A DNA stretch of 64,000 bases from Planctomycetota bacterium (GTDB lineage: Bacteria; Planctomycetota; SZUA-567; H5-PLA8), in assembly GCA_037129555.1 (NCBI GenBank), contig JBAXUS010000005.1:7086-71085 (forward strand). Reading direction: 5' to 3'. The notes below the pieces were generated by a model. The model was not told the DNA's origin and made no database searches. It was given only the letters and a program-made list of their open reading frames with translations. Below, piece after piece: positions 1-64,000 of the stretch; positions within the stretch are counted from its first letter, which is position 1; each line of letters starts with the position of its first letter. The position numbers and the translations under genes were made by a program.

Positions 1-1
1 T

Positions 2-640
2 GAAAAAATCGCGGTGTTTCCTAACGGGCTGGATGCGCGGCGGCTTGACGCCTTGGGCCGAACACCGCATTCAAAAAGCCGCGAACCCCGCGTTGTGTTC
101 GTCGGCACGTTTGACCCTCGCAAAGGCTCCCGCGAGTTTCCGCGCCTGGTGGATGCCATCATCAAGCACGTTCCCAACGCCACGTTTCGATTGCTGGGAA
201 CGCGCGGGATGTATCCGAACGCCGAATCTGTCTTTGCCGAATTTCCGCGCGCGTTGCGTTCACGCATTGACGTCGTGCCGTCGTTTGATTCCGACGCGTT
301 GCCTGCTCTGCTCGCGGATTGTTCAGTCGGGATATTTCCGTCGCATCTGGAAGGCTTCGGACTCGGCGTGTTGGAGATGCTCGCGGCTGGAATTCCGGTC
401 ATAGCGTACAACGTCCCCGGCCCGCCGATGATGCTGCCACCGGAGTATCTCGTGGATCGTGGCGATTGGCGCAACATGGCCGCAAAAACTGTTGCGCTGC
501 TTCACGACTCCGCCGCTCTGGTTCGAGCCACGGAATGGGCGCGCACCCGCTCGCTCGACTTCCAATGGCCGGACATCGCCGCCCGCATCGACCGCGATTA
601 CCGCTCGCGTATCGCCGCACGTCACGCCGCATCACGTTAA
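2..640 (+). CDS. Glycosyltransferase family 1, C-terminal portion (5' end lies outside the window)
   Basis: Frame is open from the window edge. Translation contains the GT1 C-terminal signature (...SHLEGFGLGVLEMLAAGIPVIAYN..., E-x7-E). GNN-rich codon periodicity is typical of coding sequence in this genome. Confidence 0.6.
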   Translation, partial: EKIAVFPNGLDARRLDALGRTPHSKSREPRVVFVGTFDPRKGSREFPRLVDAIIKHVPNATFRLLGTRGMYPNAESVFAEFPRALRSRIDVVPSFDSDALPALLADCSVGIFPSHLEGFGLGVLEMLAAGIPVIAYNVPGPPMMLPPEYLVDRGDWRNMAAKTVALLHDSAALVRATEWARTRSLDFQWPDIAARIDRDYRSRIAARHAASR

Positions 641-738
641 AAACGACTCAGCGAAATAAGGATTGACCACCGATTCGAATTCGGTCAAGATGAATTGTAA
701 CGGATTCCTGGGATTCGTTCATTTGACAAGGAGGACTC

Positions 739-978
739 ATGACAGCTCGATCAAAGACTATTTTCGATGAAGCCATGCGGCTACCCGCAGACGAACGCTC
801 GCAAGTCGCTCTGGCACTTTTGGATAGCTCGTGCGAAGACGACGACACAGCCGATCCGGATGCCCAAGCCGCGTGGGACGCTGAGATCGATAAGCGTATT
901 GCCGAGATTGATTCGGGGACGATTCCATTTAAATGCGCGTTTGAAGATCTCGACGAAATCAGGGCACTCATCAAATGA
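739..978 (+). CDS. Putative addiction-module antitoxin component (small acidic protein)
   Basis: 79-aa acidic ORF (MTARSKTIFDEAMRLPADERSQVALALL...). Its stop overlaps the start of the downstream RelE/ParE-like ORF by 4 nt (ATGA), the classic type II TA arrangement. Confidence 0.55.
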   Translation: MTARSKTIFDEAMRLPADERSQVALALLDSSCEDDDTADPDAQAAWDAEIDKRIAEIDSGTIPFKCAFEDLDEIRALIK

Positions 979-1283
979 AGTCGCTTTCGCGGCATCAAAA
1001 AGTCCGCACGGACCTCGTTTCGTCGGCCACATGGTATAACCGTGAACAACCGGGCGTGGGCCAGCGTTTCATTGATGAAGTCCAATTCACATACGAGAAG
1101 ATTCGCGAGCGTCCCACGTCTTGGCCCAGCCGTGGAAAAGGAATTCGATATTGTCCTGTAAAAGACTTCCCCTTCAATGTCGTCTATACTGAACGCCCCA
1201 ACACGATCTGGATCGTTGCCGTAGCGCATCGTTCGCGCCGTCCAGATTATTGGCAGATGCGATTGAAGGACATTCCATCGTAA
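975..1283 (+). CDS. RelE/ParE-family toxin (plasmid stabilisation system protein-like)
   Basis: 102-aa basic ORF with a C-terminal ...VYTERPNTIWIVAVAHRSRRPDYW... segment typical of RelE/ParE-fold toxins. It is translationally coupled to the upstream small acidic ORF. Confidence 0.6.
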   Translation: MKSLSRHQKVRTDLVSSATWYNREQPGVGQRFIDEVQFTYEKIRERPTSWPSRGKGIRYCPVKDFPFNVVYTERPNTIWIVAVAHRSRRPDYWQMRLKDIPS

Positions 1284-1337
1284 GCACGGTCGCCACCATA
1301 TCTGAGCCGTTCCTACACGTTCGAAAAGAACACTATA

Positions 1338-2648
1338 TCAGGCTTCGACGCTCTCGGCTTCATCGTCGCCGAGACTCAATAACATGTCTTCGTCCTCGGC
1401 TTGATCACGCGCTGAGCCGCTGGCGTTACGGCGGAAGACGCGAGCGAATTCGTCGCTTCGCGCATCGATGACTTTGACCGCGTTGTCGCCGACACGCAGC
1501 CAGTTCAGTGCGTTGGGCGACCGAAGCGAACCCAGACCAATCACGAGGATGTAGGTGCCATGCAAACTGCGTCGAGGAAGGATGTCAACTAGCGCGTCGA
1601 GACTTCGCGAATCGTCCCGGCGCAACAATGCAAGCATTTCCAATAACGCATCCAGATTGCGCCGGGCGCGGCTGACGGTAACGCGCGCGAATTGGCCATC
1701 AGGCTGGGGCGCTGCGCATTCGATTTCGATTCCGCGCCGCGCGAATTCTCGGACAGCAGTCGCGGCAAATGAAATCGCGTTTTCGAAGACGGCCAAGCGC
1801 TGCTGACCCATGCCGCGCAAATTGGTGTCGAGCAACAACAGCACACGCTTGGACAGCGGTTCTTCAAATTCTCGAACGAGCAACTCGCCTGCGCGGGCCG
1901 AACCACGCCAGTGAATCCAGCGCGGATTGTCCTCTTTGCGGTACTCGCGCAAGCCACGAAATTCTTCTTCCGAGCGCGACGGTCGAGAGCGCCGCATCGC
2001 TTCAAGCGAGCGTTCGATGTCTTCGTATAACGACGCGTTGACCTCACCCAAACGCGGATAGACGATCACCTGCCCGGGCGCTTTGCGCGCGGAAAAGCTC
2101 CGGAAAAATCCCAGCGGGTAAACGGTCTCAATGCGTGAATCCGCGAACGCATACATCCCGCGTTTACGCAGAGACAGCGTGTACGTCGCGCGCCCGGTTT
2201 CGTTCCCGGCAAGCGCCATCATAAACGCGCTGCCGTGCGCAGCGACGACCGAAATCGCGCGCCGCACCGGACCAGTTGAAGACGCAGGCGTTTCGCGCGT
2301 GATGGCTTCTACGAGACACAGGCCGGTCACTGGAAGCGGTGATGCGTTGGTCAATTGAACCGTGATCGTGAGCGGCTCACCCGAGAAAACATGCTCGGCA
2401 TTGCGCCGCTTGAACGAGACCGATTTCAACGCGCGCGTTCCGAACCACAAGGACAACATCCACAGCGCAAACAGCACCAGCGCGATCAGCAGCGGAATGT
2501 TCGACCATGAATTCGATCCCAACGACAACATCCCGCACATCACCGCCAGCGCGGCGAAGAGCAGCCCGTCCGGCGTCATGCGCATCAGGGTGCGGAAGGG
2601 CCAGGTGAAGGCATCAAAAAGAGTATCTTTTATCCGAGTGAAGTTCAT
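1338..2648 (-). CDS. DUF58-family membrane protein
   Basis: 436 aa with N-terminal hydrophobic helices and a central region resembling DUF58 (normally a partner of MoxR ATPases). No MoxR gene is adjacent; it lies directly downstream of the Ser/Thr kinase on the same strand. Confidence 0.45.
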   Translation of the reverse strand: MNFTRIKDTLFDAFTWPFRTLMRMTPDGLLFAALAVMCGMLSLGSNSWSNIPLLIALVLFALWMLSLWFGTRALKSVSFKRRNAEHVFSGEPLTITVQLTNASPLPVTGLCLVEAITRETPASSTGPVRRAISVVAAHGSAFMMALAGNETGRATYTLSLRKRGMYAFADSRIETVYPLGFFRSFSARKAPGQVIVYPRLGEVNASLYEDIERSLEAMRRSRPSRSEEEFRGLREYRKEDNPRWIHWRGSARAGELLVREFEEPLSKRVLLLLDTNLRGMGQQRLAVFENAISFAATAVREFARRGIEIECAAPQPDGQFARVTVSRARRNLDALLEMLALLRRDDSRSLDALVDILPRRSLHGTYILVIGLGSLRSPNALNWLRVGDNAVKVIDARSDEFARVFRRNASGSARDQAEDEDMLLSLGDDEAESVEA

Positions 2649-2696
2649 GGCCGGACGGCCTCACTGTGAAACGAGGACAACGGGGCAGACTCGTCC

Positions 2697-3968
2697 CTAT
2701 TTCCTCAACAAAAATTCCAGCACCGCGATGATCAGCATCGTCGCACCGAAGATGCACGCCACGATCACGTACATGCGCAGGCGTTTGACTTCTTCGCGCA
2801 AGACTTCGATTTCGCTCTTCGCGCGCTCGACGTTTTTTTGCGCGTTGTTGATCGTGCGGATGATCGTCGATTTGCCTGCATCGAGCGGTTTGTTCGACGG
2901 GTTCTGACCGATCTTGACGAGCTCCATATCCTCGATCAACGCCGTCGCTTCGTTGAAACGGTCGCTCGGATTCTTCGCCATCATGCGTTCCAGAATCGTC
3001 ATCACCGAGTCAGGAATTTTGGGATTCATCGTGCGCGGGTCGGGCAACTCCGAGCGAATGTGCTGACGCATCACCGAACTGCCCGAGCCCTCGTACGGCG
3101 GCTTGCCGGTCAGCATGTGGTACAGCGAACAGCCCAGCGAGTATTGGTCCGAGCGCCAGTCGATATTATCGTTACCCATCGCCTGTTCAGGCGAAATGTA
3201 ATCGGGCGTGCCGAGCACTTCACCTTCAGTTGAAATCACCGGATCGAGCTTGGATTTGACGAAGCCGAAGTCGCCGAGCTTGACCTGTTTTTTGCGCGTC
3301 ATCATCATGTTGCCGGGCTTGATGTCGCGGTGAACGATGTCCCATTGCTTGATGTAATTGATCGCCTGCATGATCTGGATGACGATGTCCAGCGCGTCTG
3401 GAATGTCCAGCGGCCCGACGCGGTCGATCATGTCTTCGACGGTTTCACCATCAATGAATTCCATCGAAAAATAATACACGCCACGGTCACGACCGACGTC
3501 GTAGACCTGGATCAAATTCTGGTGGCTCAAGCGCCCGGCTAAACGCGCTTCAAGCAGAAAACGCTTTTTGAATTCTTCGTCGCCGAGCCACTTCTTATGG
3601 AGTACTTTCAGCGCCACGTCGCGCGACATGGAAATCTGCCGCGCCTTGTACACAGTCCCCAGCCCACCGTCACCGATTTTGCCGATGATTTCATAATTGC
3701 CGATGCGCAGCACATCGCCTTTTTCTTCGTCGCGTTGCAACCGCCCCAGCGCCGTTCGCACCGCGCGGATTTGGTCCTCGGTCATGTAGCCCTTGGACTG
3801 CAGAATCGTATCAATCGTTATGGCGGACTCGCCGTCGTCTGTGCTGCCGCTCGGCGAGGACTCGTGCGCCTGTGACAGCGCCGCCAGGCACTCCTGCACC
3901 TGCATCTCCGTGACCAGACCGTTTTCAACGGCCAATTCTTCGAACGTCGTCGCTCCCTTACGGGCCAT
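2697..3968 (-). CDS. Ser/Thr protein kinase with N-terminal MshEN-like repeats, coiled coil and C-terminal transmembrane tail anchor
   Basis: Hanks kinase motifs are present (GxGxxGxV: GDGGLGTVYKA; HRDIKPGN; DFG; SPE). Preferred start is MARKGATTF (AGAGG 11 nt upstream). The longer 4073 start adds a sequence translated from an ACACACAC tract and looks non-protein-like. C-terminal hydrophobic segment MYVIVACIFGATMLIIAVLEFLL. Confidence 0.75.
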   Translation of the reverse strand: MARKGATTFEELAVENGLVTEMQVQECLAALSQAHESSPSGSTDDGESAITIDTILQSKGYMTEDQIRAVRTALGRLQRDEEKGDVLRIGNYEIIGKIGDGGLGTVYKARQISMSRDVALKVLHKKWLGDEEFKKRFLLEARLAGRLSHQNLIQVYDVGRDRGVYYFSMEFIDGETVEDMIDRVGPLDIPDALDIVIQIMQAINYIKQWDIVHRDIKPGNMMMTRKKQVKLGDFGFVKSKLDPVISTEGEVLGTPDYISPEQAMGNDNIDWRSDQYSLGCSLYHMLTGKPPYEGSGSSVMRQHIRSELPDPRTMNPKIPDSVMTILERMMAKNPSDRFNEATALIEDMELVKIGQNPSNKPLDAGKSTIIRTINNAQKNVERAKSEIEVLREEVKRLRMYVIVACIFGATMLIIAVLEFLLRK

Positions 3969-4163
3969 TTCGTCGCTGCCTCTCGTGGACGTGTGTGTGT
4001 TAACCGCTGTGCATTTTAGCGCATTTTCGAAAACATCTATAGCAGAGAAAATCTTTGAGCGTGAAAGCCTCATTTCTTATCATCGTGCCTTTGTGTCTTG
4101 GCGTCTTTGTGTTAAAAATCTCGCATTCAAGACGTTCTGAAAAAACATGAGGAGAGTCAAGCT

Positions 4164-5033
4164 GTGCAATTGGACCCGACGTTGACCCGGATTGCGGTGC
4201 CGAGCAAAGGGCGGCTGCAAGAACCCAGCGAATCGTTGCTGCGAGCTGCTGGCATCAAATACCGCAAGCGCGACCGTTCGCTTTTTTCGAACGTGGACGG
4301 ACTGCGCGCCGCAATTCTATTCGTGCGCCCCGACGACATCCCTCTTTTGGTCGCCGAAGGCGCGGCGGACATGGGCTTGGTCGGTGAAGATTTGATCCAC
4401 GAAAACAATTGCGTCGGTCGTGTTGAGAAGAAGCTGGACCTCGCATACGGCCATTGCCGACTCGCTGTCGCCACGCGTGTTGATGGTGGAGCGAAGACCG
4501 TCGAAGCATTGCGCGGCCAGAAAATCGCCGCGTCGATGGCTGTCTCCGCGCGCGAATTTTTCAAGCAAAAGAACGTCGACGTCAATCTGCTCGAAGTCAC
4601 CGGCTCGGTTGAAATCATGGTCGCGCTTGGGCTGGCTGATGCGATCGTCGATCTCGTCGAATCCGGCGACACACTTCGCGACAATGGATTGGAAGTCATC
4701 GAAACCGTCGCGCAATCGCAAGCCGTTTTGATTCAAACACCGAAGCCGCGCGACGCACAACTCTGTGACTTGATCATCCGCCGATTGAAAGGCGTCTTGA
4801 CCGCGCAGCAATATTCGCTGCTCGAATACAACATCCACCGCGACAAACTCAAGCAGGCTGAAGCGCTCACGCCGGGTTACAATTCGCCGACGATCAGCAG
4901 TTGCGAAGATCCCGAATGGGTGGCGGTCAAAGTCATGGTGCCGAAGAAACAATCGATCATCATCATGGACGGCCTAGAAGCGCTCGGAGCGTCTGCGATT
5001 TTGGAGACGTTGATTTCGAATTGCAGGCTGTAA
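4164..5033 (+). CDS. hisG: ATP phosphoribosyltransferase, long form (HisG with C-terminal regulatory domain)
   Basis: 289 aa with typical HisG N-terminus (LTRIAVPSKGRLQEPSESLLRAAGI) and a C-terminal regulatory domain. GTG start preceded by GAGGAGA RBS. Confidence 0.85.
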   Translation: MQLDPTLTRIAVPSKGRLQEPSESLLRAAGIKYRKRDRSLFSNVDGLRAAILFVRPDDIPLLVAEGAADMGLVGEDLIHENNCVGRVEKKLDLAYGHCRLAVATRVDGGAKTVEALRGQKIAASMAVSAREFFKQKNVDVNLLEVTGSVEIMVALGLADAIVDLVESGDTLRDNGLEVIETVAQSQAVLIQTPKPRDAQLCDLIIRRLKGVLTAQQYSLLEYNIHRDKLKQAEALTPGYNSPTISSCEDPEWVAVKVMVPKKQSIIIMDGLEALGASAILETLISNCRL

Positions 5034-5067
5034 ACACAGTTCAACGTGTGACGTGAAAGCGATTCGT

Positions 5068-5113
5068 GCCTCGGATATGAATGATCGCATTCATATCCGA
5101 GGCCGTTTTTTTT
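5068..5113 (+). terminator. Rho-independent terminator downstream of hisG
   Basis: Perfect 16-bp stem GCCTCGGATATGAATG / CATTCATATCCGAGGC with 4-nt loop, followed by CGTTTTTTTT. Confidence 0.75.
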
Positions 5114-5210
5114 CGTGCATTCGAATTGATTCGCAGCACATCACGTTCATTTTTCCTCTAATATCGAGCAACTCAGCGCGGGTAAATACACACGTTGCGC
5201 TCGCAGGCGC

Positions 5211-6767
5211 ATGCAAGGTTTCAAGAGTTCACACGTTCGATTGGAAACAGAGACCATGAGTTCTTCCGACCCCATCGCAGCACGTCCCCAGATGACCGTA
5301 ACCGGTGAAGCCACCGCGATTCTTCCGGCTCGCAACAACGCCGGGAAACCGATTACCGTGATTGGAACCCAGACCATTCGTGACGGTTTCGATGCGCGGT
5401 GTTTGGAGCAGGCGTTGAATTCGCGCGGGGCTCCGGGCGTGACGGATTTGGTTTTGAATCCGGACGCTCACGTCGGATACGGTGCGCCGATCGGATGCGT
5501 GTTGGTATCGCCGACGCACATTTACCCCGGGCCGGTGGGCGTGGATATCAAGTGCAGCATGAGTTTGTTGCAGCTTGATTTGCCTGCCGATGCGGTGAAA
5601 GACCGGACCACTCGCCGCGCGTTGATCGATGCGATTTTGGAACGGACTCCGACCGGGCCGGGGCAGGGGCAGCGTTCTGCAAAAAAGTGCCGGCAGGTGG
5701 ACGAGGCGGTGGGGCGTCGTGCGATGACCACTGGCGCGTCCGCTGACGTCTGCAACGCGCTGGGAATTCCGACGGAGTGGGCAGACATGTGCGAAGATTC
5801 GTGCCACGTCGCTCACGATGGAACGGCGGATTCGTTGGAACTGCGTCTCGATCAGATTTTGCAGACGCCATTGATCCGCAATTTCAACGACAAGGTCCAG
5901 CAGCTCGGATCGTATGGCGGAGGGAATCACTTCGGCGAATGTGAAGTCGTGACGATCGAGGATAACGCCCGCGCTCGGACGGCGGCGGATGTCTTCGGTA
6001 TGCGCGACAATTGCGTCGCGTTCCTGTCGCACTGCGGATCGCGCGGCTTCGGAAATCTTCTCGCGCAGGGACAGTTCCGCGCGTTGCAGGCGATGTTTGA
6101 ACGCTGGAGCATTCCGTTGCCGGGAGGCGACCGCGAGTTGGTGTATGCGCCGCTTGGAACGGCTGAAGCGGATTGCTATATCGACGACCTGTCGTTGGGA
6201 TCGAACTTCGCGACGGTGAATCACATGCTGATCAACGCGCTGGTGCTCGAAGCGTTTCAGTCCGTGATTCCCGGGACGAAGGGGCAGCTGGTTTATTTTA
6301 TCAGCCACAACATCGCGCGGCAGGAGATCGTCAATAATCAAAAGTGCTGGGTGCATCGGAAGGGAGCGACGCGCGCGTTCCCGGCGGGACATCATTCATT
6401 GAAGGGAACGCGTTACGAAACGACCGGTCATCCGATTTTACTTCCTGGAAATCCGACGGCGGGAAGTGTAGTCATGGTGGCCGATCCCGGCGCGGAGAAG
6501 AGTTGCTACAGCGTCAATCACGGTGCAGGCCGGTGCAAAGGACGTAAGGCTGCGATCCGCGAACTCGATCAGAAGACCGTGGACAAAGAAATGCTTGACC
6601 ACGATATTCTGAGCAACTGCCGCCAGTATCCGAAGGACGAAGCTCCGGCCGCGTACAAGGATTTCGACGAAGTCTTGAAGTCCGTCACGTCGGCAGGATT
6701 GGCCAGCCCCGTTGCGCGGTTGAAGGCGCGGTTTGTGATCAAGGACAGTTCGGGCGCTGATGATTAG
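5211..6767 (+). CDS. rtcB: RNA-splicing ligase RtcB
   Basis: RtcB family motifs (…GGNHFGECEV…, …SVNHGAGRCKGR…). The true start may be the ATG at 5256 (MSSSDPIAARP). No rtcA/rtcR/archease is adjacent. Confidence 0.8.
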   Translation: MQGFKSSHVRLETETMSSSDPIAARPQMTVTGEATAILPARNNAGKPITVIGTQTIRDGFDARCLEQALNSRGAPGVTDLVLNPDAHVGYGAPIGCVLVSPTHIYPGPVGVDIKCSMSLLQLDLPADAVKDRTTRRALIDAILERTPTGPGQGQRSAKKCRQVDEAVGRRAMTTGASADVCNALGIPTEWADMCEDSCHVAHDGTADSLELRLDQILQTPLIRNFNDKVQQLGSYGGGNHFGECEVVTIEDNARARTAADVFGMRDNCVAFLSHCGSRGFGNLLAQGQFRALQAMFERWSIPLPGGDRELVYAPLGTAEADCYIDDLSLGSNFATVNHMLINALVLEAFQSVIPGTKGQLVYFISHNIARQEIVNNQKCWVHRKGATRAFPAGHHSLKGTRYETTGHPILLPGNPTAGSVVMVADPGAEKSCYSVNHGAGRCKGRKAAIRELDQKTVDKEMLDHDILSNCRQYPKDEAPAAYKDFDEVLKSVTSAGLASPVARLKARFVIKDSSGADD

Positions 6768-6775
6768 AACGGACT

Positions 6776-6888
6776 ATTTGTCATTTGTGATTTGTCATTT
6801 GGTATTTGTCATTTGAACAACAACAGCGCCTTCGCATCGGTCGCTGTTAAATGACAAATCACAAATGACAATTGACAAATGACAAATG
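6776..6888. repeat. AT-rich palindromic array: three direct copies of ATTTGTCATTTG (14-bp period) mirrored by three inverted copies (CAAATGACAAAT) around a 13-nt centre
   Basis: Read directly. Left arm is t-ATTTGTCATTTG-tg-ATTTGTCATTTG-gt-ATTTGTCATTTG-aacaacaacagcg. Right arm is cgctgtt-aAATGACAAAT-cac-AAATGACAAt-tga-CAAATGACAAAT-g. It lies between the rtcB stop (6767) and the ftsY start (7040). Confidence 0.85.
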
Positions 6889-7039
6889 CCGTTAAACCGG
6901 TTTGTACTCGAAGCGAGCGTTGCAACGTTCGTTCTGCATCGCGCTTGTTGTTTACGACGTAGCCCCTATTATATAGTAGCGGAAAATGCCGGCGCGGAAC
7001 TCGCACTCGCGCTGAGTCGGACAACAAAGGAGCACTGCC

Positions 7040-8035
7040 GTGGCGTTGGGGAATTTTTTCAAAAAGATCGGGCAGGCGGTCAGCAACACCGTCACGAACA
7101 TCGCGAAGAAGGCCAGCGAGTCGCTCGTGGCGACCGTCAAGCCCATGACGCGCCTGTTGCGCAACGGCTTGGATTTTCTCGTCGGGCGCAAGATCGATGA
7201 CGAAGCCGCAGACCGCATTCGCGACACGCTGATTCAAGCCGACGTCTCGCCACGCATGGCCGAGGACCTCGTCGAAAAACTTCACGCCGCATACAAAGAC
7301 CGCGAAATCAAAAGCACTGACGAAGTGATGCTCTTTTTGAAGGAGCATCTTAAAAAAGAATTCCCGCCGCAGAACAGCGCGTCCAATTGGGCACCGCGTG
7401 GCACACCGACCGTGATCCTGATCGTCGGTGTCAACGGTTCCGGAAAAACAACGTCGATTGCAAAACTAGCGTATCGATTCAAAGCCGAAGGCATGAGTGT
7501 TCTGCTCGCTCCGGCGGACACATTTCGTGCGGCTGCGGTGCAGCAATTGATCACGTGGGCCGACCGCGTGGGTGTCGATTACATTCCGTCGAAACAGGAT
7601 CAAGACCCATCATCGGTCGCGTATCAAGCCGTCGAAAAAGCACTCGCCAAAAATATCGATGTGGTGATCGTCGATACCGCCGGGCGTTTGGACAACAAAA
7701 AGAATCTGATGGATGAGCTTGAAAAAATCACACGCGTCATCCGCAAAAAGCTCCCGAACGCGCCGCACGAAGTTCTGTTGGTCCTCGATGGAAACACCGG
7801 CCAGACCGCAGTGCGACAGGCGAAGAATTTCGAGAAGACGGCGGGTGTGACTGGCTTGATCATCACGAAACTCGATGGCACAGCCAAAGGCGGCGCAGTG
7901 ATTTCAATGCGCGCGGAAGTCGATCTGCCGGTAAAATACATTGGTCTCGGCGAAAAAATGACAGACCTCGAACCGTTCGACGCGGATGTGTTCGTCGATG
8001 AAATTTTCAATTCAGAAGAAACCAAAGAAGGCTGA
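7040..8035 (+). CDS. ftsY: Signal recognition particle receptor FtsY (short form lacking the acidic A domain)
   Basis: N and G domains with GTPase motifs (GVNGSGKTTS, DTAGR, TKLDG). GTG start. Confidence 0.85.
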   Translation: MALGNFFKKIGQAVSNTVTNIAKKASESLVATVKPMTRLLRNGLDFLVGRKIDDEAADRIRDTLIQADVSPRMAEDLVEKLHAAYKDREIKSTDEVMLFLKEHLKKEFPPQNSASNWAPRGTPTVILIVGVNGSGKTTSIAKLAYRFKAEGMSVLLAPADTFRAAAVQQLITWADRVGVDYIPSKQDQDPSSVAYQAVEKALAKNIDVVIVDTAGRLDNKKNLMDELEKITRVIRKKLPNAPHEVLLVLDGNTGQTAVRQAKNFEKTAGVTGLIITKLDGTAKGGAVISMRAEVDLPVKYIGLGEKMTDLEPFDADVFVDEIFNSEETKEG

Positions 8036-8089
8036 TGTCCGCGCGCTGCGTGGCAGGAACTTTATTTAATCGGAACACTGCGAAACACC

Positions 8090-8767
8090 ATGCGAAAATT
8101 GATGCGACTGATCGGGATGGCGGAATATGGCTGGGACGAATTGCTGCTGATGATCGCGGCTACTGCGGTCGCGGAAGGGCTGCTCCGGATTTTCCTGCCT
8201 CCTATTCTTTGGCCGTTGATGCTGCTGCCGTTAATCCCTCTCGGTGTGGTCGTGTGGTTTTTCCGTGATCCGGATCGTCGTGGACCCAACGAACCGAACA
8301 CCTATTTGTCACCGGCTGACGGTACGGTTGCGGACATTATCGAAGTTGACGCACCCGATTTCATTTGTGGTAAAGCTTTGCGTATCGGTATCTTTTTGTC
8401 GCCATTAAATGTCCACGTCAACCGTGCGCCGTGTGACGGTGTCGTACGTTTCGTCCAATTCAAGTCCGGCGAATTTCTCCCTGCTTACGACCCCGAAGCG
8501 CCCACACGCAACGAGTCGGCGTCGATGGGTATGGTCTCGAAAGACGGGCACAAAACGATTACGAAACAGATCACCGGCCTGCTCGCGCGCCGCATTGTGT
8601 GTGAAGCGAAAGACGGCGACGCGCTCGCGCGCGGGCAACGCTACGGCATGATCAAATTCGGCTCGCGAACGGAACTGTATATTCCGCTCACGGACAAGCC
8701 CGCATCGTTGGTGAAAGTCGGTGACGTAGTCAAAGGTGGTGAAACAGTTTTAGCCCGGATCAACTAA
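8090..8767 (+). CDS. psd: Phosphatidylserine decarboxylase proenzyme (short, archaeal-type Psd)
   Basis: 225 aa with N-terminal membrane anchor and an FGSR-T self-cleavage-type motif (KFGSRTELYIP). It lies next to the CDP-alcohol phosphatidyltransferase gene. Confidence 0.7.
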   Translation: MRKLMRLIGMAEYGWDELLLMIAATAVAEGLLRIFLPPILWPLMLLPLIPLGVVVWFFRDPDRRGPNEPNTYLSPADGTVADIIEVDAPDFICGKALRIGIFLSPLNVHVNRAPCDGVVRFVQFKSGEFLPAYDPEAPTRNESASMGMVSKDGHKTITKQITGLLARRIVCEAKDGDALARGQRYGMIKFGSRTELYIPLTDKPASLVKVGDVVKGGETVLARIN

Positions 8768-8785
8768 CAGATCACAGGAGCGAAC

Positions 8786-9799
8786 ATGGCGAGATTCGAC
8801 CGATTTCGAATGGGGCGGACTAAAGGCGATAAGCCGAAGCGACTGCTGCACGGCGTCCATCCGCTGCCGACGATGGTCACGCTCGGAAATTTGATCTGCG
8901 GTTTCGCGTCGATTTTATTATCAATGCGCGCGAATATGCCGGAAGCATTTGTAGCGTCGCGCGTTCCGGCTGGCACGGCTCCGTACACGCCGACAGATTA
9001 TCTTTACATCTCGGGGCTGCTGATTTTCTTTGCGATGATCTTCGATGTGCTCGACGGAAGCGTCGCGCGGCTGACGAAATCGACGAGTAAATTTGGGATG
9101 GAAATGGACTCGTTGTGCGACGTCGTTTCGTTCGGTGTCGCGCCTGGAGTGCTCGTCAAAAATCTGATCGATCATCACGCCATCTCCGGCGAACTGCACC
9201 CGATGCTCGACCGCTATATTTTCCCACTGCTCGTGATTTACCTCTGTTGTGCGACGCTGCGTCTGGCGCGTTACAACGTTGAAAGCGAAGCCGGGCATCG
9301 CAATTTCTTTTTCGGAATGCCGTCGCCGGGAGCGGCGGGGTGCGCGGCGGGACTTGTGATTCTCGCTCTGCCCGCCTCGCATCATTGGACGATTTCACCG
9401 TTCAGCGTTCAGGTCGACCAGATCGAAAGCTATCTCAAACTGGTCCGCGGCCCGATCATTTTGTCGCTGCCGTTTGTAATGCTGGGATTGGGCATTCTGA
9501 TGGTGTCGCGCGTCCATTATCAACACGTCGGCGACAAGATGTTGAAGGGTAAGAAATCGTTCATGCATCTGCTGGTTCTGTGCATCGCCATTGCGCTGAT
9601 TGTCATGCATCACGAAATCATGCTGGCGATCATGTTTAACGGGTACATGTTGGTTGGATTATTCAACGAAATCCGTTTTCAGCTTTTCCCGAAGCATCGG
9701 CCGGAAGCGTGGAACACTGCAGCGGACGAAGGTGTATTGGCCGGAGCGGAGACGTCGGTTAAATCGGAAGCACCGGCCAGTGGCGAACCGAAGGCCTGA
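8786..9799 (+). CDS. pssA: CDP-diacylglycerol--serine O-phosphatidyltransferase (CDP-alcohol phosphatidyltransferase family)
   Basis: Signature D-G-x2-A-R-x8-G-x3-D-x3-D present (FDVLDGSVARLTKSTSKFGMEMDSLCDVVSFG) in a multi-TM protein. It forms a pssA-psd phosphatidylethanolamine module with the upstream gene. Confidence 0.8.
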   Translation: MARFDRFRMGRTKGDKPKRLLHGVHPLPTMVTLGNLICGFASILLSMRANMPEAFVASRVPAGTAPYTPTDYLYISGLLIFFAMIFDVLDGSVARLTKSTSKFGMEMDSLCDVVSFGVAPGVLVKNLIDHHAISGELHPMLDRYIFPLLVIYLCCATLRLARYNVESEAGHRNFFFGMPSPGAAGCAAGLVILALPASHHWTISPFSVQVDQIESYLKLVRGPIILSLPFVMLGLGILMVSRVHYQHVGDKMLKGKKSFMHLLVLCIAIALIVMHHEIMLAIMFNGYMLVGLFNEIRFQLFPKHRPEAWNTAADEGVLAGAETSVKSEAPASGEPKA

Positions 9800-9813
9800 A
9801 TTCAACTCAACTC

Positions 9814-10284
9814 GTGAGAAGTGAAACAGAGACGATGGATCCCGACTTCATGACCGATGAAATGCTGACCGATAGTCCCTGGTATAAAGGGGGCGTCAAA
9901 TTCACGTGCCAGTCGGGATGCGTCCGCTGCTGCGGCGGAGCGCCGGGGGATGTGTTTGTGACGCGCGAAGAAGTGGACGCCATCGCAGCGTTCAAGGCTA
10001 TTCCGGTTCAAGAATTCGAAGACAAATTTGTGCGGCACTATTATTCATTAAAACGCATGTCGCTGACAGAGCGACGCAACGGTGATTGCATTCTGCTCGA
10101 TTCGGCCAAGGGCTGTTCGGTCTATGATGTCCGCCCGAAACAATGCCGCGATTATCCGTTTTGGCCGGAGGTGATGAAGAGTGTTTTTTCGTGGATTAAG
10201 GAAGCGGACCGTTGCCCCGGGATTCAGGTCGGCGAGGTACACGAGGCTCCGAAGATCGCGGATTTATTGAGAAGTCAACAGTAG
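9814..10284 (+). CDS. YkgJ-family (UPF0153, CxxCxxCC) putative Fe-S/zinc cluster protein
   Basis: Contains CQSGCVRCCGG and a second cluster GCSVYDVRPKQCRDYPFW that matches the family's C-terminal motif. Confidence 0.6.
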   Translation: MRSETETMDPDFMTDEMLTDSPWYKGGVKFTCQSGCVRCCGGAPGDVFVTREEVDAIAAFKAIPVQEFEDKFVRHYYSLKRMSLTERRNGDCILLDSAKGCSVYDVRPKQCRDYPFWPEVMKSVFSWIKEADRCPGIQVGEVHEAPKIADLLRSQQ

Positions 10285-10306
10285 GCGGGGACTTTTTTCG
10301 GCCATC

Positions 10307-11899
10307 GTGAGCGCCATGTCGAACAAACAATCAACCGACTCCGCATCAGATATGAAGGCGAGACACGTGCGCTGTATGTTGACGCTTGCTATGTTTGCGC
10401 TGGCGTGTGGGTCGGGATCTGTTGCACCGACATGGTTTGAGACGCTTTATTTCGCGGTATTGTTTTGTGTTGTGGTGATTGCGTCTGTGGTTGCGGGCGG
10501 GCCAAGGCAGCTCGGGCAAAGCGCGGTGGGGCGAATCATTCTAGTTGGCTGTGCACTGGCCGGAGCATTGGCGCGGAATCCGTCCTACCACTTACCGGCT
10601 GCGGGCATCACAGCGAACAACAGTATAAGTTTTGAAATCATTTCACTCATCGGATGTATTTTGATGTGGGTTCTCGGAGTGAAATTACCATTCCTCGCGA
10701 GGGAGCGTGGGCAATCCGGTGCAGAGAAACTCGAAGCGCTGCTGGTGCTGCCCGGGACGCGGTTACAGCTGACGATTGCGGCGATGATCGCACTGCCGGT
10801 CATGGCGGCGTTGAGCGGAATGCCACTTCAATCCGCGTTGTGGTCCACCGTGTTTGCAGGCGCATTGATGCTGGCGTTACACGGCTTGTTCGCGGTCGCG
10901 TCCAATTCCCGCTGCGCGCAGTTGCTCTGCATTTTGATTTTAATGATGTCAGGATTCACAATTGCCCTGGGACTGAACGCGTATTTCAAATTACGTTCGG
11001 AAGCCGACAGCGCCGTCGTTCACGCATCAACCGGTCGCTTTGATCTTGCGCAAACGAGCTATGAATCAGCGCTGCGTTTGACGCAAGCTTTCCGAGCCAA
11101 TGGTCCGCGTATCGACATGGAAACGCGCCTCGCTCAGCAGTATGAAAAAATGAACAACCCTGTATCTGCATTGGCACATTGGGAAAATGTCGTCACGTTG
11201 ACGAAGGCCGACAAGAATTCATTTCCACCGATTCGTCGAGTACGTTGCGCGATGGGTGACAGTGTTCCACCATGGCGGCTGCTGGTATTTGAAGGCATTC
11301 CTGCCATCGCCAATCCGGACATGGCTCCGGGCGTGATGCGCCTCGTCGACACCGCGCCGGATGTCCGAGCGAAATTGCTCGGCGCGTTGCTCGCGTGGGA
11401 TCAGCAAGCGCCAGACGATGAGCGACGGAAGCGACTCGAAGCGGTGCAAGCCGTCGCTCCCGGCGAGCCGACGTCGTTGAGTTTGTTGAAGCGTATGAAT
11501 GTCCCAACGAAAGACGTGCCGTTGTGGCTTCCGGCGGATTTGATCATCGGCACGGTCCCGACGTATCAATCCGCATTGGGAACCATCGAAGAACTCGGCG
11601 AGGCATGCACGATAGTTTGTTTAAATGCCGGGCGCTGGGAGATGAGTTTGAACGCGTCGGGCACGCCGCTGCATGAAGAGTGGCCGGTTGTCCGTGTCGA
11701 GCTGAACGGCAAGCCGCTCGCTGCGACGCAAGTCAATAAAGCGCTGCCGTACGATGTGCCGTTCACGTTTGATGTGACTCACAATACGATTTTTAAAGTG
11801 CGGATCGTGTTTCAAAACCGGCAGGACGATCTTGAGGACGGACGAGCGGCGCGGCGCGGGTTGAAAATAATGGGAATCAAATTCAACCAGGCGAAGTGA
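10307..11899 (+). CDS. Hypothetical polytopic membrane protein with soluble C-terminal domain
   Basis: 530 aa with about six predicted TM helices in the first 230 aa and a soluble C-terminal half. No recognisable catalytic motif. Confidence 0.45.
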   Translation: MSAMSNKQSTDSASDMKARHVRCMLTLAMFALACGSGSVAPTWFETLYFAVLFCVVVIASVVAGGPRQLGQSAVGRIILVGCALAGALARNPSYHLPAAGITANNSISFEIISLIGCILMWVLGVKLPFLARERGQSGAEKLEALLVLPGTRLQLTIAAMIALPVMAALSGMPLQSALWSTVFAGALMLALHGLFAVASNSRCAQLLCILILMMSGFTIALGLNAYFKLRSEADSAVVHASTGRFDLAQTSYESALRLTQAFRANGPRIDMETRLAQQYEKMNNPVSALAHWENVVTLTKADKNSFPPIRRVRCAMGDSVPPWRLLVFEGIPAIANPDMAPGVMRLVDTAPDVRAKLLGALLAWDQQAPDDERRKRLEAVQAVAPGEPTSLSLLKRMNVPTKDVPLWLPADLIIGTVPTYQSALGTIEELGEACTIVCLNAGRWEMSLNASGTPLHEEWPVVRVELNGKPLAATQVNKALPYDVPFTFDVTHNTIFKVRIVFQNRQDDLEDGRAARRGLKIMGIKFNQAK

Positions 11900-11999
11900 A
11901 CGCGGACGGCTCCTGATTTCGTGTACCATTTGAAGCGGGCCGGTGTAATTCTGGTGGTCGAGAGAACGTAAGAATTCAAGCCATTGTGAGGAGTTTTAG

Positions 12000-12956
12000 A
12001 TGACGATGCAATCCCCTTCGCGCCGGACATTTTTGGGAGCGGGCGCTGCTCTTGCCGCAGGAATCGCGCTGCCTTTTGCCATGCCGATTCGGTCGCGCGC
12101 GGATGGAAAAACATTCCGAATCATGCTCAACACCAGCACGATTCGAGAGTGCAAAGTTGATGGGAAAAAGCTCACGATTGAGCAAAAGGTCGATGTCGCG
12201 TCGAAGGCCGGTTACGATTGCATCGAGCCGTGGATCAACGAAATTGCGGATTACGTGAAACGCGGGAAGTCGCTCAAGGATTTGGCCAAGCAGATCAAAG
12301 ATGGCGGCATGACGGTGGAAAGCGCAATCGGTTTTGCGGAGTGGATTGTCAGCGACGACGCGCGCCGCACGAAGGGCTTGGAGACGGCCAAGCGCGATAT
12401 GGACATGGTGCTCGAAATCGGCGGCAAACGTCTCGCCGCTCCGCCGGTTGGTGCGACGAAAGCGGAAGACGAAACGATTCCTGTTGAGAAAATTGCGGAC
12501 CGATACAAAGCACTGGCCGAACTCGGCGACAAGGCCGGGATTCTGCCGATGGCGGAAGTCTGGGGCTTCTCGAAGACGTTCAAGACGCTGAACGAAACAG
12601 TCAAGGCCGCGATGATCAGCGGACATTCGAAGGCCGCGATTCTGCCGGACGTGTACCACCTTTATAAGGGCGGCTCGTCGTTCGATGACATGAAGCAATT
12701 GACGAACGGAAATTTCCATGTGCTCCACGTCAACGATTATCCCGACATTCCGCGCGACAAAATCGGCGACAAAGACCGTGTATATCCGGGCGACGGCATC
12801 GCGCCGTATGCGCAGATTTTCAAGGATTTGAAAGCGATGAATTATGCCGGGATGCTGTCGCTTGAGTTGTTCAATCCTGAATATTGGAAGCAGGATCCGA
12901 ATGTCGTTGCGAAAGCGGGGATTGAAAAGGTCAAAGCGCTGATCGCGAAGGCGTGA
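12000..12956 (+). CDS. Sugar phosphate isomerase/epimerase (xylose-isomerase-like TIM barrel), Tat-exported
   Basis: Twin-arginine signal (SRRTFLGAGAALAAGIALPFA), then an AP-endonuclease-2/xylose-isomerase-like TIM-barrel pattern. Confidence 0.65.
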   Translation: MTMQSPSRRTFLGAGAALAAGIALPFAMPIRSRADGKTFRIMLNTSTIRECKVDGKKLTIEQKVDVASKAGYDCIEPWINEIADYVKRGKSLKDLAKQIKDGGMTVESAIGFAEWIVSDDARRTKGLETAKRDMDMVLEIGGKRLAAPPVGATKAEDETIPVEKIADRYKALAELGDKAGILPMAEVWGFSKTFKTLNETVKAAMISGHSKAAILPDVYHLYKGGSSFDDMKQLTNGNFHVLHVNDYPDIPRDKIGDKDRVYPGDGIAPYAQIFKDLKAMNYAGMLSLELFNPEYWKQDPNVVAKAGIEKVKALIAKA

Positions 12957-13024
12957 TGAGTTTGGATCAAGTCTGAGAATTGAGCGAAGGAGTTGGTGCG
13001 GCAAGCGTCTGACTCAGCGACGAA

Positions 13025-13324
13025 GTGCTGAAACGGCGCTTCATAACGAAAAGGAGGGTATGGATGTTGTTGAAAACCATCAGTGCCACGATGTTGGCAT
13101 TGGCTTTTTGTGCAGGTTTGCGCGCGGACGACTGCTGCAAGCCGTGCGAAGAAAAGAAGCCGAAATGCTCGCCGTGTGAAACGGTCAAGCGATGCGGCAA
13201 CCCGATCAAGAATTTCTTCGTCCACAGTGTGGGCGGAACGATCGGCAAAGGCTTCGGCATGAATGGCTGCAACACGTGCGAAAAAGCACCCGCTCCGAAA
13301 TCGGATTGCGGCTGCGGCAAGTAG
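13025..13324 (+). CDS. Small secreted cysteine-rich protein (16 Cys in ~75 mature residues)
   Basis: Signal peptide (probable start MLLKTISATMLALAFCAGLRA at 13061), then DDCCKPCEEKKPKCSPCETVKRCGN...GCNTCEKAPAPKSDCGCGK. A strong terminator follows. Confidence 0.45.
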   Translation: MLKRRFITKRRVWMLLKTISATMLALAFCAGLRADDCCKPCEEKKPKCSPCETVKRCGNPIKNFFVHSVGGTIGKGFGMNGCNTCEKAPAPKSDCGCGK

Positions 13325-13356
13325 TCGAGTGTTAGACGGTTCTTGAAGCTGTCGGT

Positions 13357-13389
13357 AAACGGCCCGTGATACGGGCCGTTTATTTTTTG
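13357..13389 (+). terminator. Rho-independent terminator (overlaps the 3' end of the convergent minus-strand gene)
   Basis: AAACGGCCCG-tgata-CGGGCCGTTT followed by ATTTTTTG. Confidence 0.65.
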
Positions 13390-14888
13390 ATGGTCCAGTA
13401 CCCTTCGCCGACGACCGGCGTCGCATTGAATTCGAGTTTATCCCAATTCGCTTTCTGCCAGTCGAGCACGGATGACTTCCACGCGGCGGACTTTTTTTCG
13501 ACATCGGCGGCACTTGAATTTGGCGGTGTGTCGAAGACGTGTCCCAGCACATCATCGAGTTTCCCGGCGATCAATTCGCATCCGCGGGGATCGGCGGTGT
13601 TGAGGTCGGCCAGGAGTAATTCGAGGCCGTGTTTTTGTCCGCGTCGCGCGAGCATCAAGGCGGTCGTCTGGCGGACCACGGCGTCACGGCTTTGCGCGAA
13701 CGCCATCATCGTCGCGGCTGGAATGTCGCGGTCGCGTGTGTTGAGCGCGGTGAGCAGCGCGAATTCGAGATACGGGCTGCGCGTCGAAAGTTTGGCGAGC
13801 TTCTCGCATGCGATTTTGACGTTCGCCGCTTTAGCGTTTGAAACGATCTCGGACAATTCTCCAGCTGTTGCGGATGCGCGTGGATAAGTTGTTTCGAAGT
13901 CGCGCATATACGTTTCGAGCGCGGCTTTGTCGGTAGGAAGAATGCGCGCGAGCTTGGTGATGTCTGCTTGAACTTTGCGCAGTTTCCAGGCTGTGACGAC
14001 GATGTTTTCGGCTTCGGCGTTGAGCTTCATGTCGCGAATTTCCTGGGACATTGCGTCGTCCTCATCGAGTCCGACGACCGTGATGAGTGGCGGCTTGTGC
14101 AGCTTTTCTTCCAGCGGTTCCGCCGTCCCGCCGAGCACGGCGAGCACCAGCGCGCACGCTTCGGCGTATGTCGGGCGCGCCGTCCAATATTTGTAAACGC
14201 GCCGCGCTTCGTCGGTCTCTTCTGTGAATGCGAAGCCGGTGCCACCGGCTGGAAGTGCTGTGACTTCGACGGCGAGAGTAGCGATCTTTTTTTCGGCGGG
14301 AGGGTCCTGTCTCTCGCCCGGTTTTGCCGGGGTGACGGGTGCATCGTCGCGGCGGGTCACGATAATTGTCCACGCCGTGGGCGCGTCGCCGCGTTCGTCG
14401 AACGCCTCCCATATGGCAGCGCGCATGTTTTTGCCAAAGATGTTTTCGCGGACGAATCCTTTGGCCTCGCGCGCCAGTTTTGATTTTCCTGCTGAGCGAA
14501 TGTCGCGCATCCGTTCGACGCACAAGTCGGCGGCTTCAAGTTGCCCCAGGGCGTGGAGTGTCATGATGCGGCACAGGCAGATGTTCCACTCGTCGTTTCC
14601 TCCGAGTTGCGTTTTGTCATTCAACGTGTTCAGAAATTCCATCGCGCGTTTCGGCTGGCGCGCCCAATACGCGGCGGCTGCGGCCAACAACTGTGTCTCG
14701 CGTTTGGCGGTACCCGTTGCGATGGCTTTTTCGAACGCGTCGAGTGCAGCGGTGTAGTGCGCTTGCTCGAAGTGTTTTCGGCCCTCCTTAACAAGGTCCG
14801 CTGAACTTGGAGCCTCGCCTGCGAGCGTGAAGCATGCGAGCGAAAATGAAGCGATGACGAGAAGTGTCGGTACGATTAGGTTGCGCAT
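13380..14888 (-). CDS. Hypothetical secreted HEAT/TPR-like repeat protein
   Basis: 502 aa with signal peptide (MRNLIVPTLLVIASFSLACFTLAG) and alpha-helical repeat composition. Confidence 0.45.
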   Translation of the reverse strand: MRNLIVPTLLVIASFSLACFTLAGEAPSSADLVKEGRKHFEQAHYTAALDAFEKAIATGTAKRETQLLAAAAAYWARQPKRAMEFLNTLNDKTQLGGNDEWNICLCRIMTLHALGQLEAADLCVERMRDIRSAGKSKLAREAKGFVRENIFGKNMRAAIWEAFDERGDAPTAWTIIVTRRDDAPVTPAKPGERQDPPAEKKIATLAVEVTALPAGGTGFAFTEETDEARRVYKYWTARPTYAEACALVLAVLGGTAEPLEEKLHKPPLITVVGLDEDDAMSQEIRDMKLNAEAENIVVTAWKLRKVQADITKLARILPTDKAALETYMRDFETTYPRASATAGELSEIVSNAKAANVKIACEKLAKLSTRSPYLEFALLTALNTRDRDIPAATMMAFAQSRDAVVRQTTALMLARRGQKHGLELLLADLNTADPRGCELIAGKLDDVLGHVFDTPPNSSAADVEKKSAAWKSSVLDWQKANWDKLEFNATPVVGEGYWTIKK

Positions 14889-15024
14889 GCGGCGCTCAAA
14901 AAATGGAGTCTAAAAAGTGACCATGACTAGTTTAACCGCTGAAATGAAAATATGTCATTCATGAGCCGAAAGAATTTTAGCGCGGGATGGTTTGTGGCTT
15001 GTTGAAGTCGGAACTACGAACCGG

Positions 15025-15957
15025 TCACCGTCCTCGCGCGCGGGGTGGAGCAGGCGTGGTGGGCGCGGGAGGAGGAGTGGTTTTGGGTTGCGGAAGGGGA
15101 GGGTTTAAATCACCGGGAATGGGAGGGGCGTTGGTGGGCGATGTGACGTCGTCGCCGATGGGGTTGGAGACTTGTGGAATCGCAATCGCGACGTAATCGG
15201 CGGGCAAAGATTTAGTCATGAGCGGCTCGCGTTTGCCTTGGAGGCACTGAATCACGAAGTCGCGCGCCCAGCTGTAATCGCGACCGTCCGCGCCCACGTG
15301 CCAGATGTTCATCCACCCGCGATTCGCTTCGGAGATGCAGAACAAACGCCGGCCTGTCGCGTCGTGAAATGCCGACGCTTCAATCAGAAAGGTGCTGACC
15401 GTGGCGTGATTTTTATCTTCGAGTTTGAAGAGCCACAAGCGCCCGTGTTTTTTGGGCTCGAAGAATTCGTAGCCGATCAGGTGCATCGTTCCCATCGGAA
15501 TGTAATCGCGCGTGAGGCCTTCATAGCCTTTCAAAATCACGCTCTCTTTTTGCAGGCGCAGTTTCTCCAGTTTCTCGCGGTAAATACGGACTTGTTCGTC
15601 GCGTCCGATGCGCTCGTAACATTGGATCAATTTGCGGATGACGAACCAGTCTTTTGGACCGGCTTTGTGCAGGACTTCGAAATGGTCTGCCGCTTTTTGA
15701 TATTGCCCGGAATCGTACGCGGCCATCGCGGCGTTTAAACGCGTGGAGACAAATTCCGGATGTGTGGCGAGAATTGATTCGTAGCGAATGAGTGCTTCGT
15801 GAAAGCGCCCTTTGGAGTCGAGCATGCGCGCGTCTTCGAAGACTTTTTCCAATTCAATGCGTTCGCGCGGATCGATGCCGCGCAGGTCGTCCTGGCATCC
15901 GGCGATGCAGAGCAAGGCGATCACGAGCGCTGCGCATTTAACCGCCGAAGAGAGCAT
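15025..15957 (-). CDS. TPR-repeat lipoprotein with Pro-rich C-terminus
   Basis: Probable start MLSSAVKCAALVIALLCIAGC (lipobox IAGC), TPR-like helices, C-terminal PPIPGDLNPPLPQPKTTPPPAPTTPAPP. Confidence 0.5.
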   Translation of the reverse strand: MLSSAVKCAALVIALLCIAGCQDDLRGIDPRERIELEKVFEDARMLDSKGRFHEALIRYESILATHPEFVSTRLNAAMAAYDSGQYQKAADHFEVLHKAGPKDWFVIRKLIQCYERIGRDEQVRIYREKLEKLRLQKESVILKGYEGLTRDYIPMGTMHLIGYEFFEPKKHGRLWLFKLEDKNHATVSTFLIEASAFHDATGRRLFCISEANRGWMNIWHVGADGRDYSWARDFVIQCLQGKREPLMTKSLPADYVAIAIPQVSNPIGDDVTSPTNAPPIPGDLNPPLPQPKTTPPPAPTTPAPPRARGR

Positions 15958-16026
15958 GGGAATAACTCCGATAAAAAGCATGATCGATCACGGCTACTGT
16001 TTAACGCAAGAAATTCGCGCGGCAAG

Positions 16027-16707
16027 CTACTTTGCTTTTTCCATGATGGAGGTAAGCGCATCGAACCACTTCGCGGCCATCTTTTCAGCACCGGCGGCGT
16101 TGGGATGAACTTTGTCAGCGATGGCGTCTGTTGCCGGGTCGAAACCTTCGGCCTGATTCACGAGAATGATACGTTGCTCGGGCGTGTTCAGTTTGAGTGC
16201 AAGTTTTGCGAGCTCTTCGTTGAGTGCCGGAAGATAACTGTATTTTGGGAGCTTGCCGCTGGTGATGACTTGGGCCAGCAAAACCTTCACGTTGGGATTG
16301 AGAGCGCGCAAAGACGTGATCAGCTTTTCGGTCGAAGCGATGATGGTGCCGACGGGTTGTTCCTCGGAAGTATGATTGTGCCCGGCGTGAATCAAAACGA
16401 TATCGGCGGGATGGTCTTTGAAATTCTTGGGGACGGTGATTGCCAAAAATTCAGCATTCCTCCCGCCATACCCTTCGTGATTCAAAGCGCCGTGCGGTGA
16501 GTCGCTTTTCTTGGAGCCGACAAATCGAAACGCGTAACCGGCGGCGTGAAGCTTCTCCCAAAGAACAGGCCGGTACACGACAAACGTCTTGCCACCCTCG
16601 GTGATCGAATCGCCAATGGGCATGATGCGATAGGGTGTGGTGGCGTCAGCGGCGGAGACGATGCAGAAGCAAATGGAAAGAAGAAGTGAGTACGGAAAAA
16701 ATTTCAT
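16027..16707 (-). CDS. SGNH/GDSL-family hydrolase (secreted esterase/lipase)
   Basis: Signal peptide, then the GDSL block (IMPIGDSITEGG). Start taken at MKFFPYS so as not to overlap glgA. Confidence 0.65.
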   Translation of the reverse strand: MKFFPYSLLLSICFCIVSAADATTPYRIMPIGDSITEGGKTFVVYRPVLWEKLHAAGYAFRFVGSKKSDSPHGALNHEGYGGRNAEFLAITVPKNFKDHPADIVLIHAGHNHTSEEQPVGTIIASTEKLITSLRALNPNVKVLLAQVITSGKLPKYSYLPALNEELAKLALKLNTPEQRIILVNQAEGFDPATDAIADKVHPNAAGAEKMAAKWFDALTSIMEKAK

Positions 16708-16714
16708 ATGACGC

Positions 16715-18193
16715 TTATCCCAGCGCGATTTTCGAGCGCGCGACTTTGAAGACATCGACGTATTTTTTAGCGCTCGCTGACCATGTCCAGTCCTGGGCCA
16801 TGCCGGTGTGTTGGATGGCGGTCCATGTAGTGGGATCGGTGTGGAAAATATGGAGAGCGCGGTCGAGCGCGGCGAGCATGTCGAGCGTTCCGAATGAGCT
16901 GAATTGGAAGCCGGTTGCAGTGCCGGCGGCGAGCGTTTCGGGCGTCGTGTCCACGACGGTGTCGGCCAGTCCGCCGACGCGATGAACCACGGGCGGAGTG
17001 CCGTACTTTAACGAATATAGCTGGTTCAAGCCGCACGGTTCGTAGCGGCTGGGCATCAAGTAAATGTCGCTGCCGGCTTCGATCAAATGCGCGAGGCTAT
17101 TGTCGAATGCGAATGAGACCGCGACTTTGTCCGGGTGCGATTTACAGACCTGTTCGAGCAGTCGGTGGTACTCTTCGCGGCCGGTGCCGAGGATCACCAG
17201 TTGGATGTTCCGGCGCATCAAGTCGTCCATAGCCTGGGCGACGAGGTCGAAGCCTTTTTGTTCGAAGAGCCGCGCGATCATGCCGACGACAGCGGAGCCG
17301 TTAGTGGGCAGGCCGAGGCGGTTGCGCAGTGCGGCCTTGCATTTTGCCTTGCCTTCCAAGTCGCCGGGCTGGTAAGCCATCGGCAGCAGTGAATCCGTGG
17401 CGGGATCCCAGTCGTGATCATCGATGCCGTTCACAATGCCGGTCAGATCGGCGGCGCGATCACGTAGGACGCCGTCGAGGCCGAAACCGTTTTCAGGCGT
17501 TTGAATTTCACGTGCGTAAGTTGGTGAGACGGTCGTGAGTTTGTCGGCGTGAACGAGTGCGCCTTTGAGCAGATTCATCTTGCCGTGAAATTCGAGTTCC
17601 TGCCAATTGTAATGTTTCCACGGCAGATTCAGAATCGGCCAATCCCAATGCCAGAATTGGCCTTGATAGCCCATGTTGTGAATCGTGAACACACTCGCTG
17701 CGCCCGAGAGCAGCGGATGTTTATCGAACACGGTTTTGAGGTACACCGGAATCAGCGCGGTCTGCCAATCGTGGCAGTGCCAGAGATCGACGCTCCACGC
17801 CATTGCCTGGACGGCGGCGAGACACGCGCGGCTGAAGAAGACGTAGCGCTGGCAGCTGTCATCGAAATCGCCTTTTGCGGTGCCGTACAAGCCGTCGCGG
17901 TCGAAGTACTGATCGCAGCCGATAAAATAAATGAGTGCTCGATCTTTGGAATTGACGGTTGTCGCAGCGGCGTACAGTGTCCATCCGATAGAGTCGCCGC
18001 CGACGGGGACGAATCCTTGCGCGATCTGGCGAGGCTTGGGTTCCAATTTTTTAACGCACCGATAGTACGGCGAGAAGACGCGAACGTGGTGACCGAGCTT
18101 CGCCAATTCATGCGGCAAAGCGGCTGAAACATCGGCCAAGCCGCCCGATTTGGAATACGGAGCTATTTCGGATGTGGCGTACGCGATGTTCAT
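16715..18193 (-). CDS. glgA: Glycogen synthase (ADP-glucose type)
   Basis: MNIAYATSEIAPYSKSGGLADV N-terminal signature, GT5/GT1 fold, 492 aa. Confidence 0.85.
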   Translation of the reverse strand: MNIAYATSEIAPYSKSGGLADVSAALPHELAKLGHHVRVFSPYYRCVKKLEPKPRQIAQGFVPVGGDSIGWTLYAAATTVNSKDRALIYFIGCDQYFDRDGLYGTAKGDFDDSCQRYVFFSRACLAAVQAMAWSVDLWHCHDWQTALIPVYLKTVFDKHPLLSGAASVFTIHNMGYQGQFWHWDWPILNLPWKHYNWQELEFHGKMNLLKGALVHADKLTTVSPTYAREIQTPENGFGLDGVLRDRAADLTGIVNGIDDHDWDPATDSLLPMAYQPGDLEGKAKCKAALRNRLGLPTNGSAVVGMIARLFEQKGFDLVAQAMDDLMRRNIQLVILGTGREEYHRLLEQVCKSHPDKVAVSFAFDNSLAHLIEAGSDIYLMPSRYEPCGLNQLYSLKYGTPPVVHRVGGLADTVVDTTPETLAAGTATGFQFSSFGTLDMLAALDRALHIFHTDPTTWTAIQHTGMAQDWTWSASAKKYVDVFKVARSKIALG

Positions 18194-18360
18194 GATGGTG
18201 TCGGCCCGAGATTCGAATTCAATCCAATCGTACGGTCAAAATCGGGCGCGTGACATACGAGGTGGCACACGTTCCCATTCTGTCATCGGCATTATAAGCG
18301 TCGATCCCGACGAATTCAGCGGTACTTTCAATGCGAAAGCGCAAATTGCGAGGGGGTCGA

Positions 18361-21300
18361 TTATACGAGCGAGTTCGGCGCTCCATCTTTCGATGATGAT
18401 GCGGTGGTCGGGCGGTTGAGAATTTGGGAGTCGCCCCGGGCCAAAATAGGAAGAATGACGGTCATCGTCGCGCCTTTTCCAAGGCCTTCGCTCGCGGCGT
18501 GAATTGTGCCACCGTGCAGCTCGACGAGATGTCGGGCGATGGCCAGGCCGAGGCCCATGCCGCCGTGCCGTCGTGTGCTGCTGGAGTCCTCTTGCGTGAA
18601 GCGTTGAAACATGCTGGGAAGGAATGCGGGATCGATGCCGTTACCATTGTCTTTTATGATCAGATGGACGTGGTTTTCGATGATCGAGACCGAAACTTCT
18701 ATCAGACCACCGATGATCGAAAACTTCACGGCGTTGAACAGGATGTTGAACGCGACTTGATACAATCGATCGGGGTCACCCATAATGCGCGCAGGATGCA
18801 GGAGCAGTTTGAGCTCAACTTTTTTAGCGAGTGCCGTCGGGCGCACAGCATCGACAGATACGGCCACGACCTCGGCCAAATCCAGCATCTGCATCTGTAC
18901 CCGAATTTGTCCGGTGACGATGCGTGACACGTCGAGTAGATCTTCAACCAGTTTAGCTTGTGCTCGGCCATTGCGTAAAATGGAGTCCAGTCCCCGGCGC
19001 AGCGTGGTGGGTTCTGCCGGAGCTTCGGTGAGCAATTGCGCCCAGCCGACGATGGCTGTCAGGGGAGTGCGCAATTCGTGTGAGACCGTGGCGAGGAATT
19101 CATCCTTCAATTGTGTGGCGCGTTCGGCCTCGCTGCGCGCGGATTTTTCGCGTTCGAGCATGTGTTCGCGTTGGGCGTCGATCATCTTGCGGTCGGTAAT
19201 GTCGATGGTCGCGCCGATAGACGATGTTGGGATGCCGTTTTCGCCGACGACAATTTTTCCGTGTGTGGCGAGCCAGCGACACACACCACCGGAGTGGACG
19301 ACACGGTATTCGAAACTGTATTCCTCGGTGGACGTTATCGCGTCCTCGATTCCTTTCAAGAGGACGCATTGGTCGTCGGGATGGACGCGGGTGAGCCAGT
19401 CGTTGAACGTAAACGATACGCGGTCGGACGGCAGGCCAATGAGTTTTCGAAACTCGGGTGAGCATTGAATGACGTCGGTCGAAAGGGTTCGTTCGTGAAT
19501 GCCGATGCCCGCCGTGCGCTGGGCGAGTTCGAAGCGTTCGCGAATCTGCTTTTCATTGGCGAGCAGACGTTCGCGTTCGGCGGCGGATTCTTTTTGCGCG
19601 GTGATGTCCTGCTCGACTCCGATGAGGCGCAGAGGCTTGCCGTTTTCGTTGCGCGTGAATTTGCCTTTGGTGGTGATCCAATGAACGCTTTTGTCGGGCC
19701 AGATGACGCGATATTCAACAGCGTAGTCGTTGCTCGATGATTCAAGCGTGGCGCGCGAATTCTCGGCGACTCGCGGCCAGTCGTCGGGATGAACCATCCG
19801 GGTCCAGTGTTCATACGTCTGCTGAAATTCGCCACGATTGAAGCCGTACAGTGCTTCGAGTTCCGGAGAGAAATGTGTTTCACCAGTGCGAGCGTCCCAT
19901 TCAAACGTGCCGATTTCTGCGGAGCGCTGGGCGAGTTCCAAACGCATGCGCGTTTCACGTTCACTGGTCAGAAGTTTTTCGCGTTCGACCTCCGCCTCTT
20001 TTTGCGGTGTGATGTCCAGATTGACGCCCAGTGCGGACAGCGGAACTCCATTGTCGTCGCGGAATACTTTCGTTTTACTCGACATCCAGTGCACACTTTT
20101 GTCGGGCCACACGATGCGGTACGTGGCACTGTAGACGGGCCGGTCCTCGGTCATCAGGATGCGTGTATTTTCTCGAACCATTAAAATATCGCTGGGATGA
20201 ACGAGTTTTTCCCAGGTGTCGTATGATCCATCAAAATCGCCAGGCTTGAATCCGAACATGGCTTCAAGTTCGGGAGAAATCGTTGAATGGCCCGTTCGGA
20301 AATCCCACTCGAACGTGCCGATGCCGGCGATGGTTTGAGCCAGTTCCAACCGATCGCGCGCCGCTCGCATCGCCTCCGCATCTTTCTTTCGTTGGCTGAC
20401 ATCGCGGACGATGGCGGATAGCAGGCGACGCGCTCCGGCACGGGTTTCGGAGTATGACATTTCGAGCGCGAATTCGGAGCCGTCTTTGCGCAGGCCCGGG
20501 AATTCGATGTGCTTCCAATCGACCGTCTTGAGACCTGTTTCAGAGTAACGCCGCATGCCGTTTTCATGGCGCTCGCGCAGATGTCCTGGCACAAGTGCGG
20601 TCAGATACATGCCGATCAACTCAGCGCGCGGGTATCCGAAAAGGGTCGCGAATGAGGTGTTCGCGTACAGAATTTTACCGCGTTCATCGACAGTGACGAA
20701 TCCGTCCACCGCACTTTCGGCGACGTTGCGGAATTGCTCCTGGCCGTCGCGGACGATGTGCTCGACGAGTTCCTGTTCGGTTACATCACGAAGAACGCCG
20801 ACCAATTTCACCGGTTCGCCGCGATCATTATAGAACGGTTGGCCGTGCGACTCGACCCAGATGATGTCACCATTCAGCCGGATCATGCGGTAGCGCCCGA
20901 CGTAGTTCTTGTGCTCCTCAAGCGCGGTCTTCGTGAGGTGCTTGATCATCGCCACATCGTCGGGATGAACGTAGGTCAGGAAGTTGTCGCGCATTGATAC
21001 ATCTGCTCCGGGAAGCAGTGAATTCATGCGGCTTGAAATCAATTCTCCGGACGACAGTACCCACTCCCAAGGGACTAATTTTCCGACTTCGAGCGCGAGG
21101 TGAAAACGTTCGGCGGAGATGCGTGTTTCCTCTTCGATGCGGCGTTGTTCGGTGACGTCACGAAAAACCAGCACGACAAAGAGGGGTGTATCAGGTGACG
21201 AGGACATGACGGCGGCGCAGTCGTCGATGATTTTGCGGCGACCGTCTTTTGCAATCAGAATGACCGACTCGTCAAAACGGACCGGGGTTTTGTAGCGGAG

Positions 21301-21852
21301 GACTTTGGTGATCGGGTCTTCGAGATTTTCTTTGGATGCCAGCGAGGCGATTTTAAACACGTCCGAGGACAGTTGGCCAATGGCTTCCGGGCCGACTCCA
21401 GTCAGGTGTTGAGCCATGGGATTGATGTATGTGATCCGCCCGAATTCGTCGGCTCCGATGATGCCATTGTCGATGTGAGCAAGCGCGAAGCGCAGCCACT
21501 CCGCCTGCTCGCGAACTTGCGCTTCTGCGTTGCGTTGCGAACTGGCGATCAGATTTACTAAAATAAGTAAGGCGAAGAAAATAAGTTCACGCGCAATATC
21601 ACGCCATATATCGAACGGAGTTGTTTTGGGATACAGTATGAAGAGCCCATAACTTGTCACCGCAACGAAGAGTAGACCGGACAACAGAGCTTGTTTAGGG
21701 CCGAGTTTCCACGCCAACACCATGACGACGGCCACACAGGGCAAGAAAGGCGTGCTTGAACCTAAAAGGAAATAGGAGAAAAACAGTGCGGTTGCAGAAG
21801 CGGCGAGCGCAATGGCGTAGTCGCGCCAGATTGATTGTCTACTCCACGCCAT
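18361..21852 (-). CDS. Multi-PAS/PAC sensor histidine kinase (membrane-anchored, HisKA + HATPase_c at C-terminus)
   Basis: 1163 aa with N-terminal TM helices, at least five PAS/PAC-like repeats, an H-box (ATVSHELRTPLTAIVGWAQLL) and N/G1/G2 ATPase boxes (NAVKFS…, DNGNGI, GGMGLGLAI). Confidence 0.8.
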   Translation of the reverse strand: MAWSRQSIWRDYAIALAASATALFFSYFLLGSSTPFLPCVAVVMVLAWKLGPKQALLSGLLFVAVTSYGLFILYPKTTPFDIWRDIARELIFFALLILVNLIASSQRNAEAQVREQAEWLRFALAHIDNGIIGADEFGRITYINPMAQHLTGVGPEAIGQLSSDVFKIASLASKENLEDPITKVLRYKTPVRFDESVILIAKDGRRKIIDDCAAVMSSSPDTPLFVVLVFRDVTEQRRIEEETRISAERFHLALEVGKLVPWEWVLSSGELISSRMNSLLPGADVSMRDNFLTYVHPDDVAMIKHLTKTALEEHKNYVGRYRMIRLNGDIIWVESHGQPFYNDRGEPVKLVGVLRDVTEQELVEHIVRDGQEQFRNVAESAVDGFVTVDERGKILYANTSFATLFGYPRAELIGMYLTALVPGHLRERHENGMRRYSETGLKTVDWKHIEFPGLRKDGSEFALEMSYSETRAGARRLLSAIVRDVSQRKKDAEAMRAARDRLELAQTIAGIGTFEWDFRTGHSTISPELEAMFGFKPGDFDGSYDTWEKLVHPSDILMVRENTRILMTEDRPVYSATYRIVWPDKSVHWMSSKTKVFRDDNGVPLSALGVNLDITPQKEAEVEREKLLTSERETRMRLELAQRSAEIGTFEWDARTGETHFSPELEALYGFNRGEFQQTYEHWTRMVHPDDWPRVAENSRATLESSSNDYAVEYRVIWPDKSVHWITTKGKFTRNENGKPLRLIGVEQDITAQKESAAERERLLANEKQIRERFELAQRTAGIGIHERTLSTDVIQCSPEFRKLIGLPSDRVSFTFNDWLTRVHPDDQCVLLKGIEDAITSTEEYSFEYRVVHSGGVCRWLATHGKIVVGENGIPTSSIGATIDITDRKMIDAQREHMLEREKSARSEAERATQLKDEFLATVSHELRTPLTAIVGWAQLLTEAPAEPTTLRRGLDSILRNGRAQAKLVEDLLDVSRIVTGQIRVQMQMLDLAEVVAVSVDAVRPTALAKKVELKLLLHPARIMGDPDRLYQVAFNILFNAVKFSIIGGLIEVSVSIIENHVHLIIKDNGNGIDPAFLPSMFQRFTQEDSSSTRRHGGMGLGLAIARHLVELHGGTIHAASEGLGKGATMTVILPILARGDSQILNRPTTASSSKDGAPNSLV

Positions 21853-21891
21853 GACTCGCTCCCACTTTCAGTGCTCGAACGCGTGGTGACG

Positions 21892-22275
21892 TTAACGCGA
21901 AGTGCCACTTGGATCAAACGAATCGTCGAGCGAAAAGTAACCGAGCGTCGTAATGGCACCGGGTGGACTTGCGATAGCTAGAACATCGTGACTGTGGCCC
22001 GAGATGATTAATGTGGCTGGGCCGAACACTTTTTGTACGACACGGGAGCCGTCCTCGGCGTCGTCGGGTTCAGTCAGATTGAATCCCAGCAAACCCAGCG
22101 CGTCAATTGATTCCTTGGGCATTGAAAGATACGGGCACGCTGAATTCATCCCGGCATTCAGCGTGACACGACGCACGGATTCCGCCGCCAAAAGGCCTTG
22201 GCGATTCAACGCTTCATCATAGGAGTTCAACACGTCCACGCGCGCGACGATGTTGTTTTCAATGGCCTGTTCCAT
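21892..22275 (-). CDS. Small hypothetical ORF resembling the C-terminal part of a calcineurin-like metallophosphoesterase
   Basis: 127 aa with a ...ATLIISGHSHDVLAIASPPG... (GHxH-like) block. It lacks the N-terminal DxH/GDxxD motifs, so it may be a gene remnant. It ends 40 nt upstream of the histidine-kinase start. Confidence 0.25.
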   Translation of the reverse strand: MEQAIENNIVARVDVLNSYDEALNRQGLLAAESVRRVTLNAGMNSACPYLSMPKESIDALGLLGFNLTEPDDAEDGSRVVQKVFGPATLIISGHSHDVLAIASPPGAITTLGYFSLDDSFDPSGTSR

Positions 22276-22289
22276 GGCGGTCGTAACTC

Positions 22290-22625
22290 CCTCTCATTGG
22301 AGATGAATCGCGTACACTCGTATTAGGTTTATCGTCAAACACAGCCCAAAGCGCGATAAGAGCGCCCTCATTTTTCACAAAATGACACATCGCTGGCGGA
22401 TCGATCAAGTCATTTTTCCAAAAAATAACTCTTTTTGATGCGTATGCAAAGCTTTTCGCTCATTTCTCTTAAAAGTGGTTCAAAATAATTTAGAAAATAT
22501 ATTAAAGTGGAGTATAGTGATTGTCGATAGTGATAATGAGCCACTGCAAACAGAGTGAATAACAGTTGAGCAGTGGACCAGTTTGCCACGGGACTTTGGG
22601 GGGGAGCCCAAATAACCCGGAGGTC
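22290..22625 (+). promoter_or_regulatory. AT-rich island upstream of smc (candidate promoter / UP-element region)
   Basis: About 330 nt with strikingly low GC (stretches near 25%: ...aaaataatttagaaaatatattaaagtggagtatagtgattgtcgatagtgataatga...) in a ~59% GC genome. It ends at the GGAGG RBS of smc (ATG 22632). Confidence 0.3.
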
Positions 22626-22631
22626 GCAGTC

Positions 22632-25600
22632 ATGCACCTGAAGCGTCTCGAAGCGTTCGGATTCAAGTCGTTTGCAGACAAAGTCGTTTTCGATTTCGAA
22701 AAGGGCTTTACCTGTTTTGTCGGCCCCAATGGATGTGGAAAATCCAATGTCGTCGATGCCTTTAAATGGGTGCTCGGCGAACAGTCGGCCAAAGCCATGC
22801 GCGGCGGCGAAATGCTCGACGTTATCTTTAATGGCTCGGGCAACCGCAAGCCGTTGAGTATCGCCGAAGTGACGCTGCTCTTCGATAATGCGTCCGGCAA
22901 GCTGCCGCTGAATGCTCCCGAAGTCTCGGTGACGCGCCGCCTTTATCGCTCCGGCGATAGCGAATACCTCATCAATAAGGCGCTCTGTCGCCTCAAAGAT
23001 GTCCGCGAGCTTTTCTGGGATACGGGCATCGGTACGTCCAGCTATTCGGTGATCGAGCAGGGTCGCGTTGCTGCGCTGCTTGAAGCCAATAGCAAGGACC
23101 GCCGCGTGCTGTTTGAAGAAGCTGCCGGCATTCACAAATACAAAGAACGCAAACGCATCGCGCTGCGCAAGCTCGAACGCGTCGAACAAAATCTCGCGCG
23201 TCTCAACGATCTCTTGGGCGAAGTGGATCGCAACTTAAAGGTTGTGACGCGCCAGGCTGAGAAGGCGCGCAAGGCCAAAGAATTCACCGACAAGCTGCGC
23301 AGTGCTCGCATCGACATTCTGTTGAGTGATGCGTTTGCGAGCCGCGAATCGTTGCGCGAAGCGACAGCGAGTTTGCAGCTCGCCGACGAGCGCGTCACGA
23401 CGTTGGCATTGGAACTCGCGACGGCTCAAGCGCTGACGGCTGAGCATCAGACGAACATGTCTGAATTGGACGGCCGCTTGAATGCTGCGAAGCAGCAGCT
23501 CTCTGATGCGGGTAACCGCTTGCACCGCATTGAAGCTGAAACAGAAGGTGAACGCCGCACGATTGCTGAATTGGCAACTGAGTCCGATCGCGCGCGCAAC
23601 GCTGCTACTGCTGCGGGTGAACGCGCCGCTGCGATTTCGCAGGAACGTGAACGCGCTGAGATGGATGCGGAGCGCGCAGTTGAACACTTCAAAACGTGTG
23701 CTGAAAAAGCAACTGAATTGGCCGCGATCGTTGCGAAGGAATTGGATCTTCGCGAAGTTCGCGTCAGTGACTTGGAGTCGGCTCGTAAGAAAGCCGTTGA
23801 ATCGCTGGGACGCCGGGCGCAGTTGCAGGACACGCTCGTCCGAGCCGAAGCCGAACTCGGCAGTCTCGAATACCGTGTCCGCCGAACGCAGGCGCAGATG
23901 AGTCGCGCCGATGATCAATTGAAGTTTGCCCAGGCGGAGTTGGAAGAATTGCGCGGACGGTTGGAGCAGGTCAAGCACCGCCGCGAAATGCTCGAGACCG
24001 AACAAGAAGGCATGAAGGCGCTGCAACGCAAGACGCAGGACGAGATCGACCGACTCGGCCGAGCGATCAGCGAACAGCAGCGCGAACTCGAACAACGCCA
24101 CTCGCGACTCGTCGCGTTGGAAGGCTTGCGCGAAAGCGGTGAAGGCTTGTCGCCCGGCGCGCGAGCTGTGTTGACGACGCTGCGCTACGACATGAATTTG
24201 CAGAACGAAGTCTACGGTCTGGCCGTCGATTGCTTGAACGTTGAGCCCCGCTTGGAACAGGCGATTGAAGCGGCGCTGGGTGATCACGTCGAAACGATTG
24301 TGGTTTCGACTGCGGAAGTAGCCCGATCGCTGGCAGCGAAACTCAGTGAAATGGAACTTGGTCGCGCGCGCTTCTTGCCGTTGGACAGCGCCGAAGCCGT
24401 GCTCTCCGCCCGCCGCGCACCCGAAGCTGGGAACACGCCGGGCTACTTGGGCCGAGCCTCGGACCTCGTCACCTGTAAGGAGCGTTTCGGTGCCGTGGCT
24501 CGCGCCCTTCTGGGTGAAGTGTTTGTGTACGACTCCTCTAAGGCAGCATCGGATGCGTTCGAACAAGGCATGGCTCTTGCCTGCGCAAGCCGGGTGTCGC
24601 TGGATGGCGATTTGTACGAATGCTCGGGCACGTTCAGCGCGGGCCGCTTCAAGGCGCAGCGCCTTGGATTGATCGCGCGGAACAATGAAATCGCTCGGCT
24701 CGGGACGCAGATCGAAGACGTCCGCCAGCGCATCGAAGGACTCGCAGAACGCTCGGCCTATCTCGAAAAACGCGCGCAGAAGATCGCTCGCGATGAAGAG
24801 CGCATGAGCGTTGACATTCACGCGTTGTCGATGAGCCAGACGGAATTGAAGAGCATGTTGGCCGCGATCGAACGTGAAGAATCGCGCAGCTCGGAAGAGA
24901 AGAATCTGGCGGTCAAGGAAATCCACGAACTCGAAGCCGAACGTTCGGCGCACACCACTCGAGTGGGAACTATGCGTGACGAGTTGGACGTTGCCCGTCA
25001 GACCGAATCGACGACAGCGGCGAGTGTGCAGGCGTTTGAAACGGAACACACTGAACGCGAAAGTTCGCTCGCCGTATCGCGCGCGGGTCTCTCGGAAATG
25101 GAACGCGAAGCCGCGACGTGGCGCGAACGTGTCACGGCGTTGGAACGCGAAGGCCAGTCGTTGTCCGCGCAATTTGCGGAACGGCGCGACGAAGCCAGCC
25201 GCGAAAGCATGCGTGCTCAATCGATGGATGAACGCCGCGTGATGCTCGAAGCGACGCTCGACGAAAAGGATGTCACGCGCACACAATTGGCTGCATCGAT
25301 TGAAATGCTGTCAGTTGAAACGGCGGCGATGCAAGCGAACAAGGACGCGGCCCGCGAAGGCTTCGACCGAGCGCGCGGCAGCGAACGTGAAATCGCGACC
25401 GAACAGCAGAAAGCAAATGCGGAACTGACATCGGTCCGCGAACGCGAAGTGAATCTGCGTGTGCGCTTGGAAGGCAAGCTGGAACAAGCGCGCTCGGAAT
25501 TCCAGATGGATGCGGATACGGAATTGAACACGCGCGGCGGACCGCCTGAAGTTTCTGCGGATGCGGTTGAAATGGTGCGGGTGCTTGAAGAAAAGCTGGC

Positions 25601-26351
25601 ACGAATCGGACCGGTAAACATGTACGCGCTGGAAGAACAGCAGGAATTGGAAAAACGCCACGGATTCCTGAAAGTGCAGTTCGAGGATTTGGATTCAGCG
25701 CGCGCAAGTTTGAAGGACGTGATCTCGCGCATCAACCGCCGCAGCCGCACCCTCTTCCAGGAAACGTTCGAAGCGGTGAAGGGCAACTTCAACGAAATCT
25801 TCCGCAAGTTGTTCGGCGGTGGAAAGGCAGAATTGGTGATGGAACAAGGCGAGGATATTTTGGAAGCCGGGATCGAAATCATCGCCCGCCCGCCCGGAAA
25901 AGAACCGCGCAATGTGATGTTGTTGAGTGGTGGCGAAAAGACGATGACGATGATCGCGCTGTTGTTCGCGGTGTTCCGCTCGCGCCCTGCTCCGTTCTGT
26001 ATCCTGGACGAAGTCGACGCGCCGCTGGACGAAGCGAACGTGGACCGCTTCAACCAGATCGTGAAGGAATTCACGGACCAGAGTCAGTTCCTCGTGATCA
26101 CGCACAACAAGAAGACGATGAGTTACGCGAACATTCTGTACGGCATCACGATGCCGGAACCGGGCGTCTCGAAGCGCATCGCGATCAAGTTCGAAGAATT
26201 GGAACGCCACCTGCCGATGGACGAAATCGACCGCGCCGCCGAAAAAGCCCGCCGCGACGCCGCAGCGAAGATGGAAGCTGCCTCGGAGAAAGCGGAGTAC
26301 AACGCGAGTCAGCAGAAGTCGGATGTGGAGAAGGAATTGGTGATGGCGTAG
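22632..26351 (+). CDS. smc: Chromosome partition protein SMC
   Basis: Walker A (FVGPNGCGKSNVVDA), long coiled coils with a central hinge, C-terminal signature (LSGGEKTMTMIALLFA) and Walker B (ILDEVDAPLDEAN). GGAGG lies 8 nt upstream of the ATG. Confidence 0.9.
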   Translation: MHLKRLEAFGFKSFADKVVFDFEKGFTCFVGPNGCGKSNVVDAFKWVLGEQSAKAMRGGEMLDVIFNGSGNRKPLSIAEVTLLFDNASGKLPLNAPEVSVTRRLYRSGDSEYLINKALCRLKDVRELFWDTGIGTSSYSVIEQGRVAALLEANSKDRRVLFEEAAGIHKYKERKRIALRKLERVEQNLARLNDLLGEVDRNLKVVTRQAEKARKAKEFTDKLRSARIDILLSDAFASRESLREATASLQLADERVTTLALELATAQALTAEHQTNMSELDGRLNAAKQQLSDAGNRLHRIEAETEGERRTIAELATESDRARNAATAAGERAAAISQERERAEMDAERAVEHFKTCAEKATELAAIVAKELDLREVRVSDLESARKKAVESLGRRAQLQDTLVRAEAELGSLEYRVRRTQAQMSRADDQLKFAQAELEELRGRLEQVKHRREMLETEQEGMKALQRKTQDEIDRLGRAISEQQRELEQRHSRLVALEGLRESGEGLSPGARAVLTTLRYDMNLQNEVYGLAVDCLNVEPRLEQAIEAALGDHVETIVVSTAEVARSLAAKLSEMELGRARFLPLDSAEAVLSARRAPEAGNTPGYLGRASDLVTCKERFGAVARALLGEVFVYDSSKAASDAFEQGMALACASRVSLDGDLYECSGTFSAGRFKAQRLGLIARNNEIARLGTQIEDVRQRIEGLAERSAYLEKRAQKIARDEERMSVDIHALSMSQTELKSMLAAIEREESRSSEEKNLAVKEIHELEAERSAHTTRVGTMRDELDVARQTESTTAASVQAFETEHTERESSLAVSRAGLSEMEREAATWRERVTALEREGQSLSAQFAERRDEASRESMRAQSMDERRVMLEATLDEKDVTRTQLAASIEMLSVETAAMQANKDAAREGFDRARGSEREIATEQQKANAELTSVREREVNLRVRLEGKLEQARSEFQMDADTELNTRGGPPEVSADAVEMVRVLEEKLARIGPVNMYALEEQQELEKRHGFLKVQFEDLDSARASLKDVISRINRRSRTLFQETFEAVKGNFNEIFRKLFGGGKAELVMEQGEDILEAGIEIIARPPGKEPRNVMLLSGGEKTMTMIALLFAVFRSRPAPFCILDEVDAPLDEANVDRFNQIVKEFTDQSQFLVITHNKKTMSYANILYGITMPEPGVSKRIAIKFEELERHLPMDEIDRAAEKARRDAAAKMEAASEKAEYNASQQKSDVEKELVMA

Positions 26352-26383
26352 GACGAGTGTGGATTGAAGTAAAAATAGTTGGG

Positions 26384-26422
26384 AATGCGCCCGGCTGGGG
26401 AACTCGCCGGGCGCATTGTTTT
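26384..26422 (+). terminator. Rho-independent terminator downstream of smc
   Basis: 12-bp stem AATGCGCCCGGC / GCCGGGCGCATT followed by GTTTT. Confidence 0.65.
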
Positions 26423-26492
26423 AAGACACTTTAACAGCTGCATCGGTGTATCTCCTATGGAACGTTCGTATCCCCCTTTTTAAGGAACCGCA

Positions 26493-27380
26493 ATGAAAAA
26501 GTCTGCTCTTCTGTTCGCCGTCCTGGCCCTTTCGGCTTCGATGGGAATGACCCGTGCCGAAACCACCAAGCGCGATGATTCCGCGTCTGAAAAGCTGGGT
26601 ATCAAATTGTCGCTGCAATGCTACACGTATCGCTCGATCAGTTTTTTCGAGACCGTTGACAAAGCCGCCGCGATGGGCATCAAGTATCTTGAAATTTATC
26701 CGGGCCAGAAACTGTCGCCGGCGTCGACCGCGAAAGTCGATATGAACATGAATGAGACCATGATCGAAGACATCAAGAAAAAGTTGGCCGAAGCGGGTGG
26801 ATTGAAGCTGGTCGCGTACGGCGTCGCTGGCATCCCGGGAAAAGAAGAAGATGCGCGCAAGATGTTCGAATGGGCCAAGAAGATGGGCATCGAAGTGCTC
26901 GTCACCGAAACGAAGCCTGCTCCGATGCACGACAAGCTCTGTACCGAATTCAACATCAAGATGGCACTGCACAACCATCCCGGCACGTGGCCGCCGGATC
27001 AAGTGTTGGCCGAAACGAAGGAACGCTGCGCACTGATCGGTTCCTGCTCCGACACCGGCCACTTTATGCGCCGCGGACTGGTTCCGACCGAGCAGTTGAA
27101 GAAGCTTGGCGCTCGCGTGTTGCACAGCCACTTCAAGGATTTGAACGATTTCAGCTGGGTCAAAGACGCGACGCATGAGAAGGGCGGACCAGGCGTGCAT
27201 GATCTGCCGTGGGGTACTGGAAAGGGCGATGCTGCGGGCATTTTGGCCACACTCAAGAGCATCGGCTTCAAGGGCTACACGTCGATTGAATACGAGACCG
27301 GTGGCGTCAAAGAGCTCGACGAAAACTTGCCGAAATGTGTCGCGTTCTATGACAAGACGCTGACCGAATTGGCGAAGTAA
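26493..27380 (+). CDS. Sugar phosphate isomerase/epimerase (xylose-isomerase-like TIM barrel), secreted; paralogue of 12000-12956
   Basis: Signal peptide MKKSALLFAVLALSASMGMTRA; same fold signature as the 12000 gene (…YLEIYPGQ…, …HNHPGTWP…). Confidence 0.65.
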   Translation: MKKSALLFAVLALSASMGMTRAETTKRDDSASEKLGIKLSLQCYTYRSISFFETVDKAAAMGIKYLEIYPGQKLSPASTAKVDMNMNETMIEDIKKKLAEAGGLKLVAYGVAGIPGKEEDARKMFEWAKKMGIEVLVTETKPAPMHDKLCTEFNIKMALHNHPGTWPPDQVLAETKERCALIGSCSDTGHFMRRGLVPTEQLKKLGARVLHSHFKDLNDFSWVKDATHEKGGPGVHDLPWGTGKGDAAGILATLKSIGFKGYTSIEYETGGVKELDENLPKCVAFYDKTLTELAK

Positions 27381-27440
27381 CTACATTGATATTGCCGGGC
27401 GATGAAGTCGCGTGGGCAAAGCAAATGAATAGTCAAACAG

Positions 27441-27472
27441 GCCCGGCGAGGAAACTTGCCGGGCTTTTTTTT
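27441..27472 (+). terminator. Rho-independent terminator
   Basis: GCCCGGC-gaggaaactt-GCCGGGC followed by TTTTTTTT. Confidence 0.7.
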
Positions 27473-27634
27473 CGATTATTTGCGTAAGAACCGGCGCGTT
27501 CATTCTTAGTATAGGTGTGAATGCGAACACGGATTCGAACGTTCGAATGTGAGCCCGCATGCACATGTCCGGCTACGCCATCTGCGCGCGTTGTTGGGAT
27601 TCGAGTTGAGAGCGCGGGCGGAGGTGTTTTTTCG

Positions 27635-28366
27635 ATGGTCAAGGTCACAGGCATGTTACGCCGGGCGTGTGTGCTGGTCGCTGGAGTCGCTCTTGTGTAT
27701 GCGTCGGCAGTTCGGGCTGCCACGTTGGAAAGCGTTCAGAAATCCATTTCGGATGCGTGGGAAAAAGCGTCGTCGGCAACGTATGACATGGAGACGATTA
27801 CCGATTCGAGCGGTCCAGGGTATTCGATGAAGATGACGATGACCGGCACAAGCGAAATGTCGCGCGCGGGTGGGAAGTACAAAATGCGCATGGAATCAAA
27901 GGCGGTCACGGATCAAAATTTTGGCGGCAATGCGTCAAAGTCCGAGAGCAAGAGCACGATGATTGTGGATGGCGATTTCGCGTACACGATCATGGATACG
28001 GCAGGCCAAAAGATGGCGATGAAGATGTCTGCGGCTCCTTACACAGAAAATGCAGGCGGCGACAAGATGTTCAAGAGCATCGCGGCGTCGAGCACTTTAA
28101 CGTTGGCGGCGGATGAGTCGGTCGATGGGCAGGCGGCGTATGTGATCGAAGCCAAAGAAAAAACGCAAGGTTCTGTGATGAGCTATTATTTCAGTAAGGA
28201 TAATGGCTTTGTGCTTCAAATGATTTCGAAAGGCCCGGATGGCAAAACGATCACGACAACGAAAATGAAGAACATCAAAATCGGCGCGAGCATTCCGGCG
28301 GACCACTTCGTCTTCACAGCTCCGGCGGGTGTGCAGGTGCAGGACATGACGAACGCCGGGAAGTAA
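27635..28366 (+). CDS. Hypothetical secreted protein (LolA-like / beta-rich fold guess)
   Basis: Start at MVKVTGMLRRACVLVAGVALVYASAVRA (GGAGGTG 8 nt upstream). No catalytic motif recognised. Confidence 0.45.
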   Translation: MVKVTGMLRRACVLVAGVALVYASAVRAATLESVQKSISDAWEKASSATYDMETITDSSGPGYSMKMTMTGTSEMSRAGGKYKMRMESKAVTDQNFGGNASKSESKSTMIVDGDFAYTIMDTAGQKMAMKMSAAPYTENAGGDKMFKSIAASSTLTLAADESVDGQAAYVIEAKEKTQGSVMSYYFSKDNGFVLQMISKGPDGKTITTTKMKNIKIGASIPADHFVFTAPAGVQVQDMTNAGK

Positions 28367-28383
28367 TAATTCATTTTTTTTGA

Positions 28384-28428
28384 GAGCGATGCGGAGCAAA
28401 ACAATGCTTCGCATCGCTCGTTTTATTT
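28384..28428 (+). terminator. Rho-independent terminator
   Basis: GAGCGATGCG ... CGCATCGCTC stem followed by GTTTTATTT. Confidence 0.6.
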
Positions 28429-28509
28429 CAAGTCATTCCGAACGCAGATGCTTCCAATTTAAGACACCTTGATGTAAAAGAGTGAGTCGAATTTCCATTC
28501 ACTCATCAC

Positions 28510-29487
28510 ATGGCGGCCCGCATGAAAACTCTCCGAACGAGTATTCTTCTCCTGATCGCTTTCGTCGTTTTTTATTCTGCATTCCACGCATCTGCGGGTG
28601 AACCCGCGAAGGCGGAGTGGAAGCTCGTTTGGAGCGATGAGTTTGACGGGACGGAGATTGACAAGACGAAATGGGATTTTGAACGCGGCAGCGGATCGTG
28701 GAGCGCGGACGGAAAAACGTGGCTGCCGGGATTCGGAAATAACGAATTGCAGTTCTACACAAAGCGCCCGGAGAACGCTCACGTCAGAGACGGCATGCTC
28801 CACATTTGCGCGATCAAAGAGCAGTATAAAGGGGCGGGGTACACGTCGGCCAAATTGAAGACGCGCAAAGCGGATTTGAGTCCGTTGTACAATAAGATGT
28901 ACGGGCGTTTTGAAATCCGCGCGAAGGCTCCGTTGGGCAAAGGGCTGTGGCCTGCGATTTGGATGTTGCCCCAGGACGACAAATTCGGCGGGTGGGCGTC
29001 GTCGGGTGAAATCGATATTCTGGAAGCGCGCGGGCAGGAGCCGAACAAGGTTCTTGGGACGTTGCATTATGGTGGCAGCTGGCCGGTCAACACGCACACG
29101 GGCAAAGATTACATTCTTCCGGACAACGGCACCATCGCGGATTTTCATGTCTACACGGTTGAATGGGAACCGGGCGAAATTCGCTGGCTAGTCGATGGGA
29201 AGTTGTATCAGACGCAGAATTTTTGGTGGAGTTGCAGCGACAAGGACGGGCCGAAAGGCGTCAATCCGGTCAACGAATCCGAATTGAATCCGTGGCCCGC
29301 GCCGTTCAATCATCCGTACTACATTATTCTCAATCTTGCAGTCGGTGGACAGTTCCTGGGCAATCCGGATAAGACGACAATCTTCCCCGCCGAAATGGTC
29401 GTTGATTACGTTCGCGTCTATGAAAAAGTCGGCGGATACGGTCCCGTGCCCGCGCGCGGCGAGGGAAAACTTCCGTTCAATAAATGA
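28510..29487 (+). CDS. Glycoside hydrolase family 16 (beta-glucanase/laminarinase-like), secreted
   Basis: Signal peptide; GH16 catalytic block E-x-D-x-x-E (SGEIDILEARG); WSDEFDG N-terminal block. Confidence 0.75.
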   Translation: MAARMKTLRTSILLLIAFVVFYSAFHASAGEPAKAEWKLVWSDEFDGTEIDKTKWDFERGSGSWSADGKTWLPGFGNNELQFYTKRPENAHVRDGMLHICAIKEQYKGAGYTSAKLKTRKADLSPLYNKMYGRFEIRAKAPLGKGLWPAIWMLPQDDKFGGWASSGEIDILEARGQEPNKVLGTLHYGGSWPVNTHTGKDYILPDNGTIADFHVYTVEWEPGEIRWLVDGKLYQTQNFWWSCSDKDGPKGVNPVNESELNPWPAPFNHPYYIILNLAVGGQFLGNPDKTTIFPAEMVVDYVRVYEKVGGYGPVPARGEGKLPFNK

Positions 29488-29909
29488 GCACTGAAATGAC
29501 TCATGTGTGGCTTTACTTATTTTATGTGTTGCCGTTTATCGGTGTGGGAAGCATCGTGCTTGGATTAAAGAATTGGAAACACTATGAAAAGAAATTACTT
29601 CAATGGCAGCGGATCGATGGGCATGTTGTTGATGTCATCGCACACTTGGGCGGCGTTGAGTGTCCCGGCACGATTACGCTGAAATACATGTATGACGTTG
29701 GCGGCAAAGCATATGTTGGATTCTACGCGAATTGTACGTCGCTGGAATTCAAGGTTGGGGACAGTATTCAGATCTTATCGGATCCTGACAACCCATTCGA
29801 CTCCGTTCCAACCGATGCTTTGAAGAACGGGGCAAAATTACTTTTTGTGTTTGGAGCTGTATTCATCTCCGCCGGTGCATTTATTTTTGCGGTCAGGCAC
29901 CTAACGTAA
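29484..29909 (+). CDS. DUF3592-like small membrane protein
   Basis: 141 aa with two TM helices flanking a small beta domain. Overlaps the GH16 stop by 4 nt (ATGA). Confidence 0.45.
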   Translation: MSTEMTHVWLYLFYVLPFIGVGSIVLGLKNWKHYEKKLLQWQRIDGHVVDVIAHLGGVECPGTITLKYMYDVGGKAYVGFYANCTSLEFKVGDSIQILSDPDNPFDSVPTDALKNGAKLLFVFGAVFISAGAFIFAVRHLT

Positions 29910-29913
29910 GATA

Positions 29914-32454
29914 TTATCGTAAACTCCACCTGAGCTTCGAATTGTCTTTTCGAAAGAGCCGGAGGAAGCTACCGGCTTTGACTTTTGTGTTTCCATCCAG
30001 ATCCAAATCGACTGAGACGGCCATGTCGGCGCGCGTGACTTGGCTGGTTGAGATCGCCATGCCGGAAGGCGTTTCGCCGGTCGCGGGAATGCCTTTGAGA
30101 TAGAAGACAAAGCCGCCGGTTTTTTGATTGTATTGAAACGATGTAATACCGCTTTTGACACGTTTCGGCGCGTAGCTGTACACGGTTCCGCTCAAGGTTA
30201 TCGAAGCGACAGGCACATCTTCCGAGTAATTTCCGAACGTTAAACGCCATACGCCAGACGAGGCTTTCGTCAATGTTTTGCCGGCTGGCAATGTCAGATT
30301 TCCACCGGCGGCGAAATCGTGGACCATCGGGCCGGTCTTGCCATTTGCAAGTTTCTCCGTTGAGAAACCGGCGGTGACACCGAAGTATCCGTCGCCGGGG
30401 AAACCGGCGCTTCCGAGCGCATAATTGATTTTACCCGAGACGCCGACGGTCGCCGTGTACTGCGCTTGGAGTGTTTCCGTGGTTGTCAATCCGGCGAAGG
30501 AAAAGGAGATGGGAATTGAGACGTTGAGTTTGGATGCGGTCGTGTTGCTGACGCCTGTTCCGGAAAGTGCTGAGAGAAGTTGGTCGGAGGTGCCGGTCAG
30601 TGAGAATGAGCCGGTGAAGGGGTCGAGTTGAAAAACGAGGAATGGTTTGGCTCCGGTTGTCGAAAAGAAAGTTCCGTCCGAGAGTAAATTAAACGTGTAG
30701 GAATTGGTGCCGATTTTGGCTGTGACGGTTTGCCCTTTCACGTAAATGGGCTGGCGGGTGATGTCGAAACGGCCTCCGATGCGGAAGGTGTCGGCGCTGG
30801 ATTTGACGAAGTTGAGTGTGGCTGAAAAACTTCCGAGGATCAGTTTTGTATTGATGCCGGAACTGATGTCGCCGGTGACGCCGCCGACGGATTGCGGCGG
30901 GCCGCCAGCACCGCCGACGCGACTGGTCTCGACGCCGATATTGAAGAATTGATTGTAGCGCAAGCCTGATTTGATCAGAGAGAAGACGGCGGTGTACGAG
31001 CCTGCGTTTGTGTATTTGTGAGTCGTCGAAAGTAGGTCGGACGTTGCGGAACCATCGCCGAATTCCCATTGTATTGTGTCATATAATCCGGTTGACGAAC
31101 CAGGGCCGAATGATGTCGTCAAAGGGGCGATTCCGACAGACGGGCCGACGAACGCCCCGGGACGAAGGTAGGGGCGGAGCGAATTGCCGGCTTGAGTGCT
31201 GTCGATCAAAGCAGCATAGATGTTGGTTTGTTTTGGCGGGTCGTTGACGCGGCGGCGGCCGTCCATCCAAACGGTCAGATATGTCGTGCCGATGGCAGCG
31301 GCGGTCGCGCCATTCAAAATACCGCTGCTGGCTTCATCGACGACCGCCATGTTGAGATCGTTATCGGTGCCGTTGATGTTGACGCGTTTCATGAAGATGT
31401 GGTACGAAACGTCGCTCACTTTGCTATTGCGCAGGAAGAGAAATTCGAATGATCCGTTGAAGACGGCGAGCGGAAAATTATTTTCATCGAGTCCAGTCGA
31501 TCCTTGTCCGACTAGTGCGAATGGCGCTGTTGACAGCAGAACGCGGCCATCGGGTTTGAGCCACGCGCGCGACACGCTGCAGGTAATTTGAGTGCCCTGT
31601 GAGGCGAGCAGCATGTACTCCTGGGAGTCCTTAAAATAAGCGCCGCCGATGGGTGCGCCCGCTCCGGACGGTGTCAAATCGTTGGTGAACATTTTGGTTC
31701 CGACAGACGGGCCGGAGATGGAATTATCCGCTTCGATGCGCACGGCGTACGAGGCGTTTGGAGTGGAGTCGGTGTCCTGATAGACGAGCAGATTTTCGCC
31801 GCTTTCGCCCGGGACGAGGAACTCCAATTTCTGTGCGACGGTGTTGGCGTTGGATGCCGGGACGGAGTGGATCGTGTCAATGACTCCGGTGATCGACACG
31901 CTGGTAAAATAAATTTGTGTGCCGGTGCCGGAGAGCGGAACGTCCTGCCATGCGACGAGGCAATTGCCGCCGCTGAAACAGACCTGCGGATTGATGTTGG
32001 ATGTGTTGGTTGTCGGGGCGATCAGAAAATCCGAACTATTCACAATCGTGCCCTGGGGCGAAACGAGCGCGCCGCGGACACCTGTGCCGTTGGCCAACAG
32101 GTCGTGCCATACGACGAGGTAGTTTGCGCCATTGAACGATACGCGGACGCGTTGCACGGGGCCGGATTGAGGAATTGCGTTGGGGTTGGAAATTTGAAAC
32201 GACGCAGACGCGACACCGGTGGAACTGACGATGGAGCCGGAGATTTGAGCGGCGTTGGAACCGCCGGATAGATCGCGCCAGACGACGAGATAATTCGTCC
32301 CGCCCGCTGCGACAGAGAGCGAGTCAACGGGTGCGTCGGGTCCGATTTGAAAATCCGGATTGACCAGCGCCGCTCGCGCGGAGAAGACAGTTGCAGTTAA
32401 CCCAAGCAGCGTGGCGACAACCAACGCGGTCCGACGTGTTGACAAAAACTTCAT
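29914..32454 (-). CDS. Large secreted beta-rich protein with a PKD domain
   Basis: Signal peptide (MKFLSTRRTALVVATLLGLTATVFSARA). PKD-like block ...WEFGDGSATSDLLSTTHKYTNAGSYTAVFSL... About 850 aa, S/T/G/N-rich. Confidence 0.55.
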   Translation of the reverse strand: MKFLSTRRTALVVATLLGLTATVFSARAALVNPDFQIGPDAPVDSLSVAAGGTNYLVVWRDLSGGSNAAQISGSIVSSTGVASASFQISNPNAIPQSGPVQRVRVSFNGANYLVVWHDLLANGTGVRGALVSPQGTIVNSSDFLIAPTTNTSNINPQVCFSGGNCLVAWQDVPLSGTGTQIYFTSVSITGVIDTIHSVPASNANTVAQKLEFLVPGESGENLLVYQDTDSTPNASYAVRIEADNSISGPSVGTKMFTNDLTPSGAGAPIGGAYFKDSQEYMLLASQGTQITCSVSRAWLKPDGRVLLSTAPFALVGQGSTGLDENNFPLAVFNGSFEFLFLRNSKVSDVSYHIFMKRVNINGTDNDLNMAVVDEASSGILNGATAAAIGTTYLTVWMDGRRRVNDPPKQTNIYAALIDSTQAGNSLRPYLRPGAFVGPSVGIAPLTTSFGPGSSTGLYDTIQWEFGDGSATSDLLSTTHKYTNAGSYTAVFSLIKSGLRYNQFFNIGVETSRVGGAGGPPQSVGGVTGDISSGINTKLILGSFSATLNFVKSSADTFRIGGRFDITRQPIYVKGQTVTAKIGTNSYTFNLLSDGTFFSTTGAKPFLVFQLDPFTGSFSLTGTSDQLLSALSGTGVSNTTASKLNVSIPISFSFAGLTTTETLQAQYTATVGVSGKINYALGSAGFPGDGYFGVTAGFSTEKLANGKTGPMVHDFAAGGNLTLPAGKTLTKASSGVWRLTFGNYSEDVPVASITLSGTVYSYAPKRVKSGITSFQYNQKTGGFVFYLKGIPATGETPSGMAISTSQVTRADMAVSVDLDLDGNTKVKAGSFLRLFRKDNSKLRWSLR

Positions 32455-32520
32455 GCAGCTCATCTCCCTGTTCACGATCATGAGTGACAATTGTAATGAT
32501 GTGAGCTTACTTCAGACGTG

Positions 32521-32946
32521 TCAAATTACAGAAGCTTCGAATTCGACTTTAACTATCGGTGAATAACGGTGCTCGATGTCGTGGCGCGCTTCGATGTCGC
32601 GCGTGGCTGTTAGATATTTTTCGTACAGAGCATTGCGGTCTTCTTCGTAGGTTCGGTCGCAAAAATAAATGCGGCAGCCGATGGCTCGATGATCGCGCGC
32701 GCCGCAGAGCTTTCCGCGCAGGTACGGGCATTTTCCTTCGGCGGAAAGGGCCATGTCCGGGCGTTCGTCACATGCGGCCATTTCGGAGGCTTCGAGGTCG
32801 GTGACGTAGAGCATGTGATCGGTGGCTGTGAAATTACAGCAGAGTCCGCGGGCATCGCAATGCCGACGGAAGGGTTCGAGTTCGGAGGCGAGTTGCGCAT
32901 ATAGCGCGCGCAATTCGAGGCGCGCGGCTTCGGGGATGGTGAGCAT
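32521..32946 (-). CDS. YkgJ-family-like cysteine-cluster protein (second paralogue), immediately downstream of recN
   Basis: 141 aa from MLTIPEAARL. Contains HCDARGLCC and CPYLRGKLCGARDHRAIGCRIYFC. The longer ORF-track version (to 33408) adds a low-complexity segment overlapping recN and is rejected. Confidence 0.45.
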   Translation of the reverse strand: MLTIPEAARLELRALYAQLASELEPFRRHCDARGLCCNFTATDHMLYVTDLEASEMAACDERPDMALSAEGKCPYLRGKLCGARDHRAIGCRIYFCDRTYEEDRNALYEKYLTATRDIEARHDIEHRYSPIVKVEFEASVI

Positions 32947-32953
32947 GAGGAAA

Positions 32954-34744
32954 TTATTCCGCAGCCTTGAGCATCGCGGCGGCTTCCTCGCGCGTGTGCG
33001 ATGAGGCTTCCGAGCCGCGCAGCATGAGCGCGATTTCGTCGATGCGGGCGTCGCCTTGCAAGAGGCTGACGACGACAGTCGTGGTTTTTCCAGACTGGCT
33101 CTTGGAGACTTTGAACTGGCTTTGTGCGCAGACGGCGAGCTGGGGTTGGTGCGTGACGCAGATGACTTGGCGAACGGTGGCGAGATCGCGCAATTTTTTT
33201 CCGAGCATGGCTCCGAGGCGACCGCCGACACCGGAATCGACTTCGTCGAAGACGACGACTGGCAGTCGGTCCGCTCCGCCTGCCCGCGCGAGGACTCCTT
33301 TAAGAGCGAGCATGACGCGCGCGATTTCGCCGCCGGAGGCGCTTTCGCGCAGGGGCTTCGGCGGGAGGTCGGGGTTGGCGGTGAACATGATCTCTGCACC
33401 TTCCGCACCGCTGGATTTCAAATGCGCGGGGATGAGCGCTTCGGCTGAAGGGTCGTCGTCTTCGTCGGAGAGTGGCGTGGTGAAGGCGTCTTTTTTTTCG
33501 GGTGTGGCCGGAGTCGCTGCGATTTCGTTGGAAGAGAGTTCGATGCCTAAGGTAGCGTGATTGAGGCCCATGCCGCGCAGTTCAGTGTTAACCTTTTTTT
33601 CGAGTTGGCGCGCACCGAATTTGCGTTTGCGTGACAATGCTCCACACGTGGTCTTGAGTGTTTCGATGGCGGCTGTGAGCGCTTTCTCGCCGGCTTCGGT
33701 GTTGGATTCAAGTTGGTCCAGTCCCGACAATTCAGCGCGAAGTATGTCGCGGAAGGCGGTCAATTCGGCGAAGGTGCGGCCGTGTTTGCGTTGGAGCGTT
33801 TTCCATTTTGCGAAGACGTCTTCGAGTTCGCCGAGACGCTCGGGGTCGCTGCGCGCTTTGTCGGCGAGCGAGTTGGCGTCGTGCGAGGCGTCGCGGACAT
33901 CGTCGAGCATGGACTCGATGCGTTCGCAGAGTTCCGCAGCGTCAGGCCCTGCGTCGCCAGCGGCTCCGAGGGCTTTCAACGCGCGCGAGAGAAATTGTGC
34001 TGCGCCGTCGCCGTCTTCGCCGTCGAGGAGCGCGCAGGTTGCGAGCGCGGCTTCGCGTATCTTTTCGGCTCCACGCAACAGTTTGAGTTCGCCTTCCAAT
34101 TCGGCGGGATCGAAGTCGTCGAGCCGGGCGTCTTCCAATTCGTGGAGTTGAAAGCGGGCAAGGTCCTGTCGGCCTTGGCGATCACGTGCGGCTCGGCGCA
34201 AACTGGCGAGGCGTTTGGCTGCGTCCATGGCGGCACGGTGTGCCTGCTTGACGGCTTCGCGTTCGGATTCGGCTTCGCTGAATCGGTCGAGGATGTCGAG
34301 GCGCGCGGGGGCGCGCAACAAGGATTGATTTTCGTTCTGGCCGTGAATGTCGAGGAGGCGTTCGCCGAGCTCCTTGAGTGCCGGGAGGGCGATGGGGCGA
34401 CCGTTGGCGTAGGCGCGGGAGCGACCTGTTTTGGGGATCGTGCGTGAGAGGACCAGTTCGCTGAAGCCGCTGCCGTCATCTTCGAAGACCAAGCCGAGGT
34501 CGCGGGTGAACGCTGCGACGAGGTCCTTGTCTTTGAGAATAAAACATGCGGAGACTTCAGCCTGCTCAGCGCCGGCGCGGATCATGCTGGCATCGCCGCG
34601 CGCGCCGAGCAGGAACTCGATGGCGTCGAGCATGAGGCTCTTGCCCGCGCCGGTTTCGCCGGTGAACGCGTTGAAGCCCGAATTGAATTCAATGCGGGCG
34701 TTGCTGATCAGGAGCAGGTTTTCGATGCGGAGTTCAGAGAGCAT
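32954..34744 (-). CDS. recN: DNA repair protein RecN
   Basis: N-terminal Walker A (FTGETGAGKSLMLDAI), long coiled coil, and C-terminal signature plus Walker B (VVVFDEVDSGVGG). Confidence 0.9.
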   Translation of the reverse strand: MLSELRIENLLLISNARIEFNSGFNAFTGETGAGKSLMLDAIEFLLGARGDASMIRAGAEQAEVSACFILKDKDLVAAFTRDLGLVFEDDGSGFSELVLSRTIPKTGRSRAYANGRPIALPALKELGERLLDIHGQNENQSLLRAPARLDILDRFSEAESEREAVKQAHRAAMDAAKRLASLRRAARDRQGRQDLARFQLHELEDARLDDFDPAELEGELKLLRGAEKIREAALATCALLDGEDGDGAAQFLSRALKALGAAGDAGPDAAELCERIESMLDDVRDASHDANSLADKARSDPERLGELEDVFAKWKTLQRKHGRTFAELTAFRDILRAELSGLDQLESNTEAGEKALTAAIETLKTTCGALSRKRKFGARQLEKKVNTELRGMGLNHATLGIELSSNEIAATPATPEKKDAFTTPLSDEDDDPSAEALIPAHLKSSGAEGAEIMFTANPDLPPKPLRESASGGEIARVMLALKGVLARAGGADRLPVVVFDEVDSGVGGRLGAMLGKKLRDLATVRQVICVTHQPQLAVCAQSQFKVSKSQSGKTTTVVVSLLQGDARIDEIALMLRGSEASSHTREEAAAMLKAAE

Positions 34745-34771
34745 GGTTCGACGAATACCCGTTGACGTTGG

Positions 34772-35224
34772 TTAACTGACTACAAGTCCACTTGGAGCCG
34801 GGCCGTCGGTGGTGATGAGACGCAAGCCGCCTTCGGGCAGGCGCACGGCCAACAACATGCCGAAGCTGATTTCGCCGCGCAGTTTGGAGGCCTGGAGATT
34901 GTTGACGACGACGATTGTTTTACCGACCATTTGTTCGGGCGTGTAAAATTCGCGGATGCCGGAGACGATCTGCTTGGTTTCGTCGCCGACTTTGACTTGA
35001 AGGATCAGCAGTCGGTCGGCTTTCGGATGCGGGATGGCGCTGAGGACTTCGCCGGTCACGAGTTTGACTTTGAAGAAATCGTCGATCCCGATGAGCACGA
35101 CGCCTTCGGCTTTGACTTCCGGAATTGGGGGTGTTGCCGGAGCTGCGGAGGGCGCTGCCACGGGTATGGTCGCGGCGGCAGTCGGGGGAACGAGTGCGGG
35201 TGGTGTTGGGACGGGTTCGGACAT
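34772..35224 (-). CDS. tRNA-binding domain protein (CsaA/Trbp111/EMAP-like OB fold) with Pro/Ala-rich N-terminus
   Basis: Start MSEPVP (AAGGAG RBS). C-terminal domain ...GIDDFFKVKLVTGEVLSAIPHPKADRLLILQVKVGDETKQIVSGI... matches the Myf/tRNA-binding domain family. Probably co-transcribed with recN. Confidence 0.6.
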   Translation of the reverse strand: MSEPVPTPPALVPPTAAATIPVAAPSAAPATPPIPEVKAEGVVLIGIDDFFKVKLVTGEVLSAIPHPKADRLLILQVKVGDETKQIVSGIREFYTPEQMVGKTIVVVNNLQASKLRGEISFGMLLAVRLPEGGLRLITTDGPAPSGLVVS

Positions 35225-35424
35225 GGATGTAACACTCCTTACTGACAGTATCGGCTGAAATCGAATCGAGTAAAAAATATTACGCGAAAGCGGCAAAAGA
35301 AAAACGGAAGAATGGAAAAACGAATCGGGATCGGAGGGGCGGTTTCGGAGGAAGCAGTGCGTCGCTTCACGTCCGGATCCTCCACTCCAATCCCGAGTCT
35401 TACTCAATTGAGTTGATCCAACGA

Positions 35425-37773
35425 CTAGCGATTGCGGTTGACGTCGGTGGCAATCGGCTGCGGGCCATCGTCTTCGATCAAGGGCGGCAGCACTTTGCGG
35501 ATGACCGGTTTTTCGGAGACTTTGGTCGGGTCCTTTTTAGGCTGCGAATCGGCAACGTTGGGCTTCGCGGTTTCGGGCAGCTTGGCCTGGTATCCCGGTT
35601 CGAGTTTTTCGATTTGCTCGATGGCCTTGAGGCTGAGGCGGTCAGCGAGTGCGCTTTGGGCGGTGCCGTTGCGGCTCAAATCGACGACGGATTTCAAGCG
35701 CGTCTTGGCGCCTTCAGGGTCATTCTTTTGAAGCAGCGTCATACCGAACCAGAATTGGTGGTCCGCGTTTTCTTTCATCACGTTGTCTGCCTTCGTGAAT
35801 GCTTCGACGGCACCATCCATATCGCCGGAGCGGAAAAGAGCGGCTCCGAGAATGGACTGAGCTTGGGCGCGGGTCACGTCTTCTTTGGCTTCATCGATCA
35901 AGAGCTTGGCGATGTCAGCGGCGACAGGATCGGCGGTCGTGCGATCCAAGCGGGAGCGGGCGGCGAGCATGCGCGCTTCGGTGGTCTTCATGATTTCAGC
36001 GGCTTTATCGGCAGCTGCGACAGTTCCTTCGACATCGGCGAGACTGTGGCGAATCTGCGCGAGTTCGTACCAGGCGCTGCCGTTTTCGGCGTCGATGGCG
36101 AGAGCTGCTTCGTAGTTCTTTGCGGCTGAGAACAGGTCGGGCATTGGGCGGCTGGCGAGCACATTGGCGAGACGGCAATGCGCTTTCGCGTCGGCTTTGA
36201 CCTTCAACGCCATGTTGGCCGCGCGTTCCATGATGTCCCAGTGTCCGAGCTTGACGGCACTGTCGTACAAGGCTTCGATGAACTTCGCATTGCCGGGCGT
36301 TTTGGCGAGAGCGGTGTCCGCTGATTTTTCGATTTCCTTTTCGCGGCCCAATTCCTTGAGCATGTCGAGTTCGATGCCGCGCGCCTCGGTGTTGGAGTCG
36401 TCGATCTTGAGGCAGAGGCGGGCGTTGTCGAGCGCTTCGGTGTAGAATTTCTTCGCATCGTCAGGCTTGTTGTCTTTCTTTGCAGCATCACCCTGCAAAC
36501 GGGAAATGAGCGCGAATTTGTAGAACGGTTCCGGGCGGTTCGGTGACAAATCTTTGGCGAAACTGAATTCGCGCTTGGCATCATCATACTGCGTCATCGT
36601 CAACAAAACGTCGCCCAATTCCAAGTGAAGGACGGGATCGGCGGCGCGGAAAATGACGGCTTGGCTCAATTCCTGTTTGGCGAGTTCAAGCTTGTTCTGC
36701 TTGATGTAGATCACAGCACGATTGCGGTTGGCTTCGGGGAGTTGGTTGCGCGGTGCGAGCTTTTGGGCGAAATCCAATTCCTTGAATCCGGCTCGTTCAT
36801 CGCCGGTCATGGCGAGAGCGAGACCGAGTTCGGCGCGGGCTTCAGGATTACCGGGCGCGAGTTTGACGGCGCGTTCGGCGGCGACTTTAGCTTCGTCGTA
36901 CTGCTGGAGCTGCAGGTCGGCACGGGCCATGTAAATGAGGTTTGTGACGTTGGCTCCGTCACGAATCAAGGCTTCGGCGTAGGCGTTGCGGGCGTTGGAG
37001 AAGAGGCGCAATTCGAAGAATGAGCGCGCCAGAAGGGACCATGCGCGAGCTTCGGCAACGAGCGGCAGTTGCAACTTCAATGCGTTTTCGAACGACTGCG
37101 CGGCGAGGTCGTAGCGCTTGCGCGTCATTTGTTTGGAGCCCAATTCGAGGTGCTTCAACGTGGTGTCGCGGAGGGCTGTTTCGGGAATAATTTCAGCGCC
37201 TTTGATTTCAAGCCACGGCGAATTTTCGCTGCGTGAGCGTTCCTGCACCCACAAGTGGACGGGCGTGTACATGGGAATGTGCGCGAGTTTATCAACGAGT
37301 TCTTTGCGGCGGCGATCAACGTAGAAGAGCACGTGAACTTGTTCGCGAGCTTCTTTGGTCCAGATTTCGGAGCCGTAAGACCACGCGCCGTAGTTCATGT
37401 AGCCTTCTTCATGAAACGGGGAGGTGAAGGGACGGTAGATGGAGCCGCTCTTGCCCCAATAGACATCGATCTGGCAATTGTGTTCCATGAAGTAGGCGGG
37501 TTCGGCGCGCATCTTGTCGAGCGTCGTCGGATCGAAGCCGTCCAATTCTTTGGGATAGACCTGAAAATATTTATCCCACGTGGTCCGCATGTGGTGGAAG
37601 ACATGACGCCATTCGGCTTGCTGAGACTCGACGGTCACGCAGGGCTTGATGAAGGGATTCAACGTAGAATCGCCCGACTCTCCCGCGCGAGCGGCACCGA
37701 CCAAGACAACCACGATGGCCACAGATGCCAAGGCCATCACCATCGGCTTCAGGGTCTTGAAACGCATTTCCAT
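35425..37773 (-). CDS. Secreted protein with N-terminal conserved domain and multiple TPR repeats
   Basis: 782 aa with signal peptide, TPR repeats through the middle, and a C-terminal Pro/Lys-rich tail. Confidence 0.5.
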   Translation of the reverse strand: MEMRFKTLKPMVMALASVAIVVVLVGAARAGESGDSTLNPFIKPCVTVESQQAEWRHVFHHMRTTWDKYFQVYPKELDGFDPTTLDKMRAEPAYFMEHNCQIDVYWGKSGSIYRPFTSPFHEEGYMNYGAWSYGSEIWTKEAREQVHVLFYVDRRRKELVDKLAHIPMYTPVHLWVQERSRSENSPWLEIKGAEIIPETALRDTTLKHLELGSKQMTRKRYDLAAQSFENALKLQLPLVAEARAWSLLARSFFELRLFSNARNAYAEALIRDGANVTNLIYMARADLQLQQYDEAKVAAERAVKLAPGNPEARAELGLALAMTGDERAGFKELDFAQKLAPRNQLPEANRNRAVIYIKQNKLELAKQELSQAVIFRAADPVLHLELGDVLLTMTQYDDAKREFSFAKDLSPNRPEPFYKFALISRLQGDAAKKDNKPDDAKKFYTEALDNARLCLKIDDSNTEARGIELDMLKELGREKEIEKSADTALAKTPGNAKFIEALYDSAVKLGHWDIMERAANMALKVKADAKAHCRLANVLASRPMPDLFSAAKNYEAALAIDAENGSAWYELAQIRHSLADVEGTVAAADKAAEIMKTTEARMLAARSRLDRTTADPVAADIAKLLIDEAKEDVTRAQAQSILGAALFRSGDMDGAVEAFTKADNVMKENADHQFWFGMTLLQKNDPEGAKTRLKSVVDLSRNGTAQSALADRLSLKAIEQIEKLEPGYQAKLPETAKPNVADSQPKKDPTKVSEKPVIRKVLPPLIEDDGPQPIATDVNRNR

Positions 37774-38141
37774 GTAGAGCGCCCTTTCTTCCAGTACGTT
37801 TGAAGATGCCTATCAGGCATCGGTCTCGCTTCGCATAACGATCATCGGTCATTTTGAGCTTCGCCCGATACTCAATTCGGGAGAAAGCTGACGACACGTT
37901 GATGCGATAGCTATGTGACCCAAGTATTATCGGCCATTCGCACTGGGGGCTTCATAAAAATCTTCGCCTCATTTTAAGAGTTCTAATCGGCGCGCGAGAA
38001 TTCACCGAAAAGAAGAGTACACTCCGTAGTCTACCTCACGACGTGCACGTGTCTATCAAGTTGGCGAGGAAAAGTTGAGCGGAACTATGCACATGCGCTT
38101 TCGCAGGGTCGGAAGATTATGTGTACGCTTTGGCAGGGTGC

Positions 38142-38245
38142 CTTGGAGCAGTACTCTGCTCCAAGCCGTTAGGCGCGAGAGTAATTGAGGGAGAAGATTG
38201 TTTCAAGTGAGCGCGCAAAGGCACGGAGCAGGGTACTGCTCCGTG
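38142..38245. repeat. Two copies of a GGAGCAG-N4-CTGCTCC hairpin motif (10-bp stems) downstream of hisS
   Basis: 38142-38165 CTTGGAGCAG-tact-CTGCTCCAAG; 38222-38245 CACGGAGCAG-ggta-CTGCTCCGTG. A third copy at 45398-45415 is the exact reverse complement of the first 18-mer. Confidence 0.7.
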
Positions 38246-38262
38246 GCACCCGGCCGTCGCTC

Positions 38263-40131
38263 CTATAAAAGGCGCGCGAGTGTTTGCTCGAAGGTCAGTT
38301 CGTCCTGGGATTTTGCGTTGAGGTCTTTGAGCATCAGGGTGCCTTTGGCGATTTCGTTGGCTCCGAGAATGGCGGCGAATGGGATGCCTTTTTTGCTTGC
38401 GGCTGAGAGTTGCTTGTCGATCTTTGGTTTCTTCTCGTTGTCTAAAAGCATTTCGGATGCGATGCCGGCAGCGCGTAATTTTCCGAGCAGCGTGAGTGCC
38501 GGAAGGATGCCTTCGGCGTCCATCGGGACGACGCAGACGCGGCTGGTCGCGCCGCATTTTTTCACGACTTTCAATTCAGACAGCCCGGCGAAGAGGCGGT
38601 CGATGCCGACGCTGATGCCGACGGCGGGCGTGGGCTTGCCGGAGTAGCGCGCGATCAGGCCGTCGTAACGTCCGCCCGACATGACACTGCCGAAGCCGGG
38701 GAGGTCGGTGAGGAATGTTTCATACACGGTACCCGTGTAATAATCGAGTCCGCGCGCGATGGAGAAATCGAGGATTGGCGTTGGCTCGGGCAGAAGTAAA
38801 TGCGATTGAGACGAATTTTTTGTGTCGTCTTCAATAGGAATTGCGGGCCTGCGTCCACCCGTCTGCGCATCAACATATTTCTTAACTTCGCGTAATTCGG
38901 AGACGGCTTCGTCGCCGACGCTGCCGACGAGCGCGCTGAATTGGGCGATCATGTCGTCAAAATTACCGGCGATGTCGACGAAGCGGATGATGGTTTCGAT
39001 TTGTTCAGCGTTGCATTTGGCATCGGTGTCGAGAAGTTCGCGGACGCGTTGCTTGCCCTGGGACGGAAGTTTGTCGATAGTGCGGAAGATCGCCATCATC
39101 TGGCGTTCGTCGGCGACGTTGAGTTTCTGTCCGAGCGCGGAGAGGACTTTGCGGTTGTTGAAGCGGACTTCGGCCTTGACGCCGAGTTCCTGCATGACGG
39201 CGAAATCGAGCGCGATGCACTCGGCGTCGTACATTAAGGAGGCAGAGCCGACGATGTCGCAATCACATTGGAAGAATTCGCGGAAGCGGCCTCGTCCGGG
39301 ATTTTCAGCGCGCCAGACGGGGGCGACTTGATAGCGCTTGAAGGGCTTTTGCAGGTCTGCGTATTGAGCAGCGACGCGCGCGAGCGGGACGGTTAAATCG
39401 TAGCGTAAACAGACATCGCGGCCGCCGTTGTCGCGGAAGCGGAAGAGCAGCTTTTCGGCATCGCCGCCGAGTTTTCCGAGGAGGATGTCGGTGTATTCGA
39501 GCGCGGGCGTTTGCAGCGGCGCGAAGCCGAAACGCTCGAAGACGCGCGTGATGGCTCCGATCATGGCTTGGCGCGGCAGCATGTCTTCGGGGAGATAATC
39601 GCGGAAGCCTTTGAGCGTGCGCGGTTCGATGACAGCTCCACCGGATTTCTTGGCTGATTCAAAATCGAGCAGTTGAAGGGACGCGCCGAGGAAGGCTTTG
39701 AGGTCGTCGGCGGCGACGAGGGTTTCGAGAAGCGGGTCTCCACTGGAGACGGCGATGTTTTCGGAATCAAAGACGCGACCATCGGCGACGACGGGGAACT
39801 TTTTTTCAGGTGCGTTGAACGGTGTCACAGCGTTCATTGGCGCGGCGAAATCGGCTTCGAGTTTTTCCTGCGGATAGTAATCGGCGTCCTGGCCGAGCAA
39901 CTTCGACAGTGTTTTGAGATCGAGACGCTCGGGGGCTTGAAGCAGCAGCACGAAGGGTGCACCAGTGGCTTTGAGTTGCATGGCGAGCGCTTTGACGCAG
40001 TGTTCGGGCGCGATGTTGAATGCCTTTGCGAGTACATCAGCACGCTCGCGTGGATTCGTCGGGGCAGCGTTTAGCTTATGCTCAGTCAGTTGAAAACCAC
40101 TGGTTGTAAAACTTGATTGAAAACTAAGCAT
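38263..40131 (-). CDS. hisS: Histidine--tRNA ligase with a ~170-aa N-terminal YbaK/ProX-like extension
   Basis: Class II aaRS motifs 1-3 (…RYDLTVPLARVAAQ…RYQVAPVWRAENPGRGRFREFFQCDCDIVG…, …GGRYDGLIARYSG…) and an anticodon-binding domain. The usual N-terminus (…KGFRDYLPED…) is preceded by ~170 aa that resemble YbaK/ProX deacylases. Confidence 0.8.
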   Translation of the reverse strand: MLSFQSSFTTSGFQLTEHKLNAAPTNPRERADVLAKAFNIAPEHCVKALAMQLKATGAPFVLLLQAPERLDLKTLSKLLGQDADYYPQEKLEADFAAPMNAVTPFNAPEKKFPVVADGRVFDSENIAVSSGDPLLETLVAADDLKAFLGASLQLLDFESAKKSGGAVIEPRTLKGFRDYLPEDMLPRQAMIGAITRVFERFGFAPLQTPALEYTDILLGKLGGDAEKLLFRFRDNGGRDVCLRYDLTVPLARVAAQYADLQKPFKRYQVAPVWRAENPGRGRFREFFQCDCDIVGSASLMYDAECIALDFAVMQELGVKAEVRFNNRKVLSALGQKLNVADERQMMAIFRTIDKLPSQGKQRVRELLDTDAKCNAEQIETIIRFVDIAGNFDDMIAQFSALVGSVGDEAVSELREVKKYVDAQTGGRRPAIPIEDDTKNSSQSHLLLPEPTPILDFSIARGLDYYTGTVYETFLTDLPGFGSVMSGGRYDGLIARYSGKPTPAVGISVGIDRLFAGLSELKVVKKCGATSRVCVVPMDAEGILPALTLLGKLRAAGIASEMLLDNEKKPKIDKQLSAASKKGIPFAAILGANEIAKGTLMLKDLNAKSQDELTFEQTLARLL

Positions 40132-40312
40132 TTCGATACCTTGGTTGGTCTGAGAATTTAAAATGATTCGGCGTGTAAATCCGCGCGCAAATTTTATGTC
40201 GCCCTTTCAGGGCTTGGATTTCTATGGGCGACGGACCTAGGGCTGCGCGAGTACGCTTAGCCCTAGGCTATATCATGCCGCCCCATTCGGGGCTGAAAAA
40301 TCGGGGCTGAAA

Positions 40313-40380
40313 AACAACATCAATCCTTTCGGGGCATAAAACAACATCAACCCTTTAAGAACTTATAACAATATCAACCC
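40313..40380. repeat. Three direct copies of a 14-mer AACAA(C/T)ATCAA(C/T)CC at an exact 27-bp period in the hisS upstream region
   Basis: Copies start at 40313, 40340 and 40367. Preceded by a GGGGCTGAAAAA tandem (40289-40314) and a 9-bp-stem palindrome CCTAGGGCT…AGCCCTAGG (40236-40267). Confidence 0.7.
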
Positions 40381-40452
40381 AATAAAAATTATTCTCGAAG
40401 ATTCGCGTCCATTCGCGTTATTCGATGTTAAAAAGCCGTTTTCTGTTCGCCG

Positions 40453-41439
40453 TTAATTCGCCACACCGGCTTCACGGTAACGTCCCAGGGCGCGGAGTTT
40501 TCGGTAGCGGCGTTCGAGCAATTGCGGCAGCGGTTGTGCGGCCAAGTCGCCTAATTCTCGGAGGATTGTTTTCTTGAGGAGCTTCGCGGCGGCGACACGG
40601 TCGCGGTGTGCGCCTCCGAGTGGTTCGGGGACGATGCCATCGACGATGCCCAAACGCAGCAATTCCGGCGCGGTGATGCGCAGCGCTTCGGCGGCGTCGG
40701 CTTTGCGTTCGGCGTCTTTCCACAAAATTGATGCGCAGCCTTCGGGGCTGATGACGCTGAAGTACGCGAATTCCTGGATCATCAAGCGGTCGCCGACACC
40801 GATGCCGAGTGCTCCACCGGAGCCGCCTTCGCCGATTACGACGCAGACGATGGGGACTTTAAGGCCGGACATTTGCATCAAATTATAGGCAATCGCCTGG
40901 GACTGGCCGCGCTCTTCGGCTCCGATGTCAGGTGCTGCACCTTTGGTGTCGATCAGGCAGACGATGGGCAGCTTCAACTTTTCAGCGAGGCGCATTTTCA
41001 GGAGCGCTTTGCGGAAGCCTTCGGGTTGGGGCGAGCCGAAATTGCAGATCGAACGTTCGTGAACGTCACGGCCTTTGTGCTGGCCAACAAGCATGAAGCG
41101 GACGCCGTCCATTTGGGCGAAACCGGAGAGGATCGCGCGGTCGTCGGCGAAGGTGCGGTCGCCGTGCAATTCGATGAAATCTTCGCACATCATTTCGACG
41201 TAATCGGCGGTCTGGGGGCGGTGCACGTGCCGAGCCATCTGGATGCGGTCCCACGCGGTAAGCTTCGCGCACATTTCTTTGAGAGAGAGTTCGCGCAGCG
41301 CATTCTGGCGATCAATTTCGGAGGTGAGATCGACGTTGTTCTGCTTGCAGAGATCTTCGAGCTTCCGAATCCGATCGTCAAAGTCCCGCAACGACGATTC
41401 GAAGGGTAAATAATGACTGCTGGTCGGACGGATGGACAT
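40453..41439 (-). CDS. accA: Acetyl-CoA carboxylase carboxyltransferase subunit alpha
   Basis: Collinear with AccA throughout (…PIVCLIDTKGAAPDIGAEERGQSQAIA…VVIGEGGSGGALGIGVGD…VISPEGCASILWKDA…). Confidence 0.85.
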   Translation of the reverse strand: MSIRPTSSHYLPFESSLRDFDDRIRKLEDLCKQNNVDLTSEIDRQNALRELSLKEMCAKLTAWDRIQMARHVHRPQTADYVEMMCEDFIELHGDRTFADDRAILSGFAQMDGVRFMLVGQHKGRDVHERSICNFGSPQPEGFRKALLKMRLAEKLKLPIVCLIDTKGAAPDIGAEERGQSQAIAYNLMQMSGLKVPIVCVVIGEGGSGGALGIGVGDRLMIQEFAYFSVISPEGCASILWKDAERKADAAEALRITAPELLRLGIVDGIVPEPLGGAHRDRVAAAKLLKKTILRELGDLAAQPLPQLLERRYRKLRALGRYREAGVAN

Positions 41440-41647
41440 GGATAGAGCCCCGGTAAAAACACGACAACACAATGCGACTAAGGGGGGATAAAATACCTTC
41501 TGGAGCGGTTGAATTCAATGAAAATGTGGGGGAGGGTGAGAAATGCTCGGAGCATTTTTGTCGGGAATCGACAAATAGTGTGCGTCTATAAAGGGTGGTG
41601 TTGCTCGCTTACAGGACGTTATCTTTCAAGCATCGGAATTTTACGTT

Positions 41648-42832
41648 ATGCGGATTCTCTTCCCTTTAATGGTAGTCATCGTTCTCACTGCGAATACTGT
41701 ATGGAGTGCGGATGACGCGCCTGCTGCCCAGACGGGTTGCACCAATTGCCGTATGGCGGTGACGGTTCAGCGCAGGACGCCTCAGACCACTCAAGTTTCC
41801 GAGGTCGAGAATTCGTATCTCGCGCCGTCGGTCACGATTCTTGTTGGCGATACGGTGACGTGGACGAACAATGGGATGGTGGATCATACGACGACCAGTG
41901 ACGACGGGTTTTGGGATTCCGGGCGGATGGTTCCGGGCAAAGTGTTTTCGTATACGTTTAAAAAGGTGGGTACGTTCAAATACAATTGTGTCTATCACAA
42001 GTCGATGGGCATGAAGGGGACGGTCATTGTGCTGCCGCCTGCGCCAGTGATTACGAGTTCGTTTGTCGCGACGGGCGCTGTGGGGTTGCCTTTTTATTAT
42101 GCGATTACCGGGACGAATTCGCCGGACACATTTACTGCGATGCCGTTGCCCCAGGGCTTGACGTTAAATGGGAATATCATTTCAGGAATTCCGGCTGCGT
42201 CGGGAAGTTTTTCGATCACCATCGGCGCGTCGAGTGCATCGGGAGGAGACACGAAGACGTTGGCGCTGGATGTTGTTGATGCGATAGCGGAGACGGATAC
42301 AGATGCTGATGGTTTTCCGGATGCGTTGGAGATCGCGGCGGGATCGTCGGAGAACGATATGTCTGCGACTCCTTATAGTATCGCGTCGGGAGCGTTGACG
42401 CCGGTCCTCGGTTCGAAGGTGTCGGTCGCTTTGAATTTTACAAAGATGGGGAGCGACAGTATCAAAGTCACGGGCTTGTTGCCGGTGACGTCCGCGCCCA
42501 TGGTGTCCGGAGCCATCGTGGCGGTGGATATCGGCGGTGTTGTGAAGACGTTCGAGCTTGACGAAAAAGGTTCGGCGAAGAGTGGTACGAGTTCTGCGAA
42601 ATTCACGACGAAGACGGATCGGAATGCGGGCTTGGTTTCGGCGTTCAGTGTGAGTTTGAGCAAAGGCGATTTTGCGGTGACGTTGGCGAAAATTGGTTTG
42701 GATGGGAATGCAGATTTGAAGGCGGTTCGGAAAGCGATGTCGCTGACGATTCTGTTCAGCGGGACGCACTATCAGACGACGCGAATTGTGTTGTACACGT
42801 CGAAGATGAACAAGAGCGGTACGGCGAAATGA
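41648..42832 (+). CDS. Secreted cupredoxin (plastocyanin/azurin-like type-1 copper) domain protein with C-terminal Ig-like domains
   Basis: Signal peptide; copper ligand arrangement (…MVDHTTT… and …YNCVYHKSMGM, C-x2-H-x4-M); downstream Ig-like repeats. Confidence 0.6.
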   Translation: MRILFPLMVVIVLTANTVWSADDAPAAQTGCTNCRMAVTVQRRTPQTTQVSEVENSYLAPSVTILVGDTVTWTNNGMVDHTTTSDDGFWDSGRMVPGKVFSYTFKKVGTFKYNCVYHKSMGMKGTVIVLPPAPVITSSFVATGAVGLPFYYAITGTNSPDTFTAMPLPQGLTLNGNIISGIPAASGSFSITIGASSASGGDTKTLALDVVDAIAETDTDADGFPDALEIAAGSSENDMSATPYSIASGALTPVLGSKVSVALNFTKMGSDSIKVTGLLPVTSAPMVSGAIVAVDIGGVVKTFELDEKGSAKSGTSSAKFTTKTDRNAGLVSAFSVSLSKGDFAVTLAKIGLDGNADLKAVRKAMSLTILFSGTHYQTTRIVLYTSKMNKSGTAK

Positions 42833-42989
42833 GTGGTGTCCGCTGCGTTGTTTTTACGTGATAAGAAGCCGACAATGACGTGCGCAATATAACATAGAAT
42901 TTGCGCTATTGCGCGGATTGTATTTTTGCGTTCGCGGGTAATATGGTACTCAACCGGCGGGGTTCGCCGGATTTTGAGGAAACCATTCA

Positions 42990-45353
42990 ATGCCCCTGAC
43001 GCCCATCGCAACACCCAATTTCACACCTGTCGAATTGAAGGCTTTGGCCGGATCGCCGTATGCCGCTGCGTATCCGTTGCATGAAAAAATGCCGACATTG
43101 ATCGTGAACAATTTCCCGGCACTTGGTCGGCTCGCTGCGATGCGATTCATTGAGTGGGCGCAGGGCAATCCGGGCGGCGCGATTTCGTTGCCGACTGGGA
43201 AGACGCCCGAGCATTTCATCGCGTGGGTTACGCGCATTTTGAAGACGTGGAACAGCTCCGAGATGGGCTTGATTCTCGAGCAGAACGGCGTATCCGTCTC
43301 GCGCGGTAAGCCGGATATGGGCAGCTTGAAGTTTGTCCAGATCGACGAATTTTATCCAATGCCCGCGCAGCAGAAAAACAGCTTCCATTATTATGTCAGT
43401 AAATATTACGTAGACGGCTTTGGATTGAACCGCGAGAAGTGCCTGCTAATGGATGCCGGGCGCATCGGATTGACGGAGACACAGAAGCTTGAAGACGTGT
43501 GGTTGGACGGCACGTGCGATTTGGAACTGCGAACTCGGCAGGCGCGGACGGCGTTGGAGCGCGTGCAAAAAGATGCGCTGTATCGCGTCGATCAGTGGTG
43601 CCAGGATTTTGAAGAGAAGGTCCGGCAGATGGGTGGCATCGGATTCTTCCTCGGCGGCATCGGCCCGGATGGGCACATCGGATTTAACGTGCGCGGATCG
43701 GATCATCATTCGACGACGCGGTTGACTCAAACGAATTACGAAACGCAGGCGGCGTCGGCGTCGGATCTCGGTGGGATCGAAGTCGCTCGCAAACGACTCG
43801 TGATCACGATCGGACTCGGGACGATCACATTTAATCCGAACGCGACTGCGCTGATCATCGCGGCGGGCGAAGCGAAAGCGCCGATTGTGTCCGCGTCGAT
43901 TCAGCATGACGCGAGCGTGATTTATCCGGCGACGAGTTTGCGTGGCCTTCCCAACGCGCGCTTTTATTTGACGCAGGGCGCGGCGAAATTGCTGGATGCC
44001 CGCCGCTTGGTTGGGTTGGCTAATGTGCAAACCGTTACGGACGAAATTGTCGAACAGGCGCTGGTTGATGTCTCGGTTCGCAAGCAGAGGCGTTTGCTTG
44101 ATCTGACGATGGATGACGTCAAGGGTGATGCGTTTGCTGAAGAGACGTTGCGGAAATATGGCGGGTCGTTGAGTTCTGCTGCGACGAAGATTCACGACCG
44201 CTTGGTCGCGAAGATCGAGGCTGGAGCGGCGTGTCGGAAAGACACGTGTTTCCTGCATACCGAACCGCACCATGACGACGTGATGCTGGGTTATTTGCCG
44301 GCGGTGGTGCGAAACATTCGCGACGCCAGCAACGAGCATTATTTTGCGACACTGACGAGCGGCTTCACGGCTGTGACGAACGATTTCGCGCGCGAACGAT
44401 TCCAACGCGCCCGATTGTTTTTGGACACACCGCATTTCGCCGCGCTTGAAAAAGAAGGTCATTTCACGCCTAAGAATCCGCGTGCGCGCAACCGCGAATT
44501 GTGGCGCTACCTCGATGGTGTCGCGGCGAATGATCCGGCGATGCGGCACGAAGCGGAGAGCTGCCGCGACATTCGCAATATTCTTGACGCGCACGACGAA
44601 TCGAACACGGCGCAAGTCCGCGCGCATCTCGACGAACTCGTCACATATTTGAAGAGTGCGTATCCCGGGCAGAAAGATACCGAGATGGTGCAGCGCTTGA
44701 AGGGCATGTTCCGCGAATGGGAAGCTGAGACGCTGTGGGGCTATTTTGGGTGGCAGACTGAGCGCGTGTTCCATCTGCGGCTCGGATTTTATTCCGGTGA
44801 TATTTTTACTCAAGAACCGACGCTGGAACGCGACGTTCCGCCGGTCGTGGAGTTGTTGAAGAAGACGACGCCGCACGTGGTCAGCGTGGCGCTGGACCCG
44901 GAAGCGAGCGGGCCGGACACTCATTATAAGGTGATGCAGGCGACGGCAGCTGGATTGAAAATGTACGCGGAAGAGACGGGGCGCAGCGACATCACGGTAT
45001 GGGGCTATCGCAACGTGTGGTTCCGCTACCATCCGTGTGAAGCGAATTTGTTTGTGCCGGTGTCGTTGAACATGATGTCGATCATGGAGTCGTCTTTCCA
45101 CACGACATTCGCGTCGCAGACGAAAGCGTCGTTTCCGAGCTACGAACACGAAGGACCGTTCTGCGAATTGGCGCAGAAGATTCAAGTCTCGCAATATGCG
45201 GCGCTGCGGACGTGCCTCGGCGAAGCGTGGTTCTACGAGCATCCGAGTCCGCTGATTCGCGCGGCGCGAGGACTGGTGTTCCTGAAAGAAATGAAGCTCG
45301 ATGAATTCTATACGTTCTGTCGCGAGTTGAGGCAGAGTGCAGAAAACAAATAA
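42990..45353 (+). CDS. Glucosamine-6-phosphate deaminase-like (NagB fold) N-terminal domain fused to an LmbE/PIG-L-like deacetylase C-terminal domain
   Basis: N-terminal …GGAISLPTGKTPEHFIAW… and …GGIGPDGHIGFNVRGS… (NagB/6-phosphogluconolactonase family). C-terminal half has …TEPHHDDVMLGYLP… (HPDDE-like) and …GPDTHYKV… blocks. Confidence 0.55.
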   Translation: MPLTPIATPNFTPVELKALAGSPYAAAYPLHEKMPTLIVNNFPALGRLAAMRFIEWAQGNPGGAISLPTGKTPEHFIAWVTRILKTWNSSEMGLILEQNGVSVSRGKPDMGSLKFVQIDEFYPMPAQQKNSFHYYVSKYYVDGFGLNREKCLLMDAGRIGLTETQKLEDVWLDGTCDLELRTRQARTALERVQKDALYRVDQWCQDFEEKVRQMGGIGFFLGGIGPDGHIGFNVRGSDHHSTTRLTQTNYETQAASASDLGGIEVARKRLVITIGLGTITFNPNATALIIAAGEAKAPIVSASIQHDASVIYPATSLRGLPNARFYLTQGAAKLLDARRLVGLANVQTVTDEIVEQALVDVSVRKQRRLLDLTMDDVKGDAFAEETLRKYGGSLSSAATKIHDRLVAKIEAGAACRKDTCFLHTEPHHDDVMLGYLPAVVRNIRDASNEHYFATLTSGFTAVTNDFARERFQRARLFLDTPHFAALEKEGHFTPKNPRARNRELWRYLDGVAANDPAMRHEAESCRDIRNILDAHDESNTAQVRAHLDELVTYLKSAYPGQKDTEMVQRLKGMFREWEAETLWGYFGWQTERVFHLRLGFYSGDIFTQEPTLERDVPPVVELLKKTTPHVVSVALDPEASGPDTHYKVMQATAAGLKMYAEETGRSDITVWGYRNVWFRYHPCEANLFVPVSLNMMSIMESSFHTTFASQTKASFPSYEHEGPFCELAQKIQVSQYAALRTCLGEAWFYEHPSPLIRAARGLVFLKEMKLDEFYTFCRELRQSAENK

Positions 45354-45397
45354 CGGAATGGTTTTGGAGTTCGTGGCAATTGAACGCGGAAAAACAG

Positions 45398-45415
45398 GGA
45401 GCAGAGTACTGCTCC
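45398..45415. repeat. Third copy of the GGAGCAG-N4-CTGCTCC hairpin (reverse complement of the 38142 copy)
   Basis: GGAGCAG-agta-CTGCTCC, 44 nt downstream of the NagB-LmbE stop and just inside the longest xylR ORF. Confidence 0.65.
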
Positions 45416-45436
45416 TTGGCACCGGCACATGTGATG

Positions 45437-46735
45437 TCGTACTTTGAAAGCGCAGGATTAATGGGCTCTCTGAATCGGAACTCGGAAATTGTGCGCGAAA
45501 TAAATCAGATTGCGCGGTGGCGGCAGGTGGCCGTTGTGTTTCCGCTGCAATTGGATCCGACACGCGATGATGTTGGGACGATTGAGGGGCAGAGCCTTGC
45601 GCAGCATCAATTCAAAACGATGTTCAGCAGTCACGGAATTCTGCGCGGTGTGTGCCAGTTTGCGCGGACGCACAACGAATGGAATTTGTGTTTTTCGGAG
45701 AACGATCCGAAGGGGTTGAGCCGCTTTATCAAGCAGTTGAAACCTGAAGGCGTTGTGGCTCATGTGTCATCGCCAGAAGTGAAAAAGATTCTCGAACGTT
45801 CAGGCGTCAAAGTCGTGAACGTGTCGAGTTACCTGGCCGATCCCGGCGTGCCCTCGGTGGTGGTGGACAACTTGGCGATCGGTCGGCTTGCGGCTGGGCA
45901 TTTGTTGGAGAGCGGATTTCGACGCGCTGCGTTTGTCGGTTATCCCGGCGTTCATTTCTCGGATTTGCGCTTGGAAGGATTCGTCCGTGAATTCAAAACA
46001 CTGGGCCAAACACCGCTGTCTTTCCCGCCGCCTGAACTCGCCGGAAAAGAGATGAAGTACACGGCTGAGAACAAGGAACTGTGCAAGTGGCTGCGGGCGC
46101 TGGTCAAGCCGGTAGGGATATTTTGCTGCAATGACGGATTGGCGTCGTGCATCGCCGACACGTGCCGGTCATTGGGGATTCGAGTTCCGGACGATGTGGC
46201 ACTGTTGGGCGCGGACAATTCGGAGATCGTGTGCGAGCTGTCGCATCCGCCGTTGTCGAGCGTCCGCATTTCGCGCGAACGGATCGGGTACCTTGCGGCG
46301 GAGATGTTGTACAACGCGATGAAGGGTCAGGTTCTTCCTCGCGAACACACGTTGTTTGCACCGGACGGAATTGCGAAGCGGTTGTCGACTGACATCCTGG
46401 CGATTGAAGACGAGGACCTGGTGCTGGCGATGAAATTCATCCGCGAGCACGCACATGATTCGATCGGCGTCGAGGATATTCTGCGCAACGTGCCGATCTC
46501 GCGTCGGTTGCTCGAAAAGAAATTTCGGACGCTGTTGAACAAATCGCCGCTGGATGAAATTCAGCGTGTGCATCTGGAGCGCGCGAAGCAGTTACTCACC
46601 GACACGGATCAAAGTTTGGCGCAGGTTGCGAAGGCGTCTGGATTCAACAGCGGCGAGCGGTTGTCGGTTGTGTTCAAGCAAAAAGTGGACATGCCTCCGG
46701 GGGAATTCCGTCGGCGGTCGCGGCTGAACAAATGA
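45437..46735 (+). CDS. XylR-type transcriptional regulator (periplasmic-binding-protein-like sensor domain + AraC-family HTH)
   Basis: C-terminal AraC HTH (…SLAQVAKASGFNSGERLSVVFKQKVDMPPGEFRR); N-terminal LacI/PBP-like sugar-binding fold. Start uncertain (45380/45437/45464). Confidence 0.65.
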   Translation, partial: SYFESAGLMGSLNRNSEIVREINQIARWRQVAVVFPLQLDPTRDDVGTIEGQSLAQHQFKTMFSSHGILRGVCQFARTHNEWNLCFSENDPKGLSRFIKQLKPEGVVAHVSSPEVKKILERSGVKVVNVSSYLADPGVPSVVVDNLAIGRLAAGHLLESGFRRAAFVGYPGVHFSDLRLEGFVREFKTLGQTPLSFPPPELAGKEMKYTAENKELCKWLRALVKPVGIFCCNDGLASCIADTCRSLGIRVPDDVALLGADNSEIVCELSHPPLSSVRISRERIGYLAAEMLYNAMKGQVLPREHTLFAPDGIAKRLSTDILAIEDEDLVLAMKFIREHAHDSIGVEDILRNVPISRRLLEKKFRTLLNKSPLDEIQRVHLERAKQLLTDTDQSLAQVAKASGFNSGERLSVVFKQKVDMPPGEFRRRSRLNK

Positions 46736-46769
46736 ACCGTGTGATGTAAATTTTCTCGCTCTCAAATCC

Positions 46770-47648
46770 GTGCCGTTTATCATCATGAGCATGCACAGCG
46801 CCCTTTATACTGGCTGGGTCCGGCACCGGCGGACGTCGCCTGTCGACAATGCGTTTCAGTATTCGCTGTCGATGGCGTATCTCGATCTCGACGAGCTGGA
46901 CACCGTCTTCCATAAATGTGCGTTTTGGTCGGCGCATGAATTTAATCTTGCGTGGTTTCGCCGGGATGATTACATGATCGCGTCGCGCCGGCTTGGGCAA
47001 TCGCTGGGTGATGCGGTGCGCGATTGTGTCGAGCAGCGTTGCGGCTCGCGGCCTGAGGGGCCGATTCGAATTCTGACGAATGTTCGGCGCTTTGGATTCG
47101 GCATGAATCCGGTCAGTTTTTATTATTGCTTCCAGCCGGATGGCGTCGCGCTGCATTCGATTGTTGCTGAGATTAATAACACGCCGTGGAATGAGCAATT
47201 CGCGTATGTGCTGCCGTGTGGCGAGGGCGTTGAGGTGAAGCGCTCGGTCGGTGAGTCTGCGGTGCTCGGGTGGCCACCGGTTCAGCCGGGGATGACGAAA
47301 ATTGCGTCGGGCTCGAAGACGATGCACCGGTTTTGTTTTAAGAAGACGTTCCATGTGTCGCCGTTTTTGGATATGGACTATGAGTACGATTGGCGTTTCA
47401 GCGTTCCGGGGAAGAAGCTTGCGGTGCATATGATCAATCGTAAGTCCCAGGGCGAGCCGTTTGATTCGACCATGATTCTGTCGCGCCGCGCGATTTCGCC
47501 GCGTGAATTGGCGCTGGATGTGCTCCGTCAACCGTTGATGACACTGAAGGTCTTTGCAGCAATTTACTTTCAAGCGGCGCGACTTTGGTTAAAAAGGACT
47601 CCGTCATTTTCGCATCCGCAAGGATCCGTCGGGGAGAAAATCGTTTAA
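46770..47648 (+). CDS. DUF1365-family protein (usual partner of cyclopropane-fatty-acid synthase)
   Basis: N-terminal …SALYTGWVRHRR… signature. Stop overlaps the cfa start (TAATG). Confidence 0.6.
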   Translation: MPFIIMSMHSALYTGWVRHRRTSPVDNAFQYSLSMAYLDLDELDTVFHKCAFWSAHEFNLAWFRRDDYMIASRRLGQSLGDAVRDCVEQRCGSRPEGPIRILTNVRRFGFGMNPVSFYYCFQPDGVALHSIVAEINNTPWNEQFAYVLPCGEGVEVKRSVGESAVLGWPPVQPGMTKIASGSKTMHRFCFKKTFHVSPFLDMDYEYDWRFSVPGKKLAVHMINRKSQGEPFDSTMILSRRAISPRELALDVLRQPLMTLKVFAAIYFQAARLWLKRTPSFSHPQGSVGEKIV

Positions 47649-48955
47649 TGAATTCGCCGTTGCCAGCGCCGTCCCAACGACTGCAACCCATTTCCGAAAT
47701 ACAACCTGCTACGAGTGCGGAGCGGGTGTCCACTCCCGAAACAGCGTCGTGGTTTGAACGCGTTGCGCGCAGTGCGGTGATGCGCCAGTTGGGTGGATTG
47801 AAAACCGGTTGCATGGAGATCGTTGAAGGTTCGGAGCGCGTACGATTCGGCGCACCTGTGTCGGGTTCGAAGTCAGAAATTCCGGCGATGACGGTACATC
47901 GCCCGAGCCTGTTTCCGCGAACGATGCTGGGCGGTACGATTGGTGCTGCAGAAAGTTACATGGACGGCGATTGGTCGTGCAACGATCTGACCGAATTGAT
48001 TCGCGTGTTTATTCAGAACATTCATTTGGATTCGGAGACCGACAACGGATTGGCGCGGCTGATGCAGCCGGTCCTTCGATTTGCGCATTGGTTGCGTGGA
48101 AATTCAGTGAGCGGCAGCCGGAAAAATATCGCAGCGCATTACGATCTCAGCAACGATTTCTTCGCGTTGTTTCTGGACGAAACGATGATGTATTCGAGCG
48201 CGTTTTTTGAGCGTGAGAACATGGCACTGGCAGAAGCGTCGTCGGCGAAAAACGAGCGATTGTGCAAGATGTTGAAGCTCGCACCGGGCGATCATATGCT
48301 GGAAATCGGAACGGGTTGGGGTGGGTTTGCGATTCACGCGGCGCAGCATCACGGATGTAAAATCACGACGACGACGATTTCGAAAGAGCAATTTGCGATG
48401 GCGAATGAGCGCATCGCGAAGGCGGGGATGAGCGATAAAATCACGGTGTTGCTCGAAGACTATCGGCACTTAAAGGGGACGTACGACAAGCTGGTTTCGA
48501 TTGAGATGATTGAAGCGGTGGGGCACGATTATCTGGATACGTTTTTCAAGCGCTGCAGCGAATTGTTGAAACCGCACGGCGCGATGGCGCTTCAGGCGAT
48601 CACGATTCAGGACCGGTTATTCAAGCAACACGCGGAGTCGGTGGACTTCATCAAGAAGCATATTTTTCCGGGCAGTTGTCTGCCGTCTGTCGCGCGGATG
48701 TTGGACGCGACGCGACGACACACGGATTTGAATCTCGCGCGGTTGGAGGAAATCACGCCGCATTATGCGCGGACGCTGAGTGCGTGGCGGCAGCGATTTT
48801 TTGACAAGATTGAGCTGATTCGCGGCATGGGTTTCGGCGAGAAATTCATTCGCATGTGGGAGTTTTACCTGTGCTATTGTGAGGCCGGATTTCGCGAGCG
48901 GTACATTGGATCGATGCAGATGGTGTTTGCGAAGCCGGGGTGGCGGATCGATTAA
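47648..48955 (+). CDS. cfa: Cyclopropane-fatty-acyl-phospholipid synthase (SAM-dependent methyltransferase)
   Basis: SAM-binding motif (LEIGTGWGGFAIHAAQHHGC) and conserved C-terminal region. Translationally coupled to the DUF1365 gene. Confidence 0.8.
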   Translation: MNSPLPAPSQRLQPISEIQPATSAERVSTPETASWFERVARSAVMRQLGGLKTGCMEIVEGSERVRFGAPVSGSKSEIPAMTVHRPSLFPRTMLGGTIGAAESYMDGDWSCNDLTELIRVFIQNIHLDSETDNGLARLMQPVLRFAHWLRGNSVSGSRKNIAAHYDLSNDFFALFLDETMMYSSAFFERENMALAEASSAKNERLCKMLKLAPGDHMLEIGTGWGGFAIHAAQHHGCKITTTTISKEQFAMANERIAKAGMSDKITVLLEDYRHLKGTYDKLVSIEMIEAVGHDYLDTFFKRCSELLKPHGAMALQAITIQDRLFKQHAESVDFIKKHIFPGSCLPSVARMLDATRRHTDLNLARLEEITPHYARTLSAWRQRFFDKIELIRGMGFGEKFIRMWEFYLCYCEAGFRERYIGSMQMVFAKPGWRID

Positions 48956-48976
48956 TTTTGTTTTTGGAGAGCAGGC

Positions 48977-49630
48977 ATGTCGAATGGCAAAGCGGTGTCG
49001 AATGAGACGGTGATTCAGCAGTTGAAGTGGCGTTACGCGACGAAGAAATTTGACGCGACGAAGCGCATTTCGGATGCGGATTGGAAGACACTTGAAGAGG
49101 TGCTGGTGTTGACTCCGTCGTCATTCGGATTGCAGCCGTGGAAGTTTTTTGTTGTCGTTACGCCAGCATTGAAAGAGAAGTTGGTTCCAGTATCGTGGGG
49201 ACAAATGCAGGTGAAAGAAGCGTCCCACACGCTGGTCATGGCGATCAAGAAGAATATGAATGCGGCGGACATCACGCGGTATGTTGAGCACACGGCGCAG
49301 GTGCGAAGCGTGCCGGTGGAGTCGCTCGAAAAGTTCAAGCAGGTGATGGTGAATTTCGCGACTCGTCCGGGCTTTGATGTGAATGCGTGGGCGAAGGATC
49401 AGGTGTACATTGCGCTCGGAAATTTCATGACGGCAGCGGCGATGCTGGGAATTGATACGTGTCCGATGGAAGGGATAGATCCGAAAAAGTACGATGAAAT
49501 TCTAGGACTCGAAGCGCTGGGATTTGCGACTGTTGTGGCGTGTCCGGCGGGGTATCGGTCCAGTGAAGACAAATACGCGGCGACTCCGAAAGTGCGGTTC
49601 GATCACGACGACGTCATTGGGCATTTATAA
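48977..49630 (+). CDS. NAD(P)H nitroreductase family protein
   Basis: Classic nitroreductase N-terminus (…RYATKKFDATKRISDADWKTLEEVLVLTPSSFGLQPWKFFVV…). Confidence 0.75.
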   Translation: MSNGKAVSNETVIQQLKWRYATKKFDATKRISDADWKTLEEVLVLTPSSFGLQPWKFFVVVTPALKEKLVPVSWGQMQVKEASHTLVMAIKKNMNAADITRYVEHTAQVRSVPVESLEKFKQVMVNFATRPGFDVNAWAKDQVYIALGNFMTAAAMLGIDTCPMEGIDPKKYDEILGLEALGFATVVACPAGYRSSEDKYAATPKVRFDHDDVIGHL

Positions 49631-49653
49631 ACGCGAATGGATCAAACGCACTT

Positions 49654-49732
49654 CACCCCTCACCTCGCGAGACGGAACGGCTGTCTCGTCGGTCCTCTCC
49701 CTCAAGGGGAGAGGGCAACAGCAACGGCTAGT
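49654..49732 (+). repeat. Structured ~90-nt repeat, copy 1 (most diverged)
   Basis: cacCCCTCACCtCGCGAGACGGAACGgCTGTCTCGTCGGtCCTCTCCCTCAAGGGGAGAGGGcaacagcaacggct. Stem 1 is CGAGAC/GTCTCG; stem 2 is CCTCTCCC-tcaa-GGGGAGAGG. Confidence 0.7.
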
Positions 49733-49826
49733 CCAAACCTGCTGCGAATTGTGAAGATCGTGTTGTGAGATTTGAGTCCGCTTGTATAGTCGAATTCTCT
49801 TGATTCGACATTTCGATAGACATTGG

Positions 49827-52391
49827 ACCGCCATGACTTCCACACCGCCAGACGCAATCGTAAAAGCATCATCGGCCTGGCGCACGGGCTATGCCGCCAA
49901 GCTGGGCGTGTTTGATGAGATGGTGTCCGCGCGGGGGGAAATCCATCCGCATTGGTCGAGTTTTGTCGAGCATATGGATGCGATGGGCGCGGCTGAAATT
50001 TCACGACGCTGGGAGTTGGCGCTGCGGACGCTTCACGAGAATGGCGTGTCGTACAACGTGTATGGCGATCCGCATGGAATCGATCGACCGTGGGTGTTGG
50101 ACGCGGTGCCGATGATGATTTCGGCGCGCGAATGGAGCGGCTTGGAGCGCTCGCTGATTCAACGCGCGCGTTTGTTGAATCTGATTCTCGCGGATATTTA
50201 CGGGCCGCAAAAACTGCTCAAAGAGGGTGTGCTGCCTCCGGAGTTGATCTACGCGCATCCGGGATTTTTGCGTCCGTGTCATGGCGTGGCGCTGCCGGGT
50301 AATCTGCATCTGCATTTGTATTCAGCGGACATAGCGCGTTCGCCTGATGGAACGTGGTCGGTGATCGGCGACGGGACGCAAGCGCCAGCCGGGGCGGGTT
50401 ACGCGCTTGAAAACCGCATCGTGTTGTCGCGTATTTTTCCGGATATTTTCAAAGAGTGTCATGCGCAGCGTCTGGCGATGTATTTCCGGCGTATCCGTGA
50501 AACGTTGCGCGGACTGGCGTATTACAATCGCGATAATCCGCGTATCGTTCTGCTCACGCCGGGGCCGTACCACGAGACGTATTTTGAGCACGCGTATCTG
50601 GCGCGGTATTTGAATTACACGCTGGTGGAAGGCGGCGATTTGACCGTGCGCGACCAGTGCGTGTATTTGAAAACGCTGGGTGGGCTGCATCGCGTCGATG
50701 TGATTTTACGGCGGCTGGATGACGACTATTGTGACCCGCTTGAATTGAATCCGGAATCGTTTTTGGGTGTGCCGGGATTGATGCAGGCGGTGCGCGCGGG
50801 GAACGTGGCGATTTCGAATCCGCTGGGCAGCGGGTTGGCGGAGTCACCGGCGTTGAAGCCGTTTTTGCCGGACTTGTGCAAGCATTTGCTGGGCGAAGAT
50901 CTGTTACTCCCGTCGGTGCCGAGCCATTGGTGCGGGAAGCGTGCGTCGATGGATTACGCGCTGGATAATCTTGAGCGGATGATTGTAAAAGCGTCGTATC
51001 CGGAGCGTGGGATTGAGTCTGTTTTTTGTGGGCGGCTGTCGATTGTTCAACGTGAAAAGCTTAAGGAAAAAATCCGGGCGCGACCCGCGTTTTATGTTGC
51101 TCAAGAGCAGGTGGAACTGTCGACGGCACCGGTGCTGGTTGAGAATCGGATACAGCCGCGACACGCAGTTTTGCGGACGTATCTCGCGGCGTCTGAAGGA
51201 ACGTACAGCGCTATGCCGGGCGGATTGACCCAGGTGCCGACGTCGGCTGAAGCGCATGTGTTTTCGTTGCAGCGCGGGGCCGGGAGCAAGGATACGTGGG
51301 TGCAGTCGTCGGGGCCTGTGAGCACCTTTAGTTTGCTCAGACCAAAGGGTGACGCGATTGAATTGACGCGCGGCGGGAATGATTTGCCGAGTCGCGTGGC
51401 GGACAATTTGTACTGGCTTGGGCGCTATGTAGAGCGCGCTGAAAATGCGGTGCGGTTGATGCGAGGAATCGCGAATCGGATTTCGGACAAATCGATATGG
51501 GGGGAAGTCCGAGAATTGTCGGACCTCATGCGCGCGCTATGTCACCAGGGTGGTATGGCATGTGGATTGGATTCGGTTCATTCGGCGGAAACGGTGACGC
51601 AAGGCGATGAGTTGACACTTCTTTTAGAACAGAGTCGTCGTCCGGGCGGATTGCATTCAACATTGCAGTCGCTGCAATTTGTGTCGCGAGCGGTGCGCGA
51701 TCGAATTTCCACGGATACGTGGCGCGTGGTAAACAGTTTGAACGAAGACGCGGTGTGGCCGGACGACTTGGATTCGACACGACTGAGTGAGATTATCGAG
51801 CGGCTCAACATGATGGTGACGACGCTGGCGTCGTTCGGCGGGTTGGCGAGCGAGAGCATGACCCGCGGGCAGGTGTGGATTTTTATGGACATGGGCCGGC
51901 GGTTGGAGCGGACGGTCAGCATGGCCGGGCTGTTGCGCAGCACGCTGGTGACGCCGGTGAAGGAAGACAGCACACTGCTCGAATCCGTCTTGGAAGTTGG
52001 CGATAGTTTCATGACGTATCGCCGCCGGTATTTGGCGAATTTGCAACTCGCGCCGGTGCTGGATTTGTTGCTTGCGGACGAGACAAATCCGCGCTCGATT
52101 GCGTTTCAATACGTGATGTTGAACGAGCATATTGAGAGTTTGCCGCGCGATCGGACGCTTGCGCATCTGTCGCCAGAACAGCGGGTGACGGTGGGTGGAT
52201 TGGCGTCGTTGCGGTTACAGGAAATTGAAGAATTGTGCCAGTTGGACGCGCAGGGCAAGCGCGGGAATCTCGCGCATTTGCTGACGCGCGTGGATGAAGA
52301 CATGGCGGCGCTTTCGGATATTGTCACGCGACAGTTCCTGAGCCACGCCCAAGCCTCGCGGCAACTCGCGAGTTTCAACATGGAAGGTTAG
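49827..52391 (+). CDS. Circularly permuted ATP-grasp type 2 protein fused to a C-terminal alpha-E domain
   Basis: N-terminal region matches the CP-ATP-grasp family (…HWSSFVEHMDAMGAAEISRRWELALRTLHENGVSYNVYGDPHGIDRPWVLDAVPMMISAREW…). The C-terminal ~300 aa begin with the alpha-E signature (…SRVADNLYWLGRYVERAENAVRLMR…). Start taken at MTSTPPD (49827). Confidence 0.7.
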   Translation, partial: TAMTSTPPDAIVKASSAWRTGYAAKLGVFDEMVSARGEIHPHWSSFVEHMDAMGAAEISRRWELALRTLHENGVSYNVYGDPHGIDRPWVLDAVPMMISAREWSGLERSLIQRARLLNLILADIYGPQKLLKEGVLPPELIYAHPGFLRPCHGVALPGNLHLHLYSADIARSPDGTWSVIGDGTQAPAGAGYALENRIVLSRIFPDIFKECHAQRLAMYFRRIRETLRGLAYYNRDNPRIVLLTPGPYHETYFEHAYLARYLNYTLVEGGDLTVRDQCVYLKTLGGLHRVDVILRRLDDDYCDPLELNPESFLGVPGLMQAVRAGNVAISNPLGSGLAESPALKPFLPDLCKHLLGEDLLLPSVPSHWCGKRASMDYALDNLERMIVKASYPERGIESVFCGRLSIVQREKLKEKIRARPAFYVAQEQVELSTAPVLVENRIQPRHAVLRTYLAASEGTYSAMPGGLTQVPTSAEAHVFSLQRGAGSKDTWVQSSGPVSTFSLLRPKGDAIELTRGGNDLPSRVADNLYWLGRYVERAENAVRLMRGIANRISDKSIWGEVRELSDLMRALCHQGGMACGLDSVHSAETVTQGDELTLLLEQSRRPGGLHSTLQSLQFVSRAVRDRISTDTWRVVNSLNEDAVWPDDLDSTRLSEIIERLNMMVTTLASFGGLASESMTRGQVWIFMDMGRRLERTVSMAGLLRSTLVTPVKEDSTLLESVLEVGDSFMTYRRRYLANLQLAPVLDLLLADETNPRSIAFQYVMLNEHIESLPRDRTLAHLSPEQRVTVGGLASLRLQEIEELCQLDAQGKRGNLAHLLTRVDEDMAALSDIVTRQFLSHAQASRQLASFNMEG

Positions 52392-52550
52392 TGGTTCGGC
52401 AATGCTAATTTGATAGATCTGCTTGCGTCTTTTTGCTTGGCTCTTCGTTGTATGCTCAGTTAGAGATTCATTAATATCTTCCTGAGCATACGCCTCGATC
52501 CAGACAAAAATACGCGGCGCATATCTATCAAATTAACCTTGCCGAACCAC
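52391..52550. repeat. 160-bp nested inverted-repeat element (28-bp terminal inverted repeats enclosing a 10-bp inner stem)
   Basis: Left repeat 52391-52418 GTGGTTCGGCAAtgcTAATTTGATAGAT. Right repeat 52523-52550 ATCTATCAAATTAaccTTGCCGAACCAC (25 of 28 complementary). Inner GTATGCTCAG (52450-59) / CTGAGCATAC (52482-91). The interior is AT-rich. It overlaps the stop codon of the ATP-grasp gene. Confidence 0.7.
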
Positions 52551-52581
52551 TCGCGGCTTTCGCGCCCGAGAAACAAAGCCC

Positions 52582-54108
52582 ATGCCTGACACCATCATCG
52601 CTGTGTCTAGTCCGTCTGTGAGTCTCGCGAACGCTTCGCCGGGAATGGTGCCATGCTCCATGATCCGGCTTTCGGGGCCGGATGCAGGGCGGTGCGCGGA
52701 TACGGTTTTTACAATCCATCAACCTGAACATACGACACGATCGGCGAGTTCGATTGGGCTTCGTCCGAAACATGAGGCGCATCGAATTCCGGCGACGGTG
52801 ACGGATGCGCTGTCTGAAAAAAAATGGCGACGAATTGTGGGACGAGTTGTGTGGCGGGGGAACGAGTTGAATGCGCATGTGTACGTCATGCCTGCGCCGC
52901 GCAGTTACACACGTGAGGATGTTGTCGAACTGCATGTGCCGGGATTGCCGTGGGTGGTGGAGACATTGTTGGATGGATTGATCGCGTCGGGCGCTCGGAC
53001 GGCGCAGCCGGGTGAATTTACGCGGCGGGCGTTTGAGCATGGTCGGATCACGCTGGAGCAGGCTGAAGCGGTTGGGAAATTGATTGCGAGTTCATCCGCC
53101 GATGAAGCGCGCGCGCATGCGTCTCAGTTGGCGGTTCATTCGGGTGTGCAGCGCCGGGTGTTGAAAAAAGACATTGAGGATTTGCTGGCGCAAGTGGAAC
53201 TCGGTTTGGATTTTTCGCATGAAGATGTAATCGTGATTTCGTTGGAGGAGATGGCGACTCGATTGGACGCGTTGCGGGCGCGGGCGGTGAAATTGGCGGA
53301 CGAATCTTCGCATGAATTTGAGCGGGCACCAGCGACGCGTGCGCCGCGCATTGTTCTTGTTGGGCCGACGAATGCAGGGAAGAGCCAGCTCTTTAATACA
53401 TTGTTGAAACGCGATGCGGCGATAGTGAGTTCGGAGCGGCACACGACGCGTGATGGAGTTGAGGCGGTGCTGAAATTTGGTGGCTCGGTTCCGGATGCCG
53501 TGTTGATTGACAGCGCTGGGAGCGGGGATTTAGGCGGAGTGGATGCGGAGCTTTTTTCGGCAGCGCGAACGGCGACGCGCCGGGAATTGGAGATGGCGGA
53601 TATTGTGTTGCTCGCGCTGGACCGATCGGTGGCGATGGAGCAGCAGGAGAATTTCGCAGCGTTATTGAAAGATGTGAAGGCGTTGACCCCAGCGTATTCG
53701 GCGTTGGTTTGGACGAAGAGCGATCTTGCGGCTCCTGCGAATTGGGATGCCGGGATGCAGTTGGGTTGGGACGTCACACAGCGATTTGAAGTGTCGTCGG
53801 TGTCGGGGCGCGGTGTTGATGCGCTGCGAGAATTTTTGGCTCAACGGACGTCTGAGTTGGCGCAACGGACCGCGCAGGCTCATGCGGCAGCGGGGGCGTC
53901 GGTGCGGGCATCGGCACTCAGTGCGGCTGATGCGCTTGAACGGGCGTCAGGCGCGTTGCGAGACGGATGTGGCGAGGATGTGGTAGCGGTAGAATTGCGC
54001 GAAGCGATTCACGCGTTTTGGCGGGCTGAAGGGATATTAATGCGCCACGATGCGGTGACGGAAGCGGCGCTCGATATTATTTTCTCGCAATTCTGCGTCG
54101 GAAAGTAA
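52582..54108 (+). CDS. mnmE: tRNA modification GTPase MnmE (TrmE)
   Basis: N-terminal …DTIIAVSSP… block, G domain (LVGPTNAGKSQLFNTL, DSAG), and the C-terminal C-V-G-K motif characteristic of MnmE. Confidence 0.85.
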   Translation: MPDTIIAVSSPSVSLANASPGMVPCSMIRLSGPDAGRCADTVFTIHQPEHTTRSASSIGLRPKHEAHRIPATVTDALSEKKWRRIVGRVVWRGNELNAHVYVMPAPRSYTREDVVELHVPGLPWVVETLLDGLIASGARTAQPGEFTRRAFEHGRITLEQAEAVGKLIASSSADEARAHASQLAVHSGVQRRVLKKDIEDLLAQVELGLDFSHEDVIVISLEEMATRLDALRARAVKLADESSHEFERAPATRAPRIVLVGPTNAGKSQLFNTLLKRDAAIVSSERHTTRDGVEAVLKFGGSVPDAVLIDSAGSGDLGGVDAELFSAARTATRRELEMADIVLLALDRSVAMEQQENFAALLKDVKALTPAYSALVWTKSDLAAPANWDAGMQLGWDVTQRFEVSSVSGRGVDALREFLAQRTSELAQRTAQAHAAAGASVRASALSAADALERASGALRDGCGEDVVAVELREAIHAFWRAEGILMRHDAVTEAALDIIFSQFCVGK

Positions 54109-54128
54109 CCTACGCTCCGACGCATTTT
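54095..54128 (+). terminator. Possible bidirectional terminator hairpin between convergent mnmE and dUTPase-like genes
   Basis: GCGTCGG-aaagtaacctacgct-CCGACGC followed by ATTTTAAT and then AAAAAAAA. The stem overlaps the mnmE stop codon. Confidence 0.4.
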
Positions 54129-54184
54129 AATCCAAAAAAAATTCGTGAAGATTCGCGTGATTCGATGTTCACATGCCGTTGCCG

Positions 54185-54637
54185 TTAAACAATCGCGCGG
54201 TTCTCGGCTTCGTTCTTTGTTTCCTTCGAATAACCGGTCTCCTGGCGGTTCTGGTTGACGCGGTGTTTGGCCGTGTAGAGGCGGTGGAATTCGTCGGCGG
54301 TGAGGCCGGACGCGAGCGCGAGGCTGGTGAGGAAGTGCATCAGATCGACGATTTCGACGCGGATGTTTTGGAGGTCGATTTTGTCCTTGCTCCACCACTT
54401 CCACAAGAGGTCGGCTTCAAGCTCCTGGGCTTCGCCTTGCAGTGCGCGGAGGTAGTTGCGGAGCCACAGATTCGGCAGTCCGTTCGGTCCCAATTCGCCG
54501 CGATCCAGGGACGCTTGAATGGAGGCCATTGTGAGCAGGTTGCCGTCGGGGCCGTGTATGTCCTGCTTCTTAAAAATGCCGTCGTTCAGTTCGCCTTGCA
54601 GCGTGAAAATGTCGTTGAGTTTGTCGGTCTCAGCCAT
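54185..54637 (-). CDS. All-alpha NTP pyrophosphohydrolase, dimeric-dUTPase/MazG-like family
   Basis: 150 aa with …LQGEAQELEADLLWKWWSK… (the E-rich metal-binding helix and WKWW motif characteristic of dimeric dUTPase-like enzymes). Confidence 0.45.
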   Translation of the reverse strand: MAETDKLNDIFTLQGELNDGIFKKQDIHGPDGNLLTMASIQASLDRGELGPNGLPNLWLRNYLRALQGEAQELEADLLWKWWSKDKIDLQNIRVEIVDLMHFLTSLALASGLTADEFHRLYTAKHRVNQNRQETGYSKETKNEAENRAIV

Positions 54638-54657
54638 GTCTTTTGCCTTCCTTTTCT

Positions 54658-56118
54658 TTAGAAACGGTCTTCGATTTTGACTACTTTGAATTGATCGAAC
54701 AGGCCAGCGCGCGCTTCGCTGATCAGCGTCATGTAGACGCGTTCTTCAACTTCCTCGAACGTCACGTCCTGTTTTTCGAGGCACTTGAAAATGTGCCAGC
54801 CATACGCACTGCGAACGGGTGCGGAGACTTCACTGGGTTTGAGTAAGACGGCTGCGTTGACGGCTGCTTGATCGAGCGGACGAGCGGGGATGGTGTCTTT
54901 GCCGATGCGACCGATGAGACCGTTGGCGCGTTTGGTTTTGTCGTCGGAGTATTTGCGAGCGGTTTCGTCGAAGTTGGTTTTGGCGAGATCGACGAGACCA
55001 TCGATCTTGGGCTTTGCATTTTGGAATTGAGTTTCGCGCGCTTGGCTCGAATAGGCATTGATTGCGGCATGGCCGTCGGCTTGCCACGCAGGGCCGTAGG
55101 GGTGGCCGTCGGGGTCGAGGACTTGGACGAAGATGTGCGCGATCAAACTTTCGGCGAGTTTGTATTTGGCGGGGCTGGCGGCGAATTCGGCCTGGAGTTG
55201 TTTCAAGCGGATGTTTTGTTTAACGAGGAGTGTGGCGAGCGCATCGAAGGAGAAGATGCGGCTCGTCAGATAATGTTCTGCGGTCATGCCGTGGCGTTGA
55301 ATGATCTGCATCATGATCGCGCGGCCGGGGACGCCGGTTTGTTGTTCTTTCAAACGGCACAGATAGCTGAAGTGAAATTTGCGGTCGTCATCGTTGAGCG
55401 CGAGGCCTTTTGACTTCGCGGCGGCTTGAACGAGGCGTTCGAGTTTCAACTGTTCGAGGATGTCGAGCAGCGCGCTTTTGGTGATCTGGCCCTCGGCTTC
55501 GAGAATGTATTGACGGACTTCATCGCGCGGATAGGAGCGGGTGCCGATGCGGACGGCTTCGCCTTTGCCGAGCTTAGCGGGTTCGGCTTCGACGCCGTTG
55601 AGTTGGATGAATTTCTCGACGAACTTGCGTTTCAAATCCTCGAACTGAGTGGTGTAGGTGCGAAGATCGGAGGCGAGTTTTTTGTCGTTGTGGAAGATTT
55701 TCATCAGCCCGAGATCGACGCGAACGGTGCGGCGCAGGGCTTCGACTACGCCAGCTCCGTAGCGGCGTTCGATTTCGTCGGCATTGATTCCGAGCACGCG
55801 CGCCTTGTTGTCGAGGGTGAGTTTGAGTTCGGTGTTGACTTCGGCCATGGGGACGTCGATTTTGGCGCGTTCGACTTCCTGTTTCCGGATGGCGTAATCG
55901 ACGAACGCCGGCAAATATTTTTCCCAGGCTTCTTCGACGAGTACGTCGAGTACGTCGCGTCCGAAGATTTCTTCACCGTTGACGATGCGGTACACTCGGC
56001 CTTCATCGATGTGGATGAGGGGTTCGTTGGGCTGTGCAAGTTCGGCTCGCAGAGATGTGGCGGCGAGCATGGCGGCGATGCAAAGAAGGAGTGCGTTTCG
56101 GATCATGATCGGCCTCAA
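54658..56118 (-). CDS. SurA-like periplasmic chaperone / parvulin-type peptidyl-prolyl isomerase
   Basis: Signal peptide; C-terminal parvulin block (…VSAPVRSAYGWHIFKCLEK…); long helical SurA-N-like region. Confidence 0.65.
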   Translation of the reverse strand: MRPIMIRNALLLCIAAMLAATSLRAELAQPNEPLIHIDEGRVYRIVNGEEIFGRDVLDVLVEEAWEKYLPAFVDYAIRKQEVERAKIDVPMAEVNTELKLTLDNKARVLGINADEIERRYGAGVVEALRRTVRVDLGLMKIFHNDKKLASDLRTYTTQFEDLKRKFVEKFIQLNGVEAEPAKLGKGEAVRIGTRSYPRDEVRQYILEAEGQITKSALLDILEQLKLERLVQAAAKSKGLALNDDDRKFHFSYLCRLKEQQTGVPGRAIMMQIIQRHGMTAEHYLTSRIFSFDALATLLVKQNIRLKQLQAEFAASPAKYKLAESLIAHIFVQVLDPDGHPYGPAWQADGHAAINAYSSQARETQFQNAKPKIDGLVDLAKTNFDETARKYSDDKTKRANGLIGRIGKDTIPARPLDQAAVNAAVLLKPSEVSAPVRSAYGWHIFKCLEKQDVTFEEVEERVYMTLISEARAGLFDQFKVVKIEDRF

Positions 56119-56230
56119 AAAACGCGGCGGAAAACGGATGTAGAGTTCCGGTGATGGCGTGGAATTGTAACCGAATTATCGTCCGATAATGAAGGTAAAA
56201 AGAGGGAAAATAGTGGAATGGAGCGGTTGA

Positions 56231-56330
56231 GATTAATCAGCGCCACCCCTCACCCCGCGAGCCGAACGGCTGGCTCGTCGGCCCTCTCCCTCAAGGGGAG
56301 AGGGGAAGGGCTACGGCTCGCTTTGCTCGC
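56231..56330 (+). repeat. Structured ~100-nt repeat, copy 2
   Basis: GATTAATCAGCGccACCCCTCACCCCGCGAGCCGAACGGCTGGCTCGTCGGCCCTCTCCCTCAAGGGGAGAGGGGAAGGGCtaCGGCTCGCTTtGCTCGC. It lies between the SurA-like gene start and the 3' end of the large minus-strand gene. Confidence 0.75.
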
Positions 56331-56337
56331 GTGAGAA

Positions 56338-59300
56338 TTACGCGTTGCGCGAGATGGGGTCGGCGCCCATGGTGCCGATGAGTTCGGTGAGGTGCTCTTT
56401 TGAGAGGACGTGGGCAAGCGTGGATTCGGCGCGTTGCAGGCGGTCTTTGATTTTCAGGCGCGCGATGGGTTCGGCGTGGCCGGGCTTCGCGAGGAAGGCT
56501 TTGATGTAGGAGATTGTGTCGGTCAAGTGCGCGGCGTCGCGGGACTGTTTGATTTTCAAACGCTCGTGATACCACTCGCTGGCGAGCAGGTAGTCTTTGG
56601 TGAACATGGCGCGGACGTCGGGGTGCGACGCGGTTTTGCCCTGCCATTCTCCGTGCGCCATAATGGCGATGATGGCTTGGAGCGGCGGGCATGCGTCGTC
56701 AATTGTTTCGTCTTCGACGTATTGCAACGCGACGCGTTTTTGAGCCTCGACAATGTTCTCGATGCCATCGACGAAGACGGCGAGGTTTTGCGTTTCGGGT
56801 TTCATCATGGCTTCGTCGAACACGGCAACCGGATTGTCGAAGACGCGTCCGAAGTAAACGTGGACGAAGCGGGTCGTGATGCGGTAGCCGAGGCGGCTTG
56901 CTGGGATGGTGCGGCCCTCGTAGTCGAAGTCATTCATCTTTTCGAAGAAGCCGTTTTCGATCATCTCCTGAATGTTGCGTTCGTCCGGGCGCAAGCGGCA
57001 CCAGATTTCCGGGATGAGGAGGCTGACGTCGTGGCCGACGGGGACGTTGGGACCGACGCAACCGGCGGCGGTCGTGAGGCCGTCGTGGCCGGTGAGGATG
57101 AAGGAGACGAGCGCGTTGTTGAGATCGGCTGTCGTTGGGAGCGCGTTGAAGGGGCCTTTGGTGAGCGCGCCTTCGGAACCTGCTCCGGTTGTCGACGGCG
57201 ATTTTCCGGTCAGGCTGCAAATGAAATCCATGAACAGCTCGGGCAGTTCCTGATAGTGGATCGGGTTGTAAACGGCGAGCGGGCGGATGCCGGCTTTGAG
57301 GTCAGGCGGATTGTTGCGACGACCGGCGAGGACGGCGTTGACAGGGAAAATGACTGGTGCATCGGCGGACAGACGGCGGTGCAAACGGGCACCGACTTCG
57401 GCGAGGTATTCGGTGATCGGATGGACGAGCGTCGGGCGGACTTGGAGGTAGCGCGGATTTTGCGTGGGCTTGCCGTCAACCAAACGCGGATGCGCGGACG
57501 AGACGAAGAATGTACCGTCGGCTTCGGTCGCGGCTTTGCGGATGAGCGCGCGCATGGGATCGGTGAATTGGCTGAAGTGGATGGAATCGTCGATGAGTTC
57601 GAGGGCTTCGTTGCGCGGCAGCGGTTGGAAATTGGAGATAAAATTGCCGGGCAGACTCATATCGAGTTCAGCTTGTTTATCGTAGCCGCGATGGATGGCG
57701 TCGTCGGGGCGCTGGAAGAAACGGTACTCGCAATTGTTGGTCAGTTTCAGCGAATGTGCATCCGCTGATTTGTAATACGAATCAACCCATGACGGCGGGA
57801 CGACGACGGATGCGGTGATGTCGTCTTCCATTTGGACTTTTTCAGCGGGAATAAAATCCTGGCGGAGCTTGTGTGTGCGCCAGGAACCGTCCTGCGTTTT
57901 TCCGACGCGGAGGTAGCTGCCGACGAGGCTGCGGCCGTTGAATTTCAATTCGTGTCCGGAGCTGCCGTTGACGTTGTCGACGCTGAAATGCGAGCGCCAA
58001 TCGTCGCCCCATTCCGGGCGGTGGAAGCGCTTGATGATGTAGACGAGTGCGAAAATGTGGTTCGGGATGGTCGCGAGCCACGCGTTGTATTCGGGCGTGT
58101 ATTCAATGACGGATGGCGTGAGCAATTTGATGACGGAGCCGAGCGAGCGCTGGGGGCTGAGGATCGGACGGGAGGTGTGCTCGTCGGTGAAGCGCCGGTA
58201 TTTGGGAAGGAAGCGGCCGCTGTAATTGCGCGTGATGATGGCGTCCACGTCGTCGAAATCTTTTTGTGCATCGGCAACGAAAACCGGGCCGTAGAGGACG
58301 GCATCGGTGATCGATTTGGAGAGTTCAGATTTGCCGCCGCCGGAGACAGTGCAGGGCTTGTGGCAGAAGGTCGGTTCGGCTTCGGTCCCGACGAGACGCC
58401 ACGATGGCGCGCCGGGATGTTTTTCGAGTTGGACTTTGTAACCCGACGGCATGATGTAGACGTTGCCGTTGAGGACTTTGACGCTCTGTTCTTTGCCGTC
58501 TTTTTGCCAGGACGCTTTTTGTGTAGCGAGGTCGAGGCGGACATCTTCGGGGACGTAGACGATGGTCGGGTATCTTTTATCGACGCCGTAGCCTTCGGGT
58601 TTGAAGTCGATGAAGTTGGAATAGAGGCGCTTCATTTCGACGAAGGAATGTCCTTCCATGTGCATGCGCCGGGCTGGGCGCGTGGCGTCGAGATCGTCGC
58701 CGTAATTGTAGCGCGGGAAGGCGAGGGCGCCGCCTGCGTGTTCTTCTTCGCAGAGACCGAAGAAATTCGCAGCCATGCTGATCTGGGTCTTCACTTCTTT
58801 TTTGCAGTAGCCGAAATAATTGTCGGCGATGATTGTGACCATGATGCCGTCCATCGAGCGGCAGACGAGCTTGAAGGCGCTGCCGCCGTTGTAGCACTCG
58901 TTGGCATCGCGCCAGCACATGCCGTCGGCGCGCTGGCGTTCGGTGGCGTCCTTCCAATTGGGGAGGCCCATGTCTTTCTTGCGAACGAAGACGAGGTGCG
59001 GCGCGAGAATCACGCAGCCGGTGTGGCCGGTCCAATGATCGACGTCGAGGCCGGCATCGTTTTCGGGTAGGTAGGGATCGCCTGCGTTGCCGAAGATGGA
59101 TTCAACGAAATCGAGGTTGGCGACGAGACTTCCCGGGGCGAAGAAGCGGACTTCCATCGTTTTTCGCTGCAATTTTCCGGGCACTTCGGGACAGACGATG
59201 GGGCGAAGGAGGAGCGAGACCATGATCTCGGCTTCATCGGTTGAGCTCATGGTGTACGGCAGTTTTAATAATTCTTTCGGCGGGTTCAATGCGGCGTTGA

Positions 59301-59823
59301 GCATGTTGCCGTAGACGCGTTTGGGGACGGCGATTTTGTCGGCGGGAACGGGGAGGCCGCCTTCGGCGATGTGGAAGACGCCTTTGGTGGTGCGCTTGTC
59401 ATTTTTCGGATTGTGAAGGACGCCTTGTTCGACGCGATACGAGCTACCGATTTCGGTTTCGAGGGTATTTTTATTGAGCGGAAGTGAGAGTTCGCGCGCG
59501 AGGCCGTGGCGGTCGAGCGTCAGGGTGTTGCGCGGAAGTTCGATGGGGCCATTGAGTTTGACGTCGGCGAAATGAGACGCGAGAAAATCCTGGATGCGGC
59601 GATCAGGTGGACAGAGATGGGACGAAAGCAGGCGGACTTTTTCGCGATAATTTTGGACGAGGTCATAGGCCATGTCCAAGAGTTCGGAGTCTTCATTCGC
59701 GCCGGGGGCTTTGAGGCCGAGGGCGGCGAGTTTCAGATTGATGTAGCGGACGATCAGGAGTCGTTCTTTTTCGGCCTCAACACCTTTTAATGGAGGGAAA
59801 CCCAGTGCTCGTTTTAAACCCAT
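56338..59823 (-). CDS. Very large soluble protein, tentatively PPi-dependent phosphoenolpyruvate carboxykinase (PEPCK3 family)
   Basis: Single 1161-aa ORF with no TM segment, no repeats, and none of the standard motifs of GTP/ATP-PEPCK, PEP carboxylase or PPDK. Size (~130 kDa) and overall character fit the PPi-PEPCK family described in Entamoeba, Propionibacterium and some PVC bacteria. The assignment is from memory of that family, not from a motif match. Confidence 0.4.
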   Translation of the reverse strand: MGLKRALGFPPLKGVEAEKERLLIVRYINLKLAALGLKAPGANEDSELLDMAYDLVQNYREKVRLLSSHLCPPDRRIQDFLASHFADVKLNGPIELPRNTLTLDRHGLARELSLPLNKNTLETEIGSSYRVEQGVLHNPKNDKRTTKGVFHIAEGGLPVPADKIAVPKRVYGNMLNAALNPPKELLKLPYTMSSTDEAEIMVSLLLRPIVCPEVPGKLQRKTMEVRFFAPGSLVANLDFVESIFGNAGDPYLPENDAGLDVDHWTGHTGCVILAPHLVFVRKKDMGLPNWKDATERQRADGMCWRDANECYNGGSAFKLVCRSMDGIMVTIIADNYFGYCKKEVKTQISMAANFFGLCEEEHAGGALAFPRYNYGDDLDATRPARRMHMEGHSFVEMKRLYSNFIDFKPEGYGVDKRYPTIVYVPEDVRLDLATQKASWQKDGKEQSVKVLNGNVYIMPSGYKVQLEKHPGAPSWRLVGTEAEPTFCHKPCTVSGGGKSELSKSITDAVLYGPVFVADAQKDFDDVDAIITRNYSGRFLPKYRRFTDEHTSRPILSPQRSLGSVIKLLTPSVIEYTPEYNAWLATIPNHIFALVYIIKRFHRPEWGDDWRSHFSVDNVNGSSGHELKFNGRSLVGSYLRVGKTQDGSWRTHKLRQDFIPAEKVQMEDDITASVVVPPSWVDSYYKSADAHSLKLTNNCEYRFFQRPDDAIHRGYDKQAELDMSLPGNFISNFQPLPRNEALELIDDSIHFSQFTDPMRALIRKAATEADGTFFVSSAHPRLVDGKPTQNPRYLQVRPTLVHPITEYLAEVGARLHRRLSADAPVIFPVNAVLAGRRNNPPDLKAGIRPLAVYNPIHYQELPELFMDFICSLTGKSPSTTGAGSEGALTKGPFNALPTTADLNNALVSFILTGHDGLTTAAGCVGPNVPVGHDVSLLIPEIWCRLRPDERNIQEMIENGFFEKMNDFDYEGRTIPASRLGYRITTRFVHVYFGRVFDNPVAVFDEAMMKPETQNLAVFVDGIENIVEAQKRVALQYVEDETIDDACPPLQAIIAIMAHGEWQGKTASHPDVRAMFTKDYLLASEWYHERLKIKQSRDAAHLTDTISYIKAFLAKPGHAEPIARLKIKDRLQRAESTLAHVLSKEHLTELIGTMGADPISRNA

Positions 59824-59898
59824 GCGTGTGTCCTAAAATGATTCTGATGTTCAAAAAGTGATGTACATGCTTTGGAAGCAGCGAACCGCATCCACCTT

Positions 59899-60867
59899 TT
59901 ATTTGGTGTTCAAAACGCCACTCAATTCGCTTGCCATCTTTAATGCTGCAGCTCGCGCGGCGGATGCAAAACCGCGTTCGCCGTGTTGGCTGTAAGCGGC
60001 TTGTTTGTACGCAAAGATGATGCCACGCGAATTGTTGACGATGGCACCTCGACCGTCGGAGCGGAAGCCTGCGGCTGCGTCTTGTGCGGAGCCGCCTTGA
60101 GCGCCGTAACCGGGGATGAGGAAATAGGTGTCGGGCATGAGAGCTCGGAGGGCGCGGGCTTCGTCGGGATAGGTGGCTCCGACGACGGCTCCGACATCGG
60201 AGAGTCCGCAGGTGCTGAGGTGCGGGCGGCCGATTTCGTGGACCATTTGGGCGACGTGTTCGCGGACGAAACGACCGTCTTGAAGTTTCAAGTCTTGCAA
60301 GTCGCCGCTGCCGGGGTTGCTGGTTTTGACGAGGACGAAGACGCCTCCGCCGTTTGCTGCTGCGGTTTTCAAAAAGGGTTCGAGCGTGTCGCGGCCCATG
60401 TAGGGATTGACGGTCAGGGCGTCGGCATTAAAAGGGGAGGTTGGGCCGCCGAGATGGGCTTGGGCGTAGGCTTCGGCGGTGGCTCCGATGTCGCCGCGTT
60501 TGGCGTCGGAGATGACGAGGAGGCCTTTTTCGCGGGCGTAGGCGCAGGTGGATTCGTAGGCGCAGATGCCGTCGGTGCCGAGTTCTTCGTAGAAGGCGAT
60601 TTGTGGTTTGCAGATGGGGACGATGTCGGAGACGGCGTCGATGATGGCTTGATTGAATTGAAGAAACGCGAGTGCTCGGGCGAGCGAGGTGTCGCCTTTG
60701 GATTGGATCGCGGCTTCGGTGATGAATTTGGGAATGCTGTCAAAACGTGGGTCGAGGCCGACGCAAATGGGGTTGCCTTTGGCGCGGATGGCGGCGTCTA
60801 ATCGGTCGGAGAAATGTTGCATGGTCGAGTCCTTTAAAGTCATAAATTGGTGCGCTGATTTTACCAC
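59899..60867 (-). CDS. pyrF: Orotidine-5'-phosphate decarboxylase, type 2
   Basis: …ICVGLDP… N-terminal substrate-binding block and …LVISDAKRGDIG… with the catalytic Lys. ~275 aa core; start may be 60822 (MQHFSD). Confidence 0.7.
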   Translation of the reverse strand: MVKSAHQFMTLKDSTMQHFSDRLDAAIRAKGNPICVGLDPRFDSIPKFITEAAIQSKGDTSLARALAFLQFNQAIIDAVSDIVPICKPQIAFYEELGTDGICAYESTCAYAREKGLLVISDAKRGDIGATAEAYAQAHLGGPTSPFNADALTVNPYMGRDTLEPFLKTAAANGGGVFVLVKTSNPGSGDLQDLKLQDGRFVREHVAQMVHEIGRPHLSTCGLSDVGAVVGATYPDEARALRALMPDTYFLIPGYGAQGGSAQDAAAGFRSDGRGAIVNNSRGIIFAYKQAAYSQHGERGFASAARAAALKMASELSGVLNTK

Positions 60868-60916
60868 AGAATGGCGTCTGAACGAAGTGATTGATGTGAC
60901 AAAATTCTGAAAATAA

Positions 60917-62185
60917 TTGACGTGCGCGCGGAATTGGGGACGATGTTTTCATATGCTTCACAGTGTCTTAACGAGTGCTGAAAAAACGCTGGGGTGCGTG
61001 CTGCGCGTGGACGGCGACATCGGGTTGCTTGAGCGGCCGCGCCGTGCGTTGCTGGTGTCGCGCGGGGAGCGGAATCCTGCGCCGGACGAGGCACGACTTT
61101 GCGCGGTGATTGATGCGGCGCGGAGTGTGGTGAGCTCGGGTGAGGCGCTGGTTGTTGGGACGGAGCGCGAGCATTGGGATGTGGCGTTGTGGACGTGTCG
61201 GGAGGCAGGCGGTGCTGCGATTGTGGTGTTGCATGAGCGCTCGGAGGCGGCGGAGTTTTTTCCGGAGAACGTGTTGTTGGTGTGGCCGGCGATGAGTGAG
61301 CCGGCGTTGAGTAAAGAGGAGCGGCTGTTGTTGCGCGATCAGCTTGTTGGGATGCTGGCGTCGTGTGCGACTGCGATTCAAATTCGGGCGAATGGGAATA
61401 TGGCGCGGGTGGCGGCGGATATGAGTGCGCGGGGATGTGGGGTTGAGGCTTGGGCGATTAAGAAGAGTGAACGGACGACTCGAAAACTGGATAGCGGTTT
61501 AGAGTTGGGGAGCGCCACCCCCTCACCCCGCGAGCCGAACGGCAGGCTCGTCGGCCCTCTCCCCGAGGGGAGAGGGGAAGGGCGGCGACTCGCTTCGCTC
61601 GTTGGATCTGAATTTGAGAAAATGGGTGACGCCTATTTGACTCATTTTACGCGCGAGCCGGATGGGTGTTGGCCGGGCGAGAGTCGGGGTGATTATGTGC
61701 GGTGGTTGGCTTCGGGAATTCGATTTGATCAGCGCGATGGGTTTCAGGCGCTGCGGCGGATTTTGAGTCAACGCAGGATTGTGTCGTGTGGGCGGCTTAT
61801 TAATGGTGGGACGCCGGTGGTGTGTTTGACGGCGCGTGATCCGGGTGAGTTGCTGGTTGAAAATCGGTGGCGAAAAGGGTTGGGGCGTTGGACGTATTCG
61901 CGATATGCGCTGTCGATTCGGCGGGATGTTTTGGAGGCGGCGGGTGCGCGAGTGGTGCGGTATGTTTCAGCGGACGTGATGCAGCTGGCTCCGATTTCTG
62001 AGCGTCATTTTTTGCAGATTGAAGCGTCGAGCGGAATCGATTGGCGGAATGAAGCGGAGTGGCGTGTGACGGGCGATTTGGATTTTTCGCGATTGGATTC
62101 TGGGGCGACGGTGGCGTGGGTTTCGAGCGAAACTGAAGCGGCGAGCATCGAGAGTGAGTTTGGAATTCGTGCGTTTTTGTTGTGA
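60917..62185 (+). CDS. Hypothetical protein: N-terminal divergent Rossmann-like domain (weak DprA/LOG/SLOG-superfamily resemblance) + C-terminal unknown domain, joined in-frame through a copy of the structured repeat
   Basis: One open frame of 422 codons. Both halves have coding-like periodicity. Residues ~200-232 (GSATPSPREPNGRLVGPLPEGRGEGRRLASLVG) are translated from repeat copy 3 (61511-61601). This may be one protein with an in-frame repeat insertion or two genes (second start MGDAYL at ~61622). Confidence 0.4.
   Translation: MTCARNWGRCFHMLHSVLTSAEKTLGCVLRVDGDIGLLERPRRALLVSRGERNPAPDEARLCAVIDAARSVVSSGEALVVGTEREHWDVALWTCREAGGAAIVVLHERSEAAEFFPENVLLVWPAMSEPALSKEERLLLRDQLVGMLASCATAIQIRANGNMARVAADMSARGCGVEAWAIKKSERTTRKLDSGLELGSATPSPREPNGRLVGPLPEGRGEGRRLASLVGSEFEKMGDAYLTHFTREPDGCWPGESRGDYVRWLASGIRFDQRDGFQALRRILSQRRIVSCGRLINGGTPVVCLTARDPGELLVENRWRKGLGRWTYSRYALSIRRDVLEAAGARVVRYVSADVMQLAPISERHFLQIEASSGIDWRNEAEWRVTGDLDFSRLDSGATVAWVSSETEAASIESEFGIRAFLL
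61511..61601 (+). repeat. Structured repeat, copy 3 (in-frame inside ORF 60917-62185)
   Basis: gcgccACCCCcTCACCCCGCGAGCCGAACGGCaGGCTCGTCGGCCCTCTCCCcgAGGGGAGAGGGGAAGGGCGgCGaCTCGCTTCGCTCG. The loop of stem 2 is changed (cga vs tcaa) without breaking the stem. Confidence 0.75.
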
Positions 62186-62216
62186 ATGTTGGGACGACTC
62201 TTTTGGAAAATGACCT

Positions 62217-62630
62217 GTGGATATTGAACCGAAGAAGCATGGCGTGATCGCGATTTTGCAGGACGCGGGTGGGCGATTTCTGGTGATTCGGCGCGGGCTG
62301 ACGTTGGAGCGTGCGCCGGGGTGGTGGTGTTTTGCCGGGGGCGAGGTGGAGCCGGGCGAGGTGTTGGAACGGGCGTTGGAGCGCGAAGTTTTTGAGGAGT
62401 TGGGATTGCGCGTGGCGGCGGGGGAGAAGGTGTATGAATCGGTGTCGCCGAATGGGGTGTATCGGTTGCATTGGTTTCGTGCGGAGTTGGTGGGGCCGGT
62501 GAGTGAGTTGTGTGCGCATCCGATTGAAGTGGCAGAGGCGCGATGGTTGTTGGGGGCGGAGATTTTGGAGTTGAGTCCGGTGTTGCCGGGGTTGATTGTG
62601 TGGTTGAAGGGGGGAGGCATGGATAAATAA
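62217..62630 (+). CDS. NUDIX hydrolase
   Basis: Nudix box GGEVEPGEVLERALEREVFEELGL (GX5EX7REUXEEXGU). Confidence 0.7.
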   Translation: MDIEPKKHGVIAILQDAGGRFLVIRRGLTLERAPGWWCFAGGEVEPGEVLERALEREVFEELGLRVAAGEKVYESVSPNGVYRLHWFRAELVGPVSELCAHPIEVAEARWLLGAEILELSPVLPGLIVWLKGGGMDK

Positions 62631-62640
62631 AACGCGCTTG

Positions 62641-62742
62641 GATTAATCAGCGTTTACCCCTCACCCCGCGAGACGGAACGACTGTCTCGTCGGCCCTCTC
62701 CCTCAAGGGGAGAGGGGAAGGGCGACGGCTCGCTTCGCTCGC
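62641..62742 (+). repeat. Structured ~100-nt repeat, copy 4
   Basis: GATTAATCAGCGtttACCCCTCACCCCGCGAGaCGGAACGaCTGtCTCGTCGGCCCTCTCCCTCAAGGGGAGAGGGGAAGGGCGACGGCTCGCTTCGCTCGC. Stem 1 carries the compensatory pair (CGAGAC/GTCTCG). Confidence 0.75.
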
Positions 62743-62761
62743 CTGAAGAAAAGCGGCGGGG

Positions 62762-63994
62762 TCAATCCTTGTTTCGGAAAATTCCGAAGCAGGAGGTGAA
62801 GCCGTGGATGTAGGTGGTGCCGCCGACGGGGCCGATTTCGCCGTTGCAGAAGAAGCCGCCGAGTGGGGCGTCGACGAATTTGTTGGCGAACGCGAGGCTG
62901 TCGTGGTCGGGTTTTCCGTAGAGGCCTTCGCCTCGGCCGAGGCATGAGAAGAGCAGGCCGCCGCGAGGTGGTGTTGGGAGCGATTCGCCTTTCATGGCGT
63001 TCATGCGTTCGGTGGAGTGACGCCAGAGGACGGCTTCGAGGTCGGCGGTTGCGGCGGCGGATTCGCGCAGATGGAATTGAACGGTCTGGCCTTCGTCGAG
63101 CAGCGCTCCGATGGCAAGGACGCCGCGATTGGCGTCCATGCCCACCAAATTGCGGATGAGGAAATCGCCGGGCAGGGGTTCGCCGGCTTTGAATGGGTCC
63201 ATCACAATTCCGAGGAAGAGCGACGAGCGGATCAAATCCTGTTCGCGTTCGTCAGCGGCTTCGAACAATTCCTGGAGCGCGAGCAAGGCGGGTTTTTTGT
63301 CGAGTTCGACGAGGAGATTTTTCTGGCAGCTGGTGATGCGCATCGGTTTTCCGATAGGGCGGCAGCCTTGTGCGACGAGGGTGTCGATTTCGATCTCTCC
63401 GGAGAAAGCGAGGCCGACGGCTCCGGTGCGGCGGAAGGTGCGGTCGAGGTAGAGCGCGTTTTGGCCGGGGCCGTTGGCTCCGCTGGCGAGGCCTCCGATC
63501 TTGGCTGATTGGGGGAACGCGTAGTCAAATCCGCGCAACATGTCTTCGGCGCGCGACATGCTGTACGGGTCGGCGACGATGACGAAATGCGGATTGTCGG
63601 CGGCGTGGACGGCGATGGCTTCTTCCCATTTTCGGGGCGGATCATCGAGGCCAGGAAGGGTGTCGTCGTCGAGGTGGAAGGGTGTGATGGTGACGTCGGG
63701 GAGGATCGCTGCGGTGATGGAAATCGCGGGCGCGTGTTCGACTTCGCGGCCTCCGCCGATGACGGCTCCGCCTGAGCAGCCGAGCAGGTGCTGGGGTTCA
63801 AGTCGCTTGTTCACGGCCGCTCCGGCCCGAGCGTAATTGGCGCGGTGCTGGGGCGAGATGAAGAGGAAGGCGACATCGGGTTTTTCGCCGTGCAGGTCGG
63901 TTGTGATTTTCGAGAGAACGTCATCGAGGGCTTTGTCGGTGTCGGCGTCGGTGCTGATCGCTGAGGCCCATTTCATTCCAATTTTAACAGTCAT
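62762..63994 (-). CDS. FIST-domain (FIST_N + FIST_C) sensory protein
   Basis: 410 aa. The N-terminal half (MTVKIGMKWASAISTDADTDKALDDVL…FLFISPQH…) and C-terminal half match the FIST architecture. Start codon is 6 nt from the window end. Confidence 0.55.
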   Translation of the reverse strand: MTVKIGMKWASAISTDADTDKALDDVLSKITTDLHGEKPDVAFLFISPQHRANYARAGAAVNKRLEPQHLLGCSGGAVIGGGREVEHAPAISITAAILPDVTITPFHLDDDTLPGLDDPPRKWEEAIAVHAADNPHFVIVADPYSMSRAEDMLRGFDYAFPQSAKIGGLASGANGPGQNALYLDRTFRRTGAVGLAFSGEIEIDTLVAQGCRPIGKPMRITSCQKNLLVELDKKPALLALQELFEAADEREQDLIRSSLFLGIVMDPFKAGEPLPGDFLIRNLVGMDANRGVLAIGALLDEGQTVQFHLRESAAATADLEAVLWRHSTERMNAMKGESLPTPPRGGLLFSCLGRGEGLYGKPDHDSLAFANKFVDAPLGGFFCNGEIGPVGGTTYIHGFTSCFGIFRNKD

Positions 63995-64000
63995 TTAGTG

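Follow-up and report, generated by a model that had tools for sequence, protein, structure and literature searches.

E. coli has been known since the 1990s to carry BoxC, PIT and TM motifs, which form very stable triplexes in vitro. To our knowledge, no function, in vivo structure or means of spread has been established for them. Besides E. coli, they occur in further Proteobacteria (Hoyne and Maher 2000; Holder et al. 2015, PMC4666352), and the TM_ECO form is defined by a C-rich 9-nt stem (CCCTCNCCC) joined through a 3-6 nt loop to a first G-rich stem (GGGNGAGGG), a second loop of 3 nt (TTA in type A, CCG in type B), plus another stem rich in G (GGGNGAGGG) that could serve as the third strand. 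Type B reads CCCTCTCCC-loop-GGGAGAGGG-CCG-GGGTGAGGG. The E. coli triplex forms in isolated single strands and has gone undetected in vivo. PIT elements in E. coli have neither promoter nor terminator activity, purine-motif triplexes do not form in RNA, and no transposase is known for BoxC. The same E. coli motif has also been interpreted as a G-quadruplex-hairpin-duplex switch (Doluca et al., bioRxiv 10.1101/032615).

The repeats described here lie in a 64,000-nt stretch of a Planctomycetota contig (the window) and, with a probability of about 80%, are a Planctomycetota variant of these BoxC/PIT/TM_ECO dispersed repeats, acting at the DNA level and constrained in structure. A preliminary description could match them to no family; their conserved 'unpaired' 5' segment corresponds to the third-strand box of a BoxC-type motif. 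Read on the minus strand, the unit is CCCCTCTCCCC-TTGA-GGGAGAGGG-CCG-(hairpin)-GGGGTGAGGGG. The three 9-nt boxes CCCTCTCCC, GGGAGAGGG and GGGTGAGGG are identical in E. coli TM_ECO and in the Planctomycetota unit, which has the C-rich stem, short first loop and first G-rich stem of the definition as well as the second G-rich stem. Loop 1, TTGA, is that of motif no. 2 of MG1655; copies 2 and 4 read CCCTCTCCC-(C)TTGA-GGGAGAGGG on the minus strand, and the loop of copy 3 is CTCG. In copies 2-4, GGGGTGAGGGG gives nine of nine allowed triplets (G*G-C, A*A-T, T*A-T) in the E. coli register, while copy 1 has GAGGTGAGGGG, in which the first G of the third-strand box is changed. The two systems differ in loop 2, which opens with CCG as in type B but, instead of stopping at 3 nt, takes up a covarying hairpin of 22-27 nt (stem 1), so that in full it consists of CCG, A, a hairpin of 6-9 bp closed by a loop of 4-9 nt, and C, or 25-30 nt. 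Since the ITxF search permits loops of 1-6 nt, it would miss the Planctomycetota variant, and motif finders limited to short loops undercount the family.

Of 5426 E. coli genomes, 4408 contain intergenic sites that match the part of the unit made up of stem 2 and CCG; one of these sites proved, on full reading, to be a BoxC doublet. TM_ECO occurs as singlets and as inverted doublets of two flavours (type A+B pairs) with the third-strand boxes inward, and the Planctomycetota unit appears to do likewise. Head-to-head doublets of two flavours are found at at least 10 related loci, none of them in the window. Both TM_ECO and the unit are variably present among relatives, and both appear to be mostly intergenic and unrelated to the orientation or function of neighbouring genes. 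TM_ECO was described from 262 proteobacterial genomes, whereas the present variant is found in Planctomycetota and in many soil and freshwater metagenome contigs, which widens the range of the family from Proteobacteria to Planctomycetota and many environmental contigs. Compared with TM_ECO, the variant carries a GATTAATC box and a CTCGCTTCGCTCG tail as lineage-specific extra modules.

On the plus strand the unit, about 90-100 nt long with its tail, runs from the C-box (CCCCTCACCCC) through stem 1 to stem 2 (CCCTCTCCC/GGGAGAGGG). The four plus-strand copies first reported in the window are the only ones there, an nhmmer profile search giving exactly four matches (E 1e-11 to 4e-14); the stem-2 pattern has three matches in the window where 0.01 are expected, and the C-box pattern four true matches where 0.17 are expected. 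Copy 1 (49629-49732) is the most decayed, with a degenerate 5' box (GATCAAAC), a C-box at 49656-49666 (CCCCTCACCTC), stem 1 from 49666 to 49691, stem 2 from 49692 to 49716 and a tail of diverged sequence. Copy 2 (56231-56330) has GATTAATC at 56231-56238, the C-box at 56246-56256, stem 1 at 56255-56281 (CCGCGAGCC...GGCTCG-T-CGG), stem 2 at 56282-56304, a purine run up to 56310 and a tail up to 56330. In copy 3 (61511-61601), the C-box (61518-61529) is followed by stem 1 (61528-61554), stem 2 with the loop CGAG (61555-61576) and a tail up to 61601. Copy 4 (62641-62742) has GATTAATC at 62641-62648, the C-box at 62657-62667, stem 1 in its GAGAC/GTCTC form at 62666-62693, stem 2 at 62694-62716 and a tail up to 62742. 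A fifth copy lies on the plus strand of the same contig at about 65659-65719, 1.7 kb beyond the end of the window.

The C-box and both stems are common to the four window copies, as had been described, but GATTAATC, which had been listed among the shared parts, is found in copies 2 and 4 only (GATCAAAC in copy 1 and AGTTGGGG in copy 3 take its place), and copy 1 ends in a 3' tail that has diverged. In 19 copies, GATTAATC starts at a fixed offset of 16-18 nt before the C-box; in other lineages TTGCAA or CTTGCAAG occupies this position, and many copies besides 1 and 3 are without the GATTAATC box. The C-box itself keeps a fixed distance in all of 22 copies, 18 of which have it exactly, and the bases just 5' to it vary; since the pattern used to scan genomes excluded the C-box, its presence in all 22 does not come from the way in which copies were selected. 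An nhmmer profile was used in place of a covariance model, since MAFFT puts the 3' arm of stem 2 out of register where copies have loops of unequal length. A MITE is defined by terminal inverted repeats and a target-site duplication; here the 5' end (the GATTAATC box) and the 3' tail (CTCGCTTCGCTCG) do not form an inverted pair. That the tail might pair with the 5' arm of stem 1 was considered and rejected, for this pairing, perfect in copy 2, does not covary in copy 4.

All five copies on the contig are on the plus strand and their flanking genes run in both directions, in agreement with the first view that orientation is independent of neighbouring genes. The plus strand of the window has a GC skew of +0.133 (0.150 over plus-strand genes and 0.125 over minus-strand genes) and more T than A. 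In the comparison across loci, positive skew falls on the C-box strand for 34 singletons and on the other strand for 11 (p=0.0008); at loci with |skew|>=0.04 the counts are 16 and 1. GC skew can only stand in for the direction of replication here, and the loci are for the most part short. On the positive-skew strand the element is itself C-rich. This skew-linked orientation distinguishes the Planctomycetota variant from TM_ECO; counted from the published Table 1, the G-rich strand of E. coli singlets is leading in eight and lagging in five, a lack of clear replichore bias that speaks against the reading offered here. Orientation that is linked to skew and independent of transcription points to replication and single-stranded DNA.

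Copy 3 lies within a gene, while TM_ECO has been described as always intergenic. The host gene (60953-62185, plus strand; WCT04_01755) encodes a 410-aa two-domain hypothetical protein and is a single gene in both the ENA and the NCBI calls. The copy forms an in-frame insertion of about 32 codons in the interdomain linker and has no stop in any plus-strand frame. Homologs of the host protein (375-420 aa) align over their full length without the ~32-aa PSPREPNGRLVGPLPEGRGEGRRLASLVGSEF, and the segment is missing from all nine of the closest. Copy 3, a gene insertion that is in frame and can be dated, shows that the unit has moved. GTTGG can be seen by eye on both sides of copy 3, but the spacing of 97 nt misfits an in-frame insert; no consistent target-site duplication was found, the other copies being without a clear one. 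Besides this one confirmed intragenic copy, there is one possible case in another locus (L012). Rickettsia palindromic elements are likewise palindromic repeats, reportedly inserted in frame into protein-coding genes, where they add a peptide in a tolerant region, although their sequences and hosts are unrelated to those of the Planctomycetota unit. Intergenic sites vary as well. At sites orthologous to that upstream of the ATP-grasp gene next to copy 1, one locus (L146) has a different stem-1 subtype and two (L144 and L145) have no element; in two genomes with different upstream genes, the element stands roughly 113-118 nt upstream of where the ATP-grasp gene starts. At the PPIase site of copy 2, three orthologous loci have no element, and as the upstream gene differs there, these are not clean empty sites.

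The REP/MITE-like character proposed in the preliminary description is retained here in the sense of a dispersed structured repeat. Like REP, BIME and REPIN sequences, the Planctomycetota unit is a short, G+C-rich, multicopy palindrome that forms head-to-head dimers, often heterodimers, and lies mostly after coding regions and at times within them. The unit could in principle be a REP/REPIN-type miniature transposon whose stem 1 is recognised by RAYT or another HUH/Y1 enzyme and which is mobilised through single-stranded DNA, a possible origin that we consider improbable. Head-to-head doublets, site-specific presence and absence and insertion in coding sequence all suit such an element, the replication-strand bias is as expected for targeting of the lagging-strand template, and stem 1 terminates in CGTC, the tag of one REP super-family. 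However, the copies are without the GTAG tag, and the rules for CGTC REPs (an 8-9 bp stem starting with A-T, a 4-5 nt loop and a CCA tail) do not describe them, for stem 1 ends in ...CTCGTCGG with CGTC largely paired, is all G-C at its base, has loops of 4-9 nt and lacks a CCA tail. The same 9-nt boxes extend from E. coli to Planctomycetota, whereas REPs are typically species-specific, and unlike REPs the unit combines two hairpins with a conserved unpaired box. The lack of a known BoxC transposase also speaks against a REP origin. CGTC REPs are likewise without a dedicated transposase (Di Nocera et al. 2013, PMC3733652). A tblastn search with E. coli RayT over 0.93 Mb of element-centred loci gave one weak match (L078, 1825-2469), which was discarded as mobiliser since this ORF is flanked by its own GTAG-tagged REPs and not by the BoxC-type element; no mobilising enzyme was found in these loci.

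The pairing of stem 1 is conserved while its sequence is not. Copies 2 and 3 have CGAGCC/GGCTCG and copies 1 and 4 CGAGAC/GTCTCG, the paired C:G to A:T change noted at the outset; stem 2 is unbroken in all four, with the loop TCAA(G) or CGA(G), and in copy 1 one mismatch lies just outside the box. The covariation not only holds but grows when more copies are aligned. Over nine pairs in 28 distinct cores from other genomes and metagenomes, 95.2% of the cells are paired against 79.2% in shuffles, a level reached by none of 500 shuffles; cells with double changes number 31 against 6.8 in shuffles of the same cores, and slid controls pair at 26-50%. There are roughly a dozen versions of stem 1 across the family, with a conserved bulged T. 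Of 75 distinct loop-2 inserts taken from the family at large, 42 fold as end-closing hairpins, against 23 +/- 4 when shuffled. DNA folds computed with Watson-Crick pairs only give, on both strands, two adjoining hairpins and a free box (z -2.1 to -4.5).

The first description took such covariation as a sign of selection. That pairing is maintained stands, and with it the fold; it is no proof of selection, because templated quasipalindrome correction could also yield covariation. Template-switch products in quasipalindrome mutagenesis typically have perfect arms, and the stem variants form discrete subfamilies that coexist within one genome, which would suit an origin by intrastrand template switching that re-perfects the hairpins, with a fold that need not matter to the cell. 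This purely mutational origin seems unlikely, since it leaves the invariant unpaired C-box, the conserved bulged T and the strand bias unexplained, and it would still need hairpin formation in vivo.

As a BoxC-type DNA element, the single-stranded unit would fold into two abutting hairpins and leave the 10-11 nt third-strand box free right at the base of the homopurine-homopyrimidine hairpin, where it may lie back into the hairpin groove as an antiparallel purine-motif triplex. Stem 1 would be a closed linker that holds the third-strand box beside the purine-pyrimidine hairpin, which would account for a pairing that is conserved in a sequence that is not; the covariation of this linker argues that placing the box beside the duplex matters. 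Should CCG and CGG pair at the base of stem 1, two of the G's needed for the first triplets would be taken up, which speaks against the triplex. Alternatively, the G-rich strand might form a G-quadruplex with the hairpin as a long loop; its four G-tracts (GGG-AGA-GGG ... GGGG-TGA-GGGG) and competing C-rich hairpin arm are like those of the G-quadruplex-hairpin-duplex switch (bioRxiv 10.1101/032615), although the central loop here is about 27 nt and is itself a hairpin, while the search of Doluca et al. permitted loops of 1-7 nt. We infer a fold of one of these two kinds, triplex or quadruplex.

The element has been gained or lost at single sites, and once gained in frame in a gene. Its orientation is set by local GC skew, read as replication strand; on this reading the G-rich, triplex-capable strand is the leading-strand template. 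The bias may come from selection that disfavours a stable fold where the lagging-strand template is single-stranded, or else from insertion directed to single strands. The element probably has no cellular function except persistence and local genome plasticity. A broader and quite tentative proposal, improbable on balance, is that BoxC/PIT-type motifs constitute an old, cross-phylum, replication-oriented family that is moved or copied through single-stranded DNA and whose fold, a hairpin-closed triplex or quadruplex, is propagated or selected. If true, linker covariation, strand bias and a fresh in-frame insertion would together be the first comparative evidence that the BoxC-type fold matters in vivo, and some enzyme or repair pathway that spreads such elements would be implied.

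The gene context of the copies bears on whether they act as RNA. The genes around the four intergenic copies on the contig are arranged as ++, --, +- and --, and four of the five copies are 8-24 nt from stop codons. Copy 1 lies 24 nt past the stop of a nitroreductase gene, and a promoter-like site of the ATP-grasp gene follows it at a distance of about 48 nt. Copy 2 is between two minus-strand genes, upstream of the PPIase gene, and 8 nt separate the end of its tail from the stop (56338) of a 1161-aa PEPCK_PPi-like gene. Copy 4 fills the 131-nt spacer of two convergent genes, NUDIX (stop 62630) and FIST (stop 62762). Over 81 copies, greedy longest-ORF calls, which are crude, place the elements evenly among ++, --, +- and -+ arrangements; 29 of the 81 were called as lying within ORFs, and these calls were set aside as mostly over-extension of start codons (Pfam, L074 and L016). 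The closeness to stop codons, the stable hairpins, a G-U wobble or bulged U that is possible on the plus strand, and palindromes of the form CCCTCTCCC..GGGAGAGGG in Enterobacter sp. 638 that are presumed terminators in the literature would fit two hairpins acting as a 3'-end stabiliser, terminator or small structured RNA. Such an RNA-level role, a small RNA or operon-3'-end element having been suggested initially, is very unlikely. Transcription would read the copies in both senses (sense for 1 and 3, antisense for 2 and 5, with 4 lying between convergent genes), copy 3 is in coding sequence, and orientation tracks GC skew and not genes; the inactivity of E. coli PIT elements as promoters or terminators and the inability of purine-motif triplexes to form in RNA weigh in the same direction. 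None of 28 terminator-like sites between 49000 and 64000 overlaps a copy, and neither strand has a T-run. Rfam at the gathering threshold gives only Acido-Lenti-1 in the window, away from the copies, and at E<=10 no match on the copies between 49000 and 64000.

An operator or insulator upstream of promoters, bound by a protein through the GATTAATC palindrome and the G/C boxes, might account for the fixed offset of GATTAATC to the C-box and for the distance kept to the ATP-grasp start in two genomes, but is the least probable of these readings, given copy 4 between convergent genes, copy 3 in coding sequence, the many copies lacking GATTAATC, the inconstant distance to promoters and flanking genes that share no functional theme. 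Integron attC sites were dismissed, as the copies have housekeeping genes of ordinary kind and normal size for neighbours and no attC-type core sites, and so was an association with phages, just eight viral contigs matching against metagenome contigs that are at least as many as those listed.

Intragenic copies such as copy 3 add about 30 Pro/Gly/Arg-rich residues to annotated proteins. As a separate observation, copies coincide with contig breaks.

The four window copies of the repeat, all on the + strand, are confirmed by reading the sequence at 49629–49732 (copy 1), 56231–56330 (copy 2), 61511–61601 (copy 3) and 62641–62742 (copy 4). Based on their alignment, they follow a common order. An optional 5′ box (GATTAATC) and an invariant C-rich box (C-box, CCCCTCACCCC) come first, followed by the hairpin of stem 1, a CGG linker, the purine-pyrimidine hairpin of stem 2 (CCCTCTCCC-loop-GGGAGAGGG), a purine run and a 3′ tail. 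The preliminary description assigned this layout to every copy, which is correct for the C-box and the two stems, while the 5′ box is intact only in copies 2 and 4. The stem 2 pattern has three matches in the window versus 0.01 expected and the C-box pattern has four true matches versus 0.17 expected, so the four-copy pattern did not arise by chance. A profile of the core finds exactly four places in the 64 kb, the same four, with E-values of 1e-11 to 4e-14. The paired difference in stem 1, GAGCC/GGCTC versus GAGAC/GTCTC, is as first described. The tail ends in CTCGCTTCGCTCG(C), seen at 56311–56330, 61582–61601 and 62723–62742.

The element is a hairpin-in-loop-2 variant, in a Planctomycetota MAG, of the BoxC/PIT/TM_ECO intrastrand-triplex repeat of E. 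coli. A full-text search with the stem 2 arms led to this family, whose G/C-rich intrastrand triplex motif, TM_ECO, was once called BoxC and later PIT; its formula is 5′-CCCTCNCCC N3-6 GGGNGAGGG N3 GGGNGAGGG-3′, with a second loop of TTA in type A and CCG in type B (Holder et al. 2015, PMC4666352). The reverse complement of copy 2 reads CCCCTCTCCCC-TTGA-GGGAGAGGG-CCG-A-[CGAGCC AGCCGTTC GGCTCG]-C-GGGGTGAGGGG. Its three boxes are the E. coli boxes, its loop 1, TTGA, is that of MG1655 motif no. 2, and its loop 2 starts with the CCG of type B; the repeat, left unmatched in the first description, is not an unknown family. The sole architectural difference is the placement of stem 1 within loop 2, and since the length of this loop fails the published definition at this one point, the element is classed as a variant and not as a member. 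The ITxF search behind TM_ECO, which found the motif in 262 proteobacterial genomes, allowed loops of 1–6 nt only (Holder et al. 2015, PMC4666352), so that the hairpin-in-loop-2 variant would have escaped it. Among 5,426 complete E. coli genomes searched by blastn with the minus-strand core, 4,408 match the part comprising stem 2 and CCG, never at an annotated feature; the single E. coli site inspected in full, in the ygfF-gcvP spacer, holds a BoxC doublet. Short-loop units of the canonical kind, together with tandem arrays, make up 28 of 141 among the metagenome matches listed. The original structural argument from hairpins and paired changes is sound, and the most likely reading of the element is a dispersed repeat at the DNA level, constrained by its structure and linked to replication.

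A scan of the genome collection, in which only the stem 1–stem 2 junction and stem 2 were fixed, gives 18 further copies in three Planctomycetota MAGs. The C-box was no part of that pattern, so its recurrence at a constant spacing in each of the 22 copies (18 exact, four with one substitution) is unselected; the three bases preceding it vary freely. A metagenome scan that fixed the C-box and the 5′ arm of stem 2, and nothing else, matched at least 120 stretches. Stem 1 varies widely among copies and subfamilies (GCGAGCC/GGCTCGT, GCGAGACGG/CTGTCTCGT, GCGAGCG/CGCTCGT, GCGAGCGC/GCGCTCGT, GCGGGCG/CGCCCGT, GCGCATG/CATGCGT, GCGAAGG/CCTTCGT, GCGCAGG/CCTGCGT and GCGGCGG/CCGCCGT). For 28 distinct cores, RNAalifold predicts a helix of nine pairs, CCGCGAGnn/nnCTCG-T-CGG, in which a bulged T is conserved. 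Standard pairs fill 95.2% of the cells of this helix, versus 79.2% after shuffling, and both sides are changed in 31 cells versus 6.8 (0 of 500 shuffles reach either value); when the 3′ partner is slid by 1–3 columns as a control, pairing falls to 26–50%. The covariation claimed from four copies thus holds and is much stronger with the 28 cores, which shows that the pairing of stem 1 is maintained. Its attribution to selection is another matter, as covariation alone does not separate selection from hairpin-templated correction.

Under DNA folding parameters, each of the four copies forms, on either strand, two hairpins that abut with no spacer between them (z-scores of −2.1 to −4.5), and the 10–11 nt of the C-box (+), or of the G-box, which is the same box read on the − strand, are single-stranded at the junction. 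Since the hairpins abut and the box is free, the G-strand box begins at the base of the purine-pyrimidine hairpin. In the computed fold it adjoins the purine arm at its 3′ end; in the E. coli motif the third strand turns back from there and runs antiparallel to that arm. Such a triplex, with its T·A-T and A·A-T triplets, predicts the "mismatch" seen between CCCTCACCC and CCCTCTCCC. Stem 1 would be a closed linker that holds the third strand beside the duplex, which would explain a conserved pairing without a conserved sequence. In the wider family, 42 of 75 distinct loop-2 inserts fold as end-closing hairpins, versus 23.0 ± 4.0 in shuffles (maximum 33 across 200 shuffles), with a mean energy of −8.7 versus −5.9 ± 0.24 kcal/mol. 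The G-rich strand might alternatively form a G-quadruplex with the hairpin as a long central loop; for the short-loop E. coli motif, such a fold has already been suggested (Doluca et al., bioRxiv 10.1101/032615). Neither the triplex nor the quadruplex is established for this strand, both being beyond proof by computation, and the E. coli triplex was seen in isolated strands, not in vivo (Holder et al. 2015, PMC4666352).

The motif CTCGCTTCGCTC has two roles: in the window copies it is the 3′ tail, and in other subfamilies it forms the loop of the loop-2 hairpins, a double use that suggests module shuffling, as in mosaic (BIME-like) elements. Among the element-centred loci from other genomes and metagenomes (L-numbers), CTCGCTTCGCTCG(C) is the hairpin loop within loop-2 inserts of L056, L074, L020, L042 and others.

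All five copies on the 76,305-bp contig, including copy 5 (~65659–65719, about 1.7 kb past the window end), lie on the + strand. The + strand of the window has a GC skew of +0.133, with T>A, and since the skew is positive in + genes (0.150) and − genes (0.125) alike, it is of the replication type and not a coding-strand skew; the + strand is most likely the leading strand. Among all loci of at least 3 kb, with elements masked and doublets left out, the C-box strand has positive skew for 34 singletons and negative skew for 11 (binomial p = 0.0008). The counts are 27 and 10 with one element per locus (binomial p = 0.008), and 16 and 1 when the absolute skew is also at least 0.04 (p = 0.0003). 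Because the element is C-rich on its C-box strand (skew −0.06 to −0.12) and so opposes the positive skew, composition does not explain the bias. Orientation does not follow the neighbouring genes, as was first proposed: counted roughly, the flanking arrangements are about evenly spread (++ 9, −− 12, +− 10, −+ 11), and transcription meets copies in both senses. With skew as a proxy for replication direction and most loci short, the strand that is G-rich and capable of a triplex or quadruplex tends to be the template of the leading strand. Its partner, the C-box strand, is then the lagging-strand template, the one exposed as single-stranded DNA. Both selection against a very stable G-strand fold on the lagging-strand template and orientation-specific insertion into single-stranded DNA fit this bias. 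E. coli singlets have no clear bias (8 versus 5 in our own count from the table of Holder et al. and the known oriC and terminus positions), so it may be specific to the Planctomycetota, hairpin-in-loop-2 variant. Along the window, the + strand skew climbs steadily, starting near 0.00 over the first 8 kb and reaching 0.26 over the last 8 kb. The four window copies and the one shortly past its end are confined to the final 16 kb of the contig stretch, and none occurs in some 15 intergenic spacers of 100 nt or more within the first 49 kb of the window.

Copy 3 lies inside a single 410-aa gene in both the ENA and NCBI calls (WCT04_01755). A phmmer search of its protein against 1.84 billion representatives gives 1,482 relatives, including proteins of 375–420 aa aligned full-length in one stretch; on the basis of the single-gene annotation and these homologs, the ORF is real. 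A segment of ~32 residues, PSPREPNGRLVGPLPEGRGEGRRLASLVGSEF, is found only in the window protein when compared with its nine closest homologs (47–56% identity); it coincides with copy 3 and sits in a variable linker between two conserved domains. This confinement is direct evidence that a unit of about 90–100 nt, tail included, was inserted here. Copy 3 has no stop codon in any + frame; it carries the 3′ tail and lacks the GATTAATC box, which would bring TAA into one frame. TM_ECO, in contrast, is described as always intergenic. In L012, a copy at 4598–4655 lies in the middle of a 1,145-codon ORF (2879–6316, +), preceded by a WecG glycosyltransferase domain and followed by TPR repeats, and is possibly a second in-frame intragenic insertion.

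At the ATP-grasp ortholog of L146 (82% identity), an element occupies the same place in the same orientation, ~113 nt before the start, with a different stem 1 (GCGCAGG-AGTA-CCTGCGT) and a different upstream gene. L144/L145 (86% ATP-grasp ortholog) have no such element; an unrelated repeat is at the site and the contigs end just upstream. Three relatives have PPIase orthologs with another gene upstream and no element. Presence, subtype and neighbourhood thus change between close relatives, and local variability is also reported around the E. coli motifs (Holder et al. 2015, PMC4666352). The other repeat family, which reads GCGCTACCCTGGG...CCCAGGGTAGCGC plus AAAACGCCTTCGGCGTAT hairpins, lies upstream of both PPIase and ATP-grasp in a relative (86% and 79% protein identity; L141 4600–4950, L145 1–200), and two independent contigs break at it. 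About 50 nt upstream of the ATP-grasp start, GGTATAGTCG, with a −10-like TATAGT, is present in three genomes with or without the element (L146 3960–3975; window 49780–49790; L144 45–55).

The window has singlets only; at least ten related loci have head-to-head doublets, a minus then a plus copy 25–45 nt apart with the C/G-boxes inward. Their halves have two flavours, ...CCCC-GCGAG..CTCGTC-GG-CCC... and ...CCC-GGCGAG..CTCGTC-CG-CCC..., which mirror the E. coli rule that type A is always with type B (Holder et al. 2015, PMC4666352). In the window lineage and the JBBRQD MAG, the GATTAATC palindrome precedes the C-box on its 5′ side at a constant distance (19 occurrences; window 56231–56238 and 62641–62648); doublets contain it twice, with the centres 18 nt apart, and other lineages have TTGCAA or CTTGCAAG in its place. 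Related loci with a palindrome 5′ of the C-box include L013 (4700–4790), L106 (8030–8075) and the L105 and L072 spacers. The palindrome resembles a junction signal or a site bound by a dimeric protein.

Only eight viral contigs match the family pattern. A tblastn search with E. coli RayT of 0.93 Mb of element-centred DNA gives one weak match, with HUH and Tyr motifs (L078 1825–2469); a RAYT link is rejected, as this ORF is flanked by its own GTAG-tagged REPs and not by the element described here. The classic REP pair preceding it is GTAGGGGTGGGC-ctccgt-GCCCACCCC and its inverse (region L078 1800–2470), and the ORF is ~770 nt from a TM-type element ending with the pairing GGGTGAGGG. Stem 1 ends in CGTC, as in the CGTC-tagged REPs, a super-family that also lacks a transposase; the element departs from the stem, loop and tail rules of that family and is not assigned to it (Di Nocera et al. 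2013, PMC3733652).

A small structured RNA, one of the identities first proposed, is an unlikely reading. Gene calls from Pfam and the public assembly place copy 1 (+) 24 nt past a nitroreductase stop (+) and ~48 nt before the promoter-like TTGTGA-16-TATAGT of the ATP-grasp gene (+). Copy 2 lies between two − genes, upstream of PPIase, with 8 nt between its tail and the stop codon of a 1161-aa PEPCK_PPi-like gene; copy 4 takes up the 131 nt that separate the convergent NUDIX (+) and FIST (−) genes, and copy 5 lies ~10 nt after the stop of a − strand ABC gene. Transcription thus crosses the + strand element in both senses, which argues against a strand-specific RNA role; no hairpin-plus-T-run site overlaps any copy, and the Rfam search gives no match on any of them. 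Neither promoter nor terminator activity was seen for E. coli PIT elements (Holder et al. 2015, PMC4666352). The 1161-aa protein (56338–59823, −), for which the Pfam scan is empty and the public record has PF26300 (PEPCK_PPi_lobe_2), is probably a PPi-dependent PEP carboxykinase-like enzyme. The sole Rfam match at gathering score in the window is an Acido-Lenti-1 RNA at 40236–40294 (+; 40.1 bits, E 1.3e-05), where 322 nt separate accA from a minus-strand gene of 622 aa.

Follow-up and report, generated by a model that had tools for sequence, protein, structure and literature searches.

In the window analysed here, a stretch of 64,000 nucleotides from a Planctomycetota bacterium, one copy of a palindromic repeat (copy 3) lies in frame within a protein-coding gene. 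Our data indicate that this copy is very probably a genuine insertion of a non-autonomous hairpin repeat, REP/REPIN-like and RPE-like in character, in the disordered linker of a single native gene. In the program-generated list of open reading frames, the gene is part of a 422-codon ORF starting at TTG (60917..62185, forward strand). The database protein of the locus, P0001 (410 aa, locus tag WCT04_01755, from a MAG assigned to Planctomycetota), starts at ATG 60953, in agreement with the N-termini of aligned orthologues, and was found in one assembly only, on MEGAHIT contig k141_28269. The frame had been described in the initial annotation as free of stops through the repeat, and it does read across 61511-61603. 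The features of the gene and of copy 3 are listed below, in window positions.

60953..62185, forward strand: host gene, encoding P0001, an uncharacterised protein of two domains with 30 homologues
60953..61450, forward strand: N-terminal domain, residues 1-166, DprA/SLOG-like Rossmann fold (AlphaFold2 pLDDT >90; Foldseek)
61451..61510, forward strand: native linker between the domains, left part, WAIKKSERTTRKLDSGLELG, which aligns with the variable linker of orthologues
61511..61603, forward strand: core of repeat copy 3, 93 nt or 31 codons, translated SATPSPREPNGRLVGPLPEGRGEGRRLASLV (profile E=3.6e-32; ends uncertain by a few nt)
61519..61529, forward strand: conserved box CCCCTCACCCC in copy 3
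61530..61551, forward strand: hairpin 1 of copy 3, GCGAGCC-GAACGGCA-GGCTCGT, then C to give CGTC; the stem is variable and covarying
61555..61576, forward strand: hairpin 2 of copy 3, CCCTCTCCCC-GA-GGGGAGAGGG
61577..61603, forward strand: right arm of copy 3, GAAGGGCGGCGACTCGCTTCGCTCGTT; the family has two alternative modules in this place
61604..61633, forward strand: right part of the native linker, GSEFEKMGDA, with ATG 61622 inside it, non-conserved as a start
61634..62185, forward strand: C-terminal domain, with conserved motifs YLTHFTREPDG and EAEWR (AlphaFold2 pLDDT 88.7 when modelled alone)

To avoid circularity, the profile used to delimit copy 3 was built from 19 other copies, with copy 3 itself left out. 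The resulting match spans 61511-61614, with high posterior probability to approximately 61603, so that the extent first proposed for the repeat (61511-61601) was accurate, and the translation then given, GSATPSPREPNGRLVGPLPEGRGEGRRLASLVG, corresponds exactly to P0001 residues 186-218. The left part of the linker may bear a weak, non-significant resemblance to the left arm of the element. Copies in two related loci, L035 and L060, share 95-97% identity with copy 3; on this sequence similarity the insertion is probably recent, and its tolerance over the long term is a tentative reading. Purging of stop codons by mutation in the left arm of copy 3 was considered and rejected, as the consensus arm is equally open in that frame.

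With the complete ORF as query, 30 homologues of 36-52% identity were retrieved, each spanning both halves in a single protein. The full-length homologues comprise 369-442 aa and cover 89-99% of the query, while three truncated ones comprise 248-276 aa. In the family alignment, two conserved blocks flank a stretch that is variable in both length and sequence. Between the VExW and YLTHFTREPDG motifs this linker measures 30-50 aa in orthologues (median 34) and 62 aa in P0001. The excess is accounted for by the 31 repeat codons, since subtracting them from 62 returns a value inside the native range; what is left, WAIKKSERTTRKLDSGLELG plus GSEFEKMGDAY, is a linker of ordinary native length. All 38 family-invariant residues are kept in P0001.

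The closest orthologue, P0002, is found in L008 and L009, where the genes are arranged as in the window (gene, NUDIX, convergent FIST). The element is missing there from both the linker and the NUDIX-FIST gap, the latter two genes being 10 bp apart versus 131 bp in the window, and the contig carries a copy of the element elsewhere. Copies 3 and 4 are thus insertions relative to an element-free orthologous arrangement. Comparison of orthologous loci, which the initial annotation had proposed as a check, returned one gene in the homologues and, in L008, a gene without the element. The proposal that a palindromic element had inserted in frame as a linker is upheld by the orthologue alignment, by the empty orthologous site and by the predicted disorder of the location.

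The structure of P0001 was predicted with AlphaFold2, run on a 25-sequence alignment. Both domains were modelled confidently (mean pLDDT 86.8, pTM 0.83), and the sole segment with pLDDT <50, residues 177-216 (window 61481-61600), coincides with the element. Foldseek matched the N-terminal domain of the model to DprA, ShosA, Moco-carrier and LOG proteins (E=1e-6 to 1e-3), and the half first described as Rossmann-like can be specified as a SLOG/DprA-type fold. For the C-terminal domain, all fold matches in the PDB were non-significant; the top ones were the ADP-ribosyltransferase-fold proteins DarT, Tpt1 and exotoxin A, so that an ADP-ribosyltransferase fold may be taken as a lead, not as an assignment. 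The C-terminal half had been called unrelated to the N-terminal one. The two do have different folds, yet they always co-occur, and the wording is misleading in that respect. No match to the host protein was found in Pfam, NCBIfam or PADLOC, and a profile search of PDB sequences likewise gave no name.

The remaining copies in the window are intergenic, as had been noted from the sequence; the flanking genes were confirmed by Pfam where a family exists, and the copies abut stop codons.

49629..49746, forward strand: repeat copy 1, intergenic between a nitroreductase and an ATP-grasp gene, overlapping the nitroreductase TAA
56220..56338, forward strand: repeat copy 2, intergenic between a 1161-aa ORF and a PpiC-type gene, ending at the stop of ORF 56338..59823 (reverse strand)
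62630..62750, forward strand: repeat copy 4, intergenic, with the convergent NUDIX and FIST genes on either side, missing at the orthologous L008 site

Each of the intergenic copies lies within 0-1 nt of a stop codon (49628-49630, 56338-56340, 62628-62630). Copy 4 runs from the NUDIX stop to 13 nt short of the FIST stop. In copies 1 and 4 the TAA is found within the left end of the element itself (TAAACGCG and TAAAACGCG, respectively), so the element may provide the stop and last codons of those genes. A scan of 49000-64000 against Rfam (E<=1) gave no match on any copy. The same interval contains 28 sites resembling a terminator (a GC-rich hairpin with a T-run behind it), and all of them lie outside the copies.

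The family unit is modular. It consists of an optional left arm (AAACGC..GGATTAATC..GCGTTT), the invariant CCCCTCACCCC box, hairpin 1, CGG, hairpin 2 (CCCTCTCCC-loop-GGGAGAGGG) and a right arm that is one of two alternatives. Head-to-head dimers are frequent, as in L001, L047 and many metagenome loci. Profile searches of 1.2 Mb of related Planctomycetota loci produced 204-212 matches, representing approximately 177 distinct copies, all of them with hairpins, and a scan of JGI metagenomes yielded at least 116 stretches. Many of the copies counted come from the window's own population, since L013, an independent JGI contig, is 100% identical to window 62402-64000. When GTDB genomes and JGI metagenomes were scanned by pattern, the element was seen, among the matches listed, solely in Planctomycetota MAGs and a few metagenomes. 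The family is apparently undescribed: an abundant, modular, palindromic repeat of uncultured Planctomycetota.

The stem of hairpin 1 is kept by compensatory change, with strong covariation. At least 7 contiguous end pairs are formed in 44 of 51 distinct variants, which use 13 different stem arms between them; when the 3' arms were shuffled among variants, the number reaching this level averaged 8 and never exceeded 19. Nearly all of the listed variants read CGTC at the end of hairpin 1 (...CTCGT|CGG), the CGT itself being part of the stem. Predicted folding energies of the copies range from -42 to -64 kcal/mol, moderately better than those of shuffled sequences (z = -1.9 to -2.9). A tblastn search of the 1.2 Mb of fetched loci, with E. 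coli RayT as query, found no RAYT-like gene and gave just a spurious match antisense to uvrB.

Whichever of the three forward frames is read, 152-168 of approximately 175-177 distinct copies have a core free of stops (~90%). An open frame across copy 3 is therefore unremarkable, and the actual constraints on in-frame insertion are a length that is a multiple of three and a permissive target. All 204 profile matches were screened for copies with an open frame of >=90 codons on both sides, and only copy 3 and the copy in L047 survived. Other intragenic candidates (e.g. L003, L006, L060 and L070) were rejected as antisense ORFs or as 5' extensions upstream of the true start. In L003 (3155-4450), L006 (4868-7819) and L060 (613-1923), ORFs of downstream genes run through upstream intergenic copies because the element core is stop-free; such extended ORFs comprise, for example, 431 aa and 983 aa, and their true starts are later signal-peptide Met codons. 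The stop-free core is likely to be a source of mis-annotated N-termini in the MAGs concerned, and accounts for false 5' extensions of ORFs and for the short 'hypothetical proteins' that annotation pipelines place near such repeats.

The second survivor lies in a protein unrelated to P0001. L047 encodes P0032, a 'putative zinc-binding protein' of 461 aa with two matches to Pfam DGC, whose orthologues comprise 407-431 aa and are up to 84% identical. The length difference corresponds to an element dimer (L047 8606-8816) that makes up the whole interdomain linker. A second orthologue, P0036 (L128, a contig from 3 samples), has a 60-nt element core, translated LPLTPRASTLVGPLPGVEG, in the same linker. 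The three in-frame cases (copy 3, L047 and L128) differ in frame and orientation, so they share no common element peptide. It is conceivable, though rather unlikely, that this family has repeatedly supplied linkers between domains, with three in-frame copies in two unrelated two-domain proteins and a DGC linker that is wholly element-derived in two diverged orthologues. Were this so, selfish hairpin repeats would repeatedly create or replace linkers in the lineage, paralleling, in free-living bacteria with large genomes, what RPEs do in Rickettsia.

The insertion reading can be set out as a sequence of steps. A RAYT-type tyrosine transposase would have mobilised the element in trans, in the form of single-stranded hairpin DNA, and the element would have inserted in DNA specifying a linker that was already variable in length and sequence. 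The gene stays open because the inserted core, 93 nt or 31 codons, is G+C-rich and stop-free and the target stretch was variable beforehand. The insert would presumably be translated, and the protein would keep both folded domains while its linker lengthened from ~31 to 62 aa by a stretch that is rich in Pro, Gly and Arg and probably disordered. Function of the host protein would continue.

Several other explanations were weighed against a tolerated insertion. A recent insertion could instead have damaged the gene, leaving a nascent pseudogene whose frame is open merely for want of time. The close identity of copy 3 to other copies fits this scenario, as does the rarity of intragenic copies (2 loci among ~177 distinct copies in a gene-dense genome), which would imply that most intragenic insertions are purged. 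However, there is no stop or frameshift, 38 of 38 invariant residues are kept, both domains are modelled confidently, and the insert is confined to a linker that naturally varies between 30 and 50 aa; moreover, the DGC protein has kept its in-frame copies across several assemblies and samples and in two diverged orthologues. We consider a nascent pseudogene quite unlikely. Selection acting on the insert itself, whether on mRNA hairpins of the in-frame copy (through interdomain translation pausing or as an RNase target) or on the encoded peptide, would be consistent with the stable structure predicted over 131 nt at copy 3 (-63.5 kcal/mol, z=-1.9) and with the recurrence of elements in interdomain linkers. 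The fold z-scores are modest, however, orthologues manage without the element, and the three in-frame cases, differing in frame and orientation, offer no common peptide for selection to act upon. Such exaptation seems highly improbable.

Collapse of the repeat or a mis-join during assembly could also have placed the element in the gene. The source is a metagenome assembly with the gene on a single contig, and L013, the independent contig from the window's population, stops a short way downstream of it, at window 62402. Against this, the two flanks correspond to the two halves of a single orthologous gene and keep its order and frame, unlike the product of a mis-join, which would link unrelated loci. 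The 93-nt core is also shorter than the final k-mer of 141 (taken from the contig name), so that k-mers should bridge the element and its unique flanks, and comparable in-frame cases occur in independent assemblies. An assembly or sequencing artefact is very unlikely. The least probable of the alternatives, to which we attach next to no weight, is that the element fused two separate genes, one Rossmann-like and one starting at MGDAYL. There is an ATG at 61622 and the halves differ in fold, features from which the initial annotation had offered, as one alternative, a readthrough fusion of two genes and an independent start for the second. Every homologue found (30/30), element-free ones included, nevertheless carries both halves in one polypeptide, and the Met of MGDAYL is non-conserved and positioned within the native linker. 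With insertion in a native linker as the favoured explanation, the annotation is settled: WCT04_01755 is one intact two-domain gene with a repeat-derived linker segment, not a fusion and, very probably, not an artefact.

Copy 3 is a known kind of event, as seen in Rickettsia and other bacteria (RPEs and intragenic REPs). In-frame RPEs are classic in Rickettsia, and in-frame ORFs have also been noted for other MITEs, namely ERIC, BOX and Anabaena MITEs (PMC10969869). Copy 3 has in common with the RPE phenomenon a multi-copy palindromic family, shorter orthologues that are element-free and a permissive linker site. As RPEs are portrayed in PMC10969869 and PMC3733652, the elements are alike in being palindromic high-copy repeats of ~100-150 bp that occur in frame in genes, at a permissive site and with the flanking protein intact. 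CGTC at the hairpin end, reported there for RPE-4 and RPE-6, has a parallel in the CGTC after hairpin 1. The host phylum, Planctomycetota, differs, and the likeness is one of description. The extent of gene invasion differs as well: nearly half of the members are intragenic in some RPE families (Ogata et al. 2000, as related in PMC10969869 and PMC3733652), whereas the Planctomycetota element is intragenic in ~1-2% of copies, and its in-frame cases share neither frame nor peptide.

Di Nocera et al. described GTAG- and CGTC-tagged REPs in eight phyla, Planctomycetes among them, which are mostly head-to-head dimers near gene 3' ends, and REP-'decorated' proteins with 20-82 extra residues, among others in the PVC bacterium Opitutus terrae (PMC3733652). 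Like the GTAG/CGTC REPs and the REPINs mobilised by RAYT (PMC3733652, PMC3116915), the present element is a short hairpin with a variable, complementary stem, frequently forms head-to-head dimers, lies between unidirectional or convergent genes tight to their 3' ends, and has occasional intragenic copies. In contrast to REPs and REPINs, its unit is longer and composite, ~90-120 nt with a box, two hairpins and alternative arms, and in this it resembles mosaic BIME-like elements more. The stems also depart from those of CGTC-1 to CGTC-4 REPs, which are 8-9 bp and start with A/T pairs (PMC3733652). Membership of the REP/REPIN group is plausible, not established. With bacterial MITEs (ERIC, BOX, Anabaena; PMC10969869) it shares a small size, non-autonomy, a mostly intergenic location and occasional in-frame fusion to host ORFs. 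No clear TIR or TSD was seen at the insertion sites, in empty-site comparisons with relatives too diverged to fix the element ends (for the host gene, homologues of <=52% identity). The in-frame cases contribute a handful of clean non-Rickettsia examples of selfish palindromic DNA absorbed in disordered linkers, each accompanied by element-free orthologues and a structure prediction.

Some further observations concern the host gene and its family. The order host gene, NUDIX, convergent FIST is common to window 60953-63994 and L008 369-3205, where the orthologue is 52% identical, and the three genes may form a conserved module related to nucleotides or ADP-ribose. The NUDIX protein next to the host gene matches the PADLOC candidate PDC-S07. 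The orthologue P0010 (442 aa) has an N-terminal extension of ~55 aa that is missing from other family members; it is Cys/His-rich (CPND...CEVCGG...CAVH...CSRC) and zinc-ribbon-like. The longest element-free linker, 50 aa, belongs to P0011 (L129 10538-10693) and includes the hairpin-forming CCGGCGGGACGCCGGTGCTCCCGG (peptide RRDAGAPG). We examined it as a possible further repeat: the GC-rich hairpin stretch is not repeated in its own 11-kb locus or in the other fetched loci, and is at most a candidate for a different, decayed repeat.

Other repeats were noticed in the window. A second family is present at 52389-52551, immediately downstream of the ATP-grasp stop codon (gene 49782..52391); the element is 163 bp, MITE-like in appearance, with 33-nt terminal inverted repeats (91% complementary), and 90% identical copies occur in L062 (3873-4035) and L089 (11930-12092). 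At 6776-6887, in a window of 56% G+C, there is an AT-rich, near-perfect palindrome of ATTTGTC heptads with 39-nt arms, 90% complementary and 34 nt apart. The palindromic motif GGAGCAGAGTACTGCTCC occurs at 38137-38162 and 45398-45423, in inverted orientation and 7.2 kb apart, and a similar hairpin with an AGTAC loop adjoins an element in L076. The GGAGCAGAGTACTGCTCC motif may constitute another REP-type family.
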